From NCBI GenBank assembly GCA_963830015.1, contig CAWHLG010000004.1:657-64656 (forward strand): a stretch of DNA of 64,000 bases. Reading direction: 5' to 3'. A program made the position numbers and the translations under genes. Shown in pieces: positions 1 through 64,000 of this stretch. Position 1 is the stretch's first letter. The number at the start of each line of letters is the position of its first letter. Source of the DNA: an uncultured Alphaproteobacteria bacterium (GTDB lineage: Bacteria > Pseudomonadota > Alphaproteobacteria > Rhizobiales > Xanthobacteraceae). The notes under the pieces are model-generated. The model had not been told where the DNA came from. It searched no databases and saw only the letters and a program-made list of their open reading frames with translations.

Positions 1-274
1 GGAACTTGATCGGCTTGTCGGTGACCTTCTTGATCTCGTCGACGTATTGCTGCCCGCCGGTCGGCCGCCCGTAGGCCACCGGATCGGTCGCGATGACGCC
101 GTCCTTGGTGACGATGAACATCGACTGATGGTTGCCGTTGCGGAAGATGTAGACGTTTTCGGTGCCGTCGACCTTCTTGGTCTCGATCTGCGGCCGTTGC
201 TGCGCCTGCGCCGGAAGCCCGAGCGCAGCCGCGAGCAGCACGGCTCCCAGCGATGAGTAGAGAACACGCTTCAT
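1..274 (-). CDS. MBL-fold metallo-hydrolase, secreted (5' part only; runs off the window edge)
   Basis: Manual translation from ATG 274: MKRVLYSSLGAVLLAAALGLPAQAQQRPQIETKKVDGTENVYIFRNGNHQSMFIVTKDGVIATDP... Signal peptide and typical MBL N-terminal strands; GGAGG RBS upstream. Confidence 0.7.
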   Translation of the reverse strand, partial: MKRVLYSSLGAVLLAAALGLPAQAQQRPQIETKKVDGTENVYIFRNGNHQSMFIVTKDGVIATDPVAYGRPTGGQQYVDEIKKVTDKPIKF

Positions 275-448
275 AGTCGCCCCTCCTGGATAGTCATGCC
301 GCGAAGCGTTCTTCGCAGCGTTGGCGGCGCGAGCCTACGACGGGGCATCGGCGATTGCCATGATGCGCCGGGCGGATCGAGCCTGCCTCACAAACAATTG
401 CGGCGCGCGCCTATTCCGGCACGCGCCGCACAATTTTCTTGAAATCGT

Positions 449-1357
449 TTACTGTGCGCCGCCGAGGAAGCCCGCGATCTTCCAGCCGCCGCCTTCCTTG
501 GCGTAGCAGATCGCGTCGTGGCCCAGCGGGCTGATGGCGTCGCCCGGTACGAAGCCGACCTTGCCGGAGGGGGCGACGACCTTGATCATCGGATTGTCGC
601 TGCTCGGCTCGGTGCCGTCCTCCATGACGCGGATGAAGTGCATCCCAAGCTTCTCGACCACCGCCGCGTTGGGCTGCGCCGTGGCGCGCATCTCCAGGCC
701 CGGCTCGGTCGGATAGGCCCAGTCGCCTTCCTCGGTGCCGGTGGCCTTGGCCAGGGTCTCGAGCTGCTTAAAGTCGAACTGCGGCTCGGCCGGCCCGCAG
801 ATCGTGTCCTTGCGCTCCGGGAAGGGCGTGCCGGTCGGATCGGCGGCAAAGCTCTGCAGCACTTCCCAGCCGGAGCCGTCCTTGGCGTCGAGCCCGATCG
901 CTTTCGCAAGATTTTCGATGCCCGGCCGCTTCTTGTCGGCGCGGTCGCCCTTTTCGCCCATCCAGAAGAAGGTCTTCGACACCATGTCGGCAATCGCCTT
1001 GCGGTCTTTCTTCTCGGCGGCGGCGCCGATCTTCTTGCGGAAGGCCTCGAAGCTCGGATCGTTCACCATCGGCGGCGCCGTGATGGCGACCGGCGTGTAC
1101 GGCTTCGGCGGGGCGGCTTGCTGCTGCGGAGGCTGTTCTTGCGGCGGGCGCTGCTGGCCCTGCTGCTGTTGCTGCTGTTGCGGCGGCGCGGCCTGCGGCC
1201 GTTGCTGCTGCTGCTGTTGTTGACCGCCCTGTTGACCACCGGCCGGAGGCAATTGTCCGGGGCGCGGCAACTGGTTCTGCGCGAGGCTCGAGGCGACGGT
1301 CCCGGCGAGCAAAAGCGAAGCGGTGATGCAGCCTGCAGCAATGACGCGATAGCCCAT
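449..1357 (-). CDS. Secreted hypothetical protein with Gln/Pro-rich linker
   Basis: 302 aa ORF with signal peptide, poly-Q tract and a globular C-terminal part clearly paralogous to the neighbouring gene. Confidence 0.75.
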   Translation of the reverse strand: MGYRVIAAGCITASLLLAGTVASSLAQNQLPRPGQLPPAGGQQGGQQQQQQQRPQAAPPQQQQQQQGQQRPPQEQPPQQQAAPPKPYTPVAITAPPMVNDPSFEAFRKKIGAAAEKKDRKAIADMVSKTFFWMGEKGDRADKKRPGIENLAKAIGLDAKDGSGWEVLQSFAADPTGTPFPERKDTICGPAEPQFDFKQLETLAKATGTEEGDWAYPTEPGLEMRATAQPNAAVVEKLGMHFIRVMEDGTEPSSDNPMIKVVAPSGKVGFVPGDAISPLGHDAICYAKEGGGWKIAGFLGGAQ

Positions 1358-1442
1358 CGGGGCGTCTCCTTGGGTAAGTTCGATGCGTGGAATCTACGCC
1401 CAATTAAGTCGCTGTTGCGACTGCGCCGGTTCGATTTCAGCG

Positions 1443-2241
1443 CTATTTTCCGGCAGTTCCTGCCGCGGAATCGCCGTCCTGGTTGCCGGCGGCGATAAAG
1501 CCTGCGATCCGCCAGCCCAGCACCAAGTCTTTGATGTAGCAAAGACGTTCGCCGGTGAGTGACATCAGGCTGCCGGGTGTGGTGTAGCCGGTCCCGCCGT
1601 CCGGCAGGACCACGCGCGCCCAGTGGCTGCGCTCGGGTGTGGATTCGGGTTTGGGCTCGCCGCCCGCATCCTCGAAGCCCAGCAGGCGGACGAACTGCAA
1701 GCCGAGCCGGCCGACCTGGGGCGCGTCAGGCAGCGGGGCGGCACGCACCGCCGTCTCGTCGGCGCGCGGATAGGCCCAGTCGGCGTGGCCGGTATAGGTC
1801 TTGTCGAGCAGCCTGGAGAGTTCGACGCTGTCATAGACCGGCCGGGCCGGTGCGCAGATGACGCCCGGCCGGGACTTCGAGCGGCTCCACCGCCTGCTCG
1901 GTGGCCAGCATCGCCAGCCGGTCCCAGCCGGCGCCGTTGCGGCGCTCGAGCGCGACCGCGGCGGCGAAATTGTCGGCCGCGGGCCGTCGCTGATCGTGGC
2001 CGCGGTCGAAGTCGCGGTCCCAGAAGAAGCCTTGCGCCTGGACCAGCGCCGCGAGATCGGCATAGACGCGGCTCCTGGCGGCGGCAGCGACGGCTGAGCG
2101 GAACGCGACGAAGCCCGGATCGGCGGATGGCGCGGGCCGGGCGATCGGGACGGCTGCGTAAGGCTTCGGCGGGCGCGGCGCGATCTGCGCCACGGCGACC
2201 GTGGCGAGCAGCGCGAAGGCGGTTGCGAACGTCAATCGCAA
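1443..2241 (-). CDS. Secreted hypothetical protein, paralog of 449..1357 (frameshift at ~1876)
   Basis: ORFs 1831..2241 and 1443..2063 join across GACTTC at 1873-1878. Shared motifs with the neighbour: PPKPY, DPxFxAFR, FFW, ICxP, WAYP, CYxK...WxIAGF. Confidence 0.7.
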
Positions 2242-2382
2242 GGGACATGCATCGGTTGATGGGCCGAATCAGCGCGGCGAGCTTAGAGCACGAATGTGAC
2301 ACCTGTGAATCCCCTGCCAAACCGCGACACCGGCCGCGGCGCGTGGTAGCCGGGGTCTCAATCGGATGTTCAAGAGACTGTC

Positions 2383-2739
2383 ATGCCCACATTCATGTCG
2401 CCTTATCTGCTGCCGGTCCTTCTGCTGATCGGCTCCAATATCTTCATGACCATCGCCTGGTACGGTCATCTTCGTTTCAAGGAAACGCCGCTGCTCGGCG
2501 TCATTCTCGCGAGCTGGGGCATTGCGCTGGTCGAATACTGCATGGCGGTGCCGGCCAACCGCTGGGGCAGCGCGGTCTATACGACGGCGCAGCTCAAGAC
2601 CATGCAGGAGGTCATAACGCTCGTGGTGTTCGCCGGCTTCTCGGTGTTCTATCTCAAGGAAGCGTTCACCTGGAATCATGCGGTTGGCTTCGCACTGATT
2701 GCCGGCGGCGTTTTTTTTGTCTTTCGCGGGCCGCTCTGA
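2383..2739 (+). CDS. DMT family protein (DUF486-like)
   Basis: 118 aa hydrophobic protein with SNIFMTIAWYGHL and QLKTMQEVITL motifs. Confidence 0.85.
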   Translation: MPTFMSPYLLPVLLLIGSNIFMTIAWYGHLRFKETPLLGVILASWGIALVEYCMAVPANRWGSAVYTTAQLKTMQEVITLVVFAGFSVFYLKEAFTWNHAVGFALIAGGVFFVFRGPL

Positions 2740-2908
2740 AGCGAGGCCACTGGCTCCAGGGACGCGGGAAATGCGATCAATCCGCGCCTCGGCGCGCCCG
2801 CCGATGTCGAGGGCGGCCGCGGCGCGACCTTGGTGCGAAGATGTGATCAAGTATCGCTAAGCCGATTCGACCGGGGTTTGCTCGGACTGCCATTCTTCGG
2901 GAATTGAT

Positions 2909-3766
2909 ATGGCCGGACTTCGGAAACTGACGCTTGCGCTGGCCATCGTCGCGACGCTGGCCGACAGTGCTCTGGCCGAGACCCCACCGGATGCAGAGCG
3001 TCGGCGAACGCTCGCGGCGCCGGCGCCCGACGGGACCAACCGGCTTCTGCCGGTCAGCCTTCAGCGTCCGCCGGGCCGTGGCCCGTTTCCGCTGGTCGTC
3101 ATCAATCACGGATCGCCGCCGTCGAAAGAGCGGCCGAAAATGGCGATGCCGACCTTCTCGAGTGCGTCGAACTGGTTTCTCGCAAAGGGCTATGCGGTGG
3201 CCCTGCCGCTTCGGCGCGGCTACGGCGCGGTCGGCGGAACGTGGGATGAAGGCTATGGACCTTGCGGCAAGCCCGACTTTCACAATGCCGGAATCGAGAC
3301 GGCGAGAGACATGGAAGCATCATTGAAGAAGGTGCTGGAAGAGGCCGACATCGCAAAGCGAGGCGTGCTCATTGTCGGTCAATCGGCCGGCGGCTGGGGC
3401 ACGCTCGCTTTGTCCACGCGGCCACACCCTGCCGTCGTTGGGCTCATCAATTTCGCAGGCGGGCGAGGCGGGCACAGGAATTCCAAGGCGGGGGAGAATT
3501 GCAGCCCCGACTCGCTCGTCAGGGCGGCCGGGGAGTTTGGCCGGAGCGCCAAGATCCCAATGCTGTGGATCTATACCGAAAACGATTCCTATTTCTCGCC
3601 CGACCTCGCGAGGTCCATGCACAAGGCCTTCACCGGCAATGGCGGAAAGGCGCAACTTCATATGCTCCCGCCGTTCGAAGAGGATGGACATCGCCTCCTT
3701 GGCAGAAGGTCCGGCGTGCCCGCGTGGGAGCCTCTCGTTGCGCCGTTCATCGCAACGTTGCGCTGA
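2909..3766 (+). CDS. Secreted alpha/beta hydrolase (dienelactone hydrolase-like)
   Basis: Signal peptide, VVINHGS, nucleophile motif GQSAGG, C-terminal DGH. Confidence 0.8.
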   Translation: MAGLRKLTLALAIVATLADSALAETPPDAERRRTLAAPAPDGTNRLLPVSLQRPPGRGPFPLVVINHGSPPSKERPKMAMPTFSSASNWFLAKGYAVALPLRRGYGAVGGTWDEGYGPCGKPDFHNAGIETARDMEASLKKVLEEADIAKRGVLIVGQSAGGWGTLALSTRPHPAVVGLINFAGGRGGHRNSKAGENCSPDSLVRAAGEFGRSAKIPMLWIYTENDSYFSPDLARSMHKAFTGNGGKAQLHMLPPFEEDGHRLLGRRSGVPAWEPLVAPFIATLR

Positions 3767-3775
3767 CGATCCGCT

Positions 3776-5839
3776 GTGCGGGCCATGATCCGACGCGTTC
3801 CGGTCCGTGCGGTCGTCTCGGCCTCGATGCTGTGCGCGCTGTCCTGCGGCTTCGCTGAAGCCGAGGCGGCGCCGCGCGGCGGATATGCCGTGGGCGCTGA
3901 AACCTGCGGCGAGGCGCCGTTCGCGTTTCCCCGGCTTCGCATCGGGCTGCGCAACGGATACTGCGCGGGGCTGGTGGCCGGCGCCGGCGACGGATTGCAA
4001 TTCCCGCGATCGATCGTCCAGGTCCCGGGTCACAACCTGTTCGTGGTCGTCGACATGGGCGGATGGATCCGGTCGAAGGGCCGCCTGCTGCTGCTCGATC
4101 CTTCGCTTCCGACGGGCCGCCGGACCAGGGTCCTGCTCGACCGCGTCGATTATCCATTCGGGCTGGTGATCGGCAACGACAACAGGATCTACAGCTCCAC
4201 CGCGGAAACGATCTTCCGGTTCGATCCGCTTGCGGCCGAACCCGCGCGCACCGTTGAAACCATCGTCAGGGGATTGCCGGCGCGCGACATCCGGCTTCCG
4301 GACGGAAGCCGGATCGACGAGAGCGCGCACATGATGAAGGCGTTCCTGTTCGACGCGGCGGGCCGGCTCTACGTCAATGTCGGCGCGCCGACCGATGCGT
4401 GCGTTGCCAAAGGGACGACCGCGAAGGGGTGCGCCGCAGGAGAGGGGCCCGCGCCGCTCGCGGCGATCTGGGCTTTCACGCCGCCGGGCGGCGTGTTCCC
4501 GGCGCTGAAGCCCGGCGACGCCAATCCGCCGATGCAGGTCTTCGCGCGCGGGCTCCGCAACTCGATGGCGCTGGCCGTGCATCCGCGCTTCCCCGCCGAC
4601 GGCGTTGCGTTCCTGCAGGCGGAGAACGCGCGCGATCTACCGGACCCGAAGAGCCCCAACGAGGAGCTGAACGCGATCGAGCAGGGCAGGCATTACGGCT
4701 GGCCCTACTGCTACGACCTTGCGACCGCGAGTCCGGAGTTCAAGGCGTTTCTCCAGGCCAGCCCGGCCTACAGGGATTTCTGCAACAACAAGGCGGCGTA
4801 TCGCCAGCCCCACTCTTTGCTGCCGCCGCACAGCGCGCCGCTCGCGATGTTCTACTATCGCGGCAGCCGGCTTCCCGAGCTGGATGGAAAGCTTCTGCTC
4901 GGGCTGCACGGCTACCGGCCGACCGGCAGCCGGGTGATCTTCTACGACGTCGACGCCAGGGGCTTTCCCGCCGTCAGTCCCGCGCCGGTGCGGTACAACG
5001 TGAGCTGCGCGGCCGAGCCCACCAGTCCGTTCCGGACCGCGCAGGAGCCGCAGGTGCCGGCGGCGGCGTTCACCGAACTCATATCGCAGTGGCACAAGGT
5101 GAACGGCGTGCGGCCGCAGGGCGCTCCGGTCGGCATGACGGTGGCCGCCGATGGCGCGATCTGGCTGGTCGAGGACAAGAACGCGACGGTCATCCGGATC
5201 GACGCCTCGCCGGGCACGCAGACGGAGGAGCTGCCCTGCGGCGCCCGCACCGGCCAGCAGATCGACCGGCTGATCGCCTATGTCCGCGCGAACGACGCGA
5301 ACAGGCGGCGCCTGCGCCAGATGCGGACCGGGCTCGTCGAGAAACATTGCGCCGGTTGCCATTCGGACTTCGATCTCCGCCCGGAGCAATCCGACGATCA
5401 GCGGGATGACGCCGTGCTGCGGTTCGCGCTGTCGCAGGACGGCTGGATCTATCCGGGCGATCCGGACGCCGGACGGCTCCGGACCCGGCTCCGCGGCATC
5501 GGGTCGGAGAAGGTGATGCCTGCCAACGGCCGCGACCTCATCGCCAAGGATCCCGCGTACCGGGCGCTGCTCGACTCGATCGACCTGCTGGTGGGAACCA
5601 TGGTGCCCGGCCAGCGCATGCGCGTGCGGCCCGGCCGGGTCGATCGCAGGTTCTACGACAAAAGCGGGAAAACCTGCGGCGCCATTCCCACCAACACGGT
5701 CGTCGTGGTGACCGAGAAGGCCGCCCGGGAAAAACCGGGTTTCAGCCGCATGTATCGCCCGGCCGATATCCATCTCAATGGCGAGTGCACGGACGACAAC
5801 GGGTATTACCTTGAACAAAGCAATGTCGCGCCTCTTTAG
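3776..5839 (+). CDS. Glucose/sorbosone dehydrogenase-family beta-propeller fused to a c-type cytochrome domain
   Basis: 687 aa with FARGLRNS, YGWPYC, HSAPLAMFY and GAPVGMTVAADGAIWL propeller motifs, plus C-terminal CAGCH heme motif followed by IYPGDPD...VMP. Confidence 0.8.
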   Translation: MRAMIRRVPVRAVVSASMLCALSCGFAEAEAAPRGGYAVGAETCGEAPFAFPRLRIGLRNGYCAGLVAGAGDGLQFPRSIVQVPGHNLFVVVDMGGWIRSKGRLLLLDPSLPTGRRTRVLLDRVDYPFGLVIGNDNRIYSSTAETIFRFDPLAAEPARTVETIVRGLPARDIRLPDGSRIDESAHMMKAFLFDAAGRLYVNVGAPTDACVAKGTTAKGCAAGEGPAPLAAIWAFTPPGGVFPALKPGDANPPMQVFARGLRNSMALAVHPRFPADGVAFLQAENARDLPDPKSPNEELNAIEQGRHYGWPYCYDLATASPEFKAFLQASPAYRDFCNNKAAYRQPHSLLPPHSAPLAMFYYRGSRLPELDGKLLLGLHGYRPTGSRVIFYDVDARGFPAVSPAPVRYNVSCAAEPTSPFRTAQEPQVPAAAFTELISQWHKVNGVRPQGAPVGMTVAADGAIWLVEDKNATVIRIDASPGTQTEELPCGARTGQQIDRLIAYVRANDANRRRLRQMRTGLVEKHCAGCHSDFDLRPEQSDDQRDDAVLRFALSQDGWIYPGDPDAGRLRTRLRGIGSEKVMPANGRDLIAKDPAYRALLDSIDLLVGTMVPGQRMRVRPGRVDRRFYDKSGKTCGAIPTNTVVVVTEKAAREKPGFSRMYRPADIHLNGECTDDNGYYLEQSNVAPL

Positions 5840-6744
5840 GCTGTTTGCCGCTCTGCTGGTCTGCGGACCGGCGTATGCGGATCCTGCGCTGTTTCAAAGC
5901 CGGCAGGTGACGCGGGCGGGCGAATACACGTTCGGGATCGAGGGCCCTGCCGTCGACGCCGCCGGAAATCTCTACGTCGTCAACTTCCAGAGGGCCGGAA
6001 CGATCGGCAGGCTGCGGCCGAACGCGGCGGCCTCCGAGCTCTTCGCCACGTTGCCGGCAGGCAGCATCGGCGTCTCGACCCGATTCTCTCCCGACGGCCG
6101 GATGTTCATCGCGGACTACAAGAAGCACAACATCTTCGTCATCGAGCCCGGCAGTACCGTTCCGCGCGAATACTTTCGGTCCGACGCCTTCAACCAGCCC
6201 AACGACATGACCATCGCGAAGGACGGCACGATCTATGCGAGCGATCCGCACTGGAAGCGGCGCGACGGGCAGATCTGGAAAATTGCCCGCACCGCCGACG
6301 GCAAGGTCCAGGGCGGGCCGATGACCAGCCCGCGGGCGCTCAGCACGACCAACGGCATCGATCTCAGCCCGGACGAGAAGACCCTTTACGTCGGCGAGTT
6401 CGAACACCCGGGAAATCTGGGCCTATCGCATCGAAGGCTCGAAGCTCGTGTCGCCGCGCCTCGTCAAGAAATTCCCCGACCATGACATCGATGGCATCAG
6501 GACCGACGTCGACGGCCGCATCTATGCGGCCCGCATGCTGCACGGCACGGTGGTGATCCTGACCGACAGCGGGCGCGTCGAACGCGAGATCCCGCTCACC
6601 GCGTCCGAGCCCAGCAATTTCGCGTTCGGCGGTGTCGACGGCCGCACGATCTTCGTCACCCAGCGCAAGGGCGGCTACATCGAGTCGTTCCGGGTCGATC
6701 GTCCCGGCCGGGAGTTCTGCATGCAGCGGAGTCATCGTTGTTGA
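5823..6744 (+). CDS. SMP-30/gluconolactonase family protein (frameshift at ~6399)
   Basis: EGPAVD, QPNDM, NGIDLSPD and DGIRTDVDG motifs. Removing one T from GAGTTC (6396-6401) restores ...GESNTREIWAYR... Confidence 0.85.
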
Positions 6745-6786
6745 GCCTGTTTGTGGAGACATTTGCCACATCGGCGGTGCCGCGCT

Positions 6787-6973
6787 CCCTCCCCCTGAAA
6801 GGGGGAGGGTCGGGGTGGGGGTCAGCCCCACGCTCCGAACAAGCGTCGGAGCTTCTCGCGTCATCGAAAACTTGCTGAACGTTATCGCAGCGAAGACCGG
6901 CGAATTGGACACAGCAGCAGCGCACTCGGCGCCCAAAGTGACCCCCACCCTAACCCTCCCCCTTTCAGGGGGA
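6787..6973. repeat. REP-like inverted repeat pair (CCCTCCCCC-loop-GGGGGAGGG family) flanking ~115 bp
   Basis: The arm at 6787-6823 and the arm at 6940-6973 are reverse complements over ~34 bp with 2 mismatches, and each arm is itself a hairpin. Confidence 0.8.
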
Positions 6974-7077
6974 CCTACCGCCGGCGTTGCACGACATGCG
7001 ATTGCTCTGCCCTCGCGGGGAGGGATGACACCGCCGATCCCGGATGGGAGACTGCCCGGAGCGACGGGGAGGCCGAC

Positions 7078-8049
7078 GTGTTCGTCCAGTTGTTCAGGTT
7101 TGCGATGGCCGGAGCGCTCGCGCTCTCGTTGTGTCCGCAATCCCACGCCCAGGACTGGCCGCAGCGTCCGCTGAAGATCATGGTGATCGCGGCGCCGGGC
7201 GGGTTGCCCGATCTGATGGCGCGTCTTGTCGCCAGGCATCTGACGGAATCGCTCGGCCAGCCGGTGGTGGTCGAGAACCGGGCGGGCGCGGGCGGCAACA
7301 TGGCGGCGCTTGCGGTCGCCAAGGCCGCGCCCGACGGCTATACGCTTTTGCTGACCGGCAACAACCACGCGGTCAATCCGACGCTGATCCCCGACGCCGG
7401 CTTCGACTACGAGCGCGATCTCGCGCCGGTGACCATGGTGGCGGAAGCCAACATGCTGCTGGTCGCGCATCCCTCGCTCGGCGTCGGCAATGTGCGGGAG
7501 CTGATCGCGTTTGCGACAGCAAAGCCCAACGCGGTGTCGGCGGCGATCTCGCCGATCGGCACGCCGAACCATCTCGGCGTGGAATTGCTGGCCCAGAAGG
7601 CCAGGCTGGATCTGACCTTCGTGCCTTATCCGGGGATCGGACCGGCCATGCCGGACCTGCTGGCGGGCCGCACGCATATCGCCATCTCGGCGACGTCGTC
7701 GATGCTCCCGCATGTGCAGTCCGGCGCGCTCAAGGCGCTGGCGGTGACGCGGCCGGTCCGCGCGCCGATCATGCCTGACGTTCCGACCGTCGCCGAGTCC
7801 GGCATCCCGGGCTTCGACGTCAACGCCTGGATCTGCCTGATGACCACCGGCGGCACGCCTGCGCCGGTCATTGCGCGGCTCAATGCCGAGGTGCGCAAGG
7901 CAATGGCGACCGAGGAGGTGCGCGCGAGCTTCGCCAGGCAGGGCCTCGAAGCCTCGACGATGTCGCCGGAGCAGCTTGGCGCTTACATCAAATCCGAATC
8001 CAACAGATGGGCGGACGTGCTCAAGAACGCAAAGGTGAAGAAGCAATGA
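7078..8049 (+). CDS. Tripartite tricarboxylate transporter substrate-binding protein (Bug/TctC family)
   Basis: Signal peptide, VVVENRAGAGG, APDGYTLL, VPYPG, PDVPTVAESG. Confidence 0.9.
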   Translation: MFVQLFRFAMAGALALSLCPQSHAQDWPQRPLKIMVIAAPGGLPDLMARLVARHLTESLGQPVVVENRAGAGGNMAALAVAKAAPDGYTLLLTGNNHAVNPTLIPDAGFDYERDLAPVTMVAEANMLLVAHPSLGVGNVRELIAFATAKPNAVSAAISPIGTPNHLGVELLAQKARLDLTFVPYPGIGPAMPDLLAGRTHIAISATSSMLPHVQSGALKALAVTRPVRAPIMPDVPTVAESGIPGFDVNAWICLMTTGGTPAPVIARLNAEVRKAMATEEVRASFARQGLEASTMSPEQLGAYIKSESNRWADVLKNAKVKKQ

Positions 8050-8483
8050 TCCAGATGACCCCGCTGATGAAAGACCTGCTCGACAAGGCGCTGGCCGACG
8101 GCACGCCGTGCCTGGTCGGCACCGCTTCCAAGGACGGCCGCCCGCAGATCAGCCCGAAGGGCAGCGTCGCGGTCTTCGGCGACGACACGCTCTGCTACTG
8201 GGAGCGCAGCCACCGCTCGTCGCCCAAGCGGATCGCCGAGAATCCGAATGTGATGGTCTACTACCGCAATCCCGCGCGGAAGGAGAACCCGTATCGCGCC
8301 GGCTGCATCCGCTTTCACGGCAAGGCGCGGATCGTCACCGGCGGGCCGGAATGGGAGAAGGCCTGGAGCCTGACCAACCACGAGGAACAGTCGAAGGACC
8401 CGGAGAAGAAGGGCGCGGCGGTGCTGATCGCGCTCGACCTGATCGAGCAGATCGACAGCTCCGTGATCATGAAGCGGGAATAG
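8046..8483 (+). CDS. Pyridoxamine 5'-phosphate oxidase-like FMN-binding protein
   Basis: ATGA overlap with the upstream stop; LVGTASKDGRPQISPKGS and NPNV motifs. Confidence 0.8.
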   Translation: MIQMTPLMKDLLDKALADGTPCLVGTASKDGRPQISPKGSVAVFGDDTLCYWERSHRSSPKRIAENPNVMVYYRNPARKENPYRAGCIRFHGKARIVTGGPEWEKAWSLTNHEEQSKDPEKKGAAVLIALDLIEQIDSSVIMKRE

Positions 8484-8693
8484 GACGTGAGTAACTTTTC
8501 ATCGGCTTGTTCGGTCATGTGCGACAATTGCAAGCAGCGCGATCCGGGGCAGCGCTGCTTTCGATCCAAAGCAGGCAGCGCGAGCGCCGTGCCACGGCCT
8601 TACCTTTGAGCAATGTTCGCTCGAGTCCAGGCGGACATTCGCCGAAGCCTGTCCTAAAATCGCTGTTGTCAGTACACATCTCAGAGAAAAGAC

Positions 8694-9647
8694 ATGGCCA
8701 CGCATAAACTGGATGCTTCACCCGAAACCGTGCACTGGGGCTATTTCGACGCGGCGCTGAAGCCGCTGGTGACCATCGATTCCGGCGACACCATCACGAT
8801 CTCCACGGTGTCGGGCACGCTCGGCCATCTGCCGAAACCGGAAACCGGCTTGACCGTGCTGCCCGAGCTCGCGGCGATCCATCAGAAGGTGCAGCCGAAG
8901 CTCGGCGGCCCGCACATTCTCACCGGGCCGGTGGCGGTACGCGGCGCGAAAGCCGGACAGGTTCTGGAAGTTCGCATCAAGGCGATCGAGCTCAACCAGG
9001 ACTGGGGCTACAACACCATCCGTCCGCTCGCCGGCGCCTTGCCCGACGACTTCAAGACCATGCGGCTCATTCACATCCCGCTCGACAAGCAGCGGATGAT
9101 CGGCAAGCTGCCGTGGGGGCTCGATCTCGATCTCAAGCCGTTCTTCGGCATCATGGCGGTGGCGCCGCCCGCCGCCTGGGGCATGATCAATTCGCCGCCG
9201 CCGCGTCGCAACGGCGGCAATCTCGACAACAAGGAATTGGTGGCGGGCACCACGCTCTATCTGCCGATCCACACCGACGGCGCGCTGTTCTCCTGCGGCG
9301 ACGGTCACGGCGCGCAGGGCGACGGCGAGGTCTGCATCACCGCCATCGAGACCGGGCTCATTGGCACCTTCGAGCTGATCGTGCGGCCCGACATGACGCT
9401 GGAATGGCCGATGGCCGAGACGCCGACCCATGTGATGACCATGGCGTTCGACCCCGACCTTGACGACTGCGTGGTGATCGCGCTGCGCGACATGATCAAG
9501 CTGATCTGCGCGCGCACCGGCATCTCGCGCGAGGACGCCTACACGCTGTGCAGCCTGGCCGCCGATCTGCGCGTGACGCAGGTGGTGAATGGTGCGAAGG
9601 GCATTCACGTGATGCTGGAGAAGAAGCTGCTGCAGGCGAAGAAGTAG
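8694..9647 (+). CDS. Acetamidase/formamidase family protein
   Basis: VHWGYFD, HILTGPVAVRGA, GGNLD, GDGHGAQGDGEV and AIET motifs. Confidence 0.92.
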   Translation: MATHKLDASPETVHWGYFDAALKPLVTIDSGDTITISTVSGTLGHLPKPETGLTVLPELAAIHQKVQPKLGGPHILTGPVAVRGAKAGQVLEVRIKAIELNQDWGYNTIRPLAGALPDDFKTMRLIHIPLDKQRMIGKLPWGLDLDLKPFFGIMAVAPPAAWGMINSPPPRRNGGNLDNKELVAGTTLYLPIHTDGALFSCGDGHGAQGDGEVCITAIETGLIGTFELIVRPDMTLEWPMAETPTHVMTMAFDPDLDDCVVIALRDMIKLICARTGISREDAYTLCSLAADLRVTQVVNGAKGIHVMLEKKLLQAKK

Positions 9648-9677
9648 CTGCACAGGCGCGGCACTCCGGAGGAATCC

Positions 9678-10081
9678 ATGAGCGAGCCTGTGTTTGCCGA
9701 CGGGAGTGTGTACGAACGGCTGATGGGCCGCTGGAGCAGGCTGGCCGGCCGGACGTTCCTGGACTGGCTCGCCTTGCCGAAGGGCCTGCGTTGCATCGAT
9801 GTCGGCTGCGGCAACGGTGCGTTCACCGAGGAGCTGATCGCGCACAGCGCGCCTGCGGGAGTTGCCGGCGTCGATCCGTCGGACGGACAGCTTGCGCATG
9901 CGCGCAGCCGGACTGAGGCGAGGCTTGCACAGTTTCAGACCGGCGACGCGCAGGCGCTGCCGTTTGCCGACCGCTCGTTCGACGCGGCCCTGATGGCGCT
10001 GGTGATCAGCTTCGTGCCGGATCCCGCCAAGGCCGTTCGCGAGATGGCTCGCGTGACGCGGCCGGGGGGCGTGGTCGCCAC
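9678..10081 (+). pseudogene. Class I SAM-dependent methyltransferase, 3'-truncated (ORF runs on to 10358 into ParE sequence)
   Basis: YERLMGRWS, IDVGCGNG, GDAQALPF and ARVTRPGG motifs. Similarity to the family stops after GGVVAT. Confidence 0.7.
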
Positions 10082-10358
10082 ATGCGACTGGCTCGCGCCG
10101 ACATACTCGATATCTGGACCTATGTTGCAGCCGATAATTTCAGCGGCCGATCGAGTCCTTGAACGGATTGAGCGTATCTTCGAGTCGATCGCGGAGCATC
10201 CGGAATTGGGCCGCGAGCGCTCCGAAATCATGGAGGGACTGCGCAGCTTTGCCGTTATGTCATGGGTGATCTTTTATCGAATAGATATGAATAGCGAGTC
10301 AGTCATCATTGCCCGAGTGCTTCACGGCGCTCGCGACCTGGACGAGTTCGACTACTGA
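10082..10358 (+). pseudogene. ParE/RelE-family toxin, N-terminally clipped, 1-nt frameshift at ~10139
   Basis: Frame from ATG 10082 reads MRLARADILDIWTYVAADN. The next frame reads SAADRVLERIERIFESIAEHPELGRERSEI...WVIFYR...IARVLHGARDL. Lower GC than the flanks. Confidence 0.75.
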
Positions 10359-10359
10359 T

Positions 10360-11478
10360 TCACTTTACCGGCACGACCTTCAGCACCCGGCCGGCCGAAT
10401 TGTCTGTGACCAGATAGATCGCGCCGTCGGGTCCCACGCGCACGTCGCGGATGCGCTCGCGCAACCCCTGCAGCAATCGCTCCTCGCCGGTCACCTTCTC
10501 GCCGTCGAGCGAGAGCCGCACCAGCATCTGGTCCTTCAGCGCGCCGACCAGCAGGCTGCCCTTCCACGCCGGGAACAGCTCGGCGTTGTAGAACGCCATG
10601 CCGGACGGCGCGATCGACGGCACCCAATATTTGACCGGCTGCTCCATGCCGGCTTGCGCCGACTTGCCGCTGCCGACCGGCGAGCCGTCATAGTTGACGC
10701 CGTGGCTGATCACCGGCCAGCCGTAGTTCTTTCCGGCCTGCGGAATGTTGACCTCGTCGCCGCCCTTCGCGCCGTGCTCGTGCTCCCAGAGCTTGCCGCT
10801 CTGCGGATGGATCGCCGCGCCCTGCGAGTTGCGGTGGCCGATGCTCCAGATTTCCGGCCTGGCATCCTTGCGGCCGGCGAACGGATTGTCCTTCGGCACC
10901 GAGCCATCCGTCGCGACGCGGACGATCTTGCCGATGTGATTGCCGAGCTTCTGGGCGTCGTCGCGATCCTTGAAATGGTCGCCCATGGTCAGGAACAGGT
11001 TGTTGTCCGGGGCTTGCGCGATGCGGCAGCCGAAATGGTGTCCGCTCGACAGCGGGCCTTCCTGGCGGAAAATGATTTTCACATCGTTGAGCTTGTCGTC
11101 CCCGAGCGTGGCACGCGCCAGGGACGTGCGCCCGCCGCCGCTCTCCGGCTCGGCGAAGCAGAAATAGATCGTCCGGTTCTGCGCGAAGCCGCGATCGGGC
11201 ACGACATCATGCAGGCCGCCCTGGCCGGAGGCGAACACCTTGGGCACGCCGCCGAGCGGCGCGCCGAGCTTGCCGTCCGCGGTGGCGATGCGCATGCGCC
11301 CCGGACGTTCCGTCACCAGCATGCGGCCGTCCGGCAGGAACGCCAGCGCCCACGGGTTTGCAAGCCCGCCGACCACCGTCTCGACCTTGAGATCCCCGGC
11401 GGAGGATTTGAAGGTTTGTGCAGAGGCTGCGGCGGGCAGTGCGGCAAGGAGGAGGGCGAGAACAAGCGGTCTGGTCAT
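10360..11478 (-). CDS. PQQ-dependent soluble aldose sugar dehydrogenase (YliI/GSDH family)
   Basis: GLANPWALAFLPDG, GQGGLHD, GHRNSQG, EHGAKGGDEVN, NYGWP, IAPSG and RIRDVRVGPDG motifs. Start chosen at ATG 11478. Confidence 0.92.
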   Translation of the reverse strand: MTRPLVLALLLAALPAAASAQTFKSSAGDLKVETVVGGLANPWALAFLPDGRMLVTERPGRMRIATADGKLGAPLGGVPKVFASGQGGLHDVVPDRGFAQNRTIYFCFAEPESGGGRTSLARATLGDDKLNDVKIIFRQEGPLSSGHHFGCRIAQAPDNNLFLTMGDHFKDRDDAQKLGNHIGKIVRVATDGSVPKDNPFAGRKDARPEIWSIGHRNSQGAAIHPQSGKLWEHEHGAKGGDEVNIPQAGKNYGWPVISHGVNYDGSPVGSGKSAQAGMEQPVKYWVPSIAPSGMAFYNAELFPAWKGSLLVGALKDQMLVRLSLDGEKVTGEERLLQGLRERIRDVRVGPDGAIYLVTDNSAGRVLKVVPVK

Positions 11479-11627
11479 GAAAGGCTTCCCTTGATGCGCG
11501 CAAATGTGGCGCGATCCGGCGGCGAAATCGCGCCGGCAGGGCAACACATCTTGGTGATGAATGTTTCGCTTCGAACGGCAGCCGGTCGCTCACAAACAAG
11601 TCAGCTCTACGGCGCACCGCCGCGGGG

Positions 11628-11660
11628 TTGACAGGCATTAATTCCGTTCTATGTTCGTTC
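11628..11660 (+). promoter_or_regulatory. Sigma70-like promoter (TTGACA-N16-TATGTT) overlapped by an alphaproteobacterial LexA box
   Basis: TTGACA 11628-33; TATGTT 11650-55; GTTC-TATGTTC-GTTC at 11646-11660 matches GTTC-N7-GTTC exactly. Confidence 0.7.
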
Positions 11661-12100
11661 TCATCCTGCCTGTTGAGGGGCACCATCCGGGTGGTTGCCG
11701 CTGGGAGAGGCAGGAACGGTCTGCCTGCGGGTCCGACTAACCACCGGACTCCCGGGACGCCTCGGACCCCGCCCTACGGGCACCAGATGACCCGTGCGCA
11801 GGGAGCCTGCTGGACTACCGGGTGAACACGTCAGTAGCCCGGGAAGGAAAGCGCGGCCCGAGAGCGAGTGAGGCCAAGGCCTCGCGAACACCGTGGTGGA
11901 GCGCCGCAAGGCGCGCCGGTCCGCGTCATGGGCCGGCAGTCCCTTCCGATGAAGGGACTGGCCCAACCGCAAGGCGGCCACGGGTGCGGCGTTCCGCACC
12001 AGCGCCTTTCGGCGCTCCGCTCCCCTCGCAGGAGGGGCAACAAGAAGAAACTTGGCAAAGCCCGGGCGCAGCGCGCCGCGGAAACGAGTTTCCACGTCCA
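11661..12100 (+). ncRNA. Candidate highly structured non-coding RNA or element of unknown family
   Basis: At least 10 short perfect stems (several with tetraloops), a possible pseudoknot, no credible ORF, and located directly downstream of the LexA-boxed promoter. Not recognised as a known RNA family. Confidence 0.45.
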
Positions 12101-12141
12101 CGTTTGACGGAGCGTTTTTGTTGAGCCGAGCACCACTCCAA

Positions 12142-12292
12142 CCCCGTCACCCTGAGGTTCGAGTGAGCGAAGCGAACGAGCCTCGAAGGGCGACGGCCCC
12201 GAAATCCCGGGCCGTTCATCCTTCGAGGCTCGCCATAGCGCGTCGAAGACGCGCGTCAACGCGCCTAGGGCTCGCACCTCAGGATGACGGGG
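12142..12292. repeat. REP-like palindromic element (CCGTCA(T/C)CCTGAGG...CCTCAGGATGACGG family) with nested mini-palindrome
   Basis: Terminal inverted arms plus inner GAGCCTCGAAGG/CCTTCGAGGCTC arms. Confidence 0.85.
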
Positions 12293-12336
12293 AGGGAGTG
12301 CGGTTGATTCAGCGCCCTGGGGCGGTCGCGGACCGG

Positions 12337-13623
12337 TTAGCGCGCGCGAGCCGCCGTCATCATGCTGCGCTGGCGCACCAGCAGCATGGACAGGATCGCG
12401 ATGTTGGCGACATTGAATGCGACGCCGGTCGCAAAGGCGGGCGTGTAATAGCCGTAGATGTCGTAGAGATAACCCGCGAGCCAGCCGCCGGTCGCCATGC
12501 CGCTGCCGCTGAACAGCAGCAGCGTCGGCACCCGCCAGTGTGCCTCGCTCATCGGATAGAGGTCGCGGATGGTCAGCACATAGGCCGGAATGAGCGCGCT
12601 GAAGCCGATGCCGAATGCGGTCGCGACCGTGAACAGCCCGACGGTGTTTTGCGTGAACAGAAATCCGCTCATCGCCGCGCATTGCATCAGCGAGCTGAGC
12701 AGCGCGGTGAGCAGCCCGCCCAGCCGGTCGGACAGGTAGCCCCAGCCCTGGCGGCTGAAGAAGCCCATGCCGAGCAGCAGCGACAGCATCGTCGCGCCCA
12801 TGGTCGCCGAGAGGCCGAGGTCGCTGCAGAACGCGACCAGATGCTGCTGCGGCATCGACATGGTGACGCAGCACAGGAACGACGCGAAGGTCAGCATCGC
12901 GAACACGACATTGGCATTCCAGCCGAGCACCTTCGGCCGGGTGCCGCCGGTGCCATGCGCGCCGCCCTCCTGCGGCAGCTCGGGCGGCGGGCGCAGGAAC
13001 GCGATCGCAAGCGGCAGGATCACCACGAGCTGGAGAACCGCGAAGCCGATCATGGTCCAGCGCCAGCCGACGAACGCGATCGAGCGTTCGAAGATGGTCG
13101 GCCAGACGAATCCCGCGAGATAGCCGCCGCTGGAAATCAGCGCCAGCGCCGAGCCGCGGCGGCGGTCGAACCAGCGGCTGACATAGACGAACAGCGGCGC
13201 GTTGAGGCCGGCATTGCCGATGAAGCCCATGAACAAGCCATGGCCGAGATAAAGCTGCCACGGCGCGCCGAGCGAGGAGATGCCAAGCCCCACCGCGATC
13301 ATCAGCGAGCCCGCGATCACCGTCCAGCGGATGCCGTAGCTGTTGGCGAGCCGCCCCATCAGCAGCCCGCCGGCGCCCGAGCCGAAGAAGGCGAGCGACA
13401 CCGCGAGCGAAGGGACCTGGCGCGCGCCGCCGGAAATGTCGTTGGCGATCTCTTTCAGTCCCACCGCCGCGATCCACGGCCCGCCGAACGACATGCCGAG
13501 CAGGACCAGCGAGACGCCGGCCACCACCCACGAGGTGCGCGTCTCGATGGACCGCGGCTGCTCGCCGCGTGTGTCGTCGGGCCGCGCCCCGTGCGGGGGC
13601 GGATTGCTGGTCTGGCTGGTCAA
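12337..13623 (-). CDS. MFS transporter
   Basis: About 12 hydrophobic segments, GRLANSYGIR and GYLSDRLGG loop motifs, WFDRRRGSAL. Start (TTG 13623) uncertain. Confidence 0.85.
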   Translation of the reverse strand: MTSQTSNPPPHGARPDDTRGEQPRSIETRTSWVVAGVSLVLLGMSFGGPWIAAVGLKEIANDISGGARQVPSLAVSLAFFGSGAGGLLMGRLANSYGIRWTVIAGSLMIAVGLGISSLGAPWQLYLGHGLFMGFIGNAGLNAPLFVYVSRWFDRRRGSALALISSGGYLAGFVWPTIFERSIAFVGWRWTMIGFAVLQLVVILPLAIAFLRPPPELPQEGGAHGTGGTRPKVLGWNANVVFAMLTFASFLCCVTMSMPQQHLVAFCSDLGLSATMGATMLSLLLGMGFFSRQGWGYLSDRLGGLLTALLSSLMQCAAMSGFLFTQNTVGLFTVATAFGIGFSALIPAYVLTIRDLYPMSEAHWRVPTLLLFSGSGMATGGWLAGYLYDIYGYYTPAFATGVAFNVANIAILSMLLVRQRSMMTAARAR

Positions 13624-13744
13624 ACCGAATCCCGGCGGATTGGCGTGAATGAACGGGTCCAGGCGGTGTTCAACTGGATCGGACCGCCTAGGCCCCGGCG
13701 AATTCGTAGTGCTACTGTGTACAAAACGACCGGGAGGAAGTGAA

Positions 13745-14716
13745 ATGCTAAAAGCCGTGATCGGCTCCGCGCTTGCTGTTCTTTGTACGATTGTGTCCGC
13801 GAGTGCGCAGGACTTCCCCTCCCGCCATGTGACGCTCGTGGTGCCGCTTGCGACCGGCGGCTCGACCGACACCATCGGGCGCATCATCGCCGAAGGCATG
13901 CGGACGCATCTCGGCCAGACCGTCATCGTCGAAAACACCCCGGGCGCGGGCGGCGCGACCGGTGTTCTCCGTGTCGCGCGCTCGGCGCCGGACGGCTACA
14001 CGCTGCAGATCGGCCAGTGGGGCACCAATGTCGCGAGCGGCGTGGTGCACGATCTGCCGATCGATCTTCTCAAGGACCTGGAGCCGGTGGCGCTGATCTC
14101 GACGCAGCCGTCGCTGATCGTCGGCCGCAAGGACCTGCCGGCCGGCAACTTCAAGGAACTGGTCGCGTGGCTGAAGGCCAATCCCGAAAAGGTCTCGGTC
14201 GGGACGGCGGGCCCGGGAAGCCCGAGCCATGTGTTCGGTTCGTTCTTCCAGAACGCGATCCAGGCCAAGTTCAACTTCATCCCCTATCGCAGCGCCGGTG
14301 AATCGCAGAAGGACCTGGTCGGCGGCCAGGTCGACATGATCGTCGACACGCCCTCGACCTCCGGCCAGAACGTCAAGAACGGTCTGATCAAGGCGTTCGT
14401 GCTGGCCGGCAAGGATCGCACGCCGGTGCTGCCCGATCTGCCGACCGTCGACGAGGCGGGGATGCCGGGAATGTATTTCTACTTCTGGCACGCCATCTGG
14501 GCGCCCAAGGGCACGCCCAAGCCGGTGATCGCCAAACTCAACGAGGCGGTGACCAAGGCGGTGGCCGATCCGGTGACGCGCGAGCGGCTGGTCAAGATCG
14601 GCCAGGAGTTCTTCCCGACCACCATGACGACGCCGGAGGGGCTCGCCAAGTTCCAGCGCGAAGAGATCGAGAAGTGGTGGCCGGTGATCAAGGCGCAGAA
14701 CATCAGGGTGCGTTAG
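13745..14716 (+). CDS. Bug/TctC family substrate-binding protein (array member 1)
   Basis: VPLATGGSTD, ENTPGAGG, PDGYT, IPYRSAG. Confidence 0.92.
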   Translation: MLKAVIGSALAVLCTIVSASAQDFPSRHVTLVVPLATGGSTDTIGRIIAEGMRTHLGQTVIVENTPGAGGATGVLRVARSAPDGYTLQIGQWGTNVASGVVHDLPIDLLKDLEPVALISTQPSLIVGRKDLPAGNFKELVAWLKANPEKVSVGTAGPGSPSHVFGSFFQNAIQAKFNFIPYRSAGESQKDLVGGQVDMIVDTPSTSGQNVKNGLIKAFVLAGKDRTPVLPDLPTVDEAGMPGMYFYFWHAIWAPKGTPKPVIAKLNEAVTKAVADPVTRERLVKIGQEFFPTTMTTPEGLAKFQREEIEKWWPVIKAQNIRVR

Positions 14717-14769
14717 CTGTTCCGGCTCTCTTTCTTCCTTGCGCGTGCCGGGCGCATGAGGAGGCGGCT

Positions 14770-15747
14770 TTGAAGTTATTCGCCGCGGCGGTGGTGTTGA
14801 CGAGCGTGCTGGCCTGCGCCGGAGCGTCGGCGCAGACGCAAGGCTATCCGGCGCGTCCGGTGACCATGATCGTGCCGTTCCCGGCGGGCGGCGGTTCCGA
14901 CATTCTCGCCCGCATCGTCGCCGACGGTATGCGGCAATCGCTCGGCCAGCCGGTGATCATCGAGAACGTCGGCGGCGCCGGCGGCACCATCGGCACGACG
15001 CGCGTCGCGCGCTCGGCGCCCGACGGCTACACCGTGGGCTTCGGCCAGTGGACCTCGCATGTCGGCTCCGGCGCGCTCTATCCGCTCAGCTTCGATCTCC
15101 TGAAGGACCTGACGCCGGTAGCCCCGCTCACCTCCGCGGTGCTGTGGCTGATCGGCGGCCCGAACGTGCCGGCGAACAACCTCAGGGAACTGATCGACTG
15201 GCTGAAAGCCAATCCGGACAAGCGGACGGCGGGCAATATCGGCGCCGGCAGCGGCACGCAGCTCTGCCTGATCCATTTCCAGCAGGGCACCGGCACCAGG
15301 TTCCAGATCGTGCCCTATCGCGGGGCGGCGCCGATCATGCAGGACATGCTGGCCGGGCAGATCGATCTCACGTGCCCCGAGGCCGGGCAGACGCTGGAGC
15401 TGTGGCGCGCCGGCAAGATCAAGGCGTTCGCGGTGATGGACAACAAGCGGTGGTACGCGGCGCCCAATGTCCCGACCGCCGACGAAGCGGGCGCGCCCGG
15501 ACTGCACATGGCGTTCTGGTACGGTCTGTGGGCGCCGGCCGGCGTGCCGCGCGACATGATCGTCAAGCTCAATGCGGCGGTGTCGGCGACCTTCGACGAT
15601 CCGGCGGTGCGGCAGAAGCTTACCGATCAGGGGCATGTCATTCCGGCGCGCGAGCAGCGAACGCCCGAGGCGCTCGGCGCGCATCACAAGGCCGAAACCG
15701 AGAAGTGGTGGCCGATCATCAAGGCGGCGGGCATCAAGCTGCAATAG
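14770..15747 (+). CDS. Bug/TctC family substrate-binding protein (array member 2)
   Basis: VPFPAGGGSD, ENVGGAGG, VPYRGAAP. TTG start inferred. Confidence 0.92.
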   Translation: MKLFAAAVVLTSVLACAGASAQTQGYPARPVTMIVPFPAGGGSDILARIVADGMRQSLGQPVIIENVGGAGGTIGTTRVARSAPDGYTVGFGQWTSHVGSGALYPLSFDLLKDLTPVAPLTSAVLWLIGGPNVPANNLRELIDWLKANPDKRTAGNIGAGSGTQLCLIHFQQGTGTRFQIVPYRGAAPIMQDMLAGQIDLTCPEAGQTLELWRAGKIKAFAVMDNKRWYAAPNVPTADEAGAPGLHMAFWYGLWAPAGVPRDMIVKLNAAVSATFDDPAVRQKLTDQGHVIPAREQRTPEALGAHHKAETEKWWPIIKAAGIKLQ

Positions 15748-15774
15748 ACCGCGCACGGCAAACGGGAGGACGAC

Positions 15775-16737
15775 ATGAGAAGGCTCATCCTTGGTATCGC
15801 CGGCGCGCTGGTCGCCGGCGTCGTTGCGGCGAACGCTCAGGGCTTTCCGTCTCGGCCAATCACCCTGATCGTGCCGTTCCCGCCGGGCGGCTCGACCGAC
15901 ACCGCGGCCCGCATCCTGGCCGACAAGATGAAGCCGATCCTCGGGCAGTCGGTGATCATCGAGAACGTCGGCGGCGCGGGCGGCAGCATCGCGGTCGGTC
16001 GCGTCGCGCGTGCGGCGCCGGACGGCTACACCATCGACATCGGCCAGTGGGACACCCATGTCGGCAGCATCATCTACAACATCACCTATGATCTGCAGAA
16101 AGACTTCGACCCGATCGGGCTGATCTCGGTCAATCCGCAGTTGATGGTGGCGAAGAAGAACCTGCAGGCCAACCGGCTCAACGAGCTGGTCGCCTGGATG
16201 AAGGCCAATCCGGGCGAAGCCAAGTTCGTCAACCAGAACGCCGCCGCGCATGTGACCGGCATCCTGATGGAGAAGGCCACCGGCACCAAGGTGACCTACA
16301 TTCCCTATCGCGGCGCGGGCCCGGCGATGACCGACCTGATCTCGGGGCAGGTCGATCTGCTGGTCATCCAGGGCGCCGCGGCGTTGCCGCAGGTGCGCGC
16401 CGGAACCATCAAGGCGATCGCCAACCTGTCGCCGCAGCGCTCGGCGTCGATGCCGGACATTCCGACCTCCGACGAGACCGGCGTGCCGGGTCTCTACATG
16501 TCCGGCTGGTTCGGTTTCTTCGGACCCAGGGGCATGCCGAAGGAGGCGGTCGACAAGCTCAACGGCGCGATGCGGCAGGTGCTCGCGGATCCCACGGTCA
16601 AGGCGCGCTTCACCGAGCTCGGCCTCGACGTGGCGTCACCCCAGCAGCAGACACCCGAAGGTCTCGCGGCGTTCCAGAAAGCCGAGATCGACAAGTGGTG
16701 GCCGATCATCAAGGCCTCCGGCATCAAACCGGATTGA
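15775..16737 (+). CDS. Bug/TctC family substrate-binding protein (array member 3)
   Basis: VPFPPGGSTD, ENVGGAGG, IPYRGAGP. Confidence 0.92.
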   Translation: MRRLILGIAGALVAGVVAANAQGFPSRPITLIVPFPPGGSTDTAARILADKMKPILGQSVIIENVGGAGGSIAVGRVARAAPDGYTIDIGQWDTHVGSIIYNITYDLQKDFDPIGLISVNPQLMVAKKNLQANRLNELVAWMKANPGEAKFVNQNAAAHVTGILMEKATGTKVTYIPYRGAGPAMTDLISGQVDLLVIQGAAALPQVRAGTIKAIANLSPQRSASMPDIPTSDETGVPGLYMSGWFGFFGPRGMPKEAVDKLNGAMRQVLADPTVKARFTELGLDVASPQQQTPEGLAAFQKAEIDKWWPIIKASGIKPD

Positions 16738-16768
16738 CGGACAGCGGCGGCGTTTGAAGGAGGCTGAC

Positions 16769-17737
16769 ATGACAAGAGTTCTTGCACTGACAGCGATTCT
16801 TCTGGCCGCTGCCGTTTCGCTCGCTCAGTCCCAGGACTACCCGACCAAGCCGGTCACCATCGTGGTGCCGACGTCGCCCGGCGGTCCGCCGGACACGCTC
16901 GCTCGCCTGCTGGCCGAACCGATGCGCGCCTCGCTCGGCCAGCCGGTCGTGGTCGAGAACGCCACCGGGGCGGGCGGCACCGCGGGCGTCGCCCGCGTCG
17001 TCCGCGCCGCGCCCGACGGCTACACGCTCAGCATCGGACACTTCAACTCGCACGTCATCAGCAGCATCACCTACAACGCCTACGATCCGCTGAACGATCT
17101 CGAGCCGGTTGCGGCGCTGGTCACTGCGCCGATGGTCTTCATCGCAAGGCAGGCGCTGCCGGTCCAGGACATGCGAGGGCTGGTGGAATGGCTGAAGGCC
17201 AATCCGGGCAAGGCGACGTTCGGCTCGGTCGGCGTCGGCGGGCCCGCGCGCGTCTGGGGCACGAATTTTCATCAGGCCACCGGGGTGAGCTTCCAGTTCA
17301 TTCCGTATCGTGGCGCAGTGCTGGTGGTTCAGGACATGCTGGCGGGACATATCGACCTCGGCTGCATGGAGGGCTCGAACGTCATCGCGCATCTGCGCGG
17401 CGACAAGCTTCGCGTGTTGGCCGTGCTGTCCGACAAGCGCTGGGCTGCCGCGCCGAACGTGCCGACGATCGCCGAGACCGGCGTGCCCGGCCTGCAGATG
17501 CCGTTCTGGCACGGCATGTGGGCGCCGAAGGGCACACCGCCCGCGGCGATCGCGAGGCTCAACGCGGCGGTCGTCAATGCGCTGGCCGATCCGACGGTGC
17601 GCGCGCGGCTCGCCGACCTTGGGCAGGAAGTGGTGCCGCAAAGTATGCGGACGCCGGCGGGACTGGCTGCGCACCACAAGGCGGAAATCGAGAAATGGAC
17701 ACCCGTCATCAAGGCCGCGGGCATCAAGGCCGAATAG
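16769..17737 (+). CDS. Bug/TctC family substrate-binding protein (array member 4)
   Basis: VPTSPGGPPD, ENATGAGG, IPYRGA. Confidence 0.92.
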   Translation: MTRVLALTAILLAAAVSLAQSQDYPTKPVTIVVPTSPGGPPDTLARLLAEPMRASLGQPVVVENATGAGGTAGVARVVRAAPDGYTLSIGHFNSHVISSITYNAYDPLNDLEPVAALVTAPMVFIARQALPVQDMRGLVEWLKANPGKATFGSVGVGGPARVWGTNFHQATGVSFQFIPYRGAVLVVQDMLAGHIDLGCMEGSNVIAHLRGDKLRVLAVLSDKRWAAAPNVPTIAETGVPGLQMPFWHGMWAPKGTPPAAIARLNAAVVNALADPTVRARLADLGQEVVPQSMRTPAGLAAHHKAEIEKWTPVIKAAGIKAE

Positions 17738-17769
17738 CGACAAGCCATGACAAGCAGGGACAAACTCAG

Positions 17770-18744
17770 ATGACGATGGGCAGGTTCGTTTCAATTGCGC
17801 TCGCGCTGTTTGCGGGCATGACTTCGTCGGCGCAGGCGCAGCCGTTTCCGTCCAAGCCGATCACCATCATCGTGCCGTTCGCGGCCGGCGGGCCGAGCGA
17901 CGTGCTGGCCCGCACGCTCGGCGAGCGGATGCGCGTGACGTTGAATCAGACCGTCGTGATCGAGAACGTCACCGGCGCGGCCGGCACCATCGGCGTGACG
18001 CGCGTCACGCGTTCGCCGGCCGACGGCTACACCATCAGCTTCGGCCATCTCGGCACCCATGTGGTCAACGGCGCGATCTATTCGCTGCCGTTCGACCTGG
18101 TGAACGACCTCGAGCCGGTGGCGATGCTCGGCGCCAACCCGATGCTGGTGGTGAGCAAGAACGCGCTGCCTGCGAAGACGCTGCAGGAACTGATCGCCTG
18201 GGTGAAGGCGAACCAGGACAAGGCGACGTTCGGCACCGCGGGCGTCGGCTCCGGCGCGCATTTCAGCGGCGTGTATTTCCAGAGCCTGATCGGCACCAAG
18301 GCGAACTACGTGCCCTATCGCGGCACCGGCCCGGCGCTGCAGGACCTCGTCGCCGGACAGATCGACATCATCGTCGACCAGGCGTCGAACTCGCTGCCGC
18401 AGGTCAATGCCGGCACCATCCGCGCCTATGCGGTGACCGACACCAAGCGCATTCCGTCGGCGTCGGGCATCCCGACCGTGGCGGAAGCCGGCCTGCCGGG
18501 CTTTCACGTGTCGCTGTGGTCCGGGCTGTGGGCGCCGAAGGACACGCCGAAGGACGTGATCGGCAGGCTCAACGAGGCGGTGCGCGCGGCGTTCGCCGAC
18601 GCCGGCGTGCAGAAGCGCTACGCCGAGCTTGGCCTGGAATTGCCGGCCGCCAATCAGCAGACGCCCGAGGCGCTGCGCGCGCATCAGAAGGCCGAGGTCG
18701 CAAAGTGGTGGCCGGTGATCAAGGCGGCGAACATCAAGCCGTGA
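17770..18744 (+). CDS. Bug/TctC family substrate-binding protein (array member 5)
   Basis: VPFAAGGPSD, ENVTGAAG, VPYRGTGP. Confidence 0.92.
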   Translation: MTMGRFVSIALALFAGMTSSAQAQPFPSKPITIIVPFAAGGPSDVLARTLGERMRVTLNQTVVIENVTGAAGTIGVTRVTRSPADGYTISFGHLGTHVVNGAIYSLPFDLVNDLEPVAMLGANPMLVVSKNALPAKTLQELIAWVKANQDKATFGTAGVGSGAHFSGVYFQSLIGTKANYVPYRGTGPALQDLVAGQIDIIVDQASNSLPQVNAGTIRAYAVTDTKRIPSASGIPTVAEAGLPGFHVSLWSGLWAPKDTPKDVIGRLNEAVRAAFADAGVQKRYAELGLELPAANQQTPEALRAHQKAEVAKWWPVIKAANIKP

Positions 18745-18775
18745 CGTGCGGCGGTCGCCATCGGGGAATGGAGCG

Positions 18776-18904
18776 CTGACCGGGCTGGGCATGGAGATTC
18801 CGTCGCGCGAACAGCAGACGCCGGAGGCGCGGACCGCGCAGCAAAAGGCCGACATCGCGGTCTGGTGGCCGGTCATCAGGGGGGCCAATATCAAGCTGCA
18901 GTAA
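18776..18904 (+). pseudogene. 3' remnant of an additional Bug/TctC gene
   Basis: Manual translation gives LTGLGMEIPSREQQTPEARTAQQKADIAVWWPVIRGANIKLQ*, matching the C-termini of the flanking paralogs. No 5' part is present. Confidence 0.8.
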
Positions 18905-18913
18905 GGGGATGCA

Positions 18914-19885
18914 ATGAAGAAACTGCTCGGTGCAATCCTGCTCGCCACATGGGCGGCAGTTTCGACCGCCGCGGCGCAGAGCTATCCATCTCGCCCGGTG
19001 ACTCTACTCGTGCCGTTCCCGGCGGGCGGCGCGACCGACGTGCTGGCGCGGTTTCTCGCCGAGCGCATGCGGCTCAGCCTCGGCCAGCCGATCGTGATCG
19101 AGAACGTCGCGGGCGCGGCCGGCACCATCGGCGTCGGCCGCGCGGTGCGCGCGCCGGCCGACGGCTACACGATGCAGATCGGCACTTCGACCACCAACGT
19201 CATGACCGGGGCGCTTTACGCGCTGCAGTTCGACCTGATGACCGATCTCGAGCCGATCATCCAGATCGCCAGCGAGCCGATGATGATCGTCGGCAAGAAG
19301 GATTTTCCGGCAAATAACCTCAAGGAGATGATCGCCTGGCTCAAGGCCAATCCGGACAAGGCCTCGGTCGGCATACCCGGCGTCGGCGGCACCGGGCATC
19401 TCACGGGGCTTGCCTTCCAGAAGGAGACCGGCACCAGGTTTACGTTCGTGCCGTATCGCGGCAACGCGCCCGCGCTGCAGGACCTCGTCGCCGGCCAGAT
19501 CGATCTGCAGATGGAGCCCGCGTCGAACTTTTACGCGCAGGTGAAGGCAGGCGCGATCAAGCCGTTCGCGATGACGTCGAAAAAGCGCATTGGCGCGGCG
19601 CCGCAGATTCCGACCGCGGACGAGGCGGGCTTGCCGGGCTTCGCCGCATCGCTCTGGTATGGCATGTGGGTGCCGAAGGGCACGCCGAAGGAGGCGTCCA
19701 CGCGGCTGAATACGGTGATGATGGAAACGCTGGCCGATCCGACGGTGACGCGCAGGTTCCAGGAGCTCGGGCTGGACAAGCCAATGCGCGAGCAGCAGAC
19801 GCCGGAGGCGCTGCGCGCTTTTCAAAAAGCTGAAATCGACAAATGGTGGCCGATCATCAAGGCGCACAACATCAAGGGACAGTAG
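18914..19885 (+). CDS. Bug/TctC family substrate-binding protein (array member 6)
   Basis: VPFPAGGATD, ENVAGAAG, VPYRGNAP. Confidence 0.92.
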   Translation: MKKLLGAILLATWAAVSTAAAQSYPSRPVTLLVPFPAGGATDVLARFLAERMRLSLGQPIVIENVAGAAGTIGVGRAVRAPADGYTMQIGTSTTNVMTGALYALQFDLMTDLEPIIQIASEPMMIVGKKDFPANNLKEMIAWLKANPDKASVGIPGVGGTGHLTGLAFQKETGTRFTFVPYRGNAPALQDLVAGQIDLQMEPASNFYAQVKAGAIKPFAMTSKKRIGAAPQIPTADEAGLPGFAASLWYGMWVPKGTPKEASTRLNTVMMETLADPTVTRRFQELGLDKPMREQQTPEALRAFQKAEIDKWWPIIKAHNIKGQ

Positions 19886-19922
19886 CGGCAAAACGCTGCT
19901 GCCAGAAACGAAGGAAACAGGA

Positions 19923-20897
19923 GTGAAAATGAGAAGGGTATTCGTTGCGGCGCTGGCCGTTGTGGCATCGGCCGTATCGGCCAACGCGCAAGGGTTTCCG
20001 ACCAAGCCTGTCACCGTCGTGATCCCGCTCGCGGCCGGCGGCGCGGTCGATACCATGGTCCGCACCATGCTGGATTCGCTTCGCACGTCGCTCGGCCAGC
20101 CGATCCTGGTCGAGAACATGGGCGGCGCGGGCGGCACGACCGGCGTCAACCGCGTCGCGAAGGCGGCTCCCGACGGCTACACCATCAGCGTCGGCACCTG
20201 GGGCACCCATGTCGTCAACGCCTTCGTCTATTCGCCTCCCTACGATCTCGCCAAGGACTTCGAGCCGGTGGCGCTGCTGCCGAGCGTGCCGCACTGGTTC
20301 ATCGCGCGCAAAAACCTGCCGCCGACGGACATGAAGGGCCTCATCGCCTACATGAAGGAGAACGACGGCAAGGTGACCGCGGCTTCGGTCGGCGCGGGCG
20401 GCAGTTCCGCGGTCTGCGCCTACTATCTCGGCAAGCTCACCGGCACCAAGACCACGCTGGTGCCGTATCGTGGCGGCGCGCCGGCGTTGCAGGACATCGT
20501 CGCCGGCAATGTCGACACCATGTGCGACCTCGCGGCGAATTCGCTGTCGCAGGTCAAGGCCGGCAACATCAAGGCCTATGCGGTGACGGCGAAGAAGCGC
20601 TGGTTTGCCGCGCCGGAGGTGCCGACGGTCTACGAGGCGGGCGCTCCGGGCGTCGAGGTGACAAACTGGCTCGCCGCCTACGCGCCCAAGGACACGCCGA
20701 AGGACATCGTCGACAAGCTCAACGCGGCGTTCCGGACCGCGATGGCGGATCCCGCGGTCGCCAAGCGGATCGCCGACATGGGCCTGGAGATCCCGCCGCC
20801 CGAGCAGCAGACGCAAGCGGCGTTTGCGGTTTACCTCAAGGCCGAACTGGAGAAATGGGGCGCGGTGGTCCGCGAGTCCGGCATCAAATCGCAATGA
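19923..20897 (+). CDS. Bug/TctC family substrate-binding protein (array member 7)
   Basis: IPLAAGGAVD, ENMGGAGG, VPYRGGAP. Confidence 0.92.
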   Translation: MKMRRVFVAALAVVASAVSANAQGFPTKPVTVVIPLAAGGAVDTMVRTMLDSLRTSLGQPILVENMGGAGGTTGVNRVAKAAPDGYTISVGTWGTHVVNAFVYSPPYDLAKDFEPVALLPSVPHWFIARKNLPPTDMKGLIAYMKENDGKVTAASVGAGGSSAVCAYYLGKLTGTKTTLVPYRGGAPALQDIVAGNVDTMCDLAANSLSQVKAGNIKAYAVTAKKRWFAAPEVPTVYEAGAPGVEVTNWLAAYAPKDTPKDIVDKLNAAFRTAMADPAVAKRIADMGLEIPPPEQQTQAAFAVYLKAELEKWGAVVRESGIKSQ

Positions 20898-21034
20898 TGC
20901 CAGCGACATTGCCGCCGGGTGCGGCGCTGTGTCCGTGTGCCATGAGGCAGGTCTGTCAGCATTGCTGACTTTTCGGCCTCCTTCCGCCCGGCCATTGTTC
21001 CCGGCGGGGGAAACATGAAAAAGCGGGGAATTTC

Positions 21035-22009
21035 ATGAGAATGCCGACTGCCGTCATTACCTTCGCTCTCGCGCTGGCCAGCATCGCGGGAGCTTCAGCG
21101 GACAACTATCCGTCGAAGCAGGTCACGATCGTCGTTCCGTTCCCGGCGGGCGGTCCGACCGACACGGTCGCGCGAATACTCGCCGATCACTTGAAGGATA
21201 CGCTCGGCCAGCCGATGCTGGTCGAGAATGTGACCGGCGCGGGAGCGACCATCGGGCTCGGCCGCGTCGCCGCCGCCGCGCCGGATGGCTATACGATCAT
21301 CGTCGGCAACTGGTCCGCGTTTGTCGGGTCGCCCGCGATCTATCCGGTTTCCTGGAACCCGCTGAACGATTTCGAGCCGGTCGTGCGGTTGCCGGTTTCC
21401 TCGCTCATGATCGTCGGCAAGACGGGGCTGCCGGCCAACAATGCCAAGGAACTGATCGCCTGGCTGAAGGCGAACCCGGGCAAGGCCACGGCCGCCAGTG
21501 TCGGCGCAGGCTCCGGCGCACATGTCTGCGGCCTTTACTTCATGGACAAGACGCAGACCAATTTCATCTTCGCGCAGTACCGCGGCGGAGCTCCCGCGAT
21601 GCAGGATCTGATCGGCAACCAGATCGACCTGATGTGCGCGGAAGCCTCCCAGACACTCGCCCACGTGCGCGGTGGCAAGATGAAGGCCTTCGCGGTGATG
21701 TCGAAGAACCGGTGGAAGCCGTTGCCTGACGTTCCGACGATGGAAGACGTCGGCGTGACCGGCATGAACATCGAGTTCTGGCACGGTTTGTGGGCGCCGA
21801 AGGGCACGCCCAAAGAGGTCGTCGCCAAGCTCAATGCCGCGGCGGTCAAGGCGCTCGACGATCCCGCCGTGCAGAAGCGGATCGAAGCGCTTGGCATGAC
21901 CGCCCCCACGAAGGCGGAGCAGACGCCGAAGTCGCTGTACGACTACCACAAGGCCGAGCTGGACAAGTGGTGGCCGATCATCAAGGCGGCCGGAATCAAG
22001 ATCAATTAG
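21035..22009 (+). CDS. Bug/TctC family substrate-binding protein (array member 8)
   Basis: VPFPAGGPTD, ENVTGAG, AQYRGGAP. Confidence 0.92.
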   Translation: MRMPTAVITFALALASIAGASADNYPSKQVTIVVPFPAGGPTDTVARILADHLKDTLGQPMLVENVTGAGATIGLGRVAAAAPDGYTIIVGNWSAFVGSPAIYPVSWNPLNDFEPVVRLPVSSLMIVGKTGLPANNAKELIAWLKANPGKATAASVGAGSGAHVCGLYFMDKTQTNFIFAQYRGGAPAMQDLIGNQIDLMCAEASQTLAHVRGGKMKAFAVMSKNRWKPLPDVPTMEDVGVTGMNIEFWHGLWAPKGTPKEVVAKLNAAAVKALDDPAVQKRIEALGMTAPTKAEQTPKSLYDYHKAELDKWWPIIKAAGIKIN

Positions 22010-22112
22010 CGAAGCCGCTTTTCATTTCCTCCCTGCAGCCATGCGCCCGGCCGCCTTTTAGGTTGCCAGGGCGCATGCGATGCTTTCGGCAATCAAAAAC
22101 GGGAGGACGTCG

Positions 22113-23117
22113 ATGAACTGGAAATGGGTGCCGTTCCTGGTGGCGTGTGCGGTTGCGCTCGGCGGCACCGTGAATGCGCAGGCGCAGGGTTTTCCGAACA
22201 AGCCGGTCACCGTCATCGTGCCGTTCGCGGCCGGCGGCATCACCGACATCGTCGCCCGCGTGGTCTCCGAGCGGATGAAGACCTCGCTGGGCCAGCCGGT
22301 GATCGTCGAGAACGTCGGCGGCGCCGGCGGGACCATCGGCATCTCGCGGCTTCACCGCGCGCCGGCGGACGGCTACACGCTGATCGTCGGGCAGTGGACC
22401 TCGCATGTCGGCGGCAGCGTGATGTATTCGATGCCGTTCGACTTCGTCGAGGACTTCCAGCCGCTTTCGCTGCTGTCGATCGGGCCGCTCTGGATCATCG
22501 GCAACAAGGATCTGCCGCCGAAGGACCTGAAGGAGCTGATCGGCTGGCTCAAGGCCAATCCGAGCCGCGGCGCGACCGGCACAACCGGCGTCGGCGGCGG
22601 CATCCACATGTGCATGGTCTATTTCCAGAACAACACCGGCACCAAATTCCCGCTGGTGCCGTATCGCGGGGCGGCGCCGATCATGCAGGACCTCTTGGCC
22701 GGCCAGATCGACCTGTCTTGTCCGGAGGCCGGTCAGACCCTGCCGCAATATCGCGCCGGCACGATCAAGGCCTACGCGGTGCTGCAGAACAAGCGCTGGT
22801 TCGCCGCGCCCGACGTGCCGACCATCGACGAAGCCGGCGTGCCGGGCCTGCACTTTCCGTTCTGGCACGGCCTATGGACGGTCAAGGGCACGCCGAAGGA
22901 GGCGGTCGACAAGCTCAACGGCGCGGTCGCCGACGCGCTGGCCGACCCGGCGGTGCGCCAGAAGCTGGTCGAACTGGGCCACGAGGTTGCGGCGAAAGAG
23001 CAGCAGGGGCCGGCGGCGCTGCGCGCCTACCACAAGGCCGACATCGACAAATGGGCGCCGATGATCAAGGCGGCGAACGCGGCCGCCGGAACCGGGGCGC
23101 CGGCCAATCCGCGCTGA
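22113..23117 (+). CDS. Bug/TctC family substrate-binding protein (array member 9)
   Basis: VPFAAGGITD, ENVGGAGG, VPYRGAAP. Confidence 0.92.
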   Translation: MNWKWVPFLVACAVALGGTVNAQAQGFPNKPVTVIVPFAAGGITDIVARVVSERMKTSLGQPVIVENVGGAGGTIGISRLHRAPADGYTLIVGQWTSHVGGSVMYSMPFDFVEDFQPLSLLSIGPLWIIGNKDLPPKDLKELIGWLKANPSRGATGTTGVGGGIHMCMVYFQNNTGTKFPLVPYRGAAPIMQDLLAGQIDLSCPEAGQTLPQYRAGTIKAYAVLQNKRWFAAPDVPTIDEAGVPGLHFPFWHGLWTVKGTPKEAVDKLNGAVADALADPAVRQKLVELGHEVAAKEQQGPAALRAYHKADIDKWAPMIKAANAAAGTGAPANPR

Positions 23118-23275
23118 AAACCAAAGGCACTCCAAAAAACTAAGGCCCTTGGCCGCCGCAAACAACGCACGGCGTCCAAGGGCGCTTGGGACTACAAACT
23201 GCAACACAACTCGACGCTACGGCGCCGTCATCCGATACGCGACGCGGATTCGGCTGCTCCCGCGCGGGCGTCCTG

Positions 23276-23554
23276 TTATTCGCCTCGCGTACGCACTTTG
23301 TCGTTCACCATGCCGGCGGTCAACGCGCCCATGCAGGCGATGACAAGCCCGACGAACACGGCAAGTGCGAGCTTGCCGCCGCTTCCGCCAGCCATCGGCG
23401 CAAGCGTGTCGGCACGGGCGATGCCGATCGAAACAGCCGTTGCCGCAACCACAAGGGAAACCACAAGCGACAACGTGGCGACAATCACCGGCAGTCCTGC
23501 AAACTCATGACGCTGACGCGAACGTTCGATCAATTCTCTGGTCATCGGTCTCAA
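23276..23554 (-). CDS. Small hypothetical membrane protein (2 TM)
   Basis: 92 aa ORF with two hydrophobic segments, filling the gap between Bug genes on the opposite strand. Confidence 0.6.
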   Translation of the reverse strand: MRPMTRELIERSRQRHEFAGLPVIVATLSLVVSLVVAATAVSIGIARADTLAPMAGGSGGKLALAVFVGLVIACMGALTAGMVNDKVRTRGE

Positions 23555-23659
23555 TCCCGCGAATCACTTCTGCAACGAATATGGCGGCGGATGCGGGCGC
23601 GGGTTCGTCCGGACTTGGGCGGCCGTTTTGGCAAAACCGGGCGGATGTGTGGCGGACGG

Positions 23660-23674
23660 TTAACGAAAGCTTAA
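23660..23674. promoter_or_regulatory. Candidate CtrA binding site
   Basis: TTAA-CGAAAGC-TTAA matches TTAA-N7-TTAA, in the divergent intergenic region. Confidence 0.55.
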
Positions 23675-23750
23675 AGTCTGCTATCTTTCCTCGGACGTGG
23701 CGGCAAAGACACACAAGCCCATGCACCAGCCACGCCGTTGGGAGGACTCG

Positions 23751-24737
23751 ATGAATTCGCTTCCGGGCCTTTGGGCCGCGTTCTCACTTGTCTTTGGCAC
23801 GTTCGCTTTTGTCGATTCCGCCGCGGCGCAGTCCGGCTATCCCGACAAGCCGATCAAGATTCTGGTCGGCTTCTCGCCGGGCGTCGCGCCGGACGTGACC
23901 TCGCGGCTGTTCGCCGACAAGTTCAACGAGACCTGGGCCAAGGGCGTGGTGGTCGAGAACGTGTCCGGCGCGGGCGGCAATCTCGCGGTCGCGCTCACCG
24001 CCAAGGCGCAGCCGGACGGCTACAGCCTGGTGATGGGCGGCAACGCGGCAATCGTCATCAATCCGAACCTGATCGACAAGCTCGGCTACGACCCGTTGAA
24101 GGATTTCACCTACATCACCCAGGTCTTCATCGTGCCGAACATCATGGTGGTGACGCCGGACGTGCCGGCCAAGACCGTCCAGGAGGTGATCGCGCTCGCC
24201 AAGGCCAAGCCGGATTACTTCATCGCCGGCCACGCCGGCGTCGGCACCTCGCAGCATCTCGCCGGCGAGCTGTTCATGAAGATGACCGGCACCAAGCTCC
24301 AGCAGGTGCCGTATCGCGGCACGACGGCGATCCTGCCCGACCTTCTGGGCGGCCGGCTCAACATCTTCTTCGGCAATATCTCCAACCTGCTGCCGCTCAT
24401 TCGCGAGGGCAAGCTCCGCGCCTTCGGCATCACCTCGCGCAAGCGCTCGCCGCAGATTCCCGACCTGCCGACCATGGAAGAGCTCGGCTTTCCGGGCTTC
24501 GACGCCACCGCCTGGTTCGGCCTGATGGCGCCGGCCGGCACCCCGAAGCCGATCGTCGACAAGCTGCACGCCGAGACCGTGAAGGTGCTGGCCATGCCGG
24601 ACGTGCGGGGCAAGCTCGAGGGCCTCGGCCTGCAACTCGTCGGCAACACGCCCGCGGAATTCACCGACATCGTCAAGACCGAGATGCCGATGTGGGGCAA
24701 GGTCATCAAGGACGCTGGAATCAAGATGCCCCAGTAA
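23751..24737 (+). CDS. Bug/TctC family substrate-binding protein
   Basis: VGFSPGVAPD, ENVSGAGG, PDGY, VPYRG. Confidence 0.92.
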   Translation: MNSLPGLWAAFSLVFGTFAFVDSAAAQSGYPDKPIKILVGFSPGVAPDVTSRLFADKFNETWAKGVVVENVSGAGGNLAVALTAKAQPDGYSLVMGGNAAIVINPNLIDKLGYDPLKDFTYITQVFIVPNIMVVTPDVPAKTVQEVIALAKAKPDYFIAGHAGVGTSQHLAGELFMKMTGTKLQQVPYRGTTAILPDLLGGRLNIFFGNISNLLPLIREGKLRAFGITSRKRSPQIPDLPTMEELGFPGFDATAWFGLMAPAGTPKPIVDKLHAETVKVLAMPDVRGKLEGLGLQLVGNTPAEFTDIVKTEMPMWGKVIKDAGIKMPQ

Positions 24738-24765
24738 CACTCACATCAAGCGGCGGGAGGAACTG

Positions 24766-25743
24766 ATGATCCGGGCATGGCAGAGGCGAACCTGGCTGGC
24801 CGCTGCGGCGGTGGTTTTGAGTGCGGCGTCCGCGTTCGCGCAGGCGACCTATCCCGACAAGCCAGTGCGCTTCATCGTCGGCTTCACCGCGGGCAGCGCG
24901 ACCGACATCACGGCGAGGCTGTTCGCCCAGAAGTTCGCCGAAGCCTGGAACGTGCCGGTCACGGTCGAGAACGTGCCCGGCGCGGGCGGCAGCGTCGGCG
25001 GCGACCGCGTGGCGAAATCAGCGCCCGACGGCACGACGTTCTACTGGGGCGCCAACGGCGCACTGACGATCAATCCGACGCTGTTGCCGAACCAGACCTA
25101 CGACGTGGTGCGCGATCTCACCCCGGTCGCGCGGCTCCTCATCATGCCGAGCATCCTCGCGGTCAACAACGACGTGCCGGCGAAGACCTATGCCGAGCTG
25201 ATCGCGCTCGCCAAGGCGCAGCCCGGCAAGCTGTCGATCGCCAGCCCCGGCGTCGGCACGCCGCAGCACATCGCCAGCGAAATGCTCAAGCGCATGGCCG
25301 GCGTCGATATCGTCCACGTGCCCTATCGCGGCGCGATCTTCACCGACGTGATCGGCGGCCGGGTGACGATGACGCTGCAGAACGTCGGCGCGATCCTGTC
25401 GGTGGTGAAGCAGGGCCAGCTGCGCGGGGTGGCGGTCACCTCGCTGAAGCGCTCCTCGGTCCTGCCGGACCTGCCGACCGTCGCCGAATCCGGCCTGCAA
25501 GGCTTCGAGGCGATCTCCTGGTTCGGCCTGATGGCGCCGGCCGGCACGCCTGCCGCGATCGTCGACAAGGCCTACAAGCAGGCGGCGCTGATCGTCGCCA
25601 GCGCGGAGATGAAGGAAAAGCTCGCGCAGCTCGGGCTCGACACCACCAGCGACGCGCCGCAGGCGTTCGGCGACATCATCAAGGCGGACATCGCCAAGTG
25701 GGCGAAGGTGATCAAGGACGCCAATATCAAGACCGAGAACTGA
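24766..25743 (+). CDS. Bug/TctC family substrate-binding protein
   Basis: VGFTAGSATD, ENVPGAGG, VPYRG. Confidence 0.92.
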   Translation: MIRAWQRRTWLAAAAVVLSAASAFAQATYPDKPVRFIVGFTAGSATDITARLFAQKFAEAWNVPVTVENVPGAGGSVGGDRVAKSAPDGTTFYWGANGALTINPTLLPNQTYDVVRDLTPVARLLIMPSILAVNNDVPAKTYAELIALAKAQPGKLSIASPGVGTPQHIASEMLKRMAGVDIVHVPYRGAIFTDVIGGRVTMTLQNVGAILSVVKQGQLRGVAVTSLKRSSVLPDLPTVAESGLQGFEAISWFGLMAPAGTPAAIVDKAYKQAALIVASAEMKEKLAQLGLDTTSDAPQAFGDIIKADIAKWAKVIKDANIKTEN

Positions 25744-25761
25744 CAGCGCTTTCCGGCGGCG

Positions 25762-26391
25762 CTACTGCGCTGCGGCCATCACCGGCTGCTGGTGCATCGC
25801 GACGTGCCCGGGCTGGTCGGCGACGCGGCGCAGCCAGGCGCGGACGGCCGGGAACGGCGACAGATCAAGTCGCACTCGTGCGCCAGATGCGTATAGGCGT
25901 AGAGCGCGACGTCGGCGATGGTGTATCGGCCCGCGGCGAAGAAATCGCGCTTCGAAAGATGCCGTTCCATCACGCCGAGCGCGCGGTGGCCTTCCTGCAT
26001 CCAGTCCTCGAGCGCGTGCTGCTGCAGGTCGCGCCCGCCCTTCACCAGCGTCAGCCAGAAGTACGCGGCGCCGATGTTCGGCTCCAGACTGTGCTGCTCG
26101 AAGAACATCCATTGCAGCATTTCGGCGCGGTCGGCGCGGTCGTCCGGCACCAGCGGGGTGTGGCCCGCGACGTACCACAGGATCGCGTTCGAACTCGGCA
26201 ATGTGCCGGCCGGGCGTGACCTCGAGCAGCGGCACATGGCCGCTCGGATTCATCAGCAGAAATTCCGGCGTGCGGGTCTCGCCCTTGAGAATGTCGATCT
26301 CGACCAGCTCATGCGCGATGTCGAGCTGTGCGAGCGCGAGACGGACCTTGTAGCAATTGCCGGAGCGACGCATGGAATAGAGCGTGTACAT
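25762..26391 (-). CDS. Glutathione S-transferase (two compensating frameshifts, ~26193 and ~25868)
   Basis: SGNCYKVRL, NPSGHVP, restored ESNAILWY motif, WMFFEQ, YTIADVALYAYTH. Confidence 0.88.
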   Translation of the reverse strand: MYTLYSMRRSGNCYKVRLALAQLDIAHELVEIDILKGETRTPEFLLMNPSGHVPLLEVTPGRHIAEFERDPVVRRGPHPAGAGRPRRPRRNAAMDVLRAAQSGAEHRRRVLLADAGEGRARPAAARARGLDAGRPPRARRDGTASFEARFLRRGPIHHRRRRALRLYASGARVRLDLSPFPAVRAWLRRVADQPGHVAMHQQPVMAAAQ

Positions 26392-26631
26392 GCATCCTCC
26401 CCGGTTCGCGGCGTCATTGCCTTTCGCGATTAAGAGGCAAAGCGCGGCGATTGCAAGGCCGGTGGATGACGGCGACATGAAAAAGGACAACGCGTGCGCC
26501 GCAACATTCAAATGAAAGAAATTTAACTCCGCGGCAAGGACGTTGCGGAATTTCTTTGCGATTGTTTGATGCGGCGCAGCGAAGCGCGATGTTCGCGCGC
26601 TCGCGGAAATTTAACGGGATGGACTTGTGGC

Positions 26632-27039
26632 TTACGGCGCGGGAGAGGCGAGCGGCTTGCCCTTCTCGACGACGTAAGTGGCGATGACTTTTGCGCCGCT
26701 CGCTCCGGTCTTGGCGTCGTGCACTGCACCGGGCGCAATCTTGTAGGATTCGCCCTTCTTGACCACGAGAGGCGGCTGGCCGTCGACCAGAAGCGTCATC
26801 TCGCCGTCGAGCATGAAGCCCGATTCCGGTCCCGGATGCGTGTGCTTGCCGATGTTCACGTTCGGCACGATTTCGGCCATGCCGATCACGGTTTCGTAGT
26901 TGGTGCCGGGCACGTCGAATTTCTGCAGCGGCGTGCGCTTGATGGTCTGGGTCTGCGTGGCGGCGGCGGGAAGCTGCTGGGCATGAGCGGCGCCGGCAAC
27001 GGCAAGGGCAACAATAACCACAACAAACGAACGTAACAT
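26632..27039 (-). CDS. Secreted cupin-domain protein
   Basis: Signal peptide, HTHPGPE...G...HDA cupin motifs. Confidence 0.88.
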   Translation of the reverse strand: MLRSFVVVIVALAVAGAAHAQQLPAAATQTQTIKRTPLQKFDVPGTNYETVIGMAEIVPNVNIGKHTHPGPESGFMLDGEMTLLVDGQPPLVVKKGESYKIAPGAVHDAKTGASGAKVIATYVVEKGKPLASPAP

Positions 27040-27117
27040 TCGAACCTCCCCAAAACTGTTTGTCTTGCCGACAAGTCTAGGGGCCGCGTCGGCACGACAC
27101 AATCGAGGCGGCAGCGT

Positions 27118-28086
27118 CTATTCCGCGACGACACCAGCCGTTTTAATCACGGCAGCCCATTTGCCGATCTCGCTGGGCAGCCAACCCGCGATGTCGGCGG
27201 GCGAGCGCAGCCACAGCTTCATGCCCTGCGTTGCGATGGCATCCCTTGCGGCTTCGGTTTCCAGGCCCGCGACGATCGCGCGGTGCAGCCGGTCGACCGC
27301 CGCGGTCGGCGTCCTGGCCGGCGCGAACAGCGCGAACCAGGCATCGGCCTCGACGCCGGAAATTCCCGCTTCCGCAAGCGTCGGCACGTTCGGCAGCCGC
27401 GCCGCGCGCTTGCCGCTGGCGACCGCGAGCGCGCGGATGACGCCGGCATCGATGTGGCTCACGACGCCCGGCAGCGTCGCGAAGGTCACGTCGATGCGGC
27501 CCGCGAGCAGTTCGGTGGTCATCGGCGCTGCGCCGCGGAACGGAATGTGCTGAAGCTCGATGCCCGCCCGGGTCTTGAACAGCTCGGCTGCGAGGTGCGA
27601 GGCAGAGCCGACGCCGGTCGAAGCGTAGTTCAGCGCGCCGGGCGATTTCTTCGCCAGCGCCACCAGTTCGGCGGCGCTTGCCACCTCCAGCCCGCGCCGC
27701 ACCACCAGCACATGCGGGATCTCGGCGATGCCCGCGACCGGCACGAAGTCCTTCACCGCGTCGTAAGGGCAGTTCTTCAACAGGCTCTGGTTGGTGGCAT
27801 GGGTCTGGTTGGTGCCGAGAATGAGCGTATGGCCATCCGGCTCGGCATGCTGCACCGCGACGCTGCCGATCACGCCCGCGCCGCCGCCGCGATTGTCCAC
27901 CGCAAACGGCTGGCCGAGCCGGTCGCCGACCGATTGCGCGATCAGCCGTGCGGTGATGTCGACCGGTCCGCCGGACGGATAGGGCACGATGATGGTGACC
28001 GGACGGCTCGGAAAAGCCTGCGCGCGGGCTCCGCGAATAGCGGCAAGCCCGGCCAGCGCCGTCAACGCCGCTCGCCTCGTGATCAT
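27118..28086 (-). CDS. Bug/TctC family substrate-binding protein
   Basis: VPYPSGGPVD, DNRGGGAG, IPFRGAAP. N-terminal TRR may be a Tat signal. Confidence 0.92.
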   Translation of the reverse strand: MITRRAALTALAGLAAIRGARAQAFPSRPVTIIVPYPSGGPVDITARLIAQSVGDRLGQPFAVDNRGGGAGVIGSVAVQHAEPDGHTLILGTNQTHATNQSLLKNCPYDAVKDFVPVAGIAEIPHVLVVRRGLEVASAAELVALAKKSPGALNYASTGVGSASHLAAELFKTRAGIELQHIPFRGAAPMTTELLAGRIDVTFATLPGVVSHIDAGVIRALAVASGKRAARLPNVPTLAEAGISGVEADAWFALFAPARTPTAAVDRLHRAIVAGLETEAARDAIATQGMKLWLRSPADIAGWLPSEIGKWAAVIKTAGVVAE

Positions 28087-28090
28087 GCGG

Positions 28091-29363
28091 CTACTTTATC
28101 GGCTGCGCCGCCGAATGCCACCCGGCGGTAAAGCCCGTCTCGGCCGCGGCCTGCCGCAGGACCAGCACGAACATCAGCAGCATGGCCGGCACGCCGAGCG
28201 GAACCAGCGTCTGCTCGGCGATACTGCGGGCGATCAGCGGCATGAACCAGAGCAGCGCCAGCGCGGTTTTCTGCCAGGGCGCGAAGCCGCGGGCGAGGCC
28301 GTCGGCCGCAAGAAATGCAATCGCCGGGGCGAGAATCACGAGGTCGTAGTCGAGGCTGTAGGGCGTGGCGAGAACCAGCGCGACGATCAGCGCCGCGGCC
28401 TTGAGCGGATAGGCCGCGGCGCTGCGCCAGAGCCAGGTCAGCGCCGCTGCGACCGCGATCATCACCGCGCCTTGCGCGACGTAGGCGAGGGGATGCCGCC
28501 GCCCCACATCCGCACCATCGCGAACACGCTCTGGATCTTGTGCCAGCCGGTGCCGCCCTGCTCCAGCACCTCGACGCGGGTGAGATGCGCCGAGCCGAAA
28601 AACGCTCGCCAGACGTCGGGGCCGAACGCGACAAAGGTTGCAAGCGTGAGAGCCGCGACTGTCGCCGCTGCGGCGAGGAACGCGCGCCAGCGGCCGGTCG
28701 CGCCCAGCACCAGCGGGATCATCACGCCGAATTGCGGCTTGTAGGCCATCAGGCCGAACAGGACTCCGGCGACCAGCGGCCGGCGGTCGAGCACCACCAG
28801 CGCCGTGCCGATCAGCGCCGCGGTGAGAAAGCCGTTGTGGCCGTGGCCGATGTTGACGAACACCGCCGGGAAGGCGAGGGCTGCGAGCAGCCACAACGGG
28901 CTCTCCAGCGCGCGTGGTTTCAGCGCGCATCGTTTCGGAGCGGAGGAGCGCAGGATCAGCCACACCGCGCCGAGATAGAGCGCAAGCGTCGCCGCCTGCC
29001 ACGCCGCCAGCGCCAGAGCGTAAGGCATCAGCGCCAGCAGTCCGGCGACGAACAGGAAATAGGGCGGATAGTGCCAGCCGTAAAACGGAGTCTTGTCGCC
29101 GAAGATCTGCCGCTCGCGTCCGTGCTGCGCCGGCCAGTCGAACGCCGCCGCGGGCTTGCCGTCCAGCACATGGGTGCCGGCCGCATAGACGTTGGAGAAG
29201 TCGGTGCCGAGCGGCCGGCCCTGATAGTCGTTGAGCCCGTCCGACGTCGCGAGCAGGAACCGAGGCCGAGAACCGAAGCGGCAAGCATCGCGACCGCCCA
29301 AAGGCGGGTGCGCTCGCGGGTGAGCCACCGGCCGTCACGCATTGCGGCGAAGAAAGCGCTCAT
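28091..29363 (-). CDS. GT87/DUF2029 family membrane glycosyltransferase (two homopolymer frameshifts, ~29265 and ~28490)
   Basis: GTDFSNVYAAG, WHYPP, GHNGF, YKPQFG and PYSLDYD motifs across three joined frames. Confidence 0.82.
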
Positions 29364-29510
29364 CGAATTGGGCTCTGGTGCGTCAAAAGGCCTATCAGTG
29401 CAGCCTTAAGAGAGCGTTTCGCGGCGGTTTTCCCGATTGCCTTTGGCCCACGATGGAACGACGATGACCCGACAAGCCGGGCAAACCGGCGCTTTGATGG
29501 GAGGATTGTC

Positions 29511-30527
29511 ATGCGCCGCTTCGCGCGCGTTGCCGCTGCCGGCTGTCTCGCAACGTTTGTCACGGCGGCGCAGGCCTTCACGCCCGATCAGGTCGACCGC
29601 GCCGCGGCGATCAAGGAAGGCAACGTCAGCTGGTACACCTCGACGCCGTTTCCGCTGGTGCAAAATCTCGCCGACAAGTTCACCGCCGACACCGGCATCA
29701 AGGTGACGCTGCTGCGCTCCGGCGGCGAGGCGGTGCTGCGCCGCTTCCTTCAGGAATATCAGGCGGGGCAGGCCGGCGCCGACATCATCACCATGTCGGA
29801 TGCCGCGGCGGCGAGCGGCATGACCCGGCGCGGCATCTTCGTGCCGTTCAGGCCGGACGGCTTCGACAAGGTGATCGAAGGCGCCAAGGACAAGGACGGC
29901 CACTGGATCGCCCAGCGCGTGCACCTGATCGGCATGCCGGTGCGCACCGACCTGGTGCCGGAGGCCGACCGGCCGAAGACCTGGTCCGATCTCAGGAATC
30001 CAAAATACAAGGGCAAGATGGTGATGCCCGACCCGTCGTTCACCGCGATCCAGCTCCTGGTGGTCGGCATGCTGTCGCAGAAGCTCGGCTGGGATTTCTA
30101 CAAGGCGCTGCGCGCCAACGACACGATGATCGTGCAGGGTCATCAGCAGGTCTACAAGACCATGCAGACCGGCGAGCGCTCGATCGGCGCCGAGGGCTCC
30201 GATCCGCGCAGCTTCAACGACGGCAAGGACCTGCCGAACCAGCAGGTGATCTATCCGACCGAAGGCGTGTTCGAGATATGCTCGCCGGTCGCGATCATCA
30301 AGAACGCGAAGAACCCGAACGCGGCGAAGCTGTTCGCGCAGTTCATGCTGTCGCCGCTGGCGCAGAAGATGATCGCCGACAACGCGATCCATTCGTCGCG
30401 GGTCGATATCGCGGCGCCCGCGGGCCAGCCGTCGCTGAAAGAGGTGAAATACATTCCGATCGATCTCGATCACATCGAGAAGAATGCGAAGGACCTGAAG
30501 GCGCGGTTCAACGATATTTTCCAGTAG
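29511..30527 (+). CDS. ABC-type extracellular solute-binding protein (Fe3+/polyamine/thiamine-like class)
   Basis: Signal peptide, WYTS, KTWSDL...YKGK, IIKNAKNPNAAKLF. Confidence 0.82.
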   Translation: MRRFARVAAAGCLATFVTAAQAFTPDQVDRAAAIKEGNVSWYTSTPFPLVQNLADKFTADTGIKVTLLRSGGEAVLRRFLQEYQAGQAGADIITMSDAAAASGMTRRGIFVPFRPDGFDKVIEGAKDKDGHWIAQRVHLIGMPVRTDLVPEADRPKTWSDLRNPKYKGKMVMPDPSFTAIQLLVVGMLSQKLGWDFYKALRANDTMIVQGHQQVYKTMQTGERSIGAEGSDPRSFNDGKDLPNQQVIYPTEGVFEICSPVAIIKNAKNPNAAKLFAQFMLSPLAQKMIADNAIHSSRVDIAAPAGQPSLKEVKYIPIDLDHIEKNAKDLKARFNDIFQ

Positions 30528-30534
30528 CCACCGG

Positions 30535-30639
30535 CGTCATTCCGGGGCGCGAGCGAAGCTCGCGAACCCGGAATCCATACTCCGCAGCAGTGGCTATGGA
30601 TTCCGGGTTCACGGGCTTTGCTCGCGCCCCGGAATGACG
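30535..30639. repeat. REP-like palindrome (CGTCATTCCGGGGCGCG...CGCGCCCCGGAATGACG family)
   Basis: Perfect terminal inverted arms and inner AACCCGGAATCCAT/ATGGATTCCGGGTT arms, between convergent genes. Confidence 0.88.
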
Positions 30640-30644
30640 GTGCC

Positions 30645-32351
30645 CTAATTGCCCAGCAGGGCAGCTTCAAACGCGCTGGCGATGGCTTCCTTGCTCTTGC
30701 CCGCCTTCGCGGCGTCGCCGATCACGACCACGGTCTGGCCCGGACGCGCGAGCTTGCGGAAACTTTCGCCGGTGGCGGTGCGCGCGCGATAGTAGAACCA
30801 GTCGCGCACTTCGGGCTTCATGGCGAACTTTGACACGACCGGCCAGTGGCCCGCGCCGCGCTCCAGCATCTTCATCAGCATCGGTCCGAGCCCGAGCGGA
30901 TAGGCCGCGCCGGTCGCGATCACGATCCGGTCGAACGGCGCGAGCAGCAGCGGGTCGCGCGTCACGTCGGTGGCGAAGCGGAAGTTCACGTGTTTCTTCC
31001 GGCATGCCGCGACCATGTCGCCGATGTGCCGCAGCAGGCTGTCCGGATTGGCCTCGACCTCCTGGAACAACGGCGCAAGCCCGGCATAGCGGAACGCGCC
31101 GCCGGCGTTCATGTCCTTTTCGAACACCGTCACAGAGTTGCCTTCGGCGACCAGCGACGCATAGGCGAGGCCCGCGGGCCCGGCGCCGATCACCGCGATG
31201 CGCTGGCCCTGCGGCGGTCTTGCCCCGGAAAACATCGCCTCGCGCCCTGCCGCGCCGTTGACCACGCATGAGATGCCCGCGCCGCTTCGCATGCCGTCGA
31301 CGCAGGTGTTGCAGGCGAGGCAGCGCCGGGTCGGCTCGTTGTTGCGCAGCTTTTCGACCCATTGCGGGTCGGCGACCAGCGTGCGGCCGAGCGCGATGAA
31401 ATCCGCCTTGCCGCTTTCGACCGCCTGCGTCGCCGTTGCCGGATCGCCGAGGCGACCGACCGCGATCACGGGCACGTTCACCTGCTGCTTGATATCGGCG
31501 GCGTATTCGAGAAACGGCGCATCCGGCTCGTTCATCGGCGGGATCATGCGGTGCGCGGTGGGCTTCGAGCGGTAATGCCCCGCGGTGACGTGGATCGCGT
31601 CGGCGCCGGCGTTTGCGGCCCAGATCGCGATGGTCTTTCCTTCGTCGTAAGTGAGCCCGCCGTCGAAATAGTCGTCGACCGACACCCGGTAGATCACGCC
31701 GAGCCCCGGCGCCGCGGCGTGCACCGCGCGCAGCACATCGAGCCCGAAGCGGGCGCGGTTCTCCAGGCTGCCGCCGTATTCGTCGGTGCGCCGGTTCTCG
31801 AACGGCGCGTGGAATTGCGAGATCAGGTAGCCGTGTGCCGCGTGGATCTCCACGCAGTCGAACCCGGCCCATTGCGCGCGCTTGGCCGCCGCGGCGTAGG
31901 CCGCCGTGGTCTGCGCGATCCGGCTCCGGGTCATCGCCTCCGGAATGATGGTCTCGAGCGTCGTCTCGTAGACCGGATGCGGAATCGCCGACGGCGCGAC
32001 CGGCGTCTCGCCACAGATATCGACGCGCGTATGTCCGCCGCCGTGGCCGAGTTGAATCGACGCCTTGGCGCCGCCGCGGTGGATCTCGCGCACCAGCCGC
32101 GTCAGGCCGGGAAGGAAACGGTCGTCATAGATGCCGAGCTCGCGCCGGCGATGCCGCCCGGCTTTCTCCGGCGACGCCATCTCGACGGTGATGAGGCCTG
32201 TCCCGCCGCGCACCCGCGCCATGTAATAGGCGACGGTCTGGTCGGTGACGTTGCCTTCGTCGTCTGAGCCGCGCGTCGTCATCGGCGGCATGACGATCCG
32301 GTTCGGGATCTCCACCGGGCCGATGCGCGCGGGGGTGAGGAGGATGTTCAT
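30645..32351 (-). CDS. Old-yellow-enzyme family NADH:flavin oxidoreductase with Fe-S motif and FAD-binding tail
   Basis: NRIVMPPM, EIHAAHGYLISQF, NRRTDEYGGSLENR, CLACNTC...C and VIGAGPAG motifs. Confidence 0.9.
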   Translation of the reverse strand: MNILLTPARIGPVEIPNRIVMPPMTTRGSDDEGNVTDQTVAYYMARVRGGTGLITVEMASPEKAGRHRRRELGIYDDRFLPGLTRLVREIHRGGAKASIQLGHGGGHTRVDICGETPVAPSAIPHPVYETTLETIIPEAMTRSRIAQTTAAYAAAAKRAQWAGFDCVEIHAAHGYLISQFHAPFENRRTDEYGGSLENRARFGLDVLRAVHAAAPGLGVIYRVSVDDYFDGGLTYDEGKTIAIWAANAGADAIHVTAGHYRSKPTAHRMIPPMNEPDAPFLEYAADIKQQVNVPVIAVGRLGDPATATQAVESGKADFIALGRTLVADPQWVEKLRNNEPTRRCLACNTCVDGMRSGAGISCVVNGAAGREAMFSGARPPQGQRIAVIGAGPAGLAYASLVAEGNSVTVFEKDMNAGGAFRYAGLAPLFQEVEANPDSLLRHIGDMVAACRKKHVNFRFATDVTRDPLLLAPFDRIVIATGAAYPLGLGPMLMKMLERGAGHWPVVSKFAMKPEVRDWFYYRARTATGESFRKLARPGQTVVVIGDAAKAGKSKEAIASAFEAALLGN

Positions 32352-32356
32352 GGCGC

Positions 32357-32523
32357 TGTGCCCCGGATGCGGTGCCAAAAGCGCGTCCACGCGCATCTTC
32401 GACGCGCTATGGCGTCAGCGGTGCACCGCTGATCCGGGGCCGTATCAGATACCGCCTTTGGAACGGTCCCGGGTCTGCAGCGCATCATTCGCTTACGCTC
32501 ATGCTGCGCTGCGCCCGGGACAC
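32357..32523. repeat. REP-like element (TG(T/C)CCCGGATGCG...GCGCCCGGGACAC family) with nested mini-palindrome
   Basis: Same architecture as 62285..62442; contains AGCGCGTCCACGCGCATCTTCGACGCGCTATGG. Confidence 0.8.
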
Positions 32524-32540
32524 ACGGTGCAACGGCGTGC

Positions 32541-33323
32541 TCACACCGATCTCACTTCGCCGCCGTCGATGTCGATAGCCACCGCATGCACCCAGCGGCC
32601 GTGCGGCGACACCAGGAACGCGATGAACGATCCGAGATCCTGCACGGTGCCGAACCGGCTGATGTTGAACTCCTGCCGATATTCTTCGCGCACGGCAGGC
32701 TCGTCGCGGCCGGTCGCCTGCATGGTCTCGCGGAATCGCCGCCACAGCCGTTCGGTCTCGACGCGCCCCGGATTGATCGAGTTGACCTGCACGCCGTCGG
32801 CCTTGCCGATGTCCGACAGCGCCTTGGTGAAGGCGACGCAGGCTGCATTGACCGAGCTGCCGATGGTGAACGGCGGCTCCGGCTCCTTGCCGCCGATGCC
32901 GGCGATGGTCACCAGCGAGCCCTTCTGCGCCTTCAGCAGCGGCCAGGCTTCGCGGGTGAGCCGGACATGGGCAAAAAACTTCAGCGCAAAGCCGTCCTGC
33001 CAGTCGGCATCGGTCAGCTGGAAGAAGTCGCCGCGCTTGGTGGCGCCCGCGTTGTTGACCAGAATATCCAGCCGGCCGAACTCCTTTCGCACGGCTTCGA
33101 CCAGCGGCTTCTCCGAGCCTTCCTTGCGGAGGTCGAGAACCGAGATCGCGGCCTTCCGGCCCTTTTTGGCCACGTCCGCGGCAACTCCTTTGAGAGCCTC
33201 TTCGTCCCGCCCGGTCAGCATCAGGTCGCAGCCTTCCTCGGCCAGCGACATCGCGATGCCCTGGCCGATGCCGCGGCTCGCCCCGGTCACCAGCGCGACC
33301 TTGTTCCTCAGTCCCAATTCCAT
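32541..33323 (-). CDS. Short-chain dehydrogenase/reductase (SDR)
   Basis: VTGASRGIG, DILVNNAG and VNSINPG motifs. Confidence 0.9.
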   Translation of the reverse strand: MELGLRNKVALVTGASRGIGQGIAMSLAEEGCDLMLTGRDEEALKGVAADVAKKGRKAAISVLDLRKEGSEKPLVEAVRKEFGRLDILVNNAGATKRGDFFQLTDADWQDGFALKFFAHVRLTREAWPLLKAQKGSLVTIAGIGGKEPEPPFTIGSSVNAACVAFTKALSDIGKADGVQVNSINPGRVETERLWRRFRETMQATGRDEPAVREEYRQEFNISRFGTVQDLGSFIAFLVSPHGRWVHAVAIDIDGGEVRSV

Positions 33324-33527
33324 TGCTGTTCCCGCCCCGATGAATGCCGTATTTGCCAGCAATTTCGGCCTTTTCGGCCGGGCTGGCAACGGCTTGGCAG
33401 CGGGCTTTCGGCGGCCGGGCACCAGCGCGTTTACGCGCGTCTGGCACGCGCTAGGCGCGCCGCCCATCAACCGGTTTGATACTGCGATCACCGATTGCGT
33501 CTTGCCGCGACCGCCCCGGACCAATAG

Positions 33528-34784
<1,257 letters not shown>

Positions 34785-34868
34785 ACGACGAAACCGCTGC
34801 CCAGCCGTTCGCCTTTGCGCCGTTTCCGACTTGGGGTAAGTTCCCGCCCCTTCGGAGGAGGGCACTTC

Positions 34869-35339
34869 ATGATTCGTTTCACCACTGTTGCGTTGACGGC
34901 AGGGCTTGTCGCATCGGCCACACAGGTCATGGCGCAGGGCAGCCGCGTCGAGGTCGGCGTGCTCGAATGCCGCGGCTCGACCACGAGCTTCATCGTCGGT
35001 TCGGTCACCGAACTCGGCTGCACGTTCCGTGGCAGCGACAACAGCCCGCCCGAGGCGTACCACGCCACAATCCGCCGCGCCGGTGTCGACATCGGCTTCC
35101 CGCAGCAGGTCGCAGTGGCGTGGGCGGTGTTCGCGCCGACCCGCGGCATCCAGCGCGGCGATCTGGCCGGCTCCTATGCCGGCGCGTCGGCGAGCGCGAC
35201 GGTCGGCATCGGGCTCGGCGCCAACGCGCTGATCGGCGGATCTAACAACACCATCGCGTTTCAGCCGCTGAGCGGCCAGGCGCAGACCGGATTGAGCATC
35301 GCGGCGGGCATCGCCGGCATGGACCTTCGTCCCCGCTGA
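34869..35339 (+). CDS. DUF992 domain-containing secreted protein
   Basis: VGVLEC...CTF, GDLAGSYAGASASATVG, NALIGGSNNTIAFQPLS. Confidence 0.88.
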   Translation: MIRFTTVALTAGLVASATQVMAQGSRVEVGVLECRGSTTSFIVGSVTELGCTFRGSDNSPPEAYHATIRRAGVDIGFPQQVAVAWAVFAPTRGIQRGDLAGSYAGASASATVGIGLGANALIGGSNNTIAFQPLSGQAQTGLSIAAGIAGMDLRPR

Positions 35340-35446
35340 ACGCTTTGCAGGATTTCTGGAAACGCCGCCGCGGCAACGCGGCGGCGTTGTCGTTTCGTTG
35401 GAGCAATATCTCAAAGCATCGGTGGTCTCATCCCTCCCCGCGAGGG

Positions 35447-36642
35447 CAGGGCTATCGCTTTTGGCCGAACAGGCTGAGAAGGAAGCCATCGTCCCAGGCT
35501 GCGGCTTTGACTTTGCGGCGCATGGATATTTGCTCTGGGTGCGCTCGAAGCATGTTGAGTGCGAGCCGTCGCAGGACGGCGAGGTTCTCGGGTGCGTCGT
35601 CCTTTCTTGCGCGGTTGGCATCCTCGGCAAGGACGACGTCGAGAATCCAGTGCATCTGGTTCTCGATGGACCAGTGGGACCGGACGACGGCCAGGAGCCT
35701 GTCGGCTGCAAGGTATTTGGACAGAAGATAGTATCTCACGAAGGGCTTGTCTGCGGGACGCCCTTTGCACTTGCGCCGGGATGTGACTCTGGCAATAGCG
35801 GCAATGCCTGGAAAGTCATGCATCTCGGCGAGCTTGTTGTCGTGCATGACCGTCGCCCGTCGCGCTTCGCGGCGGTCGTGGGCGACCTCGTGAAGCTGGG
35901 TGGCTGTGTCGCGCTCACCGGCGCGGCCAAAGCGGCCTTCGACCGCCGTGAAGAGCTTGCCTTGGTTCTTCTTGAGCGCAAGCACGTAGTGGCCGCCTTG
36001 GTCCCGCACGGTCTTTGCAAAGGCGCGGCTGCAAAACAGTGCATCGGCCGTGACGATTTTGCGCTTCAGCCGCAGCATCTGGAGGACTTCCAGAGCCGCC
36101 TCGTGTTCATTCCTTCCCGGCGCCTTGCGCGAGGCCAGTGCCATGCGTGCCTTGGCGGCAAAGACGTTGATCAGGTGCATCGGCGTGGCGCTCTTGCCCC
36201 GCTCGTAGGCTCCACACAGCGACTTGCCGTCGATCGCGATCACGCCGTTCAGGTCCAGATTATGGAATTTGGCGAACGCCGCCATGAACTGCCGGAACAC
36301 GCGCTCGAAGGCTTCCGGGTCGAGCATGCGAAAGATGTCGCTGAAGACGTCGTGGCTCGGGGTACCCTTCTCCAGCGGCAGAAAGCGGCGCAGCATCTCT
36401 ATCTTGCGCCGGCCAAAGTCGGCCATGTCCGTGGCACTCTCGGCCCCGGACAGAACCGCCGCCAACGCAACAACCAGTATCTCCAGCAAAGGGTACGACG
36501 CATTGGCCGCACGAGGATCGCGCAACTTCCGGAAATGCTTCTTGAGCTTGCCCATCCGGCTCCCCTTTCAAAATCGGGAGCCTTCAGAATCCTGTTCGCA
36601 AATCAAAGCAATAGGTCGCAAAAGCCAAAAGCGATTCCCCTG
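35447..36642 (-). mobile_element. ISAs1-family insertion sequence (1196 bp) with 19-bp terminal IRs and a 10-bp target duplication
   Basis: Left end CAGGGCTATCGCTTTTGGC versus right end (reverse complement) CAGGGGAATCGCTTTTGGC. Direct repeat CCCGCGAGGG at 35437-35446 and 36643-36652. Confidence 0.93.
35452..36555 (-). CDS. ISAs1-family transposase
   Basis: DPR, PSHDVF, IAIDGKSL, TADAL, LALKKNQ, HWSIENQMHWILDV motifs. Frame intact. Confidence 0.95.
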   Translation of the reverse strand: MGKLKKHFRKLRDPRAANASYPLLEILVVALAAVLSGAESATDMADFGRRKIEMLRRFLPLEKGTPSHDVFSDIFRMLDPEAFERVFRQFMAAFAKFHNLDLNGVIAIDGKSLCGAYERGKSATPMHLINVFAAKARMALASRKAPGRNEHEAALEVLQMLRLKRKIVTADALFCSRAFAKTVRDQGGHYVLALKKNQGKLFTAVEGRFGRAGERDTATQLHEVAHDRREARRATVMHDNKLAEMHDFPGIAAIARVTSRRKCKGRPADKPFVRYYLLSKYLAADRLLAVVRSHWSIENQMHWILDVVLAEDANRARKDDAPENLAVLRRLALNMLRAHPEQISMRRKVKAAAWDDGFLLSLFGQKR

Positions 36643-36756
36643 CCCGCGAGGGGAGGGACCGCGCGAAGCGCGGGGGGTGGGGAGAAGCCGGCGATAAAAC
36701 GGCGCCATCTCCCCACCCGGCTGCTTCGCTCGCCACCCCCCTCGCGGGGAGGGATG
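36643..36756. repeat. REP-like element disrupted by ISAs1 (left end at 35428-35446)
   Basis: The reconstructed empty site TCCCTCCCC-GCGA-GGGGAGGGA pairs with the inverted copy CCCCCC-TCGC-GGGGAGGGATG at ~36736-36756. Confidence 0.8.
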
Positions 36757-36773
36757 GCGCCGGAGCAAGCGGC

Positions 36774-38315
36774 CTACTTAGCCCGCATGCGGCCGTCGAC
36801 GCCGGTGCGTATGCCGCCCTGCTCGCGCAGATAGACCATCACCTCGTTGGAAAGCCGCGGCGTGTCATCGAGCGGCACCACCGGCTTGATGTTGGTCAGC
36901 GAGGTGTAGCCGTCGCTGCCGCGGGCGACGAAATCGTTGGTCGTCACCCGGTAGACCCGCGTCGGGCTGAGCGGCGCGCCGCCGACCGCGATCGAAAGCA
37001 CGCGGCTGCCGGGCGGCCGTCGCGGATCGTATTCGACCCGCATGCCCGATACGTGGGGAAAGCGTCCGGCGAGGGCGGGCAGGCGCGACAGGCCGTTCTC
37101 GATGGCCGCGCGCAGGTCGGCGCCTTTGACCTCGATCGTGACCATGTGATTGCCGAACGGCAGTTCGGCGAGCACGTCGCGGCGCGTCACCGGCGAGCCC
37201 GGCGGATAGACCTTGCCGGCGCGGATGCCGCCGCCGTTCATCAGCCCCACGTCGGCGCGGCCGCGCGCCCGCATCGCGTCGGCGATGAGATTGCCGATGG
37301 CGGCCTCGCGTCCGCGCACCGTGGCGTTGCGGCTGTCGAGCTCGACCGAGGTCGTGCCGAGCGGCACGTCCATTTCCCGGCTGAGCTCCTGTTCCAGGCT
37401 CGCCACCGCCGCCGCGACCTCCGGGTCCGGCGTGACGGTCGCGGTGTCGACGACCCGGAACTGCGGCCACCAGGCGACCGCGCGCGCGCCATCCTGCTGC
37501 TTCACCTCGATGGTCATGTCGATCAGCGTGACATAGTGCGCGTCGTAGCCCAACTCGACCATCGCCGCGCGCCCGTCGAACTGGATGAACAGATCGTGAT
37601 TGTGTCCCGTCAGCACGAGATCGACGGCGCGCGATTCGATGACGTCCTGCCCGCGGTAGCGGTCGACGTGCATCACGGCGACGACGAAATCGGCGCCTTC
37701 GCGGCGCAGTGCTTCGGCCTGCTCGCGCATGACCGCGCCGGCGGGCGCGAATTTGAGATCCTCCGGCGACGACATGCGCGGCGTGTCTTCGTGCGCCGCG
37801 CCGGTCAGCCCGATGCGAACGCCGTCCACCGTGACGATCTCGCGATCCTTGAAGCCCGCGAGCGGCTGGCCGTCCGCTGTCCGCATGTTGGCGGCGAAGC
37901 GCGGGAAGTTCGCCTCGCCCATCCGCTTGATGAAAACAGCCTTGCCGAAATCGAACTCATGGTTGCCCGGTGCGAAGATGTCCGGCTTGAGCATGTTGGT
38001 CAGGACCATGATGTGGGCGCCCTGGTCGATTCCCGACATCAGCGAGGGCGACAGCGTGTCGCCGCCATGCGCCAGGATGACGTGCCCGCCCGAAGAACGG
38101 GCGCGCTCCCGCTCGGCCTTCACCACCGCGGCGAGCCGCGCGAAGCCGCCGCGGCTCTTGCCGTCGGGCATTGCGGTCTCGCCCATCTGGTAGATGTCGT
38201 TCATCAGGATGAAGGTGACCTTCGCGGTCTCCGCCCATGCGGCGCCGTGCGCCAGTATGAGTGTGGCGGCGAGCCAGACGGCAGCGGCTAGGTGGCGAAG
38301 TTTGTTCCCGGACAT
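36774..38315 (-). CDS. Bifunctional metallophosphatase/5'-nucleotidase (UshA-like), secreted
   Basis: MNDIY, HGGDTLSPS, PGNHEFD, TGHNH, VRGREAAIGNLIADAM, NGGGIR, LPFGN. Start uncertain. Confidence 0.9.
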   Translation of the reverse strand: MSGNKLRHLAAAVWLAATLILAHGAAWAETAKVTFILMNDIYQMGETAMPDGKSRGGFARLAAVVKAERERARSSGGHVILAHGGDTLSPSLMSGIDQGAHIMVLTNMLKPDIFAPGNHEFDFGKAVFIKRMGEANFPRFAANMRTADGQPLAGFKDREIVTVDGVRIGLTGAAHEDTPRMSSPEDLKFAPAGAVMREQAEALRREGADFVVAVMHVDRYRGQDVIESRAVDLVLTGHNHDLFIQFDGRAAMVELGYDAHYVTLIDMTIEVKQQDGARAVAWWPQFRVVDTATVTPDPEVAAAVASLEQELSREMDVPLGTTSVELDSRNATVRGREAAIGNLIADAMRARGRADVGLMNGGGIRAGKVYPPGSPVTRRDVLAELPFGNHMVTIEVKGADLRAAIENGLSRLPALAGRFPHVSGMRVEYDPRRPPGSRVLSIAVGGAPLSPTRVYRVTTNDFVARGSDGYTSLTNIKPVVPLDDTPRLSNEVMVYLREQGGIRTGVDGRMRAK

Positions 38316-38379
38316 TGGTTCTCTGCTAGCACGCATGCGCCACGTCCGGCTATGCTCGGCCGGATGCGACATGTCAGCC

Positions 38380-39429
38380 ATGAACAAGCCTGAACCTGTG
38401 GTGCGAATCGGCATGAATGCGCCGGGCAGGACTTTGCCCGGCGGACGGATCGGCGTGCTGCTCGTCAATCTCGGCACGCCGGACGCAACCGACGCCGCTT
38501 CCGTGCGCCGCTATCTCAAGGAGTTTCTCAGCGACGCCCGCGTGATCGAGGATCAGGGTCCGGTCTGGAAGTTCGTGCTCAACGCCATCATCCTGCCGCG
38601 CCGCCCGCGCGCCAAAGGCAAGGATTACGAGAAGATCTGGAATCGCGAGAGGAACGAGTCTCCGCTCAAGACCATCACCCGCTCGCAGGCGGCCAAGCTC
38701 CGCCCCGCGACCGACGCGATCGATCCGGCGATCGTCGTGGATTGGGGCATGCGCTACGGCAATCCGTCGCTCGCCAACCGTATCGAGGCGATGGCGAAGG
38801 CGGGCTGCGAGCGCATCCTGCTGGTGCCGCTCTATCCGCAATACGCCGCGGCGACCAGCGCGACGGTCTGCGACGCGGCGTTTGCGGCGCTGGCGAAGCT
38901 GCGCGATCAGCCGGCGCTGCGGGTCGTGCCGCCGTATTATGACGACAAGGTCTACGTCGAGGCGCTGGCCGGCTCGATCGAGGCGGAGCTGAAGCGCCTG
39001 CCGTTCAAGCCGGATTTGATCCTCGCCTCGTTCCACGGCATTCCGAAGTCCTATGCCGACGAGGGGGATCCCTATCCGAGCCATTGCTACGAGACGGTCC
39101 GGCTGTTGCGCGCCCGCCTCGGGCTCGACGAGAACAAACTGATGCTGACGTTCCAGTCGCGATTCGGCCGCGCCGAATGGCTTCAGCCCTACACCGACAA
39201 GACCGTCGAGGCGCTGGCGCAGCGCGGCGTGAAGAACCTCGCCGTGGTGACGCCCGGCTTCTCCGCCGATTGCCTCGAAACATTGGAAGAGATTGCGGTC
39301 GAGAACGCTCATATCTTCAAATCGAACGGCGGCGAGAATTTTTCGGCGATCCCATGCCTCAACGACAGCGACGGCGGCATGGCGGTGATCTCGCATCTCG
39401 TTCTGCGCGAACTGCAAGGCTGGATTTGA
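38380..39429 (+). CDS. hemH: Ferrochelatase
   Basis: LLVNLGTPD, MRYGNPS, PLYPQY, SFHGIP, FQSRFG, WLQPYT, DCLETLEE. Confidence 0.95.
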   Translation: MNKPEPVVRIGMNAPGRTLPGGRIGVLLVNLGTPDATDAASVRRYLKEFLSDARVIEDQGPVWKFVLNAIILPRRPRAKGKDYEKIWNRERNESPLKTITRSQAAKLRPATDAIDPAIVVDWGMRYGNPSLANRIEAMAKAGCERILLVPLYPQYAAATSATVCDAAFAALAKLRDQPALRVVPPYYDDKVYVEALAGSIEAELKRLPFKPDLILASFHGIPKSYADEGDPYPSHCYETVRLLRARLGLDENKLMLTFQSRFGRAEWLQPYTDKTVEALAQRGVKNLAVVTPGFSADCLETLEEIAVENAHIFKSNGGENFSAIPCLNDSDGGMAVISHLVLRELQGWI

Positions 39430-39477
39430 GTTTGGATCCGAGAGCGGTCAACGCTCCGGTTTGTTGGGGAGGCTGCA

Positions 39478-40446
39478 ATGCGGAAGCCCGGTCGCCTGCC
39501 GATGGCAGGCATTGTTCTCGCTGCTTTGTTGTCGGTGCCGCCGGTGTGGGCTCAATCCGCGTCGTCCGACGGTGCGTGGGTCGCAAAGAAGCCGCTGCCC
39601 ACGCCGCGCAACGAGGTGGCGCTGGCCGCGGTCGGCAGCAAGATCTACGTGGTCGGCGGCGGCATCAGCGGCAACGCCGTGCCGCTGATCGACGAATACG
39701 ACCCGGCCTCCGACAGCTGGCGGGCGCTGGCCGCGATGCCCAAGGGACTCGATCATCTCGGCGTCGCCGTCATCGGCAACACCATCGTCACGGTCGGCGG
39801 CTTCATCGGCTCGGTGCATCGCGGCGCGGTGAGCGAGGTCCATCAGTACGATGTCGGATCGAACTCCTGGAAATCGCTCGCGCCGCTGAAGGCGCCGCGC
39901 GGCTCGGTCGCCGTGGCCGTGCTCGACGGCAGGATCCACGCGGTCGGCGGCCGCGGCGTCGACAACACCTTCACGGTCGGCACCCACGAGGTGTTCGATC
40001 CGGCGACCGGCCAATGGACCGAGCGCGCGGCGTTGCCGCAGCCGCGCGACCACCTGGCGCTGGTCGCGGTGGACGGCAAGCTCCATGCCATCGGCGGCCG
40101 CGTCACCAATCCGGCGAGCCGCACCGGCCAGCACGACGTTTACGATCCGAAGACCAATTCCTGGTCGTCCGGCCCGCCGCTGCCGACCCCGCGCAGCGGG
40201 CTCGCTTATGCGAATTTCCACGGCATGGCCGTGGTGCTCGGCGGCGAATTGCCGCCCGACACGTTCGCCGAGAACGAAGCCTACGACCCGAAATCGATGC
40301 GCTGGCGGACGCTGACGGCGATGCCGGCCGGACGCCATGGCACCAGCGCCGCGGTCCTCGGAAAGAGCATCTACATCGCCGCGGGGTCCCTGAAACCGGG
40401 TTCCGGCGGCGTGACCGATCAGTTGATCGTTTTCACGGTGCCCTGA
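39478..40446 (+). CDS. Secreted kelch-repeat beta-propeller protein
   Basis: Six kelch repeats (IYVVGG...YDP...W...MP). Confidence 0.9.
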   Translation: MRKPGRLPMAGIVLAALLSVPPVWAQSASSDGAWVAKKPLPTPRNEVALAAVGSKIYVVGGGISGNAVPLIDEYDPASDSWRALAAMPKGLDHLGVAVIGNTIVTVGGFIGSVHRGAVSEVHQYDVGSNSWKSLAPLKAPRGSVAVAVLDGRIHAVGGRGVDNTFTVGTHEVFDPATGQWTERAALPQPRDHLALVAVDGKLHAIGGRVTNPASRTGQHDVYDPKTNSWSSGPPLPTPRSGLAYANFHGMAVVLGGELPPDTFAENEAYDPKSMRWRTLTAMPAGRHGTSAAVLGKSIYIAAGSLKPGSGGVTDQLIVFTVP

Positions 40447-40493
40447 GCATGATCCCGAAAGTGTGCAGCGGTTTTCGGAAAAGATCATGCTCA
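40444..40493. repeat. Short alphaproteobacterial intergenic palindrome (GAGCATGATC...GATCATGCTC)
   Basis: TGAGCATGATC-CCGAAA...TTTTCGGAAAA-GATCATGCTCA inverted repeat overlapping the kelch gene stop. Confidence 0.8.
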
Positions 40494-40608
40494 AAGGAGC
40501 CATGAACCTCGCAAGCGCTTGATCCGACAAACGATTCAAGACGGATACCGGGGGCTGGCAGCCGCCCGGGCGGCTCGCCACATTTGAGATAAGTCCAGGG
40601 AGGGAACC

Positions 40609-41616
40609 GTGAGTGACTTTTCGATACTGCTCGGGGTCAACGTTTTCGTCGTTGCGCTGGTTGTCCTTGTCATCCTGACGATCTTCGCCGCCGTAAAGAC
40701 GGTGTCGCAGGGCTACCACTGGACCGTCGAGCGGTTCGGCCGCTACACGCGCACGCTCCAGCCCGGCCTCAACCTGATCGTGCCGTTCTTCGACCGGATC
40801 GGCCGCAAGGTGAACATGATGGAGCAGGTGATCGACATCCCGCAGCAGGATGTCATCTCCAAGGACAACGCCACGGTAACGGTGGACGGCCTGGCGTTCT
40901 TCCAGGTGTTCGACGCGCCGAAGGCGAGCTACGAGGTCACCCATCTCGACCAGGCGATCATCAAGCTGACCATGACCAACATCCGCTCGGTGATGGGCGG
41001 CATGGACCTCGACCAGATGCTGTCGCACCGCGACGAGATCAACGAGCGGCTGCTGCGCGTGGTCGATGCTGCGGTGTCGCCATGGGGCATCAAGGTCAAC
41101 CGCATCGAGATCAAGGACATCGTGCCGCCGGCCGACCTGGTGCAGTCGATGGGCCGCCAGATGAAAGCCGAGCGCGAGAAACGCGCCGAGATCCTGCAGG
41201 CCGAAGGCTTGCGCCAGTCGGCGATCCTGAAGGCCGAGGGTGCGAAGCAGTCGCAGATCCTCGAGGCCGAAGGCCGTAGAGAGGCCGCGTTCCGCGACGC
41301 CGAGGCGCGCGAGCGCCTGGCGCAGGCGGAAGCCAAGGCCACCGAGATGGTGAGCGCCGCGATCGCGCAGGGCGACGTCACCGCGATCAACTACTTCGTC
41401 GCCGACAAGTATATGAAGGTGTTGGCCGAACTCGCCGACTCGCCGAACCAGAAGGTGCTGATCATGCCGATGGAGGTCACCGGCGTGCTGGGCTCGCTCG
41501 CCGGCATCGCCGAGATCGCCAAGGCAACCTTCGGGCCCGACAGTCGTCATCCGTCGTCGGCGCCTGGTACGCCGTCCGCGCCGCGGCGGCCGACTGTTCC
41601 CGCGACCGCCACCTGA
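40609..41616 (+). CDS. SPFH/band-7 (stomatin-like, QmcA) protein
   Basis: VERFGRY, VISKDN, TNIRSVMG, PWGIKV and QMKAEREKRA motifs. Confidence 0.92.
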   Translation: MSDFSILLGVNVFVVALVVLVILTIFAAVKTVSQGYHWTVERFGRYTRTLQPGLNLIVPFFDRIGRKVNMMEQVIDIPQQDVISKDNATVTVDGLAFFQVFDAPKASYEVTHLDQAIIKLTMTNIRSVMGGMDLDQMLSHRDEINERLLRVVDAAVSPWGIKVNRIEIKDIVPPADLVQSMGRQMKAEREKRAEILQAEGLRQSAILKAEGAKQSQILEAEGRREAAFRDAEARERLAQAEAKATEMVSAAIAQGDVTAINYFVADKYMKVLAELADSPNQKVLIMPMEVTGVLGSLAGIAEIAKATFGPDSRHPSSAPGTPSAPRRPTVPATAT

Positions 41617-41626
41617 CGGGGATCCC

Positions 41627-42085
41627 ATGATCGCCAACATCCAATCCACCATAACCTCGCTCGGTCCCTGGGCCTGGATCATCGCCGGCGCGGTTCTGTT
41701 CGCGCTTGAGCTCGCAGTGCCGGGCGCGTTCATGATGTGGCTCGGCATCGCCGCGGCGCTGGTCGGTGCGATCTCGCTCGCGGTCGACTGGCCGTGGCAA
41801 TGGCAGTGCGTGGCGTTCGCGGCCTTCGCCATGGCCTCGATCCCGCTGTTCCGCCGCTTCGCGCTGAAGATCGAGCCGGACAGCCAGTCGCCGATGCTCA
41901 ACCGGCGCACGGATGCGCTGATCGGGCGGGTGTTCACGCTGGAAAAGCCGATCGTCGACGGCGTCGGCACGGTGCGGATCGACGACACGATCTGGCGGGT
42001 GCGCGGGCCGGAATGCCCGGCCGGCAGCCGGGTCAAGGTCACGCAGGCCGACGGCGCCAACCTCGCGGTCGAACCCGCGGTCTGA
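41627..42085 (+). CDS. NfeD family protein (YbbJ-like)
   Basis: ELAVPGAFMMWLG, LNRR...LIGR, G.VRIDDTIW; the typical partner of SPFH. Confidence 0.9.
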   Translation: MIANIQSTITSLGPWAWIIAGAVLFALELAVPGAFMMWLGIAAALVGAISLAVDWPWQWQCVAFAAFAMASIPLFRRFALKIEPDSQSPMLNRRTDALIGRVFTLEKPIVDGVGTVRIDDTIWRVRGPECPAGSRVKVTQADGANLAVEPAV

Positions 42086-42278
42086 GCGGCCATTTCCGGG
42101 TCGTTCGCGGCCCGGAAAGGTCCCGTTAACCACAAATCTTTAATCCTCATTAACCACCGGCCGCGGGCCGGGGACCCCATCGCGCGCGCGACGGGGAGCC
42201 CCGCGCGCGGCTGGTTGCCGGCTTTCGTTCGCCTCTGGCCGTTCGCCAGCGGGCGCGCGAGCGCTGGCGCGACGCATT

Positions 42279-43874
42279 ATGCCATGGAGACTGCCTCTGC
42301 CGCGCCGCTGTCATCAGCGCCTTGCCTTCGCGCTCGCTGTGCCGGCGTTCGCCTTTGCGCATGTCGCTTCCGCGCATGCACAGTCGTCTCCGACCACCAC
42401 GCCGTTCCAGCCGTCCGTCACCGATCCGCGCAACGTCAATCGCTTCAGCGCGCCGCTGATCAAGACCCGCGAGACGATCGCGCGCGAAGGCGCGCCGACC
42501 ATTGCCTCCGGCGCGGGCGAAACCGGGTTCGACAGCACCGGCTCGATCGCGAAAAAGAAGAAGAACAAGCCCAAGCCCGGCGACCCGCGTCCGGCGCCGC
42601 CGCCTCCGCCGAAGCCGCCCGGTCCGCCGCAGGCCGCGGGCGGTCACACGCTGGCGCAACAGATTCCCGCGCGCCAGCCGTACTCCGAAGCCTACAAGCC
42701 GCCGAACGCGCTGCCGCGCCGCCAACTCGTGCCGATCGGCGATCCGTTCGAGCCGCTCGGCATCCGCGCGGGCACGTTCCTGCTCAAACCTTCGATCGAC
42801 GTGACGCGCGGCTACGACACCAATCCGGAGCGCACCTCGACCGGCCAGCCGTCCGGCTACACCGTCGTCGAGCCGGCGCTGAAGGTCCGCTCGCAATGGT
42901 CGGCGCACGAGGCGGGCGCCGACATTCGCGGCACCTATTCGTGGTTCGACAAGCAATCGTCGCTCGACCGGCCGATGCTGGACGCCAAGGCGTTCACGCG
43001 CTTCGACGTCTCGCGCGACACCATCTTCAACGTCGAGGGCCGCTATTTCCTGTCGACGGATTATCCGGGCAGCCCGAACGTGCCGGCCGACGTCGCCAAG
43101 CTGCCGATCTTCCACACCTACGGCACGACACTCGGCCTGACGCAGCGCTTCAACCACTTCGAGATCGCCGCCAAGGCCATCGTCGACCGCACCGAATACC
43201 AGGACTCCGATCTCACCGACGGCACCACCTCGAGCAATCACGACCGCGATTTCAACCAGTATGGCGGCTCATTGCGCGGCAGCTACGAGGTATTCCCGGG
43301 CGTCAAGCCGTTCGTCGAGATCGCCGCCGATACCCGCAAGCACGACCTGCAGTTCGACCGCAACGGCTTCGAGCGCGACTCGAACGCGCTCACGCCCAAA
43401 GTCGGCACCAGCTTCGAGATATCGAAGAAGCTCACCGGCGAGGCTTCGGTCGGCTATCTCATGCGCAAGTATAAAGATCCTAATCTGGAAGAACTGCGCG
43501 GCATGGTGTTCGATGCCTCGCTGATCTATGCGGCGACCGGCCTCACCACCGTGACGCTGACGGGCAGCTCGAAGGCCGACGAGATCGTCGTCGCCGGTGT
43601 TTCCGGCGTGCTGCGTCGCGACGTGGGCCTGCAGGTCGATCACGCGTTCCGTCGCTGGCTGATCGGCACGCTGAAGATCGGCTATGGCCTCGACGATTAC
43701 ATCGGCTCGATCCGCGCCGACAACCGCAGTTCGCTCGGCGCGGCGATCACCTACAAGCTCAGCCGCGAATTCTCGCTCAAGGGCGAGTACCGCTACGACC
43801 AGTTACGCTCCAACGTCGAGGGCGTGGACTACAGCGCCAACGTGTTTTTGGTCGGGTTGAAGCTGCAGCGGTGA
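42279..43874 (+). CDS. Outer membrane beta-barrel protein (putative polysaccharide-export porin, BBP2-like)
   Basis: Signal-like N-terminus, Pro-rich linker, GIRAGTFLLKPS...GYDTN, alternating amphipathic strands, C-terminal VGLKLQR. Confidence 0.78.
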   Translation: MPWRLPLPRRCHQRLAFALAVPAFAFAHVASAHAQSSPTTTPFQPSVTDPRNVNRFSAPLIKTRETIAREGAPTIASGAGETGFDSTGSIAKKKKNKPKPGDPRPAPPPPPKPPGPPQAAGGHTLAQQIPARQPYSEAYKPPNALPRRQLVPIGDPFEPLGIRAGTFLLKPSIDVTRGYDTNPERTSTGQPSGYTVVEPALKVRSQWSAHEAGADIRGTYSWFDKQSSLDRPMLDAKAFTRFDVSRDTIFNVEGRYFLSTDYPGSPNVPADVAKLPIFHTYGTTLGLTQRFNHFEIAAKAIVDRTEYQDSDLTDGTTSSNHDRDFNQYGGSLRGSYEVFPGVKPFVEIAADTRKHDLQFDRNGFERDSNALTPKVGTSFEISKKLTGEASVGYLMRKYKDPNLEELRGMVFDASLIYAATGLTTVTLTGSSKADEIVVAGVSGVLRRDVGLQVDHAFRRWLIGTLKIGYGLDDYIGSIRADNRSSLGAAITYKLSREFSLKGEYRYDQLRSNVEGVDYSANVFLVGLKLQR

Positions 43875-43914
43875 GCTGTTTCCGGAAGCACTCGCCCTAA
43901 CTCAAGAAATAATC

Positions 43915-44367
43915 ATGCCTATCGATGTTGAGCCAGAACTTGAAATTCGTACCGTCCCACGTTCTTGGATTGTAGTGCTTGCTGTGTTCTGCGGCATCCT
44001 GGCAATCATCGCTTGGGCCGCTTCTTTCTACACATACGAAAACACGCCAAAGATTCAGGTGGTCATCGTTCCGGTTGATCTGTCCTTGACGCGTGTCGAG
44101 TCAAAATGGGTGTATTTGCTTGTTGCGCCAGCTTTTATGGCGGTCATTTCCATTGCACTCGCTTGGTACGCGCTGACATGGGACCTTTTTGTCGCAAAAG
44201 CTGAGAAGCGGGAGAGATACTTTCGATCAGAATTCGCGCTCGTTCGTAGAATCAAGCTGAGGCCTCTTTTCCGCGTCGTGTGCATGGGCTTCGCAGCCAC
44301 GCAGATTGTTCTGTTCTGTTGGACAATAAGTCGATGTCTCCACGTCCTGGCACTTCCTCAGCTTTGA
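43915..44367 (+). CDS. Hypothetical membrane protein (3 TM), atypical low-GC codon usage
   Basis: 150 aa ORF with hydrophobic segments and many A/T-ending codons. Confidence 0.55.
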   Translation: MPIDVEPELEIRTVPRSWIVVLAVFCGILAIIAWAASFYTYENTPKIQVVIVPVDLSLTRVESKWVYLLVAPAFMAVISIALAWYALTWDLFVAKAEKRERYFRSEFALVRRIKLRPLFRVVCMGFAATQIVLFCWTISRCLHVLALPQL

Positions 44368-44467
44368 CGACGGTAACGAGGAACTGTGTCCGCACACGAT
44401 GGACATGATGCTCGCGGCAGGAACAATAAACAACGTGCTGAACGACTGCAGCCGCGCTTGCAGGTCG

Positions 44468-45346
44468 CTATCCGCCGATCAGCCGCTTGATCTCGTCGCG
44501 AAACGCCGGCGCGATGTCCGGCCGCTCCATCGCATAGGCGACATTGGCGGCGAGGAAGCCGACCTTCGATCCGCAATCGAAGCTTCGCCCGTCGAACTTC
44601 ACCGCATGGAACGCCTGCGTCTTCGACAGCGTGATCATCGAATCGGTGATCTGGATCTCGCCGCCCGCGCCGCCGGTCTGCGTCGCCAGCAGGTCGAAGA
44701 TTTCCGGCTGAAGGATGTATCGCCCGGTGATGATCAGGTTCGACGGCGCCTTCTCGCGCGGCGGCTTCTCCACCATCTCGGTGATCGGAAAGGTCTTGCC
44801 GTCGCCCTTGCCGACGCCGACCACGCCGTACTGGTGGATGCGCTCCATCGGCACTTCCTCGACCGCGATGACGTTCGACTTGTCGCCGGCCTTGTTGTAG
44901 GCCTCGATCATCTGCGCGAGACAGCCCGGCTTGTTCTGCACCAGCACGTCCGGCAGCACGAGCGCGAACGGCTCGTGGCCGACCAGCTCCCGCGCGCACC
45001 ACACCGCATGGCCCAGTCCCAGCGGCGATTGCTGCCGCGTAAAGCTTGCCGAGCCGGCCATCGGCTGGTCGCTGGCGAGAAGCTTCAGGTCGGCGGTCTT
45101 GTTGCGCTCCTTGAGCGTCACTTCGAGCTCGAATTGCCGGTCGAAATGGTCCTCGATCACCCCTTTGTTGCGTCCGGTGACGAAGATGAAGTGCTCGATG
45201 CCCGCCTCGCGCGCCTCGTCGACCACGTGCTGGATCAGCGGCCGATCGACCACCGTCAGCATCTCCTTGGGCATGGCCTTGGTCGCGGGCAGGAAGCGCG
45301 TGCCGAGCCCCGCCACGGGGAAAATGGCTTTTCGTATCGGTTTCAT
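44468..45346 (-). CDS. galU: UTP--glucose-1-phosphate uridylyltransferase
   Basis: KAIFPVAGLGTRFLPATKAMPKEML, LGLGHAV, EKP, GEIQITD, FDCGSK. Confidence 0.96.
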   Translation of the reverse strand: MKPIRKAIFPVAGLGTRFLPATKAMPKEMLTVVDRPLIQHVVDEAREAGIEHFIFVTGRNKGVIEDHFDRQFELEVTLKERNKTADLKLLASDQPMAGSASFTRQQSPLGLGHAVWCARELVGHEPFALVLPDVLVQNKPGCLAQMIEAYNKAGDKSNVIAVEEVPMERIHQYGVVGVGKGDGKTFPITEMVEKPPREKAPSNLIITGRYILQPEIFDLLATQTGGAGGEIQITDSMITLSKTQAFHAVKFDGRSFDCGSKVGFLAANVAYAMERPDIAPAFRDEIKRLIGG

Positions 45347-45561
45347 GGATGGTTCTCGGGACGAATCGGGTTGCGAATCTGACAATAAATCCTGGAGGCG
45401 GCGCATCTGTCAGGCCAGGGGAGGCGGTCCGGCGTCCACACGGGAAACCGGCCAATTCACGGGCCGCATGGTGAAGCTTTAACCGCCCTTACGCCCCCAA
45501 CTTGACGGCAGGGAGTCCAATGGCACATTCCGGGTCCATAGTCATTCCAGAGGCGGCGACA

Positions 45562-46782
45562 ATGAGGCGGCGAATTTCCGGAATCTTCGGCGCGGTGCTT
45601 GCCGCGTGCGTGGTGCTGGCGACGGATGCGGAGGCCGCTCCGCGCTGCCGCAACACCGGCAGCTTCGACGCCTGGCTCGCAGGCTTCAAGCAGGAGGCCG
45701 CGCGGGAGGGCATCTCGCAGCGGGCGATCTCGGCCGCGCTCGACGGCGTCACCTTCGATCCCGCGATCATCCGCCGCGACAGCGGGCAGGGCGTGTTCCA
45801 GCAGAGCTTCCTGCAATTCGCCGGCCGCATGACCGGCGCCGGGCGCTATCAGAACGGCCTGAAGCAGATGAAGGCCAACGCGGCGCTGCTGTCGCGCATC
45901 GAGCAGCGCACCGGCGTGCCGCCCGCGGTGGTGACCGCGCTGTGGGGGCTGGAAAGCGACTACGGCGCCTACAAGGGCGGCGTCTACAACATCATCCGCT
46001 CGGTCGCGACGCTCGCCTATGATTGCCGGCGCCCGGCGTTCTTCCGCGACCAGCTCAAGGGCGCGGTGCGGATCGTCGAGCGCGGCGACCTGCGGCCCGA
46101 GAACATGATCGGCAACTGGGCCGGCGAGCTTGGCCCGACGCAGTTCACGCCGTCCGACTACTTCAAGCACGGCCTCGACTTCGACGGCGACGGCCGCGTC
46201 GACATGATCAACAGCGTGCCCGACGCGCTCGCTTCCGCCGCCAACCTGATGAAGGCGTTCGGCTGGCAGAAGGGCGAGCCCTGGCTTCAGGAGGTGCGGG
46301 TGCCGGGCGAGATGCCGTGGCAGGAGTCCGGCCTCGAGAACAAGCATCCGCGTTCGCAATGGGTGCGCTGGGGCGTCCGCGCGGCGCACGGCGCGGCGCT
46401 CCCTTCCGACGACATGCAGGCCTCGCTGATTCTGCCGATGGGGCGGCTCGGTCCGGCCTTCCTCGCCTATCCGAACTTCCGCGCCTACACCGAATGGAAT
46501 GCGGCGATCGTCTACGCCACCACGGCGGCCTATTTCGGCACGCGGCTCGCCGGCGCGCCCGTGGTCGGGCCGGGCAACGGCCAGCCGGTGGTGCCGACCA
46601 CGGAGCAGATCCAGCAGCTCCAGCAACTCCTGATCGCGCGCAAGATGCTGACCGGCGAAGCCGACGGCCGGCTTGGCGCGGCGACCCGGCCTGCGGTGAA
46701 GAAGGCGCAGGTCATGGTCGGGCTGCCGGCGGACGCCTATCCGACCCAGGAGCTGATCGACCGGCTGCGGTCGGGGCGGTAA
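45562..46782 (+). CDS. Lytic murein transglycosylase (SltB/MltB family) with PG-binding domain
   Basis: ALWGLESDYG, GNWAGELGPTQFTPS, DFDGDGRVD, GWQKG. Confidence 0.92.
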   Translation: MRRRISGIFGAVLAACVVLATDAEAAPRCRNTGSFDAWLAGFKQEAAREGISQRAISAALDGVTFDPAIIRRDSGQGVFQQSFLQFAGRMTGAGRYQNGLKQMKANAALLSRIEQRTGVPPAVVTALWGLESDYGAYKGGVYNIIRSVATLAYDCRRPAFFRDQLKGAVRIVERGDLRPENMIGNWAGELGPTQFTPSDYFKHGLDFDGDGRVDMINSVPDALASAANLMKAFGWQKGEPWLQEVRVPGEMPWQESGLENKHPRSQWVRWGVRAAHGAALPSDDMQASLILPMGRLGPAFLAYPNFRAYTEWNAAIVYATTAAYFGTRLAGAPVVGPGNGQPVVPTTEQIQQLQQLLIARKMLTGEADGRLGAATRPAVKKAQVMVGLPADAYPTQELIDRLRSGR

Positions 46783-46993
46783 GCGCGGGTCCCGGCCGAC
46801 CCGTCCACCGGTTTGAAATCCGCCTTGTCTCAACTGCTTAGCCCCGGCTGGGCCAGCGCGACGATACGCGCGCAGTTGTGAATTGCCGGATTAACCCTCG
46901 CTCAACCATATCTTGCCCCAATGCACGGCCAGAGACTGGGCCAGCCGCCGGACATGATCCTGGCGGCTCATGAGTGACGGTTGAGATCGAACA

Positions 46994-48389
46994 ATGCCGA
47001 AGCATTTCCCTTCGATTGGCTTGGTGGCGTTTGCCGGAACGCTCCTGCTCGGCGTGGCCGGACTTGCGTCTGCCCAGGGCGACCGCCCGCAGCCGCCGCT
47101 GCCGGTCGGCAAGCGCCCGGTGCCCGCGTCTCTCGCACAGGCCGCGCCCGCGCAGCCGCCGGTCGCCGCCACCGCGCCCGTGCCGTCGCCGCCGCGCGAA
47201 TGGACCGGCGAGTCGGGCTCGTCCGGCCATCCGCTGATGCAGGCGACCGCGATCCGGCAGGCGGCGGCGAATTTCGAGCAGTGCCTCGAAGGGCTTTGGC
47301 CGCTCGCGCAGAAGCGCGGCGTCTCGCGCGCCACCTATGACAAGCATGTCGGCGGCCTCACGCCCGACCTGCGCATCATGGACCTGATGGACGCGCAGCC
47401 GGAGTTCACCAAGGCGTTCTGGGACTATCTCGATATCCTGGTGCACGATCAGCGCATCGCCGGCGGCCGCGAGCTGCTCGCCAAGTACAAGCCGGTGTTC
47501 GATCAGGTCGAGAAGGCCTATGGCGTCGACCGCCACATCGTCACCGCGATCTGGGGCGTGGAGTTCGAACTACGGCACCATGGGCGGCGAGCGCCCGGTG
47601 ATCCGCTCGACCGCGACGCTCGCCTGCGTCGGGCGGCGGCAGGCCTACTTCCGCGACGAGTTTCTGGCCACCCTCGAAATCCTGCATCGCAACGACGTGC
47701 GCCCGGAGCAGCTCAAGGGCTCGTGGGCCGGTGCGTTCGGGCCGACCCAGTTCATGCCGACTTCGTTCAAGCGCTTCGCGGTGGACTTCGACGGCGACGG
47801 CCGCCGCGACGTGGTCGACTCGATTCCCGACCTGATCGCCTCGACCGCGAACAACCTGAAGAAGGACGGCTGGGTCGCGGGCTCGACCTGGGGCTACGAG
47901 GTGATCGTGCCCAAGGGCTTCAACTACCTGCAGGCCGACCGCGGCAAGCAGCACACGCTGGCGGAGTGGGCGGCGATGGGGTTGCGTCGCCCCGGCAACA
48001 AGCCGTTCCCGCATTCGCAGGAGAAGGCCTATCTGCTGGTGCCCGCGGGCCATGAGGGGCCCGGCTTCCTGATGATGCAGAATTTCCGCGCGATCATGAA
48101 ATACAACCCGGCCGAGGCTTATGCGCTCGCGATCGGACATCTGTCGGACCGCTTCAAGGGCGGCGAGGCGTTTGCCCAGCCGTGGCCGCGGCACGAGGCT
48201 GTCCTGACGCGCGACGAGCGCCGCGAGCTTCAGGAACTCCTGAACCGCAAGGGCTTCGACACCGGCGAGCCGAACGGCCGCCTGGGGCCGAAGGCGCGCG
48301 CGGCGGTGCGCGACTATCAGGCGTCGATCGGACTCATTCCCGACGGTTTCGCCTCCGCCACAATTCTTGCCAGGCTCCGCGGCCGTTGA
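46994..48389 (+). CDS. Lytic murein transglycosylase (SltB/MltB family) with PG-binding domain (frameshift at ~47564)
   Basis: Restored AIWGVESNYG, GSWAGAFGPTQFMP, DFDGDGRRD, YNPAEAYALAIGHL. Confidence 0.9.
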
Positions 48390-48440
48390 ACCTTTGACCC
48401 TCCAGCGGTAACCAAACCAGTGGTCATCAGGTTGACAATT

Positions 48441-48460
48441 TCGGTCGGTTAACCGACCGA
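48441..48460. promoter_or_regulatory. Perfect 20-bp palindrome next to TTGACA; candidate operator
   Basis: TCGGTCGGTT|AACCGACCGA, with TTGACA at 48432-48437. Confidence 0.5.
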
Positions 48461-48522
48461 TAGGGATGCGGCGGCGCGCCTTGGGGCGCCGAGGTCACAC
48501 TGTTTCACCGGTCGGCGGGGAA

Positions 48523-50107
48523 ATGGCAAAACGCCAGTTCATGCAAAGGTTTGGCAGCGGCGCGGGCATTGCTCTCGCGGCCGTGTGCGGGCTTGCGCTG
48601 ATGACCGTGCCGGTGGTCGCTCAGTTTGGCGGTCAATTCGGCGGCCGTGGCGGCGGCGGAGGAGGAGGCGGCTTCTTCGACCTGTTCGGACCCGGTCCGC
48701 GCTATGCGACCACGCGAGCGCGAGCAGGACTTCACCAAGGCGCCGCCGGCGCGAAGGCTCGAAAACCAGCCGGCGACCAGCGTGATGGTGTTCGGCGACT
48801 CGATGGCCGACTGGCTGGCTTACGGCCTCGAGGACGCGGCCGGCGACAATCCGGACATCGCCGTCGTCCGCAAGAACCGCGCGACCGCGGGCCTCATCCG
48901 CTACGACACGCGGAACGAGGCGCAGGACTGGCCCCAGGTGATCCGCGAGGCGTTCGCGCAATCGCCCGCCAAGCCGAATTTCGTCGTGATGATGATCGGC
49001 CTCAACGACCGCACGCAGATGCGCGAGCGGCCGCTGCAGGCAGGCCCGCCGAGCGCCGCGGCGGCCACCGGCACGCCGCCGTCGCTGGTTCCGCAACCGG
49101 GCGCGTCCGCTGCGCCCGCGCCGCCTGCTGCCGCGCCTGCCGATGCGGAGCGGCCCGCGTCCGACCCGTCGTCGGCCGTCGAGCGGCAAGGGGCGAACGC
49201 ACCGGGGCTTCGCACCTACGAATTCCGCACCGAGGAATGGGCCGAGCACTATATGCGCCGCATCGACGCCACCGTCGTGGCGCTGAAGGCCGCGGGCGTG
49301 CCGGTGTTCTGGGTCGGCCTGCCGTCGATCCGTGGGCCGAAGTCGACGAGCGAGATGCTCTACCTCAACGACCTCTACCGCACCCGCGCCGAAAAGGCCG
49401 GCGTCACCTACATCGACGTGTGGGACGGCTTCGTCGACGAGAGCGGCCGCTTCGCCGTGCAGGGTCCCGACTTCGAAGGCCAGATTCGCCGCCTGCGCGT
49501 CAGCGACGGCGTGCACTTCACCAAGTCCGGCGCGCGCAAGCTCGCGCACTATCTCGAGCGCGAGGTGCGCCGCATGATGCAGCGCGGCACCGACCTGGTC
49601 GCCCTTCCGGCCGAGCCGCAGGCTCCGCAGCCGAGCGGGCGGCCGGGCGCCGCGACCGCGCGTCCGCTGTCCGGTCCGGTGGTGCCGCTCACCGCTTCGG
49701 CCAGCGCCAGCCAGGAATTGCTGGGCGCCGGCGATTTCAACGCCAACGCCAATCCGCGCGGTGCGACGCGCGTGCTGGTCAAGGGCGAGTCGCTCAATCC
49801 GCCGGCCGGCCGCAGCGACGACTTCCGCTGGCCGCGCCGCGGCGTTGCCGCCTTCGGCACCGATCCGGCGGTCGCCACCACCACCGATCCGGTGCCGGTC
49901 GCAGCCGCGCCCGCACCGGCGATCGCCACGGCGACGCCTGCCGGAGCGGATCCGAAGGCTTCGTCGACGTTGACGCCTGGTACGAGAAAGACCACCGGCC
50001 GCAGCCAGCCGGGCCAGGCGCAGCAACAGGCACGGCCGCCACAGCGGCAGGCGCAGCCGCGCCGCGACAGCTTCGGCGGTGGCGGTTTCGGCGGATTTGG
50101 CCGCTGA
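48523..50107 (+). CDS. Secreted SGNH/GDSL hydrolase family protein (DUF459-like; frameshift at ~48700)
   Basis: [20 protein letters not shown] and DGVHFT motifs. The signal peptide lies in the upstream frame. Confidence 0.82.
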
Positions 50108-50149
50108 TCAGACCACTCTAAATCGGTCGTCAGGGTCTCGTCGCCGGGT

Positions 50150-51598
50150 TCAGCGCGGCAGCGACGTCGACCCCATCAGGAACTTGTCGATCGCGTGGGC
50201 GCATTGGCGGCCCTCGCGGATCGCCCACACCACCAGCGACTGGCCGCGCCGCATGTCGCCCGCGGCGAACACCTTCGACAGCGTGGTGCGGTAGGCGATC
50301 TGGTCGGCCTTCACGTTGCCGCGCGCATCGAGCTCGACGCCGAGCGTCTTGATCATGCCCTCGTGCACCGGATGCACGAAGCCCATCGCCAGCAGCACGA
50401 GATCGGCTTCGATTTCGAACTCGGTGCCCGGCATCGGCTGAAATTTGGCGTCCGCCCGCGCGCAATGCAGCTTCTTCACCTGACCGTTCTCATTTTCGCC
50501 GGTGAATTTCGTCGTCAGCACCGCGAAGTCGCGCGACACGCCCTCTTCGTGGCTCGACGAGGTGCGCAGCTTCAGCGGCCACAGCGGCCAGGTCAGCGGC
50601 TTGTTCTCGTGCTCCGGCGGTTGCGGCATGATCTCGAAATTGGTCACCGACACCGCGCCCTGCCGGATCGAGGTGCCGATGCAGTCCGAGCCGGTGTCGC
50701 CGCCGCCGATCACCACGACCTTCTTGCCGGTCGCGAGGATCGGCTCGTCCGGCCCCTGCGCCTCGCCGCTGACGCGGCGGTTCTGCTGCGGCAGGAAGTC
50801 CATCGCGAAATGGATGCCTTTCAGCTCGCGTCCCGGAATCGGCAGGTCGCGCGCCTTTTCCGCGCCGCCGGTAAGCGCCACCGCGTCGTAGTCAGCGACC
50901 AGCCGCTCGATCGGCAGGCCGGCGCCGACATGGGCGTTGTAGTGGAACGTCACGCCCTCGGCTTCCATCTGCGCGACACGGACGTCGATGACGTCCTTTT
51001 CCATCTTGAAGTCGGGAATGCCGTAGCGCATCAGGCCGCCGGCCTTGGCCAGCTTCTCGTAGAGATGCACGTCGTGTCCGGCGCGCGCGAGCTGCTGCGC
51101 GCAGGCCATGCCGGCCGGCCCCGAACCCACCACCGCGACCTTCTTGCCGGTCTTCGGGCCGTAGCTCTCCGGCTTCAGTCCTGCGGCGATGGCGCGGTCG
51201 GCGATCTCGCACTCGATGGTTTTGATGGTGACCGGATTGTCGTCGATGTTGAGCGTGCAGGACGCCTCGCACGGCGCCGGGCAGACGCGGCCGGTGACTT
51301 CCGGAAAATTGTTGGTCGAGTGCAGGTTGCGCGCGGCCTCTTCCCAGTTGCCGGCATAGACGAGGTCGTTCCAGTCCGGGATCTGGTTGTTCACCGGGCA
51401 GCCGGTCGGCTGGTTGGTGATGGTGTTGGTGCCGTGGCAATACGGCACGCCGCAGTTCATGCAGCGCGCCGCCTGGTCCCGGATGTCTTTCTCCGGGAGC
51501 GGCAGCACGAATTCCTTGTAGTTGCGAATCCGCTCCTCGACCGGAAGGTAGTCCCGGTCGTTGCGCTCGAACTCCAGAAAGCCAGTGACCTTGCCCAT
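50150..51598 (-). CDS. gltD: Glutamate synthase small subunit
   Basis: [56 protein letters not shown]. Confidence 0.96.
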
Positions 51599-51605
51599 CC
51601 CGCCC

Positions 51606-56287
<4,682 letters not shown>

Positions 56288-56531
56288 CGTCTCGTTTTCG
56301 CGGCGCCCGGTTGCCCGCACGCCGACACACCTTCCCACGTCCTCAGCACCGGTCGGCACTGCGGCCCCAAGGCGTAGCTCGATTGAGGGCAGCCTTCTCG
56401 CGGGCCGCTCGCCGGCACCTCGCGGTGCTGCTCATATTCAGCGCCGTTTGACACACGCGCAAGCGTAATAGTGCGTTGCGAAACGCCGCCCCACGCGTCG
56501 TCCAATCCCCCGGAGTTGCGTGGCTCGCCAA

Positions 56532-56554
56532 TTGGGACAGTAATACTGTCCTAA
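56532..56554. promoter_or_regulatory. Near-perfect 23-bp inverted repeat upstream of gltB; candidate operator
   Basis: TTGGGACAGTA-A-TACTGTCCTAA. Confidence 0.5.
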
Positions 56555-56677
56555 AACCAATTTAGTTGCAAATCCTTTGTGGGGTTCGGGCGAACTATTT
56601 CAAAGGCGAACCCGCCGCCCGACACTTTGTTTCGTCCGGTCGGTTTTCCTCAGAACCCTTGTTCAGCGCCTTCTCGT

Positions 56678-57289
56678 TCAACTCGTGGCCGCCGTAGCCT
56701 GAACGCGGCGCAACTCGTCCTCGAGAAACGCGATCCGGTCCCGCATTCCCGCGACCGCAAGCGCGACCTCGGCCTGCGTGTAGCGCTCGGTGATGTGCTG
56801 GGAACAGTTCACGTCCCAGGCCTCGATCGTGAACAGGATCGCCCGCTCGGGCCGCGCCCGATAGCCCGGTTCCACCAGCCTTTCCATCAGCTTCGGATCG
56901 TTTTCGACGACGCGGGCCCGGCCCCAGACCTTGATCCGCTGCCGGTTGGCAAAATCCAGCAGGAACAGAAATGCCCGGTCGTTGCCCGCAAGATTGCTGA
57001 TGGTGATGTACTGCCGGTTCCCCGCGAAATCGGCGAACCCCAAGGTCCTGTCATCCAGCACCTTGATGAAGCCCTTCGGTCCGCCGCGATGCTGGATGTA
57101 GGGCGCGCCCTCGGCCGACGTCGTGGCCAGAAACGCCGTGTCGAGTTCCGCGATGAAACCCGCGAGATCGGACGTCACCCGATCCGGATAGCCCGCCGCA
57201 ATTTTTTTGGCGTAGCCCGAAAGCGAGCCGCGCGCGGCCATCGCCGCCTGGGCCTCAGGTGTCAGGACGATGCTGACGTTGTCCGACAT
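56678..57289 (-). CDS. Pyridoxamine 5'-phosphate oxidase-like FMN-binding protein
   Basis: FLATTSAEGAPYIQHRGGPKGF, FADFAGNRQYIT, WDVNCSQHI. Confidence 0.9.
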   Translation of the reverse strand: MSDNVSIVLTPEAQAAMAARGSLSGYAKKIAAGYPDRVTSDLAGFIAELDTAFLATTSAEGAPYIQHRGGPKGFIKVLDDRTLGFADFAGNRQYITISNLAGNDRAFLFLLDFANRQRIKVWGRARVVENDPKLMERLVEPGYRARPERAILFTIEAWDVNCSQHITERYTQAEVALAVAGMRDRIAFLEDELRRVQATAATS

Positions 57290-57404
57290 GGTTGCCTCCT
57301 GATCGCCTCTCGAGTTCGAAAAATCCGTCCATTCCATCCTCTCATGTTACCTCCGCCGCGATAATCCTCCTTCTTTGCAAGATATTATTGCGTAGAATGG
57401 AATA

Positions 57405-58313
57405 ATGGACCGGATCGACAGTGTGGCGATCTTTGCTGAAGTCGCCGAGCGCGGCAGTTTTGTCGGCGCGGCGAAGCATCTCAACCGCTCGGCCACCGCG
57501 GTGACTCGCGCCGTGGCGGAGCTCGAAGCGCGGCTCGGCGTGCGGCTGCTCAACCGCACCACGCGGGCCGTCAGCGTCACCGAGGCGGGCCAGCGCTTTC
57601 TGTCCGGGGCGCGCCGCGTGCTCGCTGACTTGGCCGAGATCGAGCAGGGCGCCGCCGGCCAGGGTCAGGCGCCGCGCGGCGAACTGCGGGTCACCGCGCC
57701 GATCGTGTTCGGCCGCCGTCACGTCCTGCCGCTGGTGACCGAGTTCCTGGCGCAATATCCCGAGATGAGCGTGCGGCTCGCGCTGCTCGACCGGCCGGTC
57801 GATCTGGTCGAGGACGGGCTCGACGTCGCGGTCCGGATCGGCAAGCTGGCCGACAGCTCGGCGATTGCGGTTCGCGTCGGCGCCATGCGGCGCGTCGTGG
57901 TCGCGGCGCCTGAGTACCTAAAGAAAACCGGCAGGCCGGCGGCCCCGGCCGATCTCTCAGGCCACGACGTCATCGCCTTCGCCGGCATGGACCGCATCGA
58001 TCGCTGGCGTTTCGCCAACGCCGTGGAGGCCAGGATCAAGCCGCGGCTGGTGGTGAACACCGCGGAAGCCGCGATCGATGCGGCTGTCGCGGGTTTCGGC
58101 ATCACCCGGGTGCTGAGCTACCAGGCCGTCGATGCGTTGTCGGACCGGTCGCTGGTGCGGCTCATGCGGCAGCACGAAACCGGGGCGGCTCCGGTTCACG
58201 TGGTCTATCCGGAAGGCCGCCACCCGCCGCCCAAGCTCCGCGCATTTGTCGACGTGCTGGTGCCGCGCCTGCGGCAGCGTTGCGGCGCCATTGCCCGGTC
58301 GCTAGACAAGTAG
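57405..58313 (+). CDS. LysR family transcriptional regulator
   Basis: N-terminal HTH (GSFVGAAKHL...LGVRLLNRTTR), GELRVTAP, DLVEDGLDVAVRIG. Divergent from the PNPOx-like gene. Confidence 0.95.
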   Translation: MDRIDSVAIFAEVAERGSFVGAAKHLNRSATAVTRAVAELEARLGVRLLNRTTRAVSVTEAGQRFLSGARRVLADLAEIEQGAAGQGQAPRGELRVTAPIVFGRRHVLPLVTEFLAQYPEMSVRLALLDRPVDLVEDGLDVAVRIGKLADSSAIAVRVGAMRRVVVAAPEYLKKTGRPAAPADLSGHDVIAFAGMDRIDRWRFANAVEARIKPRLVVNTAEAAIDAAVAGFGITRVLSYQAVDALSDRSLVRLMRQHETGAAPVHVVYPEGRHPPPKLRAFVDVLVPRLRQRCGAIARSLDK

Positions 58314-58330
58314 CGGCATCGGAAGACCGC

Positions 58331-59386
58331 ATGAATTTCGCAAGCGACAACACCGCGGGCATCGCGCCGGAAATCCTTCAGATTCTCGCCGCCGGAAACG
58401 ACGGTTTCACGATGGGTTACGGCGACGACGACCTGACGCGCTCGGTCGAGCGCAGGATCGGCGAGATCTTCGAGCGCGAGGTCGCCGTCTTTCTCGTTCC
58501 GACCGGCACCGCGGCGAACGCCTTGGCGCTGGCCCATGTTTGCCCGCCGTGGGGGGCGGTGTTCGCGCATGCGGAGGCGCATATCCTGACCGACGAATGC
58601 GGCGCGCCGGAGTTTTTCGGCGGCGGGCTCAAGCTGGTCGGCATTCCGGGCGTGGGCTGCAAGGTCGGCCCTGAAGCGTTGGCCGAAACCGTGTCGCACT
58701 ATGAAGGCCATGCGCCGCATCAGGTGGTGCCGGGCGCCTTCTCGTTCGCACAGGCGAGCGAAGCCGGCACCGCCTATCGGCCCCATGAAATCGCGGCGCT
58801 CGCGGCCTTCGCGCACGCGCACGGCATGAAGGTTCACATGGACGGCGCGCGGTTCGCCAACGCGCTGGCGCGGATGAACGCAAGTCCCGCCGAAATCACC
58901 TGGAAATCCGGCGTCGACGTGTTGTCGTTCGGCGCGACCAAGGGCGGGGCGATGGCCGCCGAGGCGGTGGTGTTCTTCGATCGCGCCGCGGCGGTCCATA
59001 TGGCGGAGCGGCGAAAGCGGGCCGGGCACCTTCTGTCCAAGCACCGGTTTCTGTCGTTGCAGTTCGACGCGTTCCTTAAAGACGACTGCTGGCTGCGACT
59101 CGCCCGCCACGCCAATGCGATGGCGGACCGGCTGGCGGCGGGACTGGCCAAGGCAGGCCTTGCGCCGGTCTGGCCGGTCGAGGCCAATCTGGTGTTCATC
59201 CAGGTGCCGGGGGCGCTTGAGGCGCGGCTGAAATCTGCCGGGGCGCGCTACTACGTGCGCCACAGCGCAAGCCTGCCGCCCGGCCTGGCGGCCGGTCCGG
59301 ACCGGTGCCTGATCCGGCTGGTGGCGTCGTTTGCGACGACCGCCGATGAGGTCGATGCGTTCGTTGCAGTTGCCGCAAAGGGGTGA
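58331..59386 (+). CDS. ltaE: Low-specificity L-threonine aldolase
   Basis: MNFASDN, TGTAAN, HMDGARFANA, SFGATKGG. Confidence 0.9.
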   Translation: MNFASDNTAGIAPEILQILAAGNDGFTMGYGDDDLTRSVERRIGEIFEREVAVFLVPTGTAANALALAHVCPPWGAVFAHAEAHILTDECGAPEFFGGGLKLVGIPGVGCKVGPEALAETVSHYEGHAPHQVVPGAFSFAQASEAGTAYRPHEIAALAAFAHAHGMKVHMDGARFANALARMNASPAEITWKSGVDVLSFGATKGGAMAAEAVVFFDRAAAVHMAERRKRAGHLLSKHRFLSLQFDAFLKDDCWLRLARHANAMADRLAAGLAKAGLAPVWPVEANLVFIQVPGALEARLKSAGARYYVRHSASLPPGLAAGPDRCLIRLVASFATTADEVDAFVAVAAKG

Positions 59387-59457
59387 CAGTGCCGCCCCAG
59401 AGGTGCCCCAATCCGTGCCAATGCTCCGGCCCGGGACGAAAGGTGGAGGGGACTTCC

Positions 59458-60489
59458 GTGAAACAGCGATGGGTCTTTGCAGCACTTTCGGTGCTGGCTT
59501 TTTCCGCGCCCGCGGCTGCCGAGCCGATGCAATTGGCGCAGGCCGTCGAAGCCCGCGTGCTGCCGCCGCATGAAATTCTCACCATCGTGCGCTCGACCCG
59601 CCTCGATCCGATCGGCCGGCCGGTCCGGCAGGGTCCGAACTATGTGCTGCATGCGATCGACGAGGACGATCGCGAGATGCGCGTCATCGTCAGCGCGCGG
59701 ACCGGCGAGATTCTCCGCATGGCGCCGGCGGCGACCCCTGCGCGAATTCCGCCGCGAGGTGGGGTGGGCCCCTACGGGCGCACGGATCGCTATGAGCGCG
59801 CAGCGCCTGCTCCGGGCTACATCACACCCGACGGATATCGGTACAGTTCGCGTCCGCCTGTCATCGACGACGATGACGACGATCTGCCGCCCGGCCAGCA
59901 GGCGCCGCGTCCGCCTGGGAACGTGCCAGGCGCAGCGTCCCGTCCGGGCCCCACGCCGCTGCCGCGCACCGGCTACGGCGATCCGCCGCCGGTCATCAGG
60001 GCTGCACCGCCGGCAGCGGGCGGGGGTGTCGCGCGCGGCACCGATTTGCCGCCGCCGTCTTCCGGATCTCTGCCGCCTCCGTCCGGCTCGCGGGTCGTGA
60101 CCGCTCCGCCGCGCGGCGCAGCGGCTCCGCCACCGCAATCTGCTTCGCGGGACGTCTATACGCCCGCGCCCGATCATGACGGCATGCTGCCGCCGCCGCC
60201 GGAGCGTTTCCCGCAGCGCGTCGCGCCCGCGCCGGACAAGCCGAAGCCTGCCAAGCGCGAGGCCACGGCAGCAGCACCGAAACCGGCACCGGTGCCGAAG
60301 CCCAAGCCGGCGACTCCGGCCAGTGTGACGGCGCCCAAGCCGGCTGCTCCTGCCGCTGCCGCTTCGATTGCTTCGCCGGCTGCCGAGACCAAAACTGAAA
60401 AGCCCAAAACTGAAGCGCCTGCCGCTGCTGCGCCGGAGCCGAAGCCCGCCGCCGAGCCGAAACCGGCGGACAGCTCCGTGCCGCACTGA
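59458..60489 (+). CDS. Secreted Pro/Ala-rich hypothetical protein
   Basis: Signal peptide, short globular N-terminal domain, long Pro-rich tail. GTG start inferred. Confidence 0.65.
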   Translation: MKQRWVFAALSVLAFSAPAAAEPMQLAQAVEARVLPPHEILTIVRSTRLDPIGRPVRQGPNYVLHAIDEDDREMRVIVSARTGEILRMAPAATPARIPPRGGVGPYGRTDRYERAAPAPGYITPDGYRYSSRPPVIDDDDDDLPPGQQAPRPPGNVPGAASRPGPTPLPRTGYGDPPPVIRAAPPAAGGGVARGTDLPPPSSGSLPPPSGSRVVTAPPRGAAAPPPQSASRDVYTPAPDHDGMLPPPPERFPQRVAPAPDKPKPAKREATAAAPKPAPVPKPKPATPASVTAPKPAAPAAAASIASPAAETKTEKPKTEAPAAAAPEPKPAAEPKPADSSVPH

Positions 60490-60512
60490 CGGCACTCACA
60501 ATTCAGGTCGTC

Positions 60513-60548
60513 AAAATAAAAGCGCCCCGGGGGGCATCCCGGGGCGCT
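60513..60548 (-). terminator. Rho-independent terminator of the hsp20 gene (possibly bidirectional)
   Basis: 11-bp perfect stem AGCGCCCCGGG/CCCGGGGCGCT next to an A-tract (U-tract on the minus strand). Confidence 0.8.
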
Positions 60549-60586
60549 CCTCTCTGCGGAGGAACCGCTGAGTTCGGTTGTTCGCG

Positions 60587-61039
60587 TTACGCGGCCGCCT
60601 GAGCCTCGACCACCTTCGGCTTCGACTGGCCGTTGATGGAGATCTGGCGCGGCTTCTTCGCCTCGGGAATCTCGCGCACGAGATCGACGTGCAGGAGACC
60701 GTTCACGAGGGACGCGCCCTTGACCTGGACGTAGTCGGCAAGCTGGAACTGGCGCTCGAACGCGCGCGCCGCGATGCCCTGGTAGAGCACCTCCGCGGTG
60801 TTGTCCTGCTTGACCTGCTTCTCGCCCTTGATGGTCAGCGTGTTCTCCTTCGCCTCGAGCGACAGCTCGTTCTCGCCGAAGCCTGCGACGGCGACGGTGA
60901 TGCGATAGTCGTTCTCGCCGGTGCGCTCGATGTTGTAGGGCGGATAGCCCGGAGCGGCTTCCACACCGTCCAGCATCGAGAACAGCCGGTCAAAGCCGAC
61001 GGTCGAGCGATAGAGGGGAGCAAGGTCGAAAGTACGCAT
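60587..61039 (-). CDS. Small heat-shock protein Hsp20 (IbpA-like)
   Basis: DLAPLYRSTVGFDRLF, YPPYNIE, AVAGF, LYQGIAARAF, NGLL. Confidence 0.95.
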   Translation of the reverse strand: MRTFDLAPLYRSTVGFDRLFSMLDGVEAAPGYPPYNIERTGENDYRITVAVAGFGENELSLEAKENTLTIKGEKQVKQDNTAEVLYQGIAARAFERQFQLADYVQVKGASLVNGLLHVDLVREIPEAKKPRQISINGQSKPKVVEAQAAA

Positions 61040-61125
61040 AAGAATGTCCTCCTTTGAGCGACATGCATGGTCCGCCGAAACGGGCCGGACCCGTGGAACC
61101 GTGCAGCCCGGATGGGCCTGCACAC
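61040..61125 (-). promoter_or_regulatory. ROSE-like RNA thermometer in the hsp20 5' UTR
   Basis: Successive hairpins on the minus strand. The last, AUGUCGCUC-AAAG-GAGGACAU, carries the U(U/C)GCU motif paired to the SD. Confidence 0.75.
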
Positions 61126-61131
61126 CCACCG

Positions 61132-61159
61132 ATATGGGGAGGCAAAGGCTGCTCGCAAG
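61132..61159 (-). promoter_or_regulatory. RpoH (sigma32)-type promoter
   Basis: Minus strand CTTG-N16-CCCCATAT upstream of hsp20. Confidence 0.7.
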
Positions 61160-61329
61160 AGGGGCTTTCCCCTGTTCCATCCGGCCATAACATGTTGAAA
61201 AGACGCTCAATTTTAGGAATTCGATCAAATGGCGCGGAGGCTCAATTGAGGTCGGCCCCGCGGCTGCTATAAGGCGCAAGGGCAAGGCAAAGGGGCTTCG
61301 AGCGGACGAAGCCGGCCGACTTAATTTTC

Positions 61330-62277
61330 ATGGATCTCGTTTCCATTCCAGCCAATCCCGTGCCGGAAGACGTTGTCACCGGTACGCTCAAGACCAGCGA
61401 CGGCGTAAGCCTGCGTTTCGCGCGCTGGCATCCGCCGCCCGGCCGCAAGGGCACGGTCTGCATCTTCCAGGGCCGCGCCGAGTTCATCGAGAAATATTTC
61501 GAGACGGTGCGCGAATTGCGCTCGCGCGGCTTTGCCGTCGCCACGCTGGATTGGCGCGGGCAGGGGCGCTCCGAGCGCAAGCTCGCCGATCCGCGCAAGG
61601 GTCACGTCAGCGATTTTTCCGACTACGAGGACGACCTCGAAACCTTCATGAAGGAGGTCGTGCTGCCCGATTGCCCGCCGCCGCTCTTCGCCATCGGCCA
61701 TTCGATGGGCGGCACGATCATGATGCGGCTCGCGCGCCAGGGCAGCCGCTGGTTCGACCGCATCGTTTTGTCGGCGCCGATGATCCGGCTGGGCGGCGCG
61801 CGCCACAGCGGCGCCGCGAGGATTACGGCGCGCGTGATGCGATACGCCGGAATGGGCTCGGCTTACGTTCCGGGCGGCAGCGACACGGTGCAGTCGAGCG
61901 GGCCCTATATCGGCAACCCCGCCACCTCCGACCCGGTGCGTCACGCCCGCACCAAGGCGGTGCTCGAAGCAGCTCCCGATCTCGGAATCGGCTCGCCGAC
62001 GGTGTCCTGGCTCAACGCCGCCTATCGGGCGATGAACGAGTTCGCCGACCCGGCCTATCCGGGCAAGGTGCGCCAGCCGCTGATGCTGGTTGCGGCCGGC
62101 CGCGATGAGATCGTGTCGACGGCGGCGATCGAAGACGTCGCGATCCGGCTGCGCGCCGGCTCGCATCTCATCGTCGCCGGATCTCGCCACGAACTGATGA
62201 TGGAGCAGGACCGCTATCGCGGCCAGTTCTGGGCGGCGTTCGACGCCTTCGTGCCGGGCACTCCGCTGTTCAAATAA
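61330..62277 (+). CDS. Alpha/beta hydrolase (lysophospholipase L2/PldB-like)
   Basis: QGRAEFIEKY, DWRGQGRS, GHSMGG and RHELMME motifs. Confidence 0.9.
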   Translation: MDLVSIPANPVPEDVVTGTLKTSDGVSLRFARWHPPPGRKGTVCIFQGRAEFIEKYFETVRELRSRGFAVATLDWRGQGRSERKLADPRKGHVSDFSDYEDDLETFMKEVVLPDCPPPLFAIGHSMGGTIMMRLARQGSRWFDRIVLSAPMIRLGGARHSGAARITARVMRYAGMGSAYVPGGSDTVQSSGPYIGNPATSDPVRHARTKAVLEAAPDLGIGSPTVSWLNAAYRAMNEFADPAYPGKVRQPLMLVAAGRDEIVSTAAIEDVAIRLRAGSHLIVAGSRHELMMEQDRYRGQFWAAFDAFVPGTPLFK

Positions 62278-62284
62278 TGCCGCA

Positions 62285-62442
62285 GTGTCCCGGATGCGAT
62301 GCAGCGCGTAGCCATGGCGCGCGTTCTCGCGCGCGATGGCGGAGCGGTGCTGCGCTGATCCGGGACCGTACCAAAGGCGGTGTGTGTGTAACGGTCCCGG
62401 GTCTGCGGCGCACCACTTCGTGCTGCGCCGCGCCCGGGACAC
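62285..62442. repeat. REP-like element (GTGTCCCGG...CCGGGACAC family)
   Basis: Terminal inverted repeats and inner CCGGGACCGT/ACGGTCCCGG arms, between convergent genes. Confidence 0.85.
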
Positions 62443-62450
62443 GAACTGCG

Positions 62451-63233
62451 TCAACCGTTCAAAATTTTCATCGCCGCTTCGTGGATGCGCCGGTCGCCCG
62501 CCGCGATGATGCGGCCGCCGGCGGAAGGCGTGTCGCCGTCCCAGGTGGTGACGATGCCGCCCGCGCCCGAAATGATCGGAATGAGCGGCAGGATGTCGTA
62601 GGGCTTGAGCTCGGTCTCGATCACCAGATCGACGTGGCCCGCCGCCAGCATGCAATACGCGTAGCAATCGCCGCCGTAGCGCGAGAGCCGCACAGCTTTC
62701 TCGACTTTGCCGAAGCTCGCGCGGTCGTTTTCCTTCATCAACAGCGGACTTGTCGTCATCAGCAACGCTTCCGACAGGCTGGTGCCGCGGCGGACATGGA
62801 GCGCGCGCTCGCCCGCGGGCCCGCTGTAGCGGGACGCGCCGCCGTCGCCGGTAAAGCGTTCGCGGATGAATGGCTGGTGCATCATGCCGTAGACCGGGAC
62901 GCCGCCTCGCGTCAGCGCAATCAGCGTGCCCCAGGCCGGCATGCCGCTGATGAACGACTTGGTGCCGTCGATCGGATCGAGCACCCAGACATATTCGGCG
63001 TCGATGCGCTCGCTGCCGAACTCCTCGCCGATGATGCCGTGATCGGGAAACGTCTGCCGGATCAATGTCCGCATCGCGGTTTCCGCGGCGCGGTCGGCCG
63101 CGGTCACCGGGTCGAACGCGCCCGGACCGGCCTTGTTTTCGACGCCCAGCGACGTGCGAAAGAACGGCAGGATCGCTTCGCCGGAGACGGTCGCAAGCCG
63201 GTCGACAAAAGCCGCAAAATCAATGGCAGTCAT
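62451..63233 (-). CDS. hisN: Histidinol-phosphatase (inositol monophosphatase family)
   Basis: DPVTAADRAAE, IIGEEFG, WVLDPIDGTKSFI, YGGDCY. Confidence 0.9.
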   Translation of the reverse strand: MTAIDFAAFVDRLATVSGEAILPFFRTSLGVENKAGPGAFDPVTAADRAAETAMRTLIRQTFPDHGIIGEEFGSERIDAEYVWVLDPIDGTKSFISGMPAWGTLIALTRGGVPVYGMMHQPFIRERFTGDGGASRYSGPAGERALHVRRGTSLSEALLMTTSPLLMKENDRASFGKVEKAVRLSRYGGDCYAYCMLAAGHVDLVIETELKPYDILPLIPIISGAGGIVTTWDGDTPSAGGRIIAAGDRRIHEAAMKILNG

Positions 63234-63424
63234 GCCCGGAAGGTATGCGCTGTTCTTTTTCGGTTGTCATGTGCGGGGCCGGCAGGGCATCCAGAGTGTG
63301 CGCAATTTGCGGTGGATATCGAGGGGCTTGGCAAGTGGATTGGCCAGGCTGATTGGACAAGCCGGTTGGCTCAGCCGACCGGGCGAACGGACCGGATCAG
63401 CGGGCCTGCCGGGAGGACCGCCGG

Positions 63425-64000
63425 ATGAGCACAGGAAACGACGCCGTGCGCCCTCGCACGGTCAATCCGCTATCGGCCATCGCGCTTGCGATCGTCGCGA
63501 CGCTCGGCGCGCTCTATATCGTCAGCCAGTTTCTGCGCAATTCGGTGGGCGTGATCGCGCCGAATCTCGCGTCCGAGATGGGGCTGTCGCCGATCGAACT
63601 CGGATTTCTCTCCAGCATCTATTTCTTCGTCTTCGCGGCCACGCAAATTCCGCTTGGCGTAGCCCTCGACCGCTTCGGGCCGAAGCTCTGCATGCTGGTT
63701 TGCGTGGGCTTCACGGTGCTGGGCTGTGCGCTGTTTGCTGCCGCGCAGGCGTCCGGCAGTCTGGTGATTGCGCGGGCGCTGCTCGGCTTCGGCACGGCAT
63801 CGTTCCTGATGGCGCCGTGCGCACTCTATGCGCGCTGGTTTCCGCCGGAACGGTTCTCGACCTTGACCGGAATCCAGCTCGGTCTCGGATCGCTGGGCGC
63901 GCTGCTTGCGACCGCGCCGCTCGCCTTTGCGACCGCATGGGTCGGTTGGCGCGCGACGTTTCTCGGCATCGGCTCAAGCGCCGCGCTGATCGGCGTGGTG
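63425..64000 (+). CDS. MFS transporter (5' part; runs off the window edge)
   Basis: Manual translation gives MSTGND...SQFLRNSVGVIAPNL...GVALDRFGPK... (MFS motif A). Confidence 0.85.
   Translation, partial: MSTGNDAVRPRTVNPLSAIALAIVATLGALYIVSQFLRNSVGVIAPNLASEMGLSPIELGFLSSIYFFVFAATQIPLGVALDRFGPKLCMLVCVGFTVLGCALFAAAQASGSLVIARALLGFGTASFLMAPCALYARWFPPERFSTLTGIQLGLGSLGALLATAPLAFATAWVGWRATFLGIGSSAALIGVV

Follow-up and report, generated by a model that had tools for sequence, protein, structure and literature searches.

The window (the whole 64,000-nt stretch of alphaproteobacterial DNA that was analysed) encodes, between divergent GSDH and convergent MFS genes, a structured RNA that is one copy of an undescribed multicopy RNA family. 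In the preferred reading each copy has its own sigma-70 promoter, the promoter of the window copy is occluded by LexA, and the RNA acts in trans as a ribonucleoprotein (RNP); taken jointly, these proposals have somewhat better than an even chance of being correct. The RNA gene is real and transcribed in situ, and its fold is under selection. Literature searches found no description of such a family. Large, intricately folded bacterial RNAs without an assigned function are rare, and OLE, GOLLD, ROOL and HEARO/omega-RNA each led to new biochemistry. Soil metagenomes and metatranscriptomes contain the present family in abundance, and it combines features that are unusual together: a genome has many diverged paralogues, and each of these has an operator-bearing promoter of its own.

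Table 1. Features of the RNA gene and its surroundings (window coordinates)
Feature	Position	Strand	Remarks
-35 hexamer TTGACA	11628-11633	+	Promoter scan; family homology starts approximately here (11621)
Predicted LexA-type operator, GTTC-N7-GTTC direct repeat	11646-11660	+	Alphaproteobacterial type; overlaps the -10 hexamer
-10 hexamer TATGTT	11650-11655	+	Promoter scan; spacer 16
Structured ncRNA, conserved body	11662-12088	+	Start site predicted; 3′ end approximate, possibly to the T-run at ~12120
P1 hairpin domain	11665-11714	+	Outer stem 11665-71/11708-14; apical hairpin 11681-85/11692-96
Segment A (UGAGGGG)	11674-11680	+	Pairs with segment B (12022-12028); long-range helix pseudoknotted with P1
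Core domain (~180 nt)	11716-11894	+	Closing helix 11716-22/11890-94; RNAalifold and pair counts
Core helices H4, H5, H6	11724-29/11751-56; 11732-36/11744-48; 11760-65/11858-64	+	Core domain
Core helices H7, H8, H9	11775-80/11791-96; 11798-802/11806-10; 11815-19/11842-47	+	Core domain
18-mer GCAGGGAGCCUGCUGGAC	11798-11815	+	H8 hairpin with GAG loop, plus UGGAC; search probe
17-bp long-range duplex	11898-11914/12002-12018	+	Encloses variable multi-hairpin domain 11915-12001
Segments B (CCCCUCG) and C (GAGGGG), local hairpin	12022-12036	+	Competes with A:B
3′-terminal conserved hairpin CCGGGCGC-AGC-GCGCC-G-CGG	12062-12080	+	Alignment A1 and fold
REP-like palindromic repeats	12130-12300		Part of the insertion, not of the RNA family; depth up to 6000

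Extent and expression of the RNA gene

The promoter and the ncRNA of about 430 nt that follows it occupy positions 11621-12088 of the forward strand. Homology stops at 12088 in the related loci L104 and L118, pairings of the window sequence past this point are not conserved, and the promoter/terminator scan called no intrinsic terminator. The RNA is covered by contigs from eight metatranscriptome runs (Logan contigs, unstranded), which span positions 11654 or 11661 to 12029, 12061 or 12087, with zero depth on the flanking genes. A search for RNA-seq from damage-treated samples gave no result. Some contigs from RNA runs reach upstream of the predicted start site (to 11540 and 11621), including one variant that contains its own box; these could derive from DNA carry-over, read-through or a different start.

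The stretch had been described as dense in hairpins, and it does fold strongly, with a minimum free energy of -247 kcal/mol and a z-score of -5.06 on the forward strand versus -3.17 on the reverse strand. Many alignment columns are G-U on the forward strand, and these columns, together with the fold z-scores, assign the RNA to that strand. The region had also been described as poor in ORFs; mechanical ORFs of 65-146 aa do overlap it, and none has a Pfam match. The central claim of the original prediction, a structured ncRNA behind whose promoter no protein is encoded, is supported by covariation, by the lack of any Pfam match or coding signature, and by transcript contigs confined to the RNA.

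Another reading considered was an mRNA that is induced by SOS and encodes a toxic peptide of small size (a tisB/dinQ-like type I toxin), with a long structured UTR; LexA-controlled, highly structured, multicopy loci are typical of that class. However, close variants of the RNA differ by indels of 1-2 nt, indels of this size and insertions of tens of nt are scattered in the alignment and break the frame among close and distant copies alike, the mechanical ORFs match nothing in Pfam, and the substitution pattern tracks base pairs rather than codons. A toxin mRNA is therefore regarded as extremely improbable.

Secondary structure and covariation

Covariation was assessed by RNAalifold and pair counts in a set of 57 non-redundant copies. 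The 65 base pairs of the consensus are 93.3% paired, versus 82.2% in shuffles, and double changes are seen at 36 of them. Covariation scores 0.360 in the real alignment; shuffles reach 0.166 (0/500), and controls with slid pairs 0.05-0.11.

At the 5′ end, the outer stem of P1 is the window's own minimum-energy pairing (z -3.72). It outcompetes the AGGCAG/CTGCCT stem first suggested for this region, and the family alignment A3, in which the row of the window copy is shifted by one position, shows covariation of P1. Pair counts in the apical stem are UA 32, CG 18 and UG 6. The long-range A:B helix likewise exchanges its pairs (GC 22/CG 18; AU 22/GC 21; GC 23/AU 22), and in L183 it extends to 10 bp, AUUGAGGGGC/GCCCCUCAAU. 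The local B:C hairpin, proposed earlier as CCCCTC/GAGGGG, is predicted to form in nearly all of the 57 copies, and it is possible that the alternation between A:B and B:C constitutes a conformational switch.

Several proposed pairings had to be replaced. A stem joining 11686-97 to 11738-48 and a pseudoknot between 11729-36 and 11762-69 both lack family-wide support; in their place the competing helices 11732-35/11745-48 and 11760-65/11858-64 show covariation. The GGAAAC/GTTTCC stem is not conserved. The ACGGG/CCCGT stem, on the other hand, shows covariation in the 57 homologues. The GCAGG/CCTGC stem stands as part of the H8 element GCAGG-GAG-CCUGC-UGGAC, which is invariant among the retrieved copies, an ascertainment effect of the exact 18-mer probe with which they were found; a divergent copy, L221, has a compensatory version of H8, GCCAG-GAG-CUGGC.

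The 17-bp duplex, which had been recognised from complementarity in the window, is confirmed by covariation of its centre pairs (AU 30, CG 10, GC 8 and GU 4), and relatives without its inner domain appear in the alignment as 'skips 88' joints. The proposed local hairpin with a GCAA loop is a pairing alternative to this long duplex.

Distribution and copy number

Relatives were collected with the exact 18-mer from H8 and then with nhmmer, so that the distribution and copy numbers given here are lower bounds. Among the matches listed, the exact 18-mer gave more than 120 metagenome loci, along with 90 genome loci, and nhmmer gave 184 copies in 182 loci. The hosts are soil metagenomes and MAGs of uncultured Xanthobacteraceae/Hyphomicrobiales, with no cultured representatives among the retrieved matches. 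Thirty-one species-representative MAGs contain 78 copies, the three richest having 13, 10 and 7, and identity between the copies of one genome ranges from 70 to 98%. Family members are 376-561 nt long. Clustering of the neighbours of all 184 copies showed unrelated genomic contexts each time, with no recurrent neighbour beyond a Cys-rich ORF (see below), and near-identical copies (95-99%) occur in at least six different upstream contexts, several of them in one metagenome.

A blastn search in distant mode found no match in PLSDB plasmids or INPHARED phages. A single 18-mer match in IMG/VR (L220) was spurious. Two divergent copies (L221 and L222) lie in 'viral' contigs of IMG/VR; a link to phages was rejected, as the copies of L221 are some 1 kb away from the Mu-like prophage genes, on one side of them.

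The promoter and the LexA-type operator

The promoter that had been read from the window, TTGACA-16-TATGTT, is the sole promoter-like site in 11300-12500 (shuffle mean 0.1), and the perfect GTTC-N7-GTTC box reported over its -10 hexamer is present and reads GTTCTATGTTCGTTC. This direct repeat is the alphaproteobacterial LexA motif (PMC9578287, Table 1; PMC6237742). Essentially every copy has a conserved -35/-10 pair at a constant distance. The -10 equivalents of relatives (TATATT or TATTTG) are as far from the 5′ hairpin of the RNA as that of the window, and TTGAC occurs in almost all of the 22 listed promoters with a LexA-type box, as well as in 97 of 103 box-free copies. In most copies the nhmmer matches begin at model positions 2-6, and homology thus runs from the -35 box.

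A single box is by itself not significant, with 1.8 expected per 64 kb; its significance comes from its conservation across paralogues and not from its presence in one window. Of 125 family promoters, 22 have a LexA-type box, which takes three different arrangements and is kept while the spacer varies. It is found in 11 of the 13 RNA copies of the MAG JAIESI01, spanning two RNA subtypes, and accompanies the RNA into at least six other contexts. The GTTC-N7-GTTC motif also lies upstream of an IMS/Y-family polymerase (dinB-like) gene in L072, which belongs to the window's lineage and has an RNA copy 98.6% identical to that of the window. The GSDH upstream regions of insertion-free relatives have no box. 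Since the box travels with the RNA and is absent before GSDH in these relatives, it belongs to the RNA, and the possibility that it controls only the divergent GSDH gene can be set aside.

The remaining 103 promoters have no box, and TATTCC/TATATTCC repeats are found instead. A search of 1.27 Mb of related DNA found TATTCC-type promoters only at RNA copies, and no regulon or regulator emerged. Given this majority of box-free promoters, SOS control is not a property of the family as a whole. LexA repression as originally predicted therefore has comparative support in the window's lineage, from the arrangements, from JAIESI01 and from the polymerase gene of L072, but does not extend to most family members. 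For the window copy we infer LexA control and induction by DNA damage. In one lineage the paralogue set carries the putative LexA-type operator and elsewhere it carries TATTCC repeats, which, judged from the promoter sequences, is a lineage-wide operator swap; across a whole paralogue set, such an exchange of TATTCC repeats and GTTC-N7-GTTC would be a natural experiment in regulatory rewiring. The family also makes a strong comparative case for an alphaproteobacterial ncRNA directly beneath a predicted LexA-type operator. In the alphaproteobacterial model Caulobacter, SOS boxes were explicitly looked for among the mitomycin-induced sRNAs and found at none of them (PMC6237742).

The promoter data also bear on whether the element works at the level of DNA, as a REP/MITE-type repeat or a single-stranded DNA folding element with incidental transcripts, the GTTC repeat being there by chance or as the site of another protein. 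REP elements do neighbour the RNA in the window and in L014, L057 and L221, the box of a single window is not significant, and most copies carry a different repeat. However, the -35/-10 pair is constantly placed, contigs from many metatranscriptomes lie on the element and leave its neighbours uncovered, and a G-U pattern specific to one strand, like long-range helices and expansion domains, is typical of functional RNAs. The box, moreover, is kept in variable spacers and three arrangements, and is common to a Y-family polymerase promoter. A DNA-level repeat is considered very improbable.

The insertion locus

As noted in the original prediction, a REP-like repeat and a convergent MFS gene follow the stretch. 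The MFS gene matches Pfam MFS_1; further REP copies lie at 32381-32414 and 33425-33461 of the window. An exact look-up of the GSDH protein returned no record. A search via GSDH homologues, which was expected to yield orthologous RNAs, showed relatives without the RNA. In relatives, the MFS and GSDH genes are adjacent, with only 55-190 nt between them, and the RNA and REP elements are thus an insertion at this locus. The same community also has an allele that lacks 11566-12369, and the depth of the RNA is 10-20 times that of its flanks at 93% identity or more.

The family might accordingly be a selfish, non-autonomous mobile module, in which the RNA serves as intermediate, guide or cofactor, master copies with the Cys-rich protein mobilise RNA-only copies in trans, and SOS or another repressor sets the timing. 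Many mobile elements time their mobilisation by SOS or repressor control. The dispersal of copies over unrelated contexts, the near-identical copies described above and the insertion polymorphism at the window locus all fit this reading, as does the fact that the ORF-bearing copy, where seen, is usually single in its genome, like the autonomous member of an autonomous/non-autonomous pair. In L218 an IS4-type transposase has inserted at nearly this position, so insertions are tolerated there. However, comparison of the insertion with empty sites revealed no terminal inverted repeats or target-site duplication, the empty-site relatives being too diverged for base-exact junctions, and no transposase, reverse transcriptase or integrase was recognised among the neighbours of RNA copies. 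Divergence to 70% with compensatory changes indicates long-term selection and not only recent bursts, and the left end coincides with the promoter, as in a duplicated gene. A mobile module is possible but unlikely. The alternative raised earlier, a mobile element with an SOS promoter of its own, is partly right, in that the element is multicopy, dispersed and inserted here.

The Cys-rich ORF and a proposed mode of action

An orphan Cys-rich ORF of 140 aa is found in 18 loci, starting 0-90 nt past the RNA on the same strand; among genome-derived loci it occurs in nine different MAGs, with one copy in each. The protein has no relative in Pfam, NCBIfam, PADLOC or PHROGs. Its AlphaFold2 model is helical (pLDDT 77.7), and a Foldseek search of the PDB with this model gave nothing below E = 3. 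Among the 65 nearest downstream genes, 39 are co-directional and 26 convergent, with no coherent function.

This arrangement raises the question of a cis-acting, riboswitch-like leader for Cys-rich or other genes, operating through the A:B/B:C switch, with the window copy an orphaned relic. The closeness of the Cys-rich ORF at 18 loci, the mutually exclusive pairings in nearly all copies and the mild co-directional bias might be read in this way. However, 40% of copies, including that of the window, face a convergent gene, and RNA-only copies retain the fold via compensatory changes. The downstream genes are functionally incoherent, and in examples inspected by eye neither hairpin precedes a U-run or overlaps the ribosome-binding site of the ORF, which is some 60 nt further on. 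As 26 of the 65 downstream genes are convergent, the RNA is not taken to be a leader, and this role is judged improbable.

Under the preferred reading of a trans-acting RNA, LexA bound to GTTC-N7-GTTC over the -10 hexamer would occlude the promoter in the window's lineage, and RecA-stimulated self-cleavage of LexA after DNA damage would allow the RNA to be made. The RNA would then act in trans as a folded RNA, not as an mRNA or leader, and probably works as an RNP with the small Cys/His-rich helical protein supplied by a subset of copies. Action in trans and the partnership are the weakest steps, the latter resting on adjacency in a minority of copies. More speculatively, and with rather low confidence, the family may represent a new RNA-centred module, in which a ribozyme-like or scaffold RNA spreads with a repressor-controlled promoter and a tiny zinc-binding-like protein, and which was rewired to SOS in one lineage. 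Such a module, if real, would be a functional counterpart of omega-RNA/TnpB or retron systems that is assembled from unrelated parts.

Comparison with known RNA families

The RNA had been thought to belong to no known family, and this still holds. No Rfam 15 family, among them RNase P, alpha tmRNA, 6S, Y RNA, HEARO, OLE, ROOL, GOLLD and the riboswitches, reached its gathering score anywhere in the window or in any of 12 diverse relatives. At E <= 10 the sole overlap with 11600-12120 was a chance match of 12.9 bits to H19, on the reverse strand. ARAGORN finds no tmRNA (including the two-piece alphaproteobacterial form) and no tRNA in the region. RNase P was rejected for want of an Rfam match, a retron msr-msd because no reverse transcriptase is nearby, a CsrB-like sponge because there are no repeated GGA loops, and an rRNA intervening sequence because the RNA has its own promoter; a group II intron remnant was also considered and rejected.

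The analogy first drawn with Y RNAs does not hold. These are stress- or UV-linked structured ncRNAs in an RNP, and to that extent similar, but they are about 100-150 nt long, lie beside rsr, and have a Ro-binding stem and often a tRNA-like module. The RNA described here is about 430 nt, has GSDH and MFS as neighbours and, by ARAGORN, no tRNA-like module. It gave no match to an Rfam Y RNA, whether the whole window was searched at gathering score or 11450-12400 at E <= 10.

OLE, ROOL and GOLLD, large 'ornate' bacterial ncRNAs, resemble the window RNA in architecture, at several hundred nt with numerous covarying helices, long-range pairings and expansion domains at the periphery. Abundance in transcriptomes is a further similarity, and a protein partner is possible for the window RNA family. 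That family differs in having no Rfam match and an alphaproteobacterial (Xanthobacteraceae) host, and in being multicopy and diverged, with its own operator-bearing promoters, outside any operon or prophage. HEARO and the omega-RNAs (IscB, TnpB; IS200/IS605) are likewise a few hundred nt long and dispersed, with many ORF-less and few ORF-bearing copies. In contrast, clustering of the neighbours of the 184 copies showed no IscB or TnpB nuclease and no TnpA, the associated ORF is the orphan Cys-rich protein, the RNA has a sigma-70 promoter, and the Rfam search matched neither HEARO nor IS605-orfB.

Finally, the LexA-controlled RNAs of E. coli, istR-2/tisB and dinQ, resemble the window copy in having an SOS-type operator over the promoter of an RNA gene, and LexA sites are also found at sRNA genes of M. 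tuberculosis (PMC3381160). Those RNAs are short antisense or peptide-encoding transcripts, whereas the window RNA is a 430-nt non-coding fold.

The RNA locus and its promoter

The ~430-nt RNA (about 11662-12088, + strand, with its own promoter) lies in a window of 66% G+C between genes for a PQQ-type glucose/sorbosone dehydrogenase (GSDH) and an MFS transporter. A promoter scan of 11300-12500 confirms the promoter originally predicted: TTGACA-16-TATGTT at 11628-11655 (+) is the sole sigma-70-like site, with a LexA-type box (GTTCTATGTTCGTTC, 11646-11660) over its -10. There is no second GTTC-N7-GTTC anywhere in the window; about 1.8 matches per 64 kb are expected by chance, and therefore the window's box alone is no proof. 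The 456 nt 3' of the promoter have a fold energy of -247 kcal/mol (z = -5.06), with weaker folding on the reverse strand (z = -3.17).

The original prediction could assign this RNA to no known family and saw no protein gene behind the box, and both statements hold. A cmscan search against Rfam 15 gives zero matches at gathering score over the entire window and no match of note at E <= 10 over 11450-12400, and ARAGORN calls neither a tmRNA nor a tRNA over the RNA region. The four mechanical ORFs overlapping this region have zero Pfam matches, and indels of 1-2 nt separate close RNA variants found in public runs. Closest in kind are two groups, the large ornate RNAs (OLE, ROOL and GOLLD) and the multicopy omega-RNA/HEARO elements, but when membership was tested the RNA belonged to none of them, and a full-text literature search found no description of it. 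The existence of the RNA is firm, and it is rated as a new RNA class.

Insertion between the MFS and GSDH genes

The RNA locus in the window is an insertion. GSDH homologues of 78-88% identity, including that of Rhodoplanes sp. Z2-YC6860 (the closest named organism), follow the MFS gene directly, across a gap of just 55-190 nt. In a sequence comparison, the block natively upstream of GSDH (AAACMTTCATCACCAAGATGTGTTG...) maps to 11480-11570 in the window, and the ~700 extra bases between this block and the MFS stop comprise the RNA unit, a short linker and a palindromic REP-like repeat. An allele without the insertion is represented in the same rhizosphere study by one DNA contig, where 11565 abuts 12370. 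L218 (117-1253), the closest GSDH relative at 95% identity, carries an inserted IS4-type DDE transposase at nearly the same point as the RNA unit start in the window, and the spacer between MFS and GSDH appears to be a hot spot for insertions. The REP-like repeats reach summed depths of up to ~6000 in soil metagenomes and ~1000 in metatranscriptomes, and are also found 3' of RNA copies in three other loci (L014, L057 and L221).

A multicopy family

In DNA metagenomes, the summed contig depth on the RNA is 10-80x that of its flanks, and the contigs include joints that skip internal RNA domains. A family scan was therefore undertaken with an 18-mer taken from where the RNA varies least (GCAGGGAGCCTGCTGGAC, 11798-11815). 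This probe is present in at least 120 loci in JGI metagenomes and in 90 loci in genomes taken one per GTDB species, and iterated nhmmer confirms at least 184 RNA copies in 182 loci; the remaining 18-mer loci, such as those in Paenibacillus and Streptomyces, are chance matches. At one genome per GTDB species, the matches include no cultured isolates; all are MAGs, assigned to Xanthobacteraceae, Hyphomicrobiales, 'Rhodoplanes piscinae', Variibacter and uncultured Alphaproteobacteria, with a few differently labelled bins.

The total is at least 78 copies across 31 MAGs, with 70-98% identity within a genome. The copy numbers, which reach 13 in JAIESI01, 10 in CAWFCM01 and 7 in CANJBX01, are minimum values, as the scan demanded an exact 18-mer; divergent copies without it exist, including one in L221 in which helix H8 is GCCAG-GAG-CUGGC, a compensatory variant. 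Window-type RNA (>=93% identity) is 10-20x deeper than the single-copy flank in source-like metagenomes, and near-identical copies stand behind at least 6 different upstream sequences, several of them within one sample. Paired copies within ~1.5 kb are found in L133 (tandem, same strand, 2991-3404 and 4550-4941), L092 (convergent, 3063-3436 (+) and 3513-3927 (-), ~80 nt apart) and L221 (tandem, about 2590-3144).

Fold and covariation

The RNA fold is under selection, and the structure is firm. On alignment A1 (57 non-redundant full-length copies, 376-561 nt), RNAalifold predicts 54 pairs, with compensatory double changes in 31. A curated model of 65 pairs in 9 helices, counted on the same alignment, has 93.3% of cells paired (82.2% shuffled, 0/500; 38-48% in slid controls), 36 pairs with double changes (25.7 shuffled) and a covariation score of 0.360 (0.166 shuffled, 0/500; 0.05-0.11 in slid controls). 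At several pair columns, 17-28 sequences carry G-U or U-G as the alternative pair, and since these would become A-C mismatches on the opposite strand, the RNA is the + strand.

Helices of the RNA and flanking features in the window
Feature	Position	Strand	Remark
GSDH, PQQ-type glucose/sorbosone dehydrogenase	10360-11481	-	flank of RNA
P1	11665-71/11708-14	+	window's own fold
Apical hairpin of P1 domain	11681-85/11692-96	+	
Long-range helix A:B	11674-80/12022-28	+	pseudoknotted with P1
Core-closing helix	11716-22/11890-94	+	encloses H4-H9
Covarying hairpin within core	11775-80/11791-96	+	
17-bp long duplex	11898-11914/12002-12018	+	centre covaries: AU 30 / CG 10 / GC 8 / GU 4
Local hairpin B:C	segment B with 12031-36 (segment C)	+	
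REP-like palindromic repeat, GTCACCCTGAGG...GAGCGAAGCGAACGAGCCTCGAAGGGCGACGG	12130-12300; relatives at 32381-32414, 33425-33461		
MFS transporter	stop at 12337	-	flank of RNA

P1 covaries in the A3 family alignment, in which the window row is shifted by one. Among the stems proposed from the single sequence, ACGGG/CCCGT and the 17-bp duplex are upheld by covariation, and CCCCTC/GAGGGG is formable in nearly all copies. GCAGG-GAG-CCUGC in the core is invariant, which neither supports nor contradicts its proposed pairing. The domain inside the long duplex is missing from some relatives; its hairpins recur in those that have it, with compensating differences seen by eye. The proposed stem 11686-97/11738-48 and pseudoknot 11729-36/11762-69 are mostly non-canonical across the family and do not survive; their segments join other, covarying helices. 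A:B and B:C are both formable in almost all copies, and L183 has a 10-bp A:B against a B:C of just 6 bp, so A:B is genuine. The alternative between them may be a conformational switch.

Promoter architecture and LexA

In essentially all copies, homology starts no more than a few bases from the -35 box, with unrelated sequence upstream, and the promoter belongs to the RNA unit. Among 125 copies with a complete 5' end, GTTC-N7-GTTC is found in 22 promoters, in three arrangements: that of the window, TTGACAGGCATTAATTCC-GTTCTATGTTCGTTC; a second with TTGAC, 10-11 variable bases and TGTTCTCTATTTGTTCT; and a third, TTGACAA-GTTCTCGTTTTGTTC-TATTGA, with the box within the spacer. In the second, the box is nearly invariant against a freely varying adjacent spacer. 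JAIESI01 has a perfect box in 11 of its 13 copies, with two RNA subtypes that have the second and third arrangements.

Locus L072, whose RNA copy shares 98.6% identity with that of the window, provides an internal control. At 2225-2254, TTGACT-ATTT-GTTCTTGTTTTGTTC is found at the promoter of a Y-family (IMS) DNA polymerase gene, a classic SOS gene, with TTGACTATTT-GTTCTTGTTTTGTTC directly 5' of its ORF, which has an impB/mucB/samB domain (Y-family polymerase, E = 9e-42); this is a clean SOS-box example in the uncultured lineage. GTTCN7GTTC has also been published as the SOS box in Caulobacter and in further alphaproteobacteria (PMC9578287, PMC6237742); a search of Caulobacter damage-induced sRNA genes for SOS boxes found none (PMC6237742). 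Given the three arrangements, the JAIESI01 set, the L072 control and the published motif, LexA repression of the window copy is considered likely, and the predicted SOS link of the RNA is well supported. It had been considered that the box might control only the divergent GSDH gene. This is contradicted, as the box travels with the RNA to other contexts and is missing 5' of GSDH wherever the RNA is missing, and so is not GSDH's.

LexA control is not family-wide, and the prediction of a LexA-repressed RNA, likely for the window copy with its conserved box, does not extend to the 103 of 125 promoters that lack one. These box-less promoters have TTGAC in 97 cases and at least one ATTC(C/T) in 83 (two in 34), and many carry TATTCC/TATATTCC-type repeats, both within the spacer and overlapping the -10. 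In many box-less copies the spacer and the -10 are covered by direct repeats of the kind ACTATATTCC-N3-ACTATATTCC (e.g. L126, 126-165), and a strict form of this motif has 14 sites at RNA copies and 0 elsewhere in 1.27 Mb of related DNA.

Transcription

Expression of the RNA is firm: the stretch occurs in many soil, rhizosphere, freshwater, wetland and ice metatranscriptome runs. Contigs from eight runs span about 11654/11661/11678 to 12029/12061/12087. Four runs mapped across the flanks have zero depth on the GSDH 5' end (11388-11528) and the MFS gene (12328 onward); four further runs were compared over 11560-12200 only. Because the Logan contigs are strandless, two begin 5' of the predicted RNA start (at 11540 and 11621) and one variant contig contains the RNA's own promoter box, the transcription start is inferred, not mapped.

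Downstream genes and possible function

Of 65 scorable copies, 26 have a convergent gene as their closest downstream neighbor, and apart from a ~140-aa ORF no neighbor gene family recurs around the RNA copies; on these grounds the RNA is not a dedicated leader. It is best read as a structured RNA that acts in trans, probably as an RNP, and whose paralogue set would be controlled by a promoter-bound repressor, LexA in the window's lineage.

The small ORF begins 0-90 nt 3' of the RNA in 18 loci (e.g. L126, ~620-1070; L060, L077, L041, L118 and L138). The encoded protein is basic, with invariant residues C49, R50, R51, C55, S56, D58, M59, H60, C62, F63 and W67, the motif FW-x-x-C-x4-CRR-x3-C-x-x-D-x-H-x-CF and a C-terminal RIRRL. 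It has zero matches in Pfam, NCBIfam, PADLOC and PHROGs, its relatives are metagenomic 'hypothetical' proteins only, and its AlphaFold model is all-helical (pLDDT 77.7) with no PDB neighbor. In genome-derived loci the ORF was seen in nine different MAGs, one copy in each. This pattern fits either a protein that partners the RNA or a master copy belonging to a selfish mobile module, the main rival explanation. No transposase, reverse transcriptase, integrase, terminal repeats or target duplications were found around the RNA copies.

A phage link was rejected, as the copies in the IMG/VR contig L221 lie ~1 kb to the side of Mu-like prophage genes. The left end of this prophage (4206-11944; S24-peptidase repressor, MuA, MuB and DUF3164) adjoins two divergent RNA copies and a REP.

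Other features of the window

At 28920-29006 (-) ARAGORN calls an 87-nt 'tRNA-Asp' whose anticodon, ATC, is unusual; probably the call is false or the sequence is tRNA-like but degenerate. The ORF at 9678-10358 (+) is chimeric, with a SAM methyltransferase domain at residues 30-142 and, at residues 156-220, a match to the C-terminal two thirds of a ParE toxin (Pfam E = 2.8e-14). The chimera suggests a parDE fragment that has fused into the methyltransferase gene or cut it short; in relatives, this position encodes a methyltransferase of 264 aa.
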